NCBI GenBank assembly: GCA_028281605.1
Contig: JANQJO010000114.1
Location: 20,711-84,710, forward strand
Length of the DNA: 64,000 bases
Direction: 5' to 3'
From: Pseudomonadales bacterium
GTDB taxonomy: Bacteria; Pseudomonadota; Gammaproteobacteria; Pseudomonadales; JANQJO01
The notes under the pieces were generated by a model. It saw nothing but the letters and a program-made list of their open reading frames with translations. It was not told the origin of the DNA and ran no database searches. A program made the position numbers and the translations under genes. This document shows, piece after piece, positions 1 through 64,000 of this stretch; position 1 is the first letter of the stretch; every line of letters starts with the position of its first letter.

Positions 1-1
1 C

Positions 2-220
2 CTACAACGAGTAGCGACAAAAAAAATGTTAAGGGACTGGGAAAAACGCTTCCCTGGACGGATACAAAGCATGTTCCATGCGCTACAGAACGTTAAACCC
101 AGCCATCTACTGGATCGCACACTGTATGATTTTACCGATCTAGCCAACTCTCAAAAGACAGCTCAAAAGACAGCTCAAGCAAAATCTAAAAAAATGCCTG
201 TGCTTAATCTTACTGAATAA
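2..220 (+). CDS. 3' end of an ORF open to the window edge; function unknown
   Basis: The frame of the 26..220 ORF has no stop between nt 2 and 25, so the true start may lie upstream of the window. K/Q/T-rich tail with tandem QKTAQKTAQ. Directly precedes kdsB on the same strand. No motif recognised. Confidence 0.3.
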
Positions 221-234
221 TTAAAGGACATCTT

Positions 235-1077
235 ATGTCTCAGTGGAACACATGTAAAACACTCATCGTAATCCCTGCACGTTTTCACTCACAGAGGTTT
301 CCAGGCAAACCTTTAGTGTCTATTGCAGGCAAATCGATGTTAGAACGTGTCCACAAAATCGCAGTCACAGCAAGCAGTGGGTTTAAAAACACCCAAGTAG
401 TGATTGCCACAGAAGATCATCGAATTGTTAAACATGCGCAAAGTTTCGGTGCCACAGCCATACTCACCCCTACAGACTGTGCCACAGGCTCAGACCGCGC
501 ACTGAGTGCTTGTCACCAACTAAAAGTACGCCCCAATGCAATCGTTAATCTGCAAGGCGATGCTCCTCTAACCCCACCCAGTTACATTCGCGCTCTACTC
601 TCAATGCTTTCAACGCTCTCAACACCTCACCACACAGAAACAGTCGTCACCCCCGCCGTTCAATTGTCTTGGTCAGCTTTAGAAGAGTTTAGGCAATTTA
701 AGCAACACTCACCTTTTAGTGGCACCACAGTGGTAATCAATCAGGCCCATGAAGCTTTATGGTTTTCTAAAGGCATCATACCTGCAATTCGTCACGAAAA
801 CAGCCTGCGCCAATCCCAAGATTTATCCCCTATATACCGTCACATTGGCTTATATGGCTATACACTTAAGGCGCTAGAACGTTTCGTTGCTCTACCTAAA
901 TCTCATTATGAGCAATTAGAAGGCCTAGAGCAATTACGCTTGTTAGAAAACGGTATACCTCTAAAAGTTGTCAAAGTAGAACCGAGCCGCTATCCCAATT
1001 TATCTGGAGTTGATACACCAAACGATGCTCAAGTTGCAGAACAAATGATACTGACATATGGTGAGCAAGCCTCATGA
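235..1077 (+). CDS. kdsB: 3-deoxy-manno-octulosonate cytidylyltransferase (CMP-KDO synthetase)
   Basis: N-terminal nucleotidyltransferase block IVIPARFHSQRFPGKPL, plus NLQGDAPL and IGLYGY blocks typical of KdsB. Stop overlaps the next start (ATGA). Confidence 0.8.
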   Translation: MSQWNTCKTLIVIPARFHSQRFPGKPLVSIAGKSMLERVHKIAVTASSGFKNTQVVIATEDHRIVKHAQSFGATAILTPTDCATGSDRALSACHQLKVRPNAIVNLQGDAPLTPPSYIRALLSMLSTLSTPHHTETVVTPAVQLSWSALEEFRQFKQHSPFSGTTVVINQAHEALWFSKGIIPAIRHENSLRQSQDLSPIYRHIGLYGYTLKALERFVALPKSHYEQLEGLEQLRLLENGIPLKVVKVEPSRYPNLSGVDTPNDAQVAEQMILTYGEQAS

Positions 1078-1691
1078 CTTATTTATTGATTGCTCGTCAC
1101 GGTAACACTTTCGATAAAGGTGAGTCCACTAGGCGCATCGGCAAAAGAACAAATCTACCTTTATCCAACAGTGGCAAAACTCAAGCTCAAGCGCTAGGTC
1201 AATATTTACAACAACATCACCCAACACTTACGGCCGTCTACACCAGCACCCTACAACGCACACAACAAACCGCCCACATTGCTTTAGCGTCGCTACCTGC
1301 ACCTCCTGATGTAAAAATACTGGAACAATTTGATGAAATTGATTATGGCATTGACGAAGGCAAACTCGAAACAGAAGTCCTAAAACGGCTGGGTCAAGAA
1401 GCCTTGAGTCGTTGGAATGAAAACGCAGAACCCCCTGATGGCTGGAAAGTCAATCCACAACAACTGATTCAACAATGGCAAGACTTTGCTGATCAAAGCC
1501 GGCATAACTTTCCAGAAGGAACTGTTTTAGTCGTTACAAGCAATGGTGTCGCCCGTTTTGCACCTCATATTTTACCGGATTACAAAACTTTTCAGTCTGC
1601 GCATCCTCTCAAACTTGCTACAGGTGCTATAGCCTGTTTTCATTACCAACAACGAAAATGGCATTGTAAAACCTGGAATCAATCATGTTAG
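1074..1691 (+). CDS. histidine phosphatase (phosphoglycerate-mutase-like) family protein
   Basis: RHG catalytic motif at the N-terminus (LLIARHGNT). About 200 aa. Translationally coupled to kdsB. Confidence 0.65.
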   Translation: MTYLLIARHGNTFDKGESTRRIGKRTNLPLSNSGKTQAQALGQYLQQHHPTLTAVYTSTLQRTQQTAHIALASLPAPPDVKILEQFDEIDYGIDEGKLETEVLKRLGQEALSRWNENAEPPDGWKVNPQQLIQQWQDFADQSRHNFPEGTVLVVTSNGVARFAPHILPDYKTFQSAHPLKLATGAIACFHYQQRKWHCKTWNQSC

Positions 1692-1729
1692 CACACCGAA
1701 ATCAAAGTTCAGATAAGGAAAACAGGAAA

Positions 1730-2134
1730 ATGAGTAAGCGTATCAACATCAGGTTTAATCATCTATGTGAAGGCGGCATGGAATGTGTGGGACTGGGTAC
1801 ATTTCGCTGCTTAGGTAAAAAGGGCGTCAGGTACCCCAAAGACCTTACAATAAATCCTGCCCTCCCAAATATTAAGCGCCACCCTTACTTTAGCCAGGAA
1901 TATGTATGCGATTATCCCGGTATTGGGCAGATTAGTGTACCTTGTCGAATGAATTATTCTATTTTAATTTGGGGGCAGCGCGGTATATATATTCATGAAT
2001 GGCCAGGAAGAGCTACCTACATAGGGAATGGAGGACCAACGGCAGGTTGTATTCACGTTGAAATGGGTGATGCCAAAAAAATCTACGAATGGGTTGATTC
2101 AAAAACCAGAATCGTAGTCAGTTATCCTTGGTAA
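1730..2134 (+). CDS. L,D-transpeptidase (YkuD) catalytic-domain-like protein without a signal peptide
   Basis: C-terminal block GIYIHEW...GGPTAGCIHVEMGDAKKIYEWV resembles the YkuD His...Gly-Cys active site. Start moved to ATG 1730, which follows AGGAAAACAGGAAA. The track start at 1685 would overlap the previous gene. Confidence 0.45.
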   Translation: MSKRINIRFNHLCEGGMECVGLGTFRCLGKKGVRYPKDLTINPALPNIKRHPYFSQEYVCDYPGIGQISVPCRMNYSILIWGQRGIYIHEWPGRATYIGNGGPTAGCIHVEMGDAKKIYEWVDSKTRIVVSYPW

Positions 2135-2177
2135 TTGATTTTAATTGAAAAACACCTGTTCTATAGGAGCTAATCAA

Positions 2178-2696
2178 ATGCTTACATCTAAGTCTTTCAT
2201 GGGTAAAACAATACTTATTTTGGTTGCTATCGCTGCTCTCAATGGGTGCGCAACCACAAAAAACACTAACATTGAAAATCATATAGGCTTATACGAAGTT
2301 GTAAAGTCAGAATGCGAAGTCGCACCAGGGAGTTTAGATCCATGTAAAAACACACTCTTCTTTGAGATATTAAGAGGACAATTTATAGGGGTTAAAGACG
2401 ATGACTTTGCCTATGTTTTTTGGAGCGGTGATCCAAAAATAGATTCTGAACTCCAATATACGTCTCATGTAATACGAAATTACGATTTAAAAAGTATAAA
2501 TAAAAATAGATTTTTTTTAGTTAATGATACTGAGTCTCAAGAATACCTAGAATTCTCTGATGACAAGCTAGTTGGGTACTATGTTACATACAGCGCTGGA
2601 GATGAATATAAACGTCGCGCTATTCACTATAAGCTCAAACCTGTTCGACGTGGTAATTTACCGTTTGTTCGACTGAATTATCCTGGGAATAAATAA
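2178..2696 (+). CDS. hypothetical lipoprotein
   Basis: Signal peptide plus lipobox (ILILVAIAALNG|C). ATG 2178 is preceded by GGAG 8 nt upstream. No other motif recognised. Confidence 0.55.
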   Translation: MLTSKSFMGKTILILVAIAALNGCATTKNTNIENHIGLYEVVKSECEVAPGSLDPCKNTLFFEILRGQFIGVKDDDFAYVFWSGDPKIDSELQYTSHVIRNYDLKSINKNRFFLVNDTESQEYLEFSDDKLVGYYVTYSAGDEYKRRAIHYKLKPVRRGNLPFVRLNYPGNK

Positions 2697-2845
2697 TGCT
2701 TTTGCTGCTTAGTAAATCGGTGTGCAAGGTCAAGGTGCGTGCTAACAAGTTTATCAAAAACAGCGGTCAATTTGACGATAAAAACCTAGATGTAGTAGTA
2801 AAATAAGGCCCTGTACATCTATACCACATTAGCTATTTTAATGTG

Positions 2846-3523
2846 TTAATTCACATTACTACGCATTGCATGCGACAAACCTTGTATCAAGTCATTAACA
2901 GCTTGGTGCTTAATTTTCATAGCCGCTTTATTGACTATCAATCTAGAAGTTACCTTCATAATCAACTCTGTCGGTTGCAACCCATTGGCTCTGAGTGTAT
3001 TGCCAGTATCAACAACATCCACAATTTTATCGGCCAAATCTACCAAAGGAGCTAATTCCATCGAACCGTAGAGCTTAATAATATCAACCTGCGCGCCCTT
3101 TTCAGCAAAATAACGATTGGTGATATCAACATATTTTGTCGCAATGCGTAAATTTCTAGAATGTGCTTGATAATTTATTGGCTCAGCCACCATCAACTTA
3201 CAAGCAGCAATCCCCAAATCTAATACTTCGTATAAAAAACGCCCTCCATGCTCCATCAGCACATCTTTACCCGTGACCCCAACATCAGCCGCCCCTTGCT
3301 CAACAAAAGTCGGGACATCTTGAGCCCTTAAAATCAACACCTGAACATCGGCTAAATTGGTCGGTAAAATTAACTTACGTGAGCTCTTCACAGGCTCCAA
3401 TAAGGTGATCCCTGCCGAGGATAACAAGGGCAAAGTTTCTTCCAGAATACGCCCCTTAGACAAAGCAATGGTGAGCTTCACGTCATCTCTACCTTTAACA
3501 AATGTGTCTACTACACCCATCAT
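2846..3523 (-). CDS. hisG: ATP phosphoribosyltransferase, short form
   Basis: [19 protein letters not shown]-terminal block, [10 protein letters not shown], and [18 protein letters not shown] PRPP loop ([15 protein letters not shown]). Length fits short HisG. Exact start uncertain. Confidence 0.85.
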
Positions 3524-3560
3524 CTGTGCTCCAAAGCAAAGGTCAGAGCCAAATGGCTGG

Positions 3561-4850
<1,290 letters not shown>

Positions 4851-4898
4851 TTAACTGCTATTTAAAAAACTCATTAGTCAGAACACATCAAAAAAGCA

Positions 4899-5159
4899 CT
4901 AAGGTGTGTAAAACGGCTTTTCTTTACGCCACTGATCCGCGGTGAAAGTTTTCATAGAAATCGCGTGCAGCTCTCCTGTCTGAATATACTCTTTCAAACA
5001 GGCATACACCCTTTGCTGTCTTTTTACAGGAGTTAAGCCTTCAAACACATCACTGACAACCACAATTTCATAACTATTGCCTTGAGCTTCAACTAAGACA
5101 AGCTCAGGATCTGGAGAAAAACGCTCATATATAATTTGCTTAACAAGCTCAATATCCAT
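4899..5159 (-). CDS. ibaG: BolA-family protein (IbaG/YrbA type)
   Basis: 86 aa. BolA-like FEGLTPVKRQQRVYACL...HAISMKTFT. Sits in the conserved position between mlaC and murA. Confidence 0.75.
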   Translation of the reverse strand: MDIELVKQIIYERFSPDPELVLVEAQGNSYEIVVVSDVFEGLTPVKRQQRVYACLKEYIQTGELHAISMKTFTADQWRKEKPFYTP

Positions 5160-5167
5160 AACGCCCC

Positions 5168-5914
5168 CTACAAATCAATTGCTTTTGAGTTCCACTCTTC
5201 TATAACCTTATCAATATCTCCCTTATGCGCTCGTAAGGATTCCTTGAACTGATTCCTAAACGTTAAACCCAAATTGATGCCATTGACGACAAGATTCTCT
5301 AGCTTCCATGCACCCTCTTGGGTTTTGTACATAGCATATGTCATCGGATACACTTTGCCCTCATCCGAACGAATTTCCATATCTACCTTAGCTCGCTCTC
5401 GCTTACCTTTTGCATTAACTCCTTTAAATGGCAGCAAAACCACTTTTTGATCCGAATAAGATGCTAGCACTAAAGCATAAGTACCCACCAAACTATGCTT
5501 AAATACTTTTGCAAAACGCTCTCTCTGCTCTGGATTGGCATATTTATAATGACTGGCCATCACCCTCTTAGCAATGAGATCAAAATCAACAATAGGGCCT
5601 ACCTCACTATCAACCAAATTATGCACAGTCTTAACTTCAGCTGTTTCATTTTTTCGTAGGGCTTTAGCTGCCTCTAATTGAGCTAAGACCCGCTCCAACA
5701 CTTGCTCAACAATGACATAAGGCTCTCTCATTTGTTGCTCTTGCTGCTCAACAGGAGCCAAAGGCGTATCCCCTACTGTGCTCATAACGGGCTTAGACGC
5801 TGCTGATAAAGCTGCCTGAGCATGCAGGCCATTATTAGCAGTGCCATCAGCAACAGTGATACCACTTTGCATAGCATATACAAGGACTAACAGATTCATA
5901 AAACGCTTCACCAT
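5168..5914 (-). CDS. mlaC: phospholipid-binding periplasmic protein MlaC (Ttg2D family)
   Basis: Tol-tolerance/MlaC-like core (VDFDLIAKRVMASHYKYANPEQRERFAKVFKHSLVGTYA). Start moved to ATG 5912-5914 (MVKRFMNLLVLVYA signal peptide), preceded by GGGGGA. Confidence 0.7.
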   Translation of the reverse strand: MVKRFMNLLVLVYAMQSGITVADGTANNGLHAQAALSAASKPVMSTVGDTPLAPVEQQEQQMREPYVIVEQVLERVLAQLEAAKALRKNETAEVKTVHNLVDSEVGPIVDFDLIAKRVMASHYKYANPEQRERFAKVFKHSLVGTYALVLASYSDQKVVLLPFKGVNAKGKRERAKVDMEIRSDEGKVYPMTYAMYKTQEGAWKLENLVVNGINLGLTFRNQFKESLRAHKGDIDKVIEEWNSKAIDL

Positions 5915-6061
5915 AAAATCCCCCAGATCTCTCCAAAATTGCCTGGATTTTACACTAGAATGGCCTAAGTTGCAGATAAAAGTTCTTAAATAACAGCGGG
6001 AATACAATACAAAGTAGCCCTAACCAGGAAAACAGAGAATAATAAACAAACACTAGCTTAT

Positions 6062-6943
6062 TTAATAATGAGTCAAATCAATCTGTTGACCATTATATTT
6101 CAAAGTCACAGAGCTATAATCAGATAGAGTAACTGAGAATGGTGGACGCCCCCCCAAAGAAACCGTAGCACCTGCAGGGTGTGACTGTCGATGTGAAACA
6201 GATCCAGAATTATCTAAAACCTGAACATAAGTAGACTCAAGAAAATACAGCTCTATCTGTGCCTCAGTGTCAACAGCAGAAGTTCCAATTAACAGGGTAC
6301 GTCCTTGATTGATCAATGTAACAACAGGTTTAATCAAATCATCAGAGACCCCTCCGTCACCATCACCCAACAAGCGCTCTTGAATTTGAGTACTAAGCGG
6401 ATCGACTGACCCAACAGTAGGCACAGACTCTGATCCTTGCGACAAAGCACCTAACCATGAAAGAACATAAGGCCATCCAATAAGGGCAGCTACCACCAGT
6501 GTCAAACCAAATACTGCCACTTTATGCCCTAGATAGGATCGCGATTTAGTACGTGAGTACCTCTTAAACTCCTCCACACAAGCCTCTTCCTCAATAGAAG
6601 AAGATACTGCAACATCCATATAGATATTAATTAATACATCTGAAGACAACCCTAAGAACTTACAATAAGCACGAATATAACCCTTAATGAACGTGGGCCC
6701 AGGCAGTTTTTCGTAACAGTCTTCCTCCAAGGCTTTGACATAACCCTGGTGTAAAAACAATTTATCCGCAACCTGCTGGCGGCTCAAACCTGCTCGCTCA
6801 CGTGCTTGTTTTAAACGCTGGCCTACTGACAACGGAAACTGGGTCACATTGCCATCTTCCCCTGCTTGAGGCGGCGCCACTAAAGCTGGCTTATGTTTCT
6901 TATTCACACACACTCTCATATTAAAAATTGACTTACAATTCAT
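6062..6943 (-). CDS. rodZ: cytoskeleton protein RodZ-like (XRE HTH plus single TM)
   Basis: HTH segment VGQRLKQARERAGLSRQQVADKL, then FIKGYIRAY, one TM helix (VAVFGLTLVVAALIGWPYVL) and a beta-rich C-terminus. Conserved rlmN-pilW-rodZ order. Confidence 0.65.
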   Translation of the reverse strand: MNCKSIFNMRVCVNKKHKPALVAPPQAGEDGNVTQFPLSVGQRLKQARERAGLSRQQVADKLFLHQGYVKALEEDCYEKLPGPTFIKGYIRAYCKFLGLSSDVLINIYMDVAVSSSIEEEACVEEFKRYSRTKSRSYLGHKVAVFGLTLVVAALIGWPYVLSWLGALSQGSESVPTVGSVDPLSTQIQERLLGDGDGGVSDDLIKPVVTLINQGRTLLIGTSAVDTEAQIELYFLESTYVQVLDNSGSVSHRQSHPAGATVSLGGRPPFSVTLSDYSSVTLKYNGQQIDLTHY

Positions 6944-7035
6944 GGCTCTAGTTCATAGAAGCCCTAGGCCTAATCGGAACCCTAACACAATCTTAGCACT
7001 TAAAAAGTGATCAAAAACACATTATTCGTAGCTAT

Positions 7036-7797
7036 TTATGGCTTTATAGTTTCAGTATAGAGCTGATATTCCTCTGAGTCAGGGTACAAGTTTCGCAAAG
7101 CTAACTCATAACTGGCTAAGGCATCACGATTACCCAAAGTTCTCTGCAACCTGATCCCTAACCACAAGCTACGTGCTGAATGACGGGTTAGATGACCAAA
7201 ACGCTCCAAGTATCTATTGGCTTCTTTATAATCTCCACGTTCAAAGTATAAATCAGCTAGCTCCAAGTGAGCACGAAAAGCCTCAGTATTAAAACGCAAC
7301 ACACGTTGAAAAGAAGATTCAGCTTTTTCTAAGTCCCCCAGCTTTAAAGCACAACGACCAATGTTTTCTAACACCACATCTCTTTTCTCATAAGTGGGAT
7401 CTTTCAGTGCTTTTTCCAATTGATATAAAGCATCTTTATAACGCGCCTGTCCATACAAAAAAGAAGCATAGTTATTACGAACCTGCGCATTCTTAGGGTC
7501 ATAGCGCACAGCTAGCTTGAAGTGCTTTTCCTCAAGCTTGGTATCGGAAGTGCGCCGATACAGCAGCGCCAAGGCATTATGAGCTTCTGCTGATTTAGGA
7601 TCAATTTTAAGCGCTTTATTCGCGTGACGAAAGGCACTGTCAATTTTACCAGCCTTGATGTATTCAATGGTTGCAGCAATCGAGGTTTGCAGAGACTTTT
7701 CACGATCGGCCTTTTTTGCCAATGGGTTCGTAGTTTCAGTAATACAAGAGGCCAACAAAACTGTCAGCAAAACCACACAAATATTTTTTTTTATCAT
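7036..7797 (-). CDS. pilW: TPR lipoprotein, type IV pilus biogenesis/stability protein PilW(PilF)-like
   Basis: Restart at ATG 7795-7797 gives MIKKNICVVLLTVLLAS|C (lipobox). Multiple TPR-like repeats. Position between rlmN and rodZ. The track start at 7905 would overlap rlmN. Confidence 0.6.
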   Translation of the reverse strand: MIKKNICVVLLTVLLASCITETTNPLAKKADREKSLQTSIAATIEYIKAGKIDSAFRHANKALKIDPKSAEAHNALALLYRRTSDTKLEEKHFKLAVRYDPKNAQVRNNYASFLYGQARYKDALYQLEKALKDPTYEKRDVVLENIGRCALKLGDLEKAESSFQRVLRFNTEAFRAHLELADLYFERGDYKEANRYLERFGHLTRHSARSLWLGIRLQRTLGNRDALASYELALRNLYPDSEEYQLYTETIKP

Positions 7798-7868
7798 GCC
7801 ATAGTGCCCTAGCGCCATTGTATTACTCATGATCATTTTCCTAAAATCTACACCCATCAATCTTAACC

Positions 7869-8984
7869 TTAGACCAATGTCTGCACTGGAATTTGCGCTT
7901 GCCATTGGGCTTGTCTGCGCGTTCTATCAACGACCTGTCCCACTAATTGACCACAAGCGGCATCGATGTCATCTCCACGAGTTTTTCTAACCGAAGCAAA
8001 CAACCCTGCTCCCAACAAAATTTTCTGAAAGCGCTCAACTTGTGCTGGCCGTGAACGACGATAAGGCGCATGTGGAAAAGGATTGAAAGGAATCAGATTG
8101 ACCTTACATGGCACCCCTTGCAACAATGTAACCAGTTGACGGGCTTGCTGAGCCGTATCATTCACTCCCTCCAACATAACATATTCCATCGTAATACGCT
8201 TACGCTCGCTGTAGCAAGCCAAATAATTACGACAAGATGCCATCAAAGATTTCAAAGGGTATTTTGCATTAACAGGCACCAGCTGGGTTCTCAATGCATC
8301 ATCAGGTGCATGCAGAGAAATAGCCAAACTAAGATCTACCGTCTCAGCCAAACGATCAATGGCCGGCACAATACCGGACGTGCTAATCGTAACACGACGC
8401 TTAGACAGACCATAGCCCAAGTCATCTAGCATCACCTGAGCGGCCTTAACCACGGCTTCAAAGTTTAACAAAGGCTCTCCCATCCCCATAAAAACAACAT
8501 TGGTAATGGGACGCTGACCTAAGTTATCCAACGGACCAAAAGATTGCTGCGCTACAAAAACCTGAGCAATAATTTCTGCAACGCTCAAGTCTCGCTGAAA
8601 GCCTTGTTTACCTGTTGAACAGAAACGACAATCCAAAGCACAACCAACTTGCGAAGACACACATAGAGTTCCCCGCTTACCATCTGGAATAAATACGGTC
8701 TCAATTGCATTAGCCGCATCAAGCTTAAGCACCCATTTGCGAGTGCCATCTTGCGAGAAATGCTGCAAAGCAATTTCAGGGGTTTGTACACATGCAACTT
8801 CAGCCAAGCGCACTCTTAAAGCCTTACTGAGATCTGTCATATAAGCAAAGTCCACCACACCATGATGGTGAATCCATTTCATCACTTGATGAGCTCGATA
8901 GGAGTGCTCACCCAAACTTTCAAAAAAAGCCTGCATCTCGGCCCGGGTTAAAGCCAACAAGTTGGTTTTTTTAGGCTCATTCAT
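7869..8984 (-). CDS. rlmN: 23S rRNA/tRNA m2A methyltransferase, radical SAM
   Basis: Radical-[14 protein letters not shown] (CxxxCxxC), GMGEPLLN, and C-terminal DIDAACGQL. Confidence 0.9.
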
Positions 8985-9008
8985 GTGTGTTAAATTTTAA
9001 AGCCTTGT

Positions 9009-9440
9009 TCAGCGCAAACGAAAACACAAGTCTTTTTTGCTGAAAAAATAATCTATTTCTCTGGCAGCCGATTCCACAGAATCGGAACCATGAACAGCAT
9101 TCTCATCAATAGTGTGTGCAAAATCAGCTCTAATGGTGCCAGGGGCCGCTTCTTGTGGATTAGTCGCCCCCATTAGGTCTCTATTTAGCTTTACAGCATT
9201 CTCACCCTCCAAGACCATTACCATAACAGGGCCGGAGGTCATAAAGTTAACCAAATCTGCAAAAAAAGGTCGCTCACGGTGTTCAGCATAAAAACCACCA
9301 GCTTTGTCTTCATCTAACTGCAACAGTTGTGCAGCGATGAGGGTCAATTCGGCTTTCTCAAATCGACTAATGATGTCTCCGATAGCGTTTTTTGCAACGG
9401 CATCAGGCTTAATAATGGAGAGTGTACGTTCAAGTGTCAT
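9009..9440 (-). CDS. ndk: nucleoside diphosphate kinase
   Basis: [19 protein letters not shown], and NAVHGSDS with the active-site His. Confidence 0.95.
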
Positions 9441-9547
9441 AATTTTATTATCCTACAAATTTAAAATTCATAATCTTCAATAGATCACGCAGCATTCAAA
9501 TAAGGCTTTATCAAAATCCGGTGAAATAATTAGAAAGTCCATTATAG

Positions 9548-9889
9548 TCAGTATTCGACCAGAGTCCTACCATTTTTATCACTCATAATAACTTCATAAT
9601 CCTTGCCACCATAAAAAACAGTCAGGATTGTTACCGTACGGTTTTCTTCATCCACCTCAAAAGCTGCCACTGCATTTTTGTCAATTGCAGTCACTCTTAA
9701 GTTCTTTCGCAAATCATCACGCTTATGCCCTCTCATTGGGGCTATTGCAAGCTTGTGGCACTTACCTCGCAACTTTTCTATATAAGTCCAAGCTACTTCC
9801 GGCAGACCACTTTTATCAGAAATATATTCATAAATACCCTGAAGATCACTGATAGCATCTGGAGTTAAAGATACGTCATAAACCTTCAT
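9548..9889 (-). CDS. type II toxin, RelE/ParE family
   Basis: 113 aa. ParE-like N-terminus (TPDAISDLQGIYEYI) and C-terminal TILTVFYGGKDYE. Overlaps the upstream antitoxin gene by 14 nt. Confidence 0.7.
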   Translation of the reverse strand: MKVYDVSLTPDAISDLQGIYEYISDKSGLPEVAWTYIEKLRGKCHKLAIAPMRGHKRDDLRKNLRVTAIDKNAVAAFEVDEENRTVTILTVFYGGKDYEVIMSDKNGRTLVEY

Positions 9890-10172
9890 TTTTTTCCATA
9901 TTCATGCGTTGTTGATGTAGTTGCTCTATTTGATCGAAGGCATCATCTATTGGTACAGTCTGACCGCTGTTGGCTGATTGTTCCAAACGCTTTTGAATCA
10001 GGGCAATTCGGGCCTGGTATTCTTCTTCATTTCTTTGCCACAAACGCATAGCTTCACGAATAACTTCGCTGGTAGAACCATACACACCGGATTGTACTTT
10101 GTCTTTAATCGAAGCCAGCATATCAGGCGGTAATGTAATGCTTATTTTTTCTGCTTTATCAGTCTGTTCCAC
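9876..10172 (-). CDS. type II antitoxin, ParD/CopG ribbon-helix-helix family
   Basis: 98 aa. ISITLPPDMLASIKDKVQSGVYGSTSEVIREAMRLWQ is a typical ParD (RHH) N-terminus. Upstream of and overlapping the toxin gene. Confidence 0.7.
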   Translation of the reverse strand: MEQTDKAEKISITLPPDMLASIKDKVQSGVYGSTSEVIREAMRLWQRNEEEYQARIALIQKRLEQSANSGQTVPIDDAFDQIEQLHQQRMNMEKNEGL

Positions 10173-10201
10173 ATCTTAATCCTCGTTATATTTACCAGAT
10201 T

Positions 10202-10238
10202 ATACAGAATGGTAGGATTTTATCCTACTCAATTGTAT
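10202..10238. promoter_or_regulatory. nested palindrome upstream of parD, candidate autoregulatory operator
   Basis: ATACAgaatgGTAGGATtttATCCTACtcaatTGTAT. Inner arms of 7 bp and outer arms of 5 bp are both perfect. Lies 30-66 nt upstream of the parD start at 10172. Confidence 0.4.
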
Positions 10239-10525
10239 GCCTGAAACTCTTAAATTTCATCAAAAATCTTGGTAGCGCTGCCGACACTTAATGACTTATG
10301 CTTAATATTCATCAACCCATCAACGTATTAGAATATTGCATACCTGTCTTTTTTTCATGACCTGCATGTTTATATTTATACTGACCAGGAGGTGAGGTAA
10401 AGCTAGATCATGCTAGCTCAAAGAAAACATTGTCAATTTTGTTAAAAATTGTTACAGTTGGAAGCCATTATAGTCAATATCTCACTTTGCACAAGCAATA
10501 ACCTACAGATCAGAGAGCCAACACT

Positions 10526-19738: not shown

Positions 19739-20521
19739 CTATTCATCTTCAATAGCAACATTTAATTTTTCGTAGTCTGTCTCTTCAACATAAGCCATCA
19801 ATTTTGTCTCTACTATTCTTGGGTTTTCCCCTTCAGAAATAGAAATAATACCTTCAATTAAAAGCTCTCTAGACTGTGATTGATTTTGAACTGTGAACTT
19901 TAATTTATTCGCAACAGGCAAAAAAAACAAATTAGCCAAACCAACACCATAAATAGTAGCAACAAATGCTGTTGCAATTCCTGAACCCAATTTACTAGGA
20001 TCAGCAAGATTACCCATGACATGTATTAACCCCATCACAGCACCAATAATACCAATGGTGGGTGCATATCCACCCATACAATCAAAGACTTTTACAGACA
20101 TCATGTTTCTAAATTCAATAATATAAAGCTCCTTTTCTAAAGTTGATCTAATAGATTCTGGCTCACTGCCATCTACCAATAATTGCAGTCCTTTACGGGC
20201 AAAGGAATCAACTTCTGTATCAGCCAAAGTCTCTAAACCCAACAAGCCTTCTCGGCGAGAAATTTGACTCCAATGAATAATTTTTTCTACAGTTTCTTTT
20301 AAATTCAGCTTAGGGGGGAAAAAAATCCAACTCAACATAAAAATAGCTTCTTTAAATGCTTTAAAAGAAGTTTGTATCATAGCAGCACCAATTGTCCCTC
20401 CTATCACAATCAATGCAGCCGGCGCATTATACAAACCCGATAGATGCCCACCTTCAAGAAAATTACCACCTAAAACCGCTGAAAAACCAATGATAATGCC
20501 AAATATGCTAAGAATATCCAC
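19739..20521 (-). CDS. motA: flagellar stator protein MotA/MotC (PomA-like)
   Basis: 260 aa with 4 TM helices. Conserved YAPTIGIIGAVMGLI and TAFVATIYGVGLANLFFLP. Confidence 0.85.
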   Translation of the reverse strand: MDILSIFGIIIGFSAVLGGNFLEGGHLSGLYNAPAALIVIGGTIGAAMIQTSFKAFKEAIFMLSWIFFPPKLNLKETVEKIIHWSQISRREGLLGLETLADTEVDSFARKGLQLLVDGSEPESIRSTLEKELYIIEFRNMMSVKVFDCMGGYAPTIGIIGAVMGLIHVMGNLADPSKLGSGIATAFVATIYGVGLANLFFLPVANKLKFTVQNQSQSRELLIEGIISISEGENPRIVETKLMAYVEETDYEKLNVAIEDE

Positions 20522-21557
20522 TGCCTACCTCCTCAATTAACATATTCGACATGTCACTTAACTTAACTTCTGCATCAGATAACTGAGCTTCCTTAACAAC
20601 CATCGGCATACCATATATGACACAACTATCAGGGTCTTGTGTCCAAACAACAGAAGCCGTTTTTTTTAAAATCTGAGCCCCATCTTTACCATCTGAGCCC
20701 ATTCCCGTTAAAACAATTGCAAGCACTTTACCTGGAAAAACTCTTGCAGCAGAAGCAAATGTTATATCTAAACAGGGCTGATATTGTACTCTATCATCCG
20801 CACCCAACACTGATAAGCAACCTTTTTTTCTTTTGTCAAAAATCAACTGATGACCACCAGGTGCTACATACACAAAACCTGGTTTTAATACATCTCCATT
20901 TTCAGCATGTTTAATTGATAGCTTACACATACTATTCAAACGATCCGAAAAAGCCAAAGTAAAACTAGCTGGCATGTGTTGTACCACTACAATGGGTACG
21001 GAAAACTTTTCTGGCAAATGTTCAAGTATCGCTTTAATAGCCAAAGGCCCACCCGTTGACGCCCCAATTAATACCACATCTGGATTAATATTTAATCGTT
21101 TCCTATAAGAATTATTTTCTATTTGTTTGTTAAATTTTTTTTTATGGAAATTAGAATCTTTCCAATTTTTTACCGTATCACACAGTTTTTCACATAAAAT
21201 TTGATTGTGAGAATCGCCATGATCAACTGTATCCAAAGTTTTAGATAAAAAATCCGTGGCGCCTGCCTGCAAAGCAGACAAAGTGATTGTAGCTCCCTCA
21301 TAGGTCAAAGAAGAAAACATTAAAATAGGCAGAGGTTTATCTTTCATTATTTGTTCAATAGCAGACACACCATCCATAACTGGCATTTCATAATCCATTG
21401 TAATGGCGTCAGGCTCCAATATTTTTGCTTGTGCTATTGCTTCTACCCCATTTTCCGCTACACCAACTACAGAAATATTATTATGCTTATTAAAAATATC
21501 AACAATTCTCTTTCTAAAAAACGCAGAATCATCAACGACAAGCACTTTGATTGGCAT
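20508..21557 (-). CDS. cheB: chemotaxis response regulator protein-glutamate methylesterase
   Basis: Receiver domain (KVLVVDDSAFFR...DAITMDYEMPVMDG) plus methylesterase domain (IGASTGGP, VVQHMP, GMGSDG). Confidence 0.9.
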   Translation of the reverse strand: MPIKVLVVDDSAFFRKRIVDIFNKHNNISVVGVAENGVEAIAQAKILEPDAITMDYEMPVMDGVSAIEQIMKDKPLPILMFSSLTYEGATITLSALQAGATDFLSKTLDTVDHGDSHNQILCEKLCDTVKNWKDSNFHKKKFNKQIENNSYRKRLNINPDVVLIGASTGGPLAIKAILEHLPEKFSVPIVVVQHMPASFTLAFSDRLNSMCKLSIKHAENGDVLKPGFVYVAPGGHQLIFDKRKKGCLSVLGADDRVQYQPCLDITFASAARVFPGKVLAIVLTGMGSDGKDGAQILKKTASVVWTQDPDSCVIYGMPMVVKEAQLSDAEVKLSDMSNMLIEEVGSGYS

Positions 21558-21622
21558 ACAGAAAACCTCACTATTGTTATTATCTGGCTAGAGTAATAGG
21601 GATCACCTCAAATGACAGAACA

Positions 21623-23923
21623 TCATAAATCACCTGCGTAATGCTTTAACATATTAGGTGCATCCAGTATCAATGCTATTCGACCATCACCTGTAATTGT
21701 CGCCCCAGCCATACCTGCCGTACCATGCAACATTTTGCCTAAAGGTTTAATCACTACTTCTTCTTGACCAATTAATTGATCGACAACAAAGCCAACTTTT
21801 TGCGTACCAACAGAAACAACAACTACATGCCCATCTTTTGCGGTTTGTTGACTAGCAGAACAAACCAACCATCGTTTTAAATGAAATAAAGGCAAAGCTT
21901 TATCTCTAACAACCACAACTTCCTGACCATCAATTTCATTTGTTCTAGTCAAATCAATATGAAAAATTTCATTTACATTAACCAAAGGCAAAGCAAAAGT
22001 TTGATTGCCTAACATCACCATTAATGTTGGCATAATAGCTAAAGTTAGAGGAACTTTGATCGCAATCACAGATCCTTTCCCCTTTTCAGATTGCACATCA
22101 ATAGTTCCATTCAATTGTGTAATTTTTGTTTTAACAACATCCATACCCACACCACGACCTGAAACATCAGATATCTTATCACAAGTCGAAAATCCAGGAT
22201 GAAAAATCAAATTATATATTTCATGGTCACTGAGCCTTGCAGCACTCTCATCATCCATCAAGCCTTTTTCTACCGACTTTTTCCTCAACACTTCAGGGTC
22301 CATACCACCGCCATCATCTGAAATAGATAATACAATATGATCCCCTTCTTGCTGTGCAGCCAGCACTACATTACCCACTCTAGGTTTTCCATTTGCCTCT
22401 CTAGTAGTAGGGCTTTCTATACCATGATCAACTGCATTTCTCACTAAATGTACTAATGGATCAGCTAAGGCCTCTACTAAGTTTTTATCTAAATCAGTGT
22501 CCTCACCTTGTAATTCTAGATTAACTTCTTTTTTCAAGTTTCTTGCTAAATCTCTCACCACTCTAGGAAATCTACCAAAGACTTTCTTAATCGGCTGCAT
22601 CCTAGTTTTCATGACAGAAGCTTGTAAATCTGCAGTCACTACGTCTAAGTTAGCCACGGCTTTAGCCATAATTTCATCACTGGTGTTTAACCCTAAACGT
22701 ACCAAACGGTTACGCACCAATACCAGTTCACCAACCATATTCATAATATCATCAAGTCTTTTTGTATCAACCCGTACAGTAGCTTCAGCTGAAAATGCTG
22801 TCTCTTTAGCCGTTTGTTTTTTAGCAGTAGGTGCCATCTTAGTATCATTTTTTTTACCAACTGCCTGAGTACCTTTCCCTAACATATTTTTCTGGTCAAT
22901 ATCAGTACTATCAGTCTTGGATTTAATCTCAGATTTTTCAGGCTCTTTTTTATCTTTCTCTTCCAACGTAACCGAAGCGTTCAAATCTTTTAATATATCT
23001 TCTATTTGATTTTTATTAGAATCAGATTTTTTGTCTTGTTTTGATTCAATCAATTGAGCAGTAGATTTTTCTTCAACTGTAATTTTTTCATATTTATTCA
23101 CTTCTTTATCAGTAACTGGAGCAACCCCATGCAAAGAGTCTAGCAACAACTCAAACTCTTCATCCGTGATTTCACTCTCTGAGCTGTTTACAATTTCGGC
23201 AACGCTCTTTTTATTTATATCTGTTTTAATGTCTTCCTTTTTTTCTTTTGTATCACTTTCAGAAAGTTTACCAGGAGAACCATCTTTTCCATGTAATTCG
23301 TCTAACAATGCAGAGAACTCTTCCTCAGTTATTTCATCCTCATTATTTTTAGTGTCTGTAACATCAGGTTCATCTAATTCATCAAACAAATCTACAGCTG
23401 TATCACCAGCTGGAATATCAAATAACTCATCATCAGAGTCATTTTTAGTTTGCTCTAACCCTTTCTCTACTACTGAACTTTCTGGTTGTGACTCACTAAC
23501 ATCAGTGTTAGGTTGATTTTTAGGGGCCTGGCCTTTGTTATCCACCAGTGCCTGTAATGCGTTAAGTAAAGCAGGGTCAGCACGCTCTGGCTCTTGTCTA
23601 TCACTAACAACAGCAAACATAGCCTGTACTGAATCTAATGCATGTAATACAACATCCATCAATTCAGGAGTAACACTTAAGCCACCATTTCTTAAAAGAT
23701 CAAATACATTTTCCGCAACATGACATAATTCTACTAAAGTTTCTAGCTGAAGAAACCCTGCCCCACCTTTTATCGTATGAAATCCTCTAAAAATAGCATT
23801 TAAAAGTTCAATATCCTCTCCATTATTTTCTAAGTCAACTAGTTGCTCAGACAGCTTTTCCAGTATTTCTCCTACCTCAACCAAAAAATCTTGTAATATT
23901 TCTTCATCTGCATCAAAACTCAT
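21623..23923 (-). CDS. cheA: chemotaxis histidine kinase CheA
   Basis: HPt FHTIKGGAG, HATPase blocks (HLVRNAVDHGIE, DDGGGMD, GRGVGMDVV) and a C-terminal CheW-like domain. Start moved to MSFDADEE (ATG 23921-23923). About 250 aa of acidic/Lys-rich linker. Confidence 0.9.
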   Translation of the reverse strand: MSFDADEEILQDFLVEVGEILEKLSEQLVDLENNGEDIELLNAIFRGFHTIKGGAGFLQLETLVELCHVAENVFDLLRNGGLSVTPELMDVVLHALDSVQAMFAVVSDRQEPERADPALLNALQALVDNKGQAPKNQPNTDVSESQPESSVVEKGLEQTKNDSDDELFDIPAGDTAVDLFDELDEPDVTDTKNNEDEITEEEFSALLDELHGKDGSPGKLSESDTKEKKEDIKTDINKKSVAEIVNSSESEITDEEFELLLDSLHGVAPVTDKEVNKYEKITVEEKSTAQLIESKQDKKSDSNKNQIEDILKDLNASVTLEEKDKKEPEKSEIKSKTDSTDIDQKNMLGKGTQAVGKKNDTKMAPTAKKQTAKETAFSAEATVRVDTKRLDDIMNMVGELVLVRNRLVRLGLNTSDEIMAKAVANLDVVTADLQASVMKTRMQPIKKVFGRFPRVVRDLARNLKKEVNLELQGEDTDLDKNLVEALADPLVHLVRNAVDHGIESPTTREANGKPRVGNVVLAAQQEGDHIVLSISDDGGGMDPEVLRKKSVEKGLMDDESAARLSDHEIYNLIFHPGFSTCDKISDVSGRGVGMDVVKTKITQLNGTIDVQSEKGKGSVIAIKVPLTLAIMPTLMVMLGNQTFALPLVNVNEIFHIDLTRTNEIDGQEVVVVRDKALPLFHLKRWLVCSASQQTAKDGHVVVVSVGTQKVGFVVDQLIGQEEVVIKPLGKMLHGTAGMAGATITGDGRIALILDAPNMLKHYAGDL

Positions 23924-23978
23924 TACCAAACTCCCTCTTATTCTCACTCCCTCAATTGATTTTTAGAGCCAGTCCGCT

Positions 23979-24818
23979 TTAAAAACCTAGACTTGAAAGT
24001 AAGTCATCAACTTCATCTTGATTTTGAGCCACATCTTCCCTGCTTTTATCAATAATCGGACCTTCTAATTCATTATTTATACTTTTGTCTTCATCTGCTT
24101 GCTCTTCAATCTTCTTTCCAATAGAGCTTTCATCAACATCAGCAAAAAATCTTAAACTAGATGACATTTTTACTAAATCAACCAAACTGGTTTCAACCTC
24201 ATGCACAATAGTCATTACTTTTTTAATCACTTGGCCAGTAATATCTTGGAAATCTTGTGCTAATAATATGGTATTTAAATTCATTCCAATATGTTCAGCT
24301 TTAGTAGAAGTAAAATCTAAAAATGAATCAATATCAGAATAAAGTGATCTGAATTCACCTGCAGATAATTCCCGATTTATCAATTTCTGCCATTCAGTTT
24401 TTAATTTTTTAGCTGTTTCACCAATTTCTTCAGAAATGGGTATAGTTTGCTCTACCATATCCATTGTTTTATTAGCTGCTTTTTCAGTAGTGGTAATCAC
24501 AAACTGCAATCTATCAGAAGCATCAGACATTCTAAGAATTTGGTCACTAGAATTTTTTTCATGATTAATTTTATCAAAATCAACATCTAAATTTATAAGT
24601 GCATCATGCAGTGTTCTGGTTAGCTTTCCAACTTCATTAAAAAGCACTTTATCTTTAACTCTATTGACAGCTTCTAATGCTTCCATTGCACCCATAGAAT
24701 CACCTTCTTCAAGCTTAATTAAAAGCGTTTTTGCACATTCTGCCAAATTCGGATCACTGTCAGTCAACATGCTAATATCATCCACAATAAAGTTTGTTTG
24801 AATATTTTCAATACTCAA
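23979..24818 (-). CDS. cheZ: CheY-P phosphatase CheZ
   Basis: AQDFQDITGQ catalytic Gln region and the C-terminal CheY-binding peptide DEVDDLLSSLGF. Confidence 0.8.
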   Translation of the reverse strand: MSIENIQTNFIVDDISMLTDSDPNLAECAKTLLIKLEEGDSMGAMEALEAVNRVKDKVLFNEVGKLTRTLHDALINLDVDFDKINHEKNSSDQILRMSDASDRLQFVITTTEKAANKTMDMVEQTIPISEEIGETAKKLKTEWQKLINRELSAGEFRSLYSDIDSFLDFTSTKAEHIGMNLNTILLAQDFQDITGQVIKKVMTIVHEVETSLVDLVKMSSSLRFFADVDESSIGKKIEEQADEDKSINNELEGPIIDKSREDVAQNQDEVDDLLSSLGF

Positions 24819-24840
24819 TATAATAAACAGTTATAAAAAT

Positions 24841-25227
24841 CTAAGCTTCGACCCTTTCAAAAATCTTCTCTATTTTGTCTTTTAAAGCAGCTGCCGTAAA
24901 AGGTTTAACGACATAACCATTAACTCCAGCCTGTGCCGCTTCGACAATTTGATCTCTCTTTGCTTCAGCCGTTACCATCAAAATAGGTAACTTCACTAAC
25001 TTGTCATCTGACCTTACTGCCTTCAATAACTCTATACCAGTCATGCCAGGCATATTCCAATCAGTAATCAAAAAATCAAACTTACCACTTTGCAATAGAG
25101 GTAAAGCAGTATTACCATCATCAGCTTCCTCCGTATTAGTAAATCCTAAATCCCTTAGCAAGTTTTTGATAATTCTCCTCATAGTTGAGAAATCATCAAC
25201 TATAAGTATTTTCATGTTCTTATCCAA
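24841..25227 (-). CDS. cheY: chemotaxis response regulator CheY
   Basis: 128 aa. [41 protein letters not shown]. Confidence 0.9.
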
Positions 25228-25358
25228 GGTGACCTCCCATCACTGCACATCAAAACTCAATATCAATTCACTATATCATGGCTTGATTTCATAATTTAAC
25301 AGTCTTACTTAACAGTCTAGTATCTGATTTTAACTCAGCCAGTAAGCATTTACGCTCA

Positions 25359-26081
25359 TCAATTAGATTCGCCGTACCAACTCTTCAATCTTGATTTTAA
25401 TCTGAGTGCAGCCTTAGAAAGTATCTGAGAAACTCTTGACTCACTGACCCCTAAAACTTTACCAATTTCTTTTAAATTAAGTTCTTCATCATAATACAAA
25501 GCTAAGACTAATTGCTCTCTTTCAGGCAATGAGGCAATCGCTTGAGAAATTGATTTTTTAAGATTTATATCCATGAGGTTGCAAAAAGGTTCCGAACTGC
25601 TACTATTTGTGGCATTTGTATTATCACTCATACTTTCAGGTAATATTTCATCTAAACTAAATAACTTGGTACTTTTACAATCTTTTAATATATTAAAATA
25701 CTCCGTTTGACTCACCCCCATCTCTAATGCAATCTCTGTATCAGATGCATCTCTACCCGTTCTATTTTCTACTTTACGAATAGCATCAGAGATTTTTCTC
25801 GAATTTTTATGTACTGACCTAGGTGTCCAATCTCCCTTACGAATTTCATCTAACATAGCCCCACGAATTCTAATACCAGAGTAGGTTTCAAAACTAGCTC
25901 CTTTGGATGGATCATATTTTTTTGAAGCTTCCAATAAACCAATCATGCCACTTTGAATTAAATCATCTATAGAAATAAAATTAGGTAATCTGGCGCAAAG
26001 GTGATAAGCAATTTTTTTTACCATAGGAGCATATTGATGAATCAAGAGATCTTGCGATTTTTTCACTTGGTCCTGATACAT
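25359..26081 (-). CDS. fliA: flagellar sigma factor sigma-28
   Basis: Sigma-70 regions 2 to 4 (DDLIQSGMIGLLEA, LNLKEIGKVLGVSESRVSQI). Position follows fleN. Confidence 0.9.
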   Translation of the reverse strand: MYQDQVKKSQDLLIHQYAPMVKKIAYHLCARLPNFISIDDLIQSGMIGLLEASKKYDPSKGASFETYSGIRIRGAMLDEIRKGDWTPRSVHKNSRKISDAIRKVENRTGRDASDTEIALEMGVSQTEYFNILKDCKSTKLFSLDEILPESMSDNTNATNSSSSEPFCNLMDINLKKSISQAIASLPEREQLVLALYYDEELNLKEIGKVLGVSESRVSQILSKAALRLKSRLKSWYGESN

Positions 26082-26128
26082 ACGCTACACTTTTCAACCC
26101 AACTAAGAAGAAAATAAAAATATATAAA

Positions 26129-26947
26129 TCAAGAAGATGGAACAACACTTTGTACAAGATTTTCAACAAAAAATTCTAAATTCCCTCTGGGTGTGGAAGG
26201 TAGTGGCCAAGCATCTATTTTTTTTGCTAAGGCCTTAAAAGCTATTGCAGATTTACTTCTAGGATACACATCACAAACAGATTTCTGCCGTTGTACTGCC
26301 TTACGTAAACTGTCATCATAAGGAATAGCACCAGCAAACTGTAAAGCAACATCTAAAAATCTATCTGTTACCTTTACTAATTTTGCAAATAAATCTCTTG
26401 CTTCTTGCTGGCTTCTTACCATATTAGCCAACACATGAAAACGATATAAATTACTATCTTGATTCAGTAGTTTAATTAAGGCATAGGCATCCGTAATAGA
26501 AGTTGGCTCGTTACAAACCACCATCATAACTTCCTGAGCAGCTTTCAAAAAACTTACAACAGTTTCAGAAATTCCAGCAGCTGTATCAATAATCAAAACA
26601 TCAATATCTTTTCCTATTTCATTAAAAGCATTAATTAAACCAGCGCGCTCTTGCGCGCTTAACATCACCATTTTTTGTGTCCCAGATGAGGCAGGAACAA
26701 TTTCAATGCCACCGGGCCCGCTGACCATAATTTCTTTGAGCGTACGCTTACCATTGAGTACGTCTTCTATCGTGTATTTAGATGAAATACCTAATAATAT
26801 ATCAATATTTGCTAGTCCTAAATCTGCATCCATGATAACAACTCGCCTATTCATCTCTGATAAGGCCACCCCCAAATTTACAGAAACATTAGTTTTTCCA
26901 ACACCACCTTTACCTCCCGTTATTGCAATAACTTGTACTGAATGCAT
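26129..26947 (-). CDS. fleN: MinD/ParA-type flagellar number regulator FleN/FlhG
   Basis: Deviant Walker A ITGGKGGVGKTNVSVNL. Position between flhF and fliA. Confidence 0.85.
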   Translation of the reverse strand: MHSVQVIAITGGKGGVGKTNVSVNLGVALSEMNRRVVIMDADLGLANIDILLGISSKYTIEDVLNGKRTLKEIMVSGPGGIEIVPASSGTQKMVMLSAQERAGLINAFNEIGKDIDVLIIDTAAGISETVVSFLKAAQEVMMVVCNEPTSITDAYALIKLLNQDSNLYRFHVLANMVRSQQEARDLFAKLVKVTDRFLDVALQFAGAIPYDDSLRKAVQRQKSVCDVYPRSKSAIAFKALAKKIDAWPLPSTPRGNLEFFVENLVQSVVPSS

Positions 26948-27026
26948 TCCTTAATCCTTTTTGATTTTTAACTTTAGATTGATAATATAATTGTAACCCA
27001 TGATTCTAATTCAAAAAATTTTGATG

Positions 27027-28337
27027 TTAAAACCCAGTATTTGCCATCATATTTTGATCTTGGTGTTTCACATTTTCTTCTAATCCAGATTCAAAAAATG
27101 CTTTCAATTCATACTCTTGCATACCATAAGAATCTTGATAAAGCATCGCTCTCTTGATTAAACGCATCGGATCTACAATTTCAATATCATCTGGAATTCT
27201 TAATCCAGTCGTAACATAGTGCAATTGCAATTGATTTTCTATAATCGCACTGATACTGTCTCCCAGACGAATACATTCATCTAACTTCGTTAAAATACAA
27301 CCTGATAAATTAATCCCGTCGTAATCCTTAATAGACTGTACCTGTACTGAATATTGATTAGTGGCAGAACTAACCAAAAAGCTCGAAATATTCTTACCAC
27401 AACGACTGAGTTGCTTTTTTTGATCTAACCAAGCTTCATCATTTCGTGTTAATCCTGCTGTGTCGATTAAAATTAATTTTTTTTCAGAAAAAGCACTTAA
27501 TGCTGTTTCTAAACCGTAGTGTTCATCAACCAGCAGCATCGGCACTCCTATAATTTTTGCTAACATCATAATTTGATCGCGTCCACCCACTCGATAAGAA
27601 TCAGTGCTGATAATACCAATTGAAGCAGTATCATTTTGCATAACATAACGAGCAGCTAATTTACCAATAGTTGTAGTTTTTCCAGATCCAGTAGAACCTA
27701 CCAAAGCAATAGCACCCTCTTTTTTAATCAATTCTTCTGATGGCACTTGTAAGCAAGACATCATATCTTTAACAATCCCCCTAAAACCGTCCTTAATAGA
27801 AGCTGGCTCTTTTTGATTATTCACCCATTGATAGGCTAATTTTGGAGAAAAACCAAAGCTTATTATTTTTTTAAGCAAATGTGATTGTGTTGTTTTTTTT
27901 AAGTTATAATTTTCCCATACTTGGTCAGAGTACTGGCTTTTTAGTAGTATTTTCATAAAATTCAGTTCTTCTTTTAATAAAGAAATTATATTATTTTCCC
28001 TATCTTCACTTTGTTTGACTTTATTGTTTACAGTTTCACTTATATCATTAAGATTGACTTCTTTAGCATTCCGATTAGAAAAATTATTTTCTATTTCTTG
28101 ATTTTTAGGCTCTAATTCAGGCTTTTTATCATTTAAAACACGTGTTTTTCTCTTTTTCCCTTTTTTTATTTTTTCTAACTCCTTTTTAATAGTATTCTCA
28201 TCTTCCTGCGAAGCAATCAATTCAACCCCACCTTTCACTACTTTATTGTGCAAAATAATTGCACTATCACCTAGATCTTCTCGAACCAATTTAAGTGCTC
28301 GTCTCATATCAGGGGCAAAGTATCTTTTGGCTTGCAT
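27027..28337 (-). CDS. flhF: flagellar SRP-type GTPase FlhF
   Basis: GSTGSGKTTTIGKLAA (G1), DSYRVGG, DTAG, TKLDE. N-terminal K/E/N-rich region. Confidence 0.85.
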   Translation of the reverse strand: MQAKRYFAPDMRRALKLVREDLGDSAIILHNKVVKGGVELIASQEDENTIKKELEKIKKGKKRKTRVLNDKKPELEPKNQEIENNFSNRNAKEVNLNDISETVNNKVKQSEDRENNIISLLKEELNFMKILLKSQYSDQVWENYNLKKTTQSHLLKKIISFGFSPKLAYQWVNNQKEPASIKDGFRGIVKDMMSCLQVPSEELIKKEGAIALVGSTGSGKTTTIGKLAARYVMQNDTASIGIISTDSYRVGGRDQIMMLAKIIGVPMLLVDEHYGLETALSAFSEKKLILIDTAGLTRNDEAWLDQKKQLSRCGKNISSFLVSSATNQYSVQVQSIKDYDGINLSGCILTKLDECIRLGDSISAIIENQLQLHYVTTGLRIPDDIEIVDPMRLIKRAMLYQDSYGMQEYELKAFFESGLEENVKHQDQNMMANTGF

Positions 28338-28376
28338 TGTTGAACTACTCCTTAAATCATAAAAGATTCAATACAT

Positions 28377-30503
28377 TTAACCTATTGAAGATACAATGGT
28401 AATTTTTCTACTTTCAGGCACTTCGTTATAAGCCAGTACATTCAAAGAAGGAATGCTGTATCTCAAAAAACGAGACAACATACTGCGTATGCCTGCAGCC
28501 ACTAATAAAATTGCTGGTTTACCTTGTAACTCTTGCTTTTGCACAGCTTCAACCATTTTCTTTTGCAAAGACTCGACAATTTTTGGCTCAATAATGGCAT
28601 CTACTTCTGAGCCCCCACTCTTTTTAGCTTGATCTACACTTTGGAGCAATATTTGTTCCAATTCAGGATGCAACGTAACGACCGGCATTTCATCCGTTGA
28701 ATTTGATATCGATTGAACAATCTGTCTCGATAATGCTATCCTAGCACTGGCTGTCAGTGCATCAGCAGATTTCTGGGTGGTGCATGTTTCCGCCAAAGCC
28801 TCACAAATACTGCGAATATCTTTAATAGAAATATTTTCCTTTAATAAATTTTGCAATACTTTCAATACAGTACTGATGGGTAAAGGATTAGGGGTAATGC
28901 TTTCAATTAATTTAGGAGATTTCTCTGCCAAATTATCCATTAATTTTTGTACTTCCTCATGACCCAATAACTCATACGCATGCGACTGCAAAATTTGATT
29001 TAAATGAGTGGCAATAACAGTAGCAGCATCAACCACTGTATAGCCTAAAGACTGAGCTTGGTCTTTCTGATTGGGCTCAATCCAAACGGCATCAAGTCCA
29101 AAAGCCGGATCTTTACCTTGTATACCATTGATATTGCCAAAAACTTGACCAGGATTGATAGCCAACTCTCTATCCGGGTGTATTTCAGCTTCTGCAATCG
29201 TTACGCCCATTAGAACAATTCTATAAACATTAGGTAACAGATCTAAATTATCACGCACATGCACACTCGGCAGAAGAAAACCCAGCTCTTGGGATAGTTT
29301 TTTCCGAACCCCTTTAATACGAGCCAACAGTTGCCCAGATTGAGCTATATCGACAAGAGGTATTAAGCGATAACCAACTTCCAAACCAATCATATCTACC
29401 GGCTGAACATCATCCCACGTGAGTTCTTTAAGTTCATTATTACTTGCTACATCTGTACTAGATTGTTGTTCCGGGGATATATTTTGCGTCATTTCTTCTG
29501 TTGTAGCAGCAGGCAGATTTTTATTTTTTTTATTGACAAAATAAGCAACTGACATACAAGCTAATGATAAAAATAAAAATGCAATATGAGGCATCCCCGG
29601 AACCAAACCTAACACCCCCAATATACCTGCTGCAACAACAAGCCCTTGAGGATTAGACAACATTTGTTGGCTGACTTGCTCAGAAACATTTTGATCGCTA
29701 TTAACTCGTGTAACAGTAATAGCTGCTGCTGTTGATAGCAGTAATGAAGGGATTTGAGCTACTAAGCCATCACCGATCGTCAGTAATGCATATTTTTTCA
29801 TAGCATCAGAAAAATCCAAGCCATGTTGCATCATACCAATCGCTAAACCCCCTAAGATATTAATAACCAATATCAAAATACCTGCAACCGCATCGCCTCT
29901 AACAAATTTGCTAGCGCCATCCATCGCACCATAAAAATCAGCTTCTTCAGAGATATCAGCTCTACGTTTCTTTGCTTCATCTTGATCAATCAAGCCAGAA
30001 TTGAGATCAGCGTCAATTGCCATTTGCTTACCCGGCATTGCATCTAAAGTAAAACGTGCACTCACTTCAGAAATTCTACCGGCGCCCTTAGTCACCACCA
30101 CAAAGTTAATAATGATCAGAATGGCAAACACAACTAAACCAACAGCATAATTACCACCGATAACAACTTCACCAAAAGATTGTATGACTTTACCGGCCGC
30201 ATCCCCACCTGTATGGCCATTTAATAAAACAACCCGAGTAGATGCAACATTTAGTGCCAATCTAAGCAAAGTGGCAACTAGCAGTACGGTCGGGAAAATA
30301 GTAAAATCTAAAGGGCGCAAAGTATAAACACAAACCAACAGTACTATTAAAGAAAGTGTGATATTAAATGAAAACAATAAATCTAATAACAGAGGGGGCA
30401 ATGGCAATATCATCATTGCCAGGATTGCCACTAAGAAAATAGGTGCGCCTAAGTAGCCTTGCTTGAACGGCTTGATGTGAGATGTCAACGCTGCATCGCT
30501 CAT
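28377..30503 (-). CDS. flhA: flagellar type III export apparatus protein FlhA
   Basis: 708 aa. FHIPEP-family blocks (VVTKGAGRISEVSARFTLDAMPGKQMAIDADL, FVRGDAVAGI). Confidence 0.95.
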   Translation of the reverse strand: MSDAALTSHIKPFKQGYLGAPIFLVAILAMMILPLPPLLLDLLFSFNITLSLIVLLVCVYTLRPLDFTIFPTVLLVATLLRLALNVASTRVVLLNGHTGGDAAGKVIQSFGEVVIGGNYAVGLVVFAILIIINFVVVTKGAGRISEVSARFTLDAMPGKQMAIDADLNSGLIDQDEAKKRRADISEEADFYGAMDGASKFVRGDAVAGILILVINILGGLAIGMMQHGLDFSDAMKKYALLTIGDGLVAQIPSLLLSTAAAITVTRVNSDQNVSEQVSQQMLSNPQGLVVAAGILGVLGLVPGMPHIAFLFLSLACMSVAYFVNKKNKNLPAATTEEMTQNISPEQQSSTDVASNNELKELTWDDVQPVDMIGLEVGYRLIPLVDIAQSGQLLARIKGVRKKLSQELGFLLPSVHVRDNLDLLPNVYRIVLMGVTIAEAEIHPDRELAINPGQVFGNINGIQGKDPAFGLDAVWIEPNQKDQAQSLGYTVVDAATVIATHLNQILQSHAYELLGHEEVQKLMDNLAEKSPKLIESITPNPLPISTVLKVLQNLLKENISIKDIRSICEALAETCTTQKSADALTASARIALSRQIVQSISNSTDEMPVVTLHPELEQILLQSVDQAKKSGGSEVDAIIEPKIVESLQKKMVEAVQKQELQGKPAILLVAAGIRSMLSRFLRYSIPSLNVLAYNEVPESRKITIVSSIG

Positions 30504-30683
30504 AAATACCTTAACTTAACTATTTTTTGACAAAATCAATCTGTATCTGATTGATTCAAAAAATAATGTTAAAAGAACAAGCTTATTCAATTAACTATTA
30601 AGATATTAACAAGCAAAAATCTCTCCTAAATAATCATTGATTTTTAAGCCCTTTTAGACGAAATAGTCATATGAGTATATTGA

Positions 30684-30701
30684 CAGCAAAAACGACACCA
30701 T
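30684..30701 (-). promoter_or_regulatory. candidate sigma-54 promoter upstream of flhA
   Basis: Minus-strand ATGGTGTCGTTTTTGCTG has GG-N10-GC spacing, compared with the consensus TGGCAC-N5-TTGCW. About 180 nt upstream of the flhA ATG. Single-site match only. Confidence 0.3.
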
Positions 30702-40356: not shown

Positions 40357-40873
40357 TGTCATTACCGAAGGAAACTGTCGAACTAATTAAAAAGGAACTG
40401 TTAACATCAATGCTATCAACCATTAAAAATATTCTGGGTATGAAAAACATCATCTCTCACCCCTTATCAATTCGGAATTATTACAGCTACAGCGATTCAT
40501 ACTTCCATGGTACTGGGTTCAGGCCTTGTGGATTTACTTCGATTCGGAGACGGTGTATCCGAAGGAGGGCTTGCAGGCTGGGGAAAGGACGGATTAAGAT
40601 TACTTGGTATTGCTGGACCTGCAGGAAAAGGATTTCAAATATTGAAAAGCGCAAAACACACCAATATTGCAAAACTCATTGTTGATATCGGTGGCCCCCG
40701 GGTGTTCATGGGTTGCATCTACGAAGGCTGTTGTACAAGTAGGCCAAAAAGTAAATGGGTTTAATTCGTGCCTACCAAATTGCAAGCTACTCTCGATAGC
40801 AGGGTTGATTCCTATCTACCAGATTGCAAACCACACTCGATGGAGCATAACGTCCAACTCAGCGGGTAATTGA
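40356..40873 (+). pseudogene. multiply frameshifted toxin-like ORF (Gly-rich pre-toxin-like segment plus Cys/His-containing C-terminal fragment)
   Basis: Three overlapping partial ORFs in three frames (40356-40685, 40444-40764, 40667-40873) can be spliced conceptually. One junction lies at a GGCCCCCGGG run near 40690. Content includes LVDLLRFGDGVSEGGLAGWGKDGLRLLGIAGPAGKG, then PGCSWVASTKA...ANHTRW. Confidence 0.35.
40757..40798. repeat. 42-bp direct repeat, copy 1 (GGGTTTAATTCGTGCCTACCAAATTGCAAGCTACTCTCGATA); a degenerate third core copy lies at 40815-40843
   Basis: Read directly. 40/42 identical to 42158-42199. The core CTACCA[A/G]ATTGCAA occurs three times. The third copy is out of frame relative to the first, so the conservation is at the DNA level. 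Confidence 0.7.
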
Positions 40874-40920
40874 AACGCAGCGTACATTGATCCGCTGTAG
40901 TTTTTGTTAGACATTTTTCG

Positions 40921-41289
40921 TTAAATACTTTCACAAAGCTTTATATCTAACACTTCTTCCACAAAAAAGACAATTCCATCAGGATCAATTCCAAATAAGT
41001 TGATGTTGTATTTTTGTGCACGGCCCTTAAAACAAAAAAGCTTGTTATCTTTTTCTAGTGATGAATCTATTAATTGCTCAATATCTAGTTCAGTTGATCG
41101 AGGAATAATTGTGTTTTTTACCACCCTCTGAATTGAAGATTTTTCCACCTCCATGTGATAGCATTTTTCACAAGACAGCATTAAGTAACGCGCCTGTAAA
41201 GTTTGCTGCTCTCCCTTTAAATTTGATACGACAATTAAAACACCAACAATACAGCATAGAAATATTACTACAATTATTGACTTACTCAT
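40921..41289 (-). CDS. small membrane-anchored protein (candidate partner or immunity protein of the upstream gene)
   Basis: 122 aa. N-terminal TM helix IIVVIFLCCIVGVLIVV. Start overlaps the stop of the 240-aa gene by 4 nt. No motif recognised. Confidence 0.5.
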   Translation of the reverse strand: MSKSIIVVIFLCCIVGVLIVVSNLKGEQQTLQARYLMLSCEKCYHMEVEKSSIQRVVKNTIIPRSTELDIEQLIDSSLEKDNKLFCFKGRAQKYNINLFGIDPDGIVFFVEEVLDIKLCESI

Positions 41290-42008
41290 TTTGATACTTC
41301 CGGAAGAAGTTTTAATATATCCTGATGAGCTAGATATCCTTTCTGATTTGTTGTTTTAATAATATTGGCGTTGTGAATAATAACTCGTTTACCATGCCGA
41401 TAATCTTGTTGCGCTATAGTTGTTTTCTTCCCCTTTATGTTTGGGTTCGACTTATCAGTGTGTCCAATTACATACGCTCTAGTTTTTCCGGCTTCGTAAA
41501 GTTCTTTAGAAAATGTTTCTGCAAGAGTATCACCTGGTATATTACCTTTCGCGGTATTGCAGCCATGTATTTGTATTCTTGCATCTTCTGTAAAAACAGA
41601 AAAATTAATATTTGACACATATCTAGAGTCGCTGGAAAATTTATAAAACCCATCTTCCCAAGAAGAATAATATATAGATAGCATACCTTTTGCGACTAAC
41701 CCAGTCACTAGCCCACAATTTTCATTTTCTTTAACGGAAAAATTGAGTGAATAAGGTGTTCCATGGGACAATACATCAAATGATTTAACTGCGTTTGGTT
41801 TCACTGTGTTTATTTGTGCAACCATACTAGCAGAAGTTGATATCTTTATAAGTTTAATATCATCACTTAAGTTTAACAGCCTATAATCCTTCTCAACATT
41901 TCTTGCCGCCGCATAGAATGCACTATTGTGAGCTATACCGATTTGTCTTACAGAACCATTAGCTTTCGTCTCTCTTGTTCCTCCGTGAAATATAAATCTA
42001 ATTCCCAT
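41286..42008 (-). CDS. 240-aa protein with a His-Gly ... Gly-Cys dyad after hydrophobic strands (clan-CD/caspase-like or DUF4347-like arrangement)
   Basis: FDVL-SHG-TP and IQIH-GC-NTAKG each follow a hydrophobic beta-strand-like block. GGAGGAGAAA lies just upstream of the ATG. No signal peptide. Family assignment is tentative. Confidence 0.45.
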   Translation of the reverse strand: MGIRFIFHGGTRETKANGSVRQIGIAHNSAFYAAARNVEKDYRLLNLSDDIKLIKISTSASMVAQINTVKPNAVKSFDVLSHGTPYSLNFSVKENENCGLVTGLVAKGMLSIYYSSWEDGFYKFSSDSRYVSNINFSVFTEDARIQIHGCNTAKGNIPGDTLAETFSKELYEAGKTRAYVIGHTDKSNPNIKGKKTTIAQQDYRHGKRVIIHNANIIKTTNQKGYLAHQDILKLLPEVSK

Positions 42009-42157
42009 TTTCTCCTCCGTATGTTACTCATAGTAGTTGGTCAACGTACTTCCCATGACTTTTATGATTCCTCAAACATCGTCCCTTCAGGACTCTTTTC
42101 TGCGTCCTCACCACCGGCGGTTAAAAACCCGCCGGCTGTATGACACAACCCCTGTCG

Positions 42158-42199
42158 GGGTTTAATTCGTGCCTACCAAATTGCAAACTACTCTCAATA
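42158..42199. repeat. 42-bp direct repeat, copy 2
   Basis: GGGTTTAATTCGTGCCTACCAAATTGCAAACTACTCTCAATA, 1401 bp downstream of copy 1. The two copies bracket the two-gene cassette. Confidence 0.7.
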
Positions 42200-42385
42200 T
42201 CGTGACGCATATTTCTTCTAAGATTACTGACACAATCTACTGTTGCTCATTATGTTACAAAACTTTAAACTAGAAAAGCCATCTTTATTAACCCCAAATA
42301 GTCATTGACCTCAAATAGCCGCTAGCGCGAAACAGGCTAAATCCATTGAGAATAACAGTTTGTGTAAAATAGACTGGTTATCAAG

Positions 42386-44521
42386 CTATTGTGAAACAAT
42401 AGTCTGTTTTTGATTAACCACTGTTTGCAGATACTCTGTCAAAATTTTTCTTTCTGAATTATCTAAAGTTCTAAAGCGAGCTGGCGGCATAGCATGCAAA
42501 TGATCATAAGGTAAATTAATACGCTCCTGCGCAAGCATTAACGCTTCCACACTCATTTGATTGAGATTCACATTGAAATTAGCTCTAGAAATATCTTGAT
42601 CTAACACATCATTATGGCACTGCGTACAAGCTTGCGTCAAAATACCCAAACCATCTAGATTGGCTTTAACTTTAAATCCAATATCTCTAATTTCATCCTC
42701 TTTAAATATTTCTCGTATATCAGGTAGATCAACAATTTCACCGGCAATAAATGCTTTATAAGAAGCAGCCATTTGACCCAACTTCACCGGATCACTGACT
42801 TTAACATCGTGATAAGGCACCTGAATAATTTCTCCACGTACATTTCTGTCATAGAGTGCTAACCAATTTGCACTGACACCGGCTATCGTATTATCAGCAG
42901 GTTGGGCTGGATTACTTTCAGAAACTTCAGTCTCGATGGTCAATGAATCAAAACGGCCTTGTGTAGAATTACGATTAAATCCATTACCAAAACCCATTGC
43001 CAGTAAAAAACTTTCTAAACGTGCTGGATCCGATTGAGCGACCAATGAACCTGGAATTCCCCCATATTCTTCATTAGCATCATGAGCACTAAAATAGTCT
43101 TCAAGCAAGGCTTGACCACCGGCCCTATCATTTCTCATAAAACCTGTCCATGGATCGTTCAATTCCTGCATAAGCAACGTCTTTTGAGCATTAGGTCCAC
43201 CGGACTGATGGCACTGACGACAATCAACCAATGTATTTTTCAAATCTTCTTCATGATACAAAGTCCAAGAAACAAAGTTTTTCTCCACCGCTTCTGTAAG
43301 TAAATCTTTATTCGAGCACGTACCTGTTTCATTACAAGCTTGTTGAAAGTTTAATAAGTAAAACTGCAGGTCCTTATTATTTTTGGGATCATTGGGATTC
43401 TCTGAATCAAAGTGACCTGCAATGATTTCTACAAATTGCTCACCACGTACAAACCCCATTAATACAAACCCTTCCTCTTGTGCTCGATTACTAAATGAAT
43501 CAGAAATTTCCTCAACTGCACCAGAAACACTACACGAACTGGAAGCACTGCTAGACCCAGATGAGCTTGCAAAACTCGAAGAACTACAAGAGCCAGCAGG
43601 ACCAGAGACGCTACAAGAACTAGAAGCACTGGCAGATCCAGATGAGTTCGAAACACTGGCAGAGCTACTGCAAGAATTAGAAGATGCTACCGATTTTTTT
43701 TTAAATCTATTATTTGATGAAAATAAAATCACCCTGGGATTGATGGCATTAGTAGATCTCATAGCCAGAGAAGTTGAACGACCTGCCAAAACAAAATCGG
43801 GATTTCCCATCGTAGCATTAGCCTCATTAAAACTAAGACCCAATACATTCTGCAAATCTTTCAAACCGGTTATATTAGGTATATTTTGCCCACAAAAAGC
43901 TTGCGTTACTTTATTTTTAACACCCTGATTTACCATTCTATCACAAACAACTTTCAACTGTTGATCACCACTGAACAGCTGCTCCAGTGTAAACATATCA
44001 CGCTCTTTGGGAATATCGTCATTCAAAATAGTAACAGAGTGCTCAACAATCTCACCCACATCAACACCAGCAATTTTGTCTATCTTTATTGAAAAAGTTT
44101 CATCATTTTCATAAAAATCTTCTGCCATAAGAACAGCTGTAATAACAAACTCAGTACTACCCACCGGGATCGAAACCCTCTCTGAGGCCAATTCAAAATC
44201 TTTGCCTTGAACGGCTGTCTCAGCAAAAACAGAATAGCCCACAGCTACAACTTGATCCGTAGACCTTGAAAACTTGACAACAATCGGGTGCGACTGAGAA
44301 TCTTCTAAAACTTGTGAATTGTTCGCAGCAAAACTCACAGTCAGTGCTGGTAATTCCGGAACTGGGTCAGGCAGGTCATCAGGAGGTAAGCCGTTATCAA
44401 CATCTGGATCAGGTATAACATCTGTCGCTAAATCAGGGTTATAATAGCACCCAAAAACTCCGACCAAAAACAAATATACGTAAAATATCCTTTTTATTAT
44501 TTTATCAAACATACAAACCAT
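42386..44521 (-). CDS. lipoprotein with a Calx-beta domain, a Ser/Cys-rich linker and two CxxCH haem-c motifs
   Basis: Lipobox LVGVFG|C. Calx-beta-like block at aa 58-168 (VAVGYSV..ETAVQGKDFE...ETFSIKI...VTILNDD). CRQCH (aa 434-438, nt 43208-43222) and CTQCH (aa 632-636, nt 42614-42628). Confidence 0.6.
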   Translation of the reverse strand: MVCMFDKIIKRIFYVYLFLVGVFGCYYNPDLATDVIPDPDVDNGLPPDDLPDPVPELPALTVSFAANNSQVLEDSQSHPIVVKFSRSTDQVVAVGYSVFAETAVQGKDFELASERVSIPVGSTEFVITAVLMAEDFYENDETFSIKIDKIAGVDVGEIVEHSVTILNDDIPKERDMFTLEQLFSGDQQLKVVCDRMVNQGVKNKVTQAFCGQNIPNITGLKDLQNVLGLSFNEANATMGNPDFVLAGRSTSLAMRSTNAINPRVILFSSNNRFKKKSVASSNSCSSSASVSNSSGSASASSSCSVSGPAGSCSSSSFASSSGSSSASSSCSVSGAVEEISDSFSNRAQEEGFVLMGFVRGEQFVEIIAGHFDSENPNDPKNNKDLQFYLLNFQQACNETGTCSNKDLLTEAVEKNFVSWTLYHEEDLKNTLVDCRQCHQSGGPNAQKTLLMQELNDPWTGFMRNDRAGGQALLEDYFSAHDANEEYGGIPGSLVAQSDPARLESFLLAMGFGNGFNRNSTQGRFDSLTIETEVSESNPAQPADNTIAGVSANWLALYDRNVRGEIIQVPYHDVKVSDPVKLGQMAASYKAFIAGEIVDLPDIREIFKEDEIRDIGFKVKANLDGLGILTQACTQCHNDVLDQDISRANFNVNLNQMSVEALMLAQERINLPYDHLHAMPPARFRTLDNSERKILTEYLQTVVNQKQTIVSQ
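43520..43687 (-). repeat. in-frame imperfect tandem duplication encoding a Ser/Cys-rich low-complexity linker
   Basis: Two ~27-aa units, (N/G)SCSSS..SSSGS.SASSSCSVSG, at aa 279-334 of the 711-aa protein. Near-identical DNA strings gcactgc/gcagacccagatgag are visible. Confidence 0.6.
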
Positions 44522-44975
44522 AAAATAGTCAAAATATACAATCGTATCGCAGTGCTGTTGATAGTACTTACAATACTAATTGAATAACTGTGTTCATAAT
44601 AGAATGAATAAGTGAACATACAGAAAAATTCTGTATTCTAAAACTTAATGCCTTAATCAGCGGTTTGAAGATAAGCGGGTGGTGCTGCAACTGACTTTTA
44701 GAGGGGTAACGTTACAACGAAGTTCCAAATGTTCAAAACAATCCACCTCAGGATATGATACAAGATGCCACCGCCAAGTAAAGCGTATAGAAGTTCAAAT
44801 AGAATGATGGTTTGGAAAAATAATTCGAAAAAATTAAATAAATTTACTGAGAAATCATTGCTCTATGTTAATACAAAATAACTGATCGTTGCATTCCTGA
44901 GAAGGGACCAATTTGAAAAAACAAACCTAATAAACTGCCAGTTTCCAATCAAACCACGGCAAATACGAAAGAGCT

Positions 44976-45349
44976 CTATTTATTACACTTAAACGTAACT
45001 TCTACTTTGTGATTTTCTTTACTATAATACGAGGCCGTCAACTGCAAAGCTTTAGAAGCAGCACCAGCTATACCTTTCCCAGTATCACCCTTTTCCGGAC
45101 CTACATAGGTCGCTTTTTGATCTAATATTACATATTTTTTGGTCTTTTCTCGATCTTTACAAGTTCCTTCCGCATCCTTTTGTATTATTTTAATGCAGCC
45201 CCTTCTGTTCTAGCTGTAGCAATGGCCTTATATTGACCATCAGCCATCGGAAAGACTGAACCCAAAGGCTTGTATGATACGCACCCAACACCAACAAATA
45301 ACACACTCGATACCCACACCCATGAAGCCATTCTACTCTTATCTTTCAT
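44976..45349 (-). pseudogene. frameshifted small lipoprotein gene
   Basis: ATG 45347-45349 opens MKDKSRMASWVWVSSVLFVGVG|CVSYKPLG... (lipobox) and stops at 45185-45187 after 54 codons. An adjacent frame continues ...GCIKIIQKDAEGTCKDREKTKKYVILDQKATYVGPEKGDTGKG...VEVTFKCNK* to 44976. The two frames overlap over about 30 nt containing G4 and A4 runs. Total length 374 nt is not a multiple of 3. Confidence 0.55.
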
Positions 45350-45647
45350 ACCGCTATCACCCTAACCTGACCACTCTGTAAACCATAAACTGATAGACCT
45401 AAATCTCCTTAAAATTACTATAGACTCAATTATAGTGTCTTCAACAAAAGGCTTACTAATAAACAAAATAAAGTCAGCAAACCAATCTAAATCAAAAAAA
45501 TAAAAAAAACTTGAAAATTATACTTTTCTTGATTAAGCAAGATCAGTATTATGGAGTGCATTTAGTCGCAAGGCCCGATGCATGTTAATATCACTAACCA
45601 TCATCGTCTGTTTAATGTCGTTTTAAAATTGTAAGGACAAGCCCGTT

Positions 45648-46886
45648 ATGCACAATAGCAAAAAACACCTTCTATCACTTTCTTTTGCAGCAGGAGTTAC
45701 TTGCTTGAGTAGCGCTGCTATCGTCGCCCAAGCTGAGCAATCTATCTCGATTATTCCTGGGATTGGCTATTACAGCTTTGACAATGACCTAGAGTTCGAA
45801 GACGACAGCTTACCCTCTATCGGTATTCGCTACCAAATCGGCGATCACTGGGCTACCGAAATCAACTATGCAGAAACTGAAGTCGATGGTGAAAACAACA
45901 ACTCAGAGTATGACTGGAATTACACACGCCTTGATGGTTTTTACAATTTCGCCCCCATCCAAGATCGCATTGTCCCATTCCTAGTTGCAGGCATAGGTGA
46001 AAGCGAACGAGAAGACGTATCTGACAGCAACAACCAAAGAGACGAAACACTAATCAATGCGGGAGCAGGCGTTCGGTTTCTCCTGGACCAAGGCTTCTCT
46101 ATTATCGCTGATTTACGAGCTCTTAACAGCATCGATCATGAACAAACTTCAGGCCTTTTTAACCTAGCATTATCTTATGCCTTTAGCTTCGGTAACAACA
46201 ACAGCTCTGGTGATGACGATTTCGAAATCAGCCAGCAAGAGCAAGCAGCTGAACAAATCGCTGCAACACAGGACAATGACAATGACGGTATTCCTGACAG
46301 TCTTGATGAATGCGACAATACACCTGCAGGCATTGCAGTAGGTGCCAATGGCTGTGGCCTAGACGGTGACCTGGACGGCGTTGCTGACTACAAAGACGAG
46401 TGTGTTCAAACCCCAGCAGATGTTCAAGTTGACACACAAGGCTGCCCACTGGATCAAGATGCAGACAAAATAGCCGACTACAAAGATGAGTGTCCTAACT
46501 CAGACCCTAATAACTTGATCGATGAAAAAGGTTGTGCCATTCAAGTCTCACAAAACATTCAATTCAAACTGAATTCGGCAAAGGCGCCCCAAGAATCCTT
46601 AAGCCAAATTGAAGAACTGGCTACTTTCTTAAGCCGTTATAATGAAACCATTGCGGTAATAGAAGGCCACTCAGACAGCTCTGGTGATGCCGAATACAAT
46701 GCTGTACTGTCCCAGCAAAGAGCTGAAACTGTACGGCAAATTTTAGTCGAGCAATTTGGTATTGACCCCCGCCGTATCAAAGCCATCGGTTACGGTGAAG
46801 ACCAACCTATTGCATCTAATAGCACAGCCGAAGGGCGCTTTAAAAACAGACGCGTCACCGCAACGATTACTAAAGAGCAATTTTAA
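45648..46886 (+). CDS. OmpA-family outer-membrane protein with thrombospondin type-3 (Ca-binding) repeats
   Basis: Signal peptide and a beta-barrel-like N-terminal half. Three TSP3-like repeats (DNDNDGIPDSLDECDNTP, DGDLDGVADYKDECVQTP, DQDADKIADYKDECPNSD). C-terminal OmpA domain (IEGHSDSSGDAEYNAVLSQQRAETV...NRRV). Confidence 0.8.
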   Translation: MHNSKKHLLSLSFAAGVTCLSSAAIVAQAEQSISIIPGIGYYSFDNDLEFEDDSLPSIGIRYQIGDHWATEINYAETEVDGENNNSEYDWNYTRLDGFYNFAPIQDRIVPFLVAGIGESEREDVSDSNNQRDETLINAGAGVRFLLDQGFSIIADLRALNSIDHEQTSGLFNLALSYAFSFGNNNSSGDDDFEISQQEQAAEQIAATQDNDNDGIPDSLDECDNTPAGIAVGANGCGLDGDLDGVADYKDECVQTPADVQVDTQGCPLDQDADKIADYKDECPNSDPNNLIDEKGCAIQVSQNIQFKLNSAKAPQESLSQIEELATFLSRYNETIAVIEGHSDSSGDAEYNAVLSQQRAETVRQILVEQFGIDPRRIKAIGYGEDQPIASNSTAEGRFKNRRVTATITKEQF

Positions 46887-46920
46887 TCATTTAACGTTAA
46901 ATCGTTAAAAAAGTCTCGAA

Positions 46921-46948
46921 AAAAGGGGGAGCTTAGGCTCCCCCTTTT
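46921..46948. terminator. bidirectional hairpin terminator between convergent genes
   Basis: Perfect 12-bp stem AAAAGGGGGAGC-ttag-GCTCCCCCTTTT with A/T runs on both sides. Overlaps the stop codon of the minus-strand thioesterase gene. Confidence 0.8.
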
Positions 46949-47420
46949 AAATATCACAAGATAAACAAGCATAAACCCCCTCAAATTTAGCCAGCCGATC
47001 AGCAGACTCACCTTTTATCAGCTCAATACCTAAGGCGCACTTGGCTTTACCTTTCTTTTTAAATCGCTCCCAAAAAGTTATCAATGCAGCACAATCTGAT
47101 TGCACAATAGCCTTAACCGAACTTCTAGCAGGCTTTAAGTAAGTCATCTGAGCTTCCGCCAACCAAAGTTCTGGAATTTCTTGGGTAGAAGCAGTCAACT
47201 TTTTATCTACGAACAAGCGCAAAAAAGACCATCCAGTAACAGAAGCCAAGCTGTACAAGCTACCAGCAAAAACACTGCCGTGCACATTTCTATTCGGATC
47301 TAACGCAAAAGACAAAACAAATTTATCCAGACTAACACACTCAACTTGAATACCCATAGCGGCACAAATAGGAATTTCATGATGAATAAAATGCACTAAT
47401 TCTTCAGACGTCATTTGCAA
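46947..47420 (-). CDS. hotdog-fold thioesterase-like protein (YiiD C-terminal domain type)
   Basis: 157 aa. HHEIPICAAMGIQVE...NVHGSVFAGSLYSLASVTGW pattern recalled from YiiD_Cterm/putative thioesterase families. Confidence 0.5.
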   Translation of the reverse strand: MQMTSEELVHFIHHEIPICAAMGIQVECVSLDKFVLSFALDPNRNVHGSVFAGSLYSLASVTGWSFLRLFVDKKLTASTQEIPELWLAEAQMTYLKPARSSVKAIVQSDCAALITFWERFKKKGKAKCALGIELIKGESADRLAKFEGVYACLSCDI

Positions 47421-47438
47421 CTACATAACCAAACCAAA

Positions 47439-48182
47439 CTAAAAAGCTCTGTCAGGCGCCCAAAACACATGAACAGGTACACGTTTTTGCGCTAAAATAC
47501 CTTTGACAGGCAAAGCCAAAGGATCCCCTTCATACAAATTTTGCAGAATATCTTGGTAAAGCTGCCATTTCTTATCCCCTTGTATCAACAGTAAAATACG
47601 CTGCGTATTGAGCAACTCAGACAAAGTCAAAGATAAACGTGCATAAGGTGCAGCACTAGGATGGATAGCCAGACAACAATCTGAACTCACAAATGCGCTT
47701 TGAATCTGATCAGAGTCAGGGAACAAAGAGGCTACATGCCCATCCTCCCCCATACCAAGAATGACCAAGTTATAAGGCTTCGACAAAGACCGCAGGCGCT
47801 CTGAAACAACATCAACTGCGCTGTGTGGATTACAATGATTCGTCATCAACGGCAAAAAGTTAGCTCGACTGGCCAAGCCTTTGAGCAAATACTCTTGTAT
47901 CATATTTTGATTACTATCTACATGAGAAAGCGGCAGCCAACGCTCATCACTCAAAGTCAATGATACCTTAAACCAATCCAAGTCCACTCTCTGCAATCTT
48001 TCATACAAAGCACGAGGAGTCTGACCACCACTAACCACCATAGATGCATTCGATTGCCTAATGAGCGCATTATTAAGCTGTTTGACTACGAAATCACAAG
48101 CTTCGTCAAATAAAACACTTGCATCTGCAAATACATGCTCACTGATCCAGTCAAAACTATTAACAAGCGATTGTTCAATCAC
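47439..48182 (-). CDS. pgl: 6-phosphogluconolactonase
   Basis: SGGQTP, DERW, and the LGMGEDGHVASLFP signature. Confidence 0.85.
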   Translation of the reverse strand: MIEQSLVNSFDWISEHVFADASVLFDEACDFVVKQLNNALIRQSNASMVVSGGQTPRALYERLQRVDLDWFKVSLTLSDERWLPLSHVDSNQNMIQEYLLKGLASRANFLPLMTNHCNPHSAVDVVSERLRSLSKPYNLVILGMGEDGHVASLFPDSDQIQSAFVSSDCCLAIHPSAAPYARLSLTLSELLNTQRILLLIQGDKKWQLYQDILQNLYEGDPLALPVKGILAQKRVPVHVFWAPDRAF

Positions 48183-48811
48183 CGCAATGCCTTAGCCTTA
48201 CGCCAGACAAGAGAGGCAATCTTCTTCAACTGTCCCCAATTCTCCTGCTCTTGTAATACATTGGGTAAAATACTGGTCATGCCTACGGCAAACACATTAC
48301 TTTCCATTAAAAATGCCTCAAAATTATCCATCGTAATCCCTCCGGTTGGACAAAACCACACATCCGGAAAAGGCCCTTTAAGTGACCTCAATGTCTCCAC
48401 CCCCCCCATGGCTGCAGCTGGAAAAAACTTAAAATCAGACAACCCCATGCCCAAACCTCGCATAATTTCACTGGACGTAGCAACACCTGGTATTATAGCT
48501 GTTTGCAACGCACGAGCCTTTTCAATCAGCTTAGCAGAAAGGCCAGGACACAATACAAACTGGGCGCCTTCCCGTACCACAAGCTCTAATTGATGCTCAT
48601 TAATAACAGTACCAGCCCCAACCCTACAGTCAGGAAAATTCTGAGCAAAAAAAGTAATCGCCTCTAAAGCAACAGGTGTTCTCAGTGTAATTTCTACACA
48701 ACCAACACCTATTTCAGATAAAATATCAGCAACAGGCTTAATATGCCGAGAGTGAGTAAAAGACACAACAGGCACAATAGGACCCAAATCCCTGGAAGAG
48801 AAAGCCATCAT
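48179..48811 (-). CDS. eda: KDPG/KHG aldolase
   Basis: VEITLRTP, GAGTV, PGVATSSEI, FKFFPA, CPTGGI. 4-nt overlap with pgl. Confidence 0.85.
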   Translation of the reverse strand: MMAFSSRDLGPIVPVVSFTHSRHIKPVADILSEIGVGCVEITLRTPVALEAITFFAQNFPDCRVGAGTVINEHQLELVVREGAQFVLCPGLSAKLIEKARALQTAIIPGVATSSEIMRGLGMGLSDFKFFPAAAMGGVETLRSLKGPFPDVWFCPTGGITMDNFEAFLMESNVFAVGMTSILPNVLQEQENWGQLKKIASLVWRKAKALR

Positions 48812-49243
48812 TTAAAACACATCGAAAAATGTCCAAGTCCAAGTAAAGTCCAAGCTAAAGTACTTAGAATTCAACCCATCATAAATATTAATCAATCGGA
48901 AAGATTTTTTCTTTACTACCCACCAAAGCAATACCCCTTCAAAAAATTATAGACTCTGGAACACTTTAAATACACCTATAAAGTGTTAGATTATTTTACA
49001 CTTTACTTTTAACAAGCTCAACAAAGGCAACGAAAAATAACATAAGTGATTGATAAATATAATTTTATCTTACTTGGCACAAGTTATGCTTAATTCTGCA
49101 ATGAGAATTTACAGTTTTAACCTACAATGAAAAGCAAGCACATCTCATATCATATGTAGGCTTATGATAAGTAAGGACTCACTAGACACTCTGATGTGTC
49201 ACCCAACCAATAATTTTTAGTTATTTTACGGAGAAACATAATC

Positions 49244-49807
49244 ATGAAAAAAGTATTCCAACAATTTGCCGCAGGTTGCGCACTACTCACATGCTCAATA
49301 GTAGCAAGTGCCGCCCCAATTACTGGCTCTATCGGATTTGGCTTTGGCGTTAATCCTTTAGATGGACCTGCAGGTTCAGCAGTAGCCTTCGATGCTGCCA
49401 AGTACATTGACGTTATAGGCGACGCAGCTATTGTCACCACAGTTGAAGCTGGTAGCACCCTAGGTGGAATATTCGGTCTATTTTCACCAGTAGCATACTA
49501 TGACTTCTCAATTGACCCATTTTCTGCGGTTGAGCCTTTGTGGTCTGGCAGCGGGGTTAGCTTTGACTTATTAACAATGAGCATAGACCAACAAACTACA
49601 TTGGACCTTGATCTATCAGGAACAGGCATTATGAAACTAGCTGGATACGATGACACAGAATATTCTTGGTCATTTTCTGCAGACTCAACAGGTGCTGTAT
49701 TTTCAGCTTCTTCAACCAACGCACCTGTTTCTGAACCAGCCATACTGGCTCTTTTAGGGATCGGTCTTGCTGGCTTAAGCGTTACTCGACGTAAAACAAA
49801 AGCTTAA
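49244..49807 (+). CDS. secreted PEP-CTERM sorting-domain protein
   Basis: Signal peptide. The C-terminal VSEPAILALLGIGLAGLSVTRRKTKA matches the PEP-CTERM layout (xEP, TM helix, basic tail). GGAG RBS upstream. Confidence 0.7.
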   Translation: MKKVFQQFAAGCALLTCSIVASAAPITGSIGFGFGVNPLDGPAGSAVAFDAAKYIDVIGDAAIVTTVEAGSTLGGIFGLFSPVAYYDFSIDPFSAVEPLWSGSGVSFDLLTMSIDQQTTLDLDLSGTGIMKLAGYDDTEYSWSFSADSTGAVFSASSTNAPVSEPAILALLGIGLAGLSVTRRKTKA

Positions 49808-49842
49808 GTTCTTGTAAAAAACATTAACGCTACTCATCAAAA

Positions 49843-49882
49843 AAAGCCCCAACTTTTGATTATTAGAGTTGGGGCTTTTTTT
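49843..49882 (+). terminator. rho-independent terminator of the PEP-CTERM gene
   Basis: AAAGCCCCAACT-12 nt loop-AGTTGGGGCTTT followed by a T run. Confidence 0.8.
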
Positions 49883-49921
49883 ATGCACCAGCAACGCTAC
49901 ACTTCAGTTCTTAATCTCAAC

Positions 49922-49947
49922 TTAGGAACGAGCACGAAATAAATTCC
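49922..49947. repeat. copy 2 of the short intergenic repeat seen at 12908
   Basis: TTAGGAACGAGCACGAAATAAATTCC compared with CTAGGAACGAACACGAAATAAATTCC at 12909-12934. Confidence 0.6.
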
Positions 49948-50024
49948 CGTTTATACGCAGAACTATTTTTTGCTATCAAGGCGAGAAAATGGGCGCATAG
50001 TTATTCTATGTATTCAACATGATT

Positions 50025-52196
50025 TCAAGAAGAAAGATTATTTAACCTCAACACATTCTCCGATGAAGCAAGCAACTGATTCATAAAAGCACGAGCGCTC
50101 AATGGCTCAGACAAACAAGGGCCTTGAACCAAATCTGCTTTCAAAGCTTTTACTTCTTTCCAAGTATAAATATCTTGAACATCAGAAACCAACATTTTAC
50201 AGTCAAACCTATGTAAACAATCGATAATGCTCTTTGCTTCTGAATGTAAGAACACATTTTTGCTCAATGTATGTGCTGTGGATTTTTCAGAGACAAACGA
50301 TAAAAAATCAGAGGCAGATAACTGTATTCTCTTTACTAATACATTAGAAGCCTTATTCAACACTGTATAAGCATCTGAGAACCCATTTAATACCAACGAC
50401 AAACTAGAACGGTACAAAAAGTCCATATTTTCCTCAAAAGCAATGACATCAAGAGAAAGGTTGTGCAAGCGGTTCAAACTCAATTCATCAAGCTGTATCA
50501 CAACAAACTCTGGTTTTATACCACTCTGACTGATAAAATATTTAAAAGCCTGTATAAAACAAGCCAAATGTACTTTATGCGGTAACAGTTCAATAGTCAC
50601 TGGAATAACTTTATCCAATACCTTTGCTTTATCCCACACTTTTATATGATGACTTAACTCTCTAAAAAACCATTCATTGTACAACATCAAAAACCTTTGA
50701 CTCTCCGACTGAGACATAATTTCTTCAACCGACTTTGAACCCTCAGGCAATCGAGAGTAATAAGGAATCACCTTTGCTCCAACTATGGATTTAGAACCGC
50801 TAAAGTCGTACTGAGGCAAAAACTTCAACTCCAGCAAGCCATGCTCCATCACTTCTAGTATTTTGCTTTCATCTTCTTCAACAGCATCACACAATTGATC
50901 AAAAGAATCATTCCAAAACAAAAAGCTATTTTTTCCTTTCTTTTTAGCAAAATACATAGCTTTATCAGCTAACCGCACCAATTCCGATGTCTCCCTAGTA
51001 TCATCTGGAGACAAACTAATCCCTATACTGGCACCTACCCGAACTTCTTTTTGCTCAATCACAAACTGTCTATCAAGAGCACTAATAATCTTCTGTGCAA
51101 TTTTTTTTGGCACCTGTGGTCCCTCACAATCTTTTAATACTAAAATAAACTCATCTCCACCTATACGAGCTAAAAAATCTTCTTGTCTTACACAAGTGCG
51201 CATAACCAAACTGATAGTTCTTAATACTTCATCACCTACCTGATGACCATATTCATCATTTACAAATTTAAAATCATCTAAATCAATCAACAATAAAGCT
51301 ATAGACTTGGAGCTACGGTTCAAACTATGCATTGCAACATTCAAATACTCCCAGAAATTTCTACGATTAGGCAAACAGGTAAGGGGATCATTGTAAGCAA
51401 TATCTTTTAACTGTATCTGAGATTTTTCAAACGATTCTAACAAGTTATTAAAAGCTTCATTTAAATCTTTTAACTCTGAAGGACCAGATGTATTTATTCT
51501 TTTAGAAAAATCCATTTTATTGGCCATCATCCTATAAAACTTTGAAGTCTCAAGCAGTGGACTTGATAAAGTATGCTTAAGATGCAAATAAACCCATAGA
51601 GTAAGCAATAAAACAAAAACCATCAACAATACCAAAATACCTGATCTTTGCTCAAAGTAATCTGTGAAATTATTTGATTGTTTTCCAACCCACACACTCG
51701 CTAAAACTCGATCAGACAATTTTATTTCTTCTCGATACCAAATTCCATTTTCAATAATTTCACTACTAATATTTGAGCAATCAGAAACAACAGCTGTCGA
51801 AAAGCTCGAAAACAGGCTTTTCCCCGACACATCATATATGCATACTTTTTGTGAAAAACCTTGCAAAATTAAAGCATCTAAAGATTTTTTCAAACCTTGC
51901 ATATCTTCCATTAGCAAATGCGGTTTAACTGTTTCAACAACGAGCTGTTTAAATAATTCTCCTTGATTCACAGACTTATTTTTACTCATCGTATAATCGT
52001 AATAAATCAGACTTGAAAAACTCAATGCAAAAGCTATTAAATAATAAATCAATAAAGTTAAACAAGTATGGCGTAAAAAAGGGTAAGCTTTCATTTTATA
52101 AATCATAAGACTCAAACTTTTTACTTGTCTTAACAAAATATCATTAAGCAAGAATTGTATTTTTATTAATTTTCTATATTTGTTGGATTCGTTCAC
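50025..52196 (-). CDS. membrane sensor with HAMP-like linker, GGDEF domain and degenerate EAL-like C-terminal domain
   Basis: Two TM helices flank a periplasmic region. GGDEF active site RIGGDEF plus YNDPLTCLPNRR. The C-terminal part starts LLELKFLPQYD and ends KADLVQGPCLSEPL, which is EAL-like but with the EAL motif itself altered. True start is probably an internal Met. Confidence 0.7.
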   Translation of the reverse strand: MNESNKYRKLIKIQFLLNDILLRQVKSLSLMIYKMKAYPFLRHTCLTLLIYYLIAFALSFSSLIYYDYTMSKNKSVNQGELFKQLVVETVKPHLLMEDMQGLKKSLDALILQGFSQKVCIYDVSGKSLFSSFSTAVVSDCSNISSEIIENGIWYREEIKLSDRVLASVWVGKQSNNFTDYFEQRSGILVLLMVFVLLLTLWVYLHLKHTLSSPLLETSKFYRMMANKMDFSKRINTSGPSELKDLNEAFNNLLESFEKSQIQLKDIAYNDPLTCLPNRRNFWEYLNVAMHSLNRSSKSIALLLIDLDDFKFVNDEYGHQVGDEVLRTISLVMRTCVRQEDFLARIGGDEFILVLKDCEGPQVPKKIAQKIISALDRQFVIEQKEVRVGASIGISLSPDDTRETSELVRLADKAMYFAKKKGKNSFLFWNDSFDQLCDAVEEDESKILEVMEHGLLELKFLPQYDFSGSKSIVGAKVIPYYSRLPEGSKSVEEIMSQSESQRFLMLYNEWFFRELSHHIKVWDKAKVLDKVIPVTIELLPHKVHLACFIQAFKYFISQSGIKPEFVVIQLDELSLNRLHNLSLDVIAFEENMDFLYRSSLSLVLNGFSDAYTVLNKASNVLVKRIQLSASDFLSFVSEKSTAHTLSKNVFLHSEAKSIIDCLHRFDCKMLVSDVQDIYTWKEVKALKADLVQGPCLSEPLSARAFMNQLLASSENVLRLNNLSS

Positions 52197-52397
52197 AACT
52201 GTTTATTGCAGAATTTTTTTAAAATACCAGATAAACAGCTCTATTAGATTGCTCTATAAATTAACTAATTACACTTTTTTTTTGTCAACATGTGTAATAT
52301 TTTTTATCTATAAAAATGCACTTACACACGGTTTGAGCTTGTTTTCTAAGACATTAGGCAAGAAGGTAACTATCGGCGAGATACATGAAAACTCAAC

Positions 52398-53957
52398 TTA
52401 AACAGTTTGACGCAACTGAATTTTCACAGCTATATATTTTGAAAAAGTTTTCTTCACAGTTAATACAAAACTCAAAACTAAAATACTGGCACATAAACCA
52501 ACAACAGGTAGCAAACCCATTATTGAATATGGAGTCTTTCCAATCATTGCTGTCACCTGACCCGATAAAACAGCTTGTTCAAATTTCGGTAAAACCTCCA
52601 CAGTTTTACCCACATGATCTGCAATACCTGTTACACCATTGTTAGTTGCACGAACCAACATTTTACCCATTTCTAAGGCTCTCATACGAGCCATCTCAAA
52701 ATGCTGATCTGGACCAAAAGAGCCCCCAAACCAACCATCATTACTAACTGTCAACAAAATATCAACATCTTTACTGTATTCACGCACAAGCTCAGGATAA
52801 ACGATCTCATAACAAATAAAAGGCGCTATACGATACCCCTGAGCCAAAAGAAATTCTTGGTTTTCATCACCTTTGGTAAAACTGGACATTGGCAAATTAA
52901 AAAACGGGCCCAATTTACGTAGAAATCCAGAAAAAGGTACAAACTCTCCAAAGGGGACTAATTTTTGTTTTGCATACGCTCCACTACCAACCCCTTGGGC
53001 AATGATACCATTAAACAAAGTGGCTTCACCACCTTGAACCTCAACCCATGGAACACCCGCAATCCAACCAGCATTTTGTTCTTTAGCCTGATCATTAAAT
53101 TGCTCTATAAACTCCCATGATTCATGCCAAAAAGAAGGAACAGCCGCCTCTGGCCAAATCAATAAATGCTGCGTCGATTCTGGCTGTTGCTGCCAGATAT
53201 TTCTTGATAAGGTTTCATAATGCTGAAGTATTTTCGGTCTATTCTCAGGTATCCACTTTTCCTCCTGAGGTATATTGCCCTGTACTAAGTGCACATCAAT
53301 CCATCGCGAAACATCAGGACGCACCCACTGCACCATACTTAAGACCGAACCCAAAAACCAAATACTAACAATCAGCAATACACTCTTAAGCCAAGCTTGT
53401 TTACGAGAAAGACAAGCTGCTAAAATCCCAGCACATAAAACCACGATAAAACTGAGGCCTAAAGCACCAACAATCGGTGCATAACCAGAAATGGCTGTAT
53501 CTATAAAAGCATAGCCTGCAAACAACCAAGGAAAACCCACCGAAAAAATCCAAATACGAACCCACTCCAATAATACCCACAACGCCGCAAAATACAAGGC
53601 TTTTGGCACTTTATAGGGAGGCCAGTTAAAGTAAACCCAAGCTAGGAATGCAAAAAAAAGCGCAAGAAATAACACAAAGCCAGCCGTCATGATGACTGAC
53701 ACAACAAAAGGCATGTAACCATATTCATAGATACTGACAAAAATCCAAGAAACACCAACCCCAAAAAGCCCTACCCCATAACACCAACCCAACAAGAAAG
53801 CCGACTTTGGATTCTGTGTTAACTCTAATAACCACAAAAAACCCGCTATAGATACAATTAAAAGAGGCCAAACATTGACGGGGGCAAAAGCTAGGGGATA
53901 TAAAGCCCCACACGCCAGAGCCAAAATATAAAGAAGACAGTTAGCTATTGTATTCAT
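52398..53957 (-). CDS. lnt: apolipoprotein N-acyltransferase
   Basis: Multi-TM N-terminus plus a CN-hydrolase domain (LLIWPEAAVP, PFICYEIVYPELV). Start moved to MNTIANCLLY (ATG 53955-53957). Confidence 0.9.
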   Translation of the reverse strand: MNTIANCLLYILALACGALYPLAFAPVNVWPLLIVSIAGFLWLLELTQNPKSAFLLGWCYGVGLFGVGVSWIFVSIYEYGYMPFVVSVIMTAGFVLFLALFFAFLAWVYFNWPPYKVPKALYFAALWVLLEWVRIWIFSVGFPWLFAGYAFIDTAISGYAPIVGALGLSFIVVLCAGILAACLSRKQAWLKSVLLIVSIWFLGSVLSMVQWVRPDVSRWIDVHLVQGNIPQEEKWIPENRPKILQHYETLSRNIWQQQPESTQHLLIWPEAAVPSFWHESWEFIEQFNDQAKEQNAGWIAGVPWVEVQGGEATLFNGIIAQGVGSGAYAKQKLVPFGEFVPFSGFLRKLGPFFNLPMSSFTKGDENQEFLLAQGYRIAPFICYEIVYPELVREYSKDVDILLTVSNDGWFGGSFGPDQHFEMARMRALEMGKMLVRATNNGVTGIADHVGKTVEVLPKFEQAVLSGQVTAMIGKTPYSIMGLLPVVGLCASILVLSFVLTVKKTFSKYIAVKIQLRQTV

Positions 53958-54142
53958 TTTATCGTTCCATTTACCATGAGCAAGAGCTGCCATGAGCACC
54001 ACCAGGGTATACTACCATCAACACACATAAACAACAATTTATAGAAAAATCAGACAAAACGGCCATGAGCGATGTCTTTTTCATCACCTCAAATGATGAA
54101 AAAGATATTTTCATCATAATAAAGTATAAAAAAGTTCAGACT

Positions 54143-54991
54143 TCAAGCAGGAGGTGTAACTTGCAATAAACGAATACTACGTTGATCAGCATTCAAAATT
54201 TTAAAGACAAAAGCATTCACTTTTATCGTCTCATTACGTTTTGGCAAATGGCCAAAATGATGCATAACAACCCCACCAATAGTATCAAATTCATTTTCAT
54301 CAAAACTTGCTTGAAAATGCTCATTAAACTCTTCAATAGGCGTATGGGCCTTGACTATATGATCCCGTCCCGATGAAGCTTTAATAAGTCCGTTTTCTTC
54401 ATCATCATGCTCATCCTCAATGTCACCGACAATCTGTTCTAACACATCCTCAATAGTTACCAAGCCAGCTACTTCACCGTACTCATCAACCACAATCGCC
54501 ATATGGTTACGGTTAGCCTTAAATTCTCGCAATAGTACATGCAAACGCTTACTCTGTGGTACAAAAGCAGCAGGACGCACCAAATCCTTAACATTCAAAT
54601 TTTTCAGTTGCTGCTTCTCAACCAAAGGCAATAAGTCTTTTGCCAACAATATACCAATGACTTCATCAGAATCTTCTCCTAATACAGGAAAACGAGAGTG
54701 AGCAGAGCGCGTAATAGTCTCTAGCACCAAAGCTGCACTGTGATCAATAGAAATACATGCCATTTGACTTCTCGGAACCATGATTTCTCTCACCTTCATT
54801 TCACCAAGATGCACAGCGCCTAACATAATGCTTAAAATATCATTATCTAATAAACCACGCTGCTCAGCAGCCTTAATCAATGTCACTAAATCTTCTTGAT
54901 TTCGTGGCTCAGCTGAAAAAATGTCTGCCAATCTGGCCAGTAAAGTTTGAGATCTTGCCACAGGTGCTGTGGTTGATTCTAGATCGTTCAT
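54143..54991 (-). CDS. corC: CBS-pair / CorC_HlyC domain protein (Mg/Co efflux-associated CorC)
   Basis: MVPRSQM, tandem CBS, AIVVDEYGEVAGLVTIEDVLEQIVGDIEDE, and a C-terminal transporter-associated domain. ybeY-corC order with a 4-nt overlap. Confidence 0.85.
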   Translation of the reverse strand: MNDLESTTAPVARSQTLLARLADIFSAEPRNQEDLVTLIKAAEQRGLLDNDILSIMLGAVHLGEMKVREIMVPRSQMACISIDHSAALVLETITRSAHSRFPVLGEDSDEVIGILLAKDLLPLVEKQQLKNLNVKDLVRPAAFVPQSKRLHVLLREFKANRNHMAIVVDEYGEVAGLVTIEDVLEQIVGDIEDEHDDEENGLIKASSGRDHIVKAHTPIEEFNEHFQASFDENEFDTIGGVVMHHFGHLPKRNETIKVNAFVFKILNADQRSIRLLQVTPPA

Positions 54992-55509
54992 AATACTCCT
55001 TCATAACAAATAAGATAGGGATCCAAATACCCCAACTGCTTTAAAATATTTTTTTCAAGCGTTTCCATTTCTAACGCTGCAACTGGTATTTGATGGTCAT
55101 AGCCCAATAGATGTAGCACACCATGTACAGTTAAATGCGCCCAATGCGCTAAAATTTCTTTACCTTGTTCTCTTATTTCTCTCTTAATAACCGGCGCACA
55201 CATGACAATATCTCCCAAGTAACACAACTCGAAAGGTAAATCGGCTTTAAACATAAAGGATAATACGTTTGTGGGGTGGGACTTATTACAATACCGCATG
55301 TTTAGATTTGCAGATTCCTCTTGATCAACGATACGTACCGTCAATTCGATAGGATCTGCTTTATTTTTACAAGAAACTTCTTTTACATTTACATTCACCT
55401 GACACAGATGATTTAAAACTGTTTGAATCCATAAAATAAAACTAGATTCAGGAGGCACCTCCTCATCAATCGATTCGACTTGAAAATCTAATATTATCTC
55501 AGAAGACAT
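54988..55509 (-). CDS. ybeY: rRNA maturation endoribonuclease YbeY
   Basis: Zn-binding HLTVHGVLHLLGYDH motif. Confidence 0.9.
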   Translation of the reverse strand: MSSEIILDFQVESIDEEVPPESSFILWIQTVLNHLCQVNVNVKEVSCKNKADPIELTVRIVDQEESANLNMRYCNKSHPTNVLSFMFKADLPFELCYLGDIVMCAPVIKREIREQGKEILAHWAHLTVHGVLHLLGYDHQIPVAALEMETLEKNILKQLGYLDPYLICYEGVL

Positions 55510-55541
55510 AAATAATCAGTATCTTAATTGATCTATTTTAT

Positions 55542-56678
55542 TCAAGATAAGTCTTTAGGATCAGCCCCTTTTGGCTGACCTTGCTGTAGCTCATAAGACT
55601 CATAAGCTTCGACTATATTTTGCACTAAACTATGCCTGACCACATCAGATGCACTAAAATGGGTAAAACCAATGCCTTCCACCTCAGATAAAACCTCTAT
55701 CGCGTGCGTCAAACCCGACTCAACACTTCTGGCTAAATCAATTTGGGTACAATCTCCCGTAATCACTGCTTGACTCCCAAAACCCAAACGTGTTAAAAAC
55801 ATTTTCATTTGCTGCACTGTTGTATTTTGACTTTCATCCAAAATAATAAAAGCATGATTCAATGTACGTCCACGCATATAGGCTAAAGGGGCTATTTCGA
55901 TAACCTCTCGATCCATATATTTATGCACTGTCTCAAACCCTAACATTTCATACAAAGCATCATAAAGAGGACGCAGATAAGGATTCACTTTCTCTACCAT
56001 ATCACCTGGTAAAAATCCCAATTTTTCTCCAGCCTCAACCGCAGGCCTAACCAATACAATTTTTCTCACCTCACCTTGCTCTAAGGCACTGATTGCACAC
56101 GCTACTGCCAAAAATGTTTTGCCTGTCCCCGCAGGGCCTGTACCGAAATTCACATCCAAAGATTGAATTTTTTTAACATAAGATCGCTGTTTGTCTCCTC
56201 TTGGCTTTATATGACTACGTCCTGCTCTTACAGTCAAATCTTGCCCCTGGAGCACAATGTCTTTCGCTTGCTGCAGCTCTTGCGTTGTCAACACTGTTTC
56301 ACTAGCATCTGATTTGCTTTTTTTCGCTTGCAGCTGTGTCAATTGTAAAACCTTTTGTTCGCTGTACTTGTCATCCAACTGTTTATCATAAGGACTTTTT
56401 TGCATATGGCGCTCTTGTATAGCTAAGTGAATATGATCAGGAATCAGATCAGAGCCACCGGAAGTTTCCGCGTAAAGCACGCGTAACAAGTCTTTTGCCG
56501 CAATCACAGCAGCATTATCACCGGTCAATTGAAAGAAGTTACCACGGTTGCTGATATGAACACCTAATCGGTTTTCAATTTGGCGTAAATGTTCATCGAG
56601 CTGTCCACACAAGCTGGCCAGTCGTTTGGAATCATAAGGCTCTAAGGTAAGTTGCTGTGTTTCTAATATCACGCCCAA
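55542..56678 (-). CDS. ybeZ: PhoH-like ATPase (YbeZ)
   Basis: Walker A GPAGTGKTFLA, LVRPAVEAGEKLGFLPGD, ILDESQN. Carries a ~60-aa Q/K-rich internal insert. Confidence 0.85.
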   Translation of the reverse strand: MGVILETQQLTLEPYDSKRLASLCGQLDEHLRQIENRLGVHISNRGNFFQLTGDNAAVIAAKDLLRVLYAETSGGSDLIPDHIHLAIQERHMQKSPYDKQLDDKYSEQKVLQLTQLQAKKSKSDASETVLTTQELQQAKDIVLQGQDLTVRAGRSHIKPRGDKQRSYVKKIQSLDVNFGTGPAGTGKTFLAVACAISALEQGEVRKIVLVRPAVEAGEKLGFLPGDMVEKVNPYLRPLYDALYEMLGFETVHKYMDREVIEIAPLAYMRGRTLNHAFIILDESQNTTVQQMKMFLTRLGFGSQAVITGDCTQIDLARSVESGLTHAIEVLSEVEGIGFTHFSASDVVRHSLVQNIVEAYESYELQQGQPKGADPKDLS

Positions 56679-56986
56679 TGTGATATAATCTCGCTTCTTG
56701 TTATTGTTATGTTAATACTGCTGCACTTGTTACAGCTGTTACATTCAAAGAACTCTCCAAAGAACCCCCTAAAGAACTCTCTTGCATCTGCATCAACCTC
56801 CTCCTCCAATTTAAATGTATTCATGTAAGCACAGACTTCAGCCAGATTAATACAAAAACAATAAGATAGCTGTACCGATTCTCTTAAATGACCCCTCTGA
56901 AAGCATAAGGCTCTCTTTCCGTCAGCATATACCCAAATCAAGTTTTGGAAAAGCAGTTTTTCTGTTTTTACACATGTCCTTATCAA
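56669..56986 (-). CDS. doubtful small Cys-rich ORF upstream of ybeZ
   Basis: 105 aa. Overlaps the ybeZ start by 10 nt. No motif and no clear RBS. Listed only because it fills the gap where miaB often sits. Confidence 0.15.
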   Translation of the reverse strand: MIRTCVKTEKLLFQNLIWVYADGKRALCFQRGHLRESVQLSYCFCINLAEVCAYMNTFKLEEEVDADAREFFRGFFGEFFECNSCNKCSSINITITRSEIISHWA

Positions 56987-57063
56987 TTAAAAATTGTACC
57001 CAAAAGCACACTAACAATTCAAGCCACTGAAAAAAAAAGAAAAATCATAAAATTTAGCTTGAT

Positions 57064-57675
57064 TTAAGCACTTTTTTTGAAATAAAAATACCACCCAAGC
57101 CCACTCACAGTGCCAAAAATAAAACCATACAAGTGGGCATCAACGGCAACAGCTCCTCCAATCAAGGCAGCAGTTTTATCATCATTAAACCAAGCAGATT
57201 GCTCATATAGAATTTTTGCAGCCAACCCACCCCATACACAGAGGCTCAGTATGCGCATCTGACGTGCTGCCAGGATTACATAGTAAGCCAAATAGCCGTG
57301 TAAAATTCCAGAAAAGCCCACATAATAAGCAATTTGAGGAGAATACCAATAAATCAACAACCCAATAAGCCAAGCTAAAGCCGTCACAGTCAACAGATCC
57401 GGCCATGGGTTTTGCTCTTTTAGAAAAGTGGCTATCAGTAGCAATAGGCCTGTGATATTCATCAAGGCATGATGAAAGCCCAAATGCACCCAATGAGAGG
57501 TAAACAACCTCCACCATTGACCTTGTTCAATAGCAAAACGATCAAAGCGTAACAATTGGCTAGACTGTGGCTCAAAGTAATACAACACAATACACCCAAC
57601 TAAAAAAAGACCGTTATGTATCGATTGTTTGGCTACCTGAAGCCATGAAAAAGAAAACATGCTAGCAGTATACAC
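57064..57675 (-). CDS. rhomboid-family intramembrane serine protease, rhombosortase-like
   Basis: About 200 aa with 6 TM helices. LRFDRFAIEQGQWWRLFTSHWVHLGFHHALMN, catalytic GFSGILHG and downstream AHLYGFIFG. Size and motifs fit the short rhombosortase subtype. Confidence 0.6.
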   Translation of the reverse strand: MYTASMFSFSWLQVAKQSIHNGLFLVGCIVLYYFEPQSSQLLRFDRFAIEQGQWWRLFTSHWVHLGFHHALMNITGLLLLIATFLKEQNPWPDLLTVTALAWLIGLLIYWYSPQIAYYVGFSGILHGYLAYYVILAARQMRILSLCVWGGLAAKILYEQSAWFNDDKTAALIGGAVAVDAHLYGFIFGTVSGLGWYFYFKKSA

Positions 57676-57678
57676 TAC

Positions 57679-64000: not shown

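Follow-up and report, generated by a model that had tools for sequence, protein, structure and literature searches.

Aux3 of Vibrio cholerae is a type VI effector-immunity module with att direct repeats at its flanks, which survives in a shrunken form and still excises (PMC7721734). It keeps a P4-like integrase that is sometimes truncated, naive strains contain attB, and both excision and integration were shown experimentally (PMC7721734). For polymorphic toxin systems, standalone toxin-immunity cassettes were described, including those of Tox-Caspase (Zhang et al. 2012, PMC3482391). Papain-like cysteine proteases are also found among T6SS effectors, namely EvpQ, TsaP, and Cpe1 (PMC12136450).

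The locus analyzed here lies in a 64-kb stretch of DNA (the window). It contains a putative toxin-immunity cassette between two direct copies of a 42-nt repeat (R; left copy R1, right copy R3), beside a fragment of an effector gene. As with Aux3, a putative type VI effector-immunity module occupies a core-genome gap between short direct repeats (attL/attR in Aux3), the degraded version without most of the mobile machinery is still repeat-flanked, and a second repeat pair is present in the flanks. Differences are that no integrase was found here among the scanned ORFs, that the element is far smaller (1.4 kb), that it is nested in another repeat pair, and that it is known from sequence alone.

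Like the Tox-Caspase cassettes, the cassette consists of a free-standing predicted toxin gene followed by a putative immunity gene, and its toxin domain also occurs C-terminally in RHS, PAAR, and VgrG-linked proteins. A predicted caspase-like fold with a His/Cys dyad is another common feature. Classical orphan cassettes are located downstream of a full-length toxin gene in the same orientation and recombine via shared toxin-tip coding sequence, whereas the present cassette is inverted relative to the effector fragment and its repeat lies outside both coding sequences. Small promoter-poor gene units between repeats, with a postulated circular intermediate, are reminiscent of integrons. Unlike an integron, the locus has no imperfect inverted repeat of the attC type in R, no IntI among the ORFs of at least 187 aa, and no array, and relatives of the toxin elsewhere are not cassette-borne.

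CIMEs of Streptococcus thermophilus have kept their att repeats and lost the integrase, and they become nested or tandem through site-specific accretion. The att sites of CIMEs are those of an ICE integrase known to be their cognate. Att-like direct repeats are also seen here, with no integrase among the scanned ORFs; a cognate element for R is not known. In the T6SS loci of V. cholerae, Kirchberger and colleagues reportedly found in 2017 that resident effectors are truncated or displaced when a new effector-immunity pair arrives, and that remnants of them stay. This displacement is said to proceed via homologous flanks, with orphan immunity genes in the same orientation and without flanking direct repeats. 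The present locus likewise has a truncated resident effector beside an intact pair; the flanking direct repeats are the difference. The decayed neighbor gene belongs to an hcp-linked family whose Cys/His/Asp papain fold recalls EvpQ, TsaP, and Cpe1, but the family has no detectable sequence relationship to these three.

The repeat copies and the cassette between them

R1 (40757–40798) and R3 (42158–42199) are both on the plus strand. They are identical at 40 of 42 positions, and their starts are 1401 nt apart. In local alignment their edges were sharp on both sides, and the DNA on all four flanks is unrelated. The longest exact run that they share is 29 nt. Together they bracket a 240-aa gene, a 122-aa gene, a 149-nt leader, and a 78-nt tail, so the preliminary description was right that direct 42-bp repeats enclose a two-gene cassette. 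An independent 13.5-kb Logan assembly contig matched the window at 100% over 13,470 nt across the region.

A degenerate tandem copy, R' (40801–40842, plus strand, period 44), follows R1. It matches the repeat in register at 31 of 42 positions (74%), and its 44-nt offset places it out of frame with R1, as had been claimed for a third copy. The two differences between R1 and R3 are 9 nt apart, and R1 and R3 gained one substitution each. R' shares A30 with R3 and G39 with R1, which indicates that R' is older than the R1/R3 duplication. A 26-nt core, CTACCARATTGCAARCYACWCTCGAT, is better conserved in the three copies. With up to 3 mismatches, a 19-nt core occurred 3 times in the window against 0.07 expected from shuffles, and none of 100 shuffles reached 3 occurrences. 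The right edge of R3 falls on the boundary between the R1 and R' units. The R unit was duplicated twice (older R', recent R3) with boundaries matching to within 2 nt, which favors a defined site over a random overlap.

R showed no dyad symmetry, palindrome, or hairpin. For R alone, the folding energies were −0.7 and −1.3 kcal/mol (z +0.96 and −0.04), and the region of tail, R', and R1 gave folding z values of −0.29 and −1.27. No inverted terminal repeats were present inside the direct repeats. Tandem Repeats Finder reported nothing, a promoter and terminator scan gave nothing above background and was empty in R itself, and Rfam had no credible match in 39500–43500. The 64-kb window contained no tRNA or tmRNA.

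Both cassette genes are on the minus strand. The 240-aa gene (41286–42008) had 76 homologues. H81, C149, and the other family-invariant residues are present. Its AlphaFold2 model had a pLDDT of 92.7, and the top PDB matches in Foldseek were caspases, the TcdB cysteine protease domain, and gingipain, all weak (E ~1e-3, TM 0.31–0.40). The model points to a caspase-like fold (clan CD) with a His/Cys dyad, and the protein is predicted to be toxic. In relatives, the toxin domain is fused after an RHS core (TIGR03696; P0075), a PAAR gene is directly upstream of the toxin gene (L107 and L110), or a VgrG gene is upstream (L115). The only plasmid match of the cassette was a distant one, Helicobacter cinaedi pHci1, where a 461-aa protein encoded in a Tae4 effector array has the domain as its C-terminal part.

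The 122-aa gene (40921–41289) is downstream of the toxin gene. In at least 14 related loci, the gene directly after the toxin gene is a homologue, with 29–57% identity. A hydrophobic helix at the N-terminus and a conserved ARYxMLxCExCxH motif characterize the protein. The two genes are a putative type VI or polymorphic-toxin effector-immunity pair. The cassette is intact and horizontally distributed, and it occurs in many unrelated contexts.

The leader (42009–42157, minus strand, GC 0.49) contains two hairpins at 42114–42135 and 42147–42162, with folding z values of −3.2 and −3.5, and had no Rfam match. The tail (40843–40920, minus strand, GC 0.44) is downstream of the immunity gene. Neither leader nor tail was conserved in the cassette relatives, and the leader showed no similarity to the upstream regions of the relatives. 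The GC content of the cassette genes is 0.32–0.35, against 0.44–0.49 for leader, tail, and effector fragment.

The papain-fold effector fragment and the purD-bounded islet

A family HMM and a DNA comparison with the closest relative (L128) revealed an internal pseudogene fragment of an Hcp-linked papain-fold effector gene at 40462–40759 on the plus strand. A surplus C in the C-run at 40695–40699 accounts for its one frameshift; the helix of the catalytic Cys is present, the His and Asp are not. The family HMM matched at positions 37–115 and 113–133 of 349. An exhaustive HMMER search found 183 relatives; a word-based homology search with the plus-strand ORF found only the ORF itself. Members of the family have a papain fold with Cys, His, and Asp, adjoin hcp, possess their own helical N-terminal domain, and often carry a LysM or PG_binding_1 tail. 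The family is conserved along its whole length and is not polymorphic. It had no match in the plasmid collection, and no papain-family effector was found in any of the cassette loci.

The homology ends at 40753–40759; R1, whose left edge is no more than 3 nt away, abuts the truncation point. In the comparison with L128, DNA homology ends at AAT GGG (40754–40759), with complete divergence beyond; the GGG is common to the last homologous codon of the effector and the start of R. With the effector homology ending this close to R1, R marks the end of a foreign segment. HMM positions 1–36 were absent from the adjacent 87-nt stretch and from any frame. Positions 134–349, 216 in all, were absent after R3 and from 40300–42450 in six frames with filters off. 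A tblastn search of the right flank found no remnants of an immunity gene of the effector.

The preliminary description had placed the first copy in a frameshifted toxin-like ORF. A mechanical ORF does span 40667–40873, but R1 is not within recognizable coding sequence. It had also proposed that the cassette was inserted into this ORF, which in its simple form did not hold: the homology stops at the edge of R1, and the missing 216 positions are nowhere in 40300–42450. With the homology stopping at R1 and the rest of the gene gone, a simple insertion with target duplication is excluded. The effector gene was truncated or replaced rather than split.

Several other origins of R were considered and rejected. 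R is not a decayed continuation of the effector in another frame, as nothing matched past HMM position 133 and the L128 DNA diverges completely. A transposon target-site duplication does not fit an interrupted gene without continuation beyond R3 and without inverted terminal repeats. To our knowledge, 42 bp also far exceeds the lengths of target-site duplications. An orphan cassette recombining via a shared toxin tip was rejected because the effector family is not polymorphic, R starts where the homology ends, and the cassette is on the opposite strand.

The whole 2-kb islet is enclosed by duplicated purD 3' ends. The left copy of this outer direct repeat (40324–40352, plus strand) is the present 3' end of purD, coding for …DIGYKAIVN and the stop. 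The right copy (42367–42395, plus strand) is a displaced 3' end, coding for …GYQAIVKQ and the stop. The copies are identical at 25 of 29 positions, and PurD homologues end in …DIGY/HRAIxRE…. This is the boundary expected when an integrase inserts an element at a gene's 3' end. The nested, Russian-doll arrangement described earlier is thus retained for the purD duplication around the islet and dropped for the insertion into an ORF. Inside the left edge of the islet is a low-GC stretch of 87 nt (40357–40443, GC 0.32) without effector homology; inside the right edge is a non-coding flank of 167 nt (42200–42366, GC 0.36) without effector remnant. A hairpin with a T-run (42386–42411) after the right outer repeat overlaps the end of a convergent 711-aa gene.

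A Pfam scan of 30 ORFs of the window, each at least 187 aa long, found no recombinase, transposase, or type VI gene. The nearest PurD proteins in the GTDB species set and in a collection of 5.8 billion protein clusters were 63–66% identical, so these contained no relative near enough for an empty-site or single-copy-site comparison.

Searches for the repeat outside the locus

All three repeat copies in the 64 kb stand at the cassette locus. The repeat core, with Ns at variable positions, had 0 matches in genome_contigs, metagenome_contigs, and viral_contigs. An nhmmer profile of the three copies found nothing in 1.5 Mb of related loci, and blastn-short against related loci likewise detected nothing resembling R. 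Of the 23 related cassette loci with usable flanks, 0 had direct repeats around the cassette in excess of the shuffled background, and none of 34 related loci contained a tandem cassette array. With the core unmatched elsewhere and the relatives repeat-free, the earlier suggestion that the repeats are general recombination or protein-binding sites for cassette exchange failed.

These results also disposed of three further candidates. R does not travel with the cassette, as DNA homology to the relatives covered the two coding sequences only (42011–40930). It is not an integron attC site, being hairpin-free, with no array and no recombinase among the scanned window ORFs. It is not a dispersed REP-like repeat, a possibility that the preliminary description had raised, because its 3 copies are too few and at one locus, and it is not palindromic.

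Origin of the repeat pair

We tentatively favor the explanation that R1 and R3 are a lineage-private, att-like junction duplication from a Campbell-type insertion of the cassette, a splice scar in a decaying weapons islet; its probability is somewhat below even. R1 and R3 would be attL/attR-like junction copies of a small toxin-immunity element that is not autonomous. This element, as a ~1.4-kb DNA circle, would have carried the 42-mer with R', the Tox-Caspase-type effector gene, and the immunity gene. It would have recombined in Campbell fashion with a resident copy of the same 42-mer, located at the broken 3' end of the decayed Hcp-linked papain-fold effector gene. The insert would then have the site at both of its ends, and the DNA of the four flanks would be unrelated, as observed. 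The repeats, the gene identities, the truncation point, the outer duplication, and the lack of the motif elsewhere are direct observations; what we infer is that a circle was the intermediate, that a resident site existed beforehand, and that the recombinase was site-specific and not a homologous one. The duplicated purD 3' ends around the islet suggest an older integrative element, of which the islet would be the stump and whose recombinase might have been lost. The repeats are now non-coding and would at most permit rare loss of the cassette by recombination between the copies. In favor of a Campbell-type insertion are the sharp repeat edges against four unrelated flanks, the R unit duplicated twice, the end of the effector homology at R1, the horizontal spread of the cassette with the lower GC of its genes, the purD duplication, and Aux3 as a precedent. 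Several observations weigh against a Campbell-type insertion. A solo resident R exactly at the effector breakpoint is an extra assumption. The scanned ORFs were recombinase-free, the 42-mer was unmatched elsewhere, and the related cassettes were repeat-free. Many core sites have dyad symmetry or a hairpin, and R has neither.

R might instead be a passive, site-free overlap (terminal redundancy) from illegitimate recombination, which we regard as possible though rather unlikely. A piece of 1401 + 42 bp, slightly more than one unit of a circular or tandemly repeated donor, would have been joined via microhomology, taking the place of the last two-thirds of the effector gene on its 3' side. The locus would look no different after a local segmental duplication with subsequent decay. 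Such an overlap agrees with the outer edges of the repeat pair, which both break against unrelated DNA, and with the GGG at the junction, which resembles a 3-nt microhomology. The motif is also unique, unstructured, and missing from all relatives, and no recombinase gene was found nearby. It leaves unexplained, however, the match in length and register with the older R' and the coincidence of the right edge of R3 with the R1/R' boundary. A 1.4-kb circle without a replication gene is not an obvious donor, and the 34 related loci offered no tandem cassette array. That R1, R', and R3 are working protein-binding sites, either for an integron-like exchange recombinase or as operators of the toxin-immunity operon, is improbable. 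Three discrete units with a better-conserved core, two in tandem at one end and one at the other, would suit this role, and R3 is ~150 nt upstream of the toxin start codon. But the z values of R leave no attC-like hairpin, no integrase was found among the scanned window ORFs of at least 187 aa, the promoter scan placed nothing in R, and the core was absent from the three large collections and the relatives. One base of drift in each of R1 and R3, and the location of R1 and R' downstream of the operon facing a pseudogene, also argue against it. A further suggestion, at best a long shot, is that R is the unstructured ~42-bp recombination site of an unseen class of minimal 1.4-kb toxin-immunity micro-cassettes moved in trans by a host enzyme. 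If so, the R–R' pair would be a docking site, the broken effector gene would record an earlier cassette turnover, and weapons would be exchanged in an integron-like way without attC hairpins.

That the repeat arose during assembly, as an artefact or by the merging of co-existing strains into a chimera, so that the duplication would not be on one molecule, is very improbable. The source is a metagenome-assembled contig present in one sample only. Nevertheless, over 13,470 nt the 91-kb NCBI contig does not differ from the 13.5-kb Logan contig in a single base, the repeat copies differ from each other at 2 positions, and the genes are coherent across the junctions. The exact shared run, at most 29 nt, is shorter than common assembly k-mers and thus makes no graph repeat. 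Coding constraint on a repeated peptide, together with a REP-like family, is effectively refuted. It would call for a protein family containing GFNSCLPNCKLLSI. The R1/R3 differences are indeed synonymous in one frame on each strand, but with two differences such synonymy is expected in about one third of cases. R' is out of frame and has non-synonymous differences, the protein-family homology stops before R, and the region is pseudogenic or non-coding, in agreement with the preliminary description, which had set coding constraint aside. Three copies in 64 kb with none elsewhere do not make a REP-like family.

On the favored Campbell-type explanation, the locus would be a compact record of turnover of interbacterial weapon genes: an intact caspase-like pair lies next to what is left of a displaced papain-fold effector, and both are within the stump of an integrative element at purD. 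Type VI effector-immunity modules bounded by repeats are a known pattern, to which the locus would add one further case, from a gammaproteobacterium that branches deeply and is otherwise unsampled. The finding is modest, ordinary in kind, and offers more guidance for annotation than new biology. The 42-mer is unsuitable as a signature of cassette boundaries, and the plus-strand ORF is better annotated as a pseudogene fragment. The caspase-like toxin family and the Hcp-linked papain-fold effector family, neither of which has a Pfam or NCBIfam model, deserve one each.

Anatomy and distribution of the 42-nt repeats

The direct repeats R1 (40757-40798, GGGTTTAATTCGTGCCTACCAAATTGCAAGCTACTCTCGATA) and R3 (42158-42199) matched at 40 of 42 positions and were 1401 nt apart. 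A degenerate third copy, R' (40801-40842), lay 44 nt after R1 and was 31/42 identical, in register. Local alignment indicated that the R1/R3 similarity ended exactly at both edges of the 42 nt and that the four flanks were unrelated. The 19-nt core, with up to 3 mismatches allowed, occurred 3 times in the window (0.07 expected), and no shuffle reached 3. A Logan contig, assembled independently, agreed with the window at every base over 13,470 nt. Alignment, shuffle test, and Logan contig confirmed the preliminary description of 42-nt repeats flanking a two-gene cassette, which was also correct in placing the similarity at the DNA level, as non-coding. R' shares A30 with R3 and G39 with R1, indicating that R1 and R3 each gained one substitution since their separation. 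The repeat unit (R) is discrete and was duplicated twice with the same boundaries, R' being the older copy.

Between R1 and R3 lie two overlapping minus-strand genes, a 149-nt leader, and a 78-nt tail. The leader contains two GC-rich hairpins, at 42114-42135 (CCGGCGG-N8-CCGCCGG) and at 42147-42162 (AACCCC-TGTC-GGGGTT), the latter covering the first 5 nt of R3. Their folding z-scores were about -3.3, and no conservation was seen in cassette relatives.

When all positions at which R' differs were masked with N, the core pattern matched nothing in 185,579 species genomes, the JGI metagenome contigs, or IMG/VR. Searches of 1.5 Mb of related loci, by blastn-short and with an nhmmer profile built from R1, R', and R3, detected no R-like sequence. 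At the DNA level, the closest cassette relatives resembled the window over the coding sequences only (42011-40930). In 23 related cassette loci with usable flanks, no flanking direct repeats rose above shuffled background; the best upstream/downstream direct match scored 7-13 (shuffle maxima 11-15), versus 36 in the window. R had no secondary structure on folding, resembled neither Rfam families nor tRNAs, and gave no sign of a promoter or terminator. These results ruled out the 42-mer as a general device and left cassette-exchange sites, as a general mechanism, unsupported. The preliminary description had itself named a motif found nowhere else, together with relatives lacking repeats, as evidence against its proposal, and both were observed.

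The purD islet, the effector fragment, and the cassette genes

The last 29 nt of purD (40324-40352) were repeated at 42367-42395 with 25/29 identity. In frame, the displaced copy encodes …GYQAIVKQ*, which by comparison with homologues is a plausible PurD C-terminus; a hairpin (42386-42402) and a T-run come next. The duplicated end with its in-frame second copy indicated that the 2.04-kb islet was inserted at the purD 3' end and supplied a copy of that end itself, as integrase-mediated islands typically do. Of the 30 window ORFs scanned, none was a recombinase, transposase, or type VI gene, and the neighborhood encodes housekeeping, flagellar, and chemotaxis functions.

The plus-strand ORF of the islet had no match in Pfam or in a word-indexed search. 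Exhaustive HMMER search recovered 183 relatives, typically of 280-400 aa, with invariant Cys, His, and Asp. In this family, a helical N-terminal domain precedes the papain-fold Cys/His/Asp domain, and LysM or PG_binding_1 domains terminate several members. The AlphaFold2 model of one member (pLDDT 81.6) resembled staphopain, the phytochelatin-synthase-like Alr0975, and other papain-fold enzymes, with weak sequence matches. In two loci (L126 and L127), the effector gene lies directly after and overlaps hcp, and small ORFs then follow. This linkage to hcp suggested that the family (loci L125-L128) is probably an undescribed Hcp-dependent T6SS effector family. It is unnamed and has no Pfam or NCBIfam model, and it was not found together with the cassette in related cassette loci.

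A profile built from 47 family members and spanning 349 positions was searched, without filters, in the six reading frames of 40300-42450. Matches were limited to positions 37-115 and, after one frameshift, 113-133; positions 1-36 and 134-349 were not found anywhere in the islet. The frameshift is an extra C in a five-C run (40695-40699), and …DIGGPGCSWVAS… is regained when one C is dropped; either a real mutation or a sequencing error in the homopolymer may account for the extra base. DNA homology with the closest relative, L128, extends through …GTA AAT GGG (40751-40759) and no further. The profile gaps and the end of this homology indicated that the ORF is an internal fragment of a dead effector gene, placed at 40462-40759 (plus strand) by the profile match and the L128 comparison. 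Its right-hand breakpoint is within 3 nt of the left edge of R1.

The cassette encodes a 240-aa protein (41286-42008, minus strand) and a 122-aa protein (40921-41289, minus strand), with a GC content of 0.32-0.35 versus 0.39 for the whole window. The 240-aa protein has 76 homologues, mostly free-standing and of 231-242 aa, from Flavobacteriales, Agarilytica, Hahella, Cellvibrio, Microbulbifer, and many metagenomes. One homologue (P0075) carries the domain after a canonical RHS core (by alignment and TIGR03696), and on Helicobacter cinaedi plasmid pHci1 the domain forms the C-terminal part of a 461-aa protein within a Tae4-type type VI effector array. In metagenome loci, relatives lie directly after PAAR genes (L107 and L110) or downstream of a VgrG gene (L115). 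The AlphaFold2 model (pLDDT 92.7) best matched caspases, the TcdB cysteine protease domain, and gingipain, all weakly (E ~1e-3, TM 0.31-0.40), and His81 and Cys149 are invariant in the family. The protein corresponds to Tox-Caspase, a class of polymorphic-toxin domains (PMC3482391). The 122-aa protein has a hydrophobic N-terminal helix; its homologues lie directly downstream of the toxin in at least 14 loci with identity below the toxin's, the usual signature of an immunity gene. From domain contexts, model, invariant residues, and downstream partner, the cassette is predicted to be an intact effector–immunity pair.

This caspase-fold toxin family (alignment A1) is widespread as a free-standing gene with a partner of 121-128 aa and is without a Pfam or NCBIfam model, its only profile match being a sub-threshold one to DUF4347. 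In one metagenome contig (L003), a cassette relative at 4773-5318 lies ~470 nt upstream of a serine recombinase gene of the resolvase type, a hint that transposon-like elements carry the pair at times. Another relative (L005, 4812-5498) has an (ACTGCTT)n microsatellite upstream, along with three to four tandem repeats of 160 nt.

Origin of the repeats

The history is constrained by the twice-duplicated unit R, the coincidence of the R1 edge with the breakpoint, the loss of the effector remainder, and the four unrelated flanks. Insertion with target duplication, the simple form of the insertion into the ORF that the preliminary description raised, fails because the rest of the effector gene is absent from the islet. 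The same boundaries in both duplications suggest that R is a defined site, not a random overlap, and together with the unrelated flanks they favor an att-like junction. A circular cassette-bearing molecule would have carried leader-R-R'-tail-genes, and Campbell-type recombination between its R and a resident R would be the simplest single event yielding four unrelated flanks. We therefore lean, tentatively, toward the repeats being an att-like junction duplication of a non-autonomous toxin–immunity element that sits inside what is left of an older, purD-targeting island. A documented parallel is Vibrio cholerae Aux3, in which att repeats flank a type VI effector–immunity module; most of its mobile machinery has been lost, yet the module persists and can still excise (PMC7721734). 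Since the host lineage is a singleton and 64 kb of its genome was seen, this mechanism is argued from anatomy and analogy.

The main rival holds that illegitimate recombination joined in a slightly over-length fragment and that R is simply its terminal overlap. The uniqueness of the motif, the lack of a recombinase among the scanned ORFs, and the GGG microhomology at the left junction fit this reading, but it does not account for an overlap with the same length and register as the older tandem unit, and we consider it rather unlikely. The other readings are less likely. That the copies are binding sites still functioning is improbable; R is unstructured, no promoter was placed in it, and its core had no match in the collections searched. 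An assembly artefact is very unlikely given the identical Logan contig, and coding constraint or a REP-like family is scarcely credible for a non-coding similarity confined to one locus.

Host lineage and neighboring features

The best PurD identity was 63% in the 185,579 species genomes and 65-66% in a set of 5.8 billion protein clusters, and SRR20820735 was the one sample in which the exact proteins occurred. Phylogenetically, the host lineage is an isolated singleton. The surrounding locus is a decayed type VI/polymorphic-toxin islet of known kind; the more reusable by-products are the two effector families lacking models and the purD 3'-end insertion.

ORFs at 10526-12895, 13171-15429, and 61303-62850 (789, 752, and 515 aa) had no Pfam match at E <= 1e-5. 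Within a 711-aa Calx-beta-like gene, two 75-nt copies (43513-43668), 77% identical and 81 nt apart, encode a Ser/Cys-rich low-complexity stretch. In a 988-aa ORF (32406-35372, minus strand), the match to an animal-haem-peroxidase domain was strong (E 2.7e-69); such a domain is unusual in a gammaproteobacterium.
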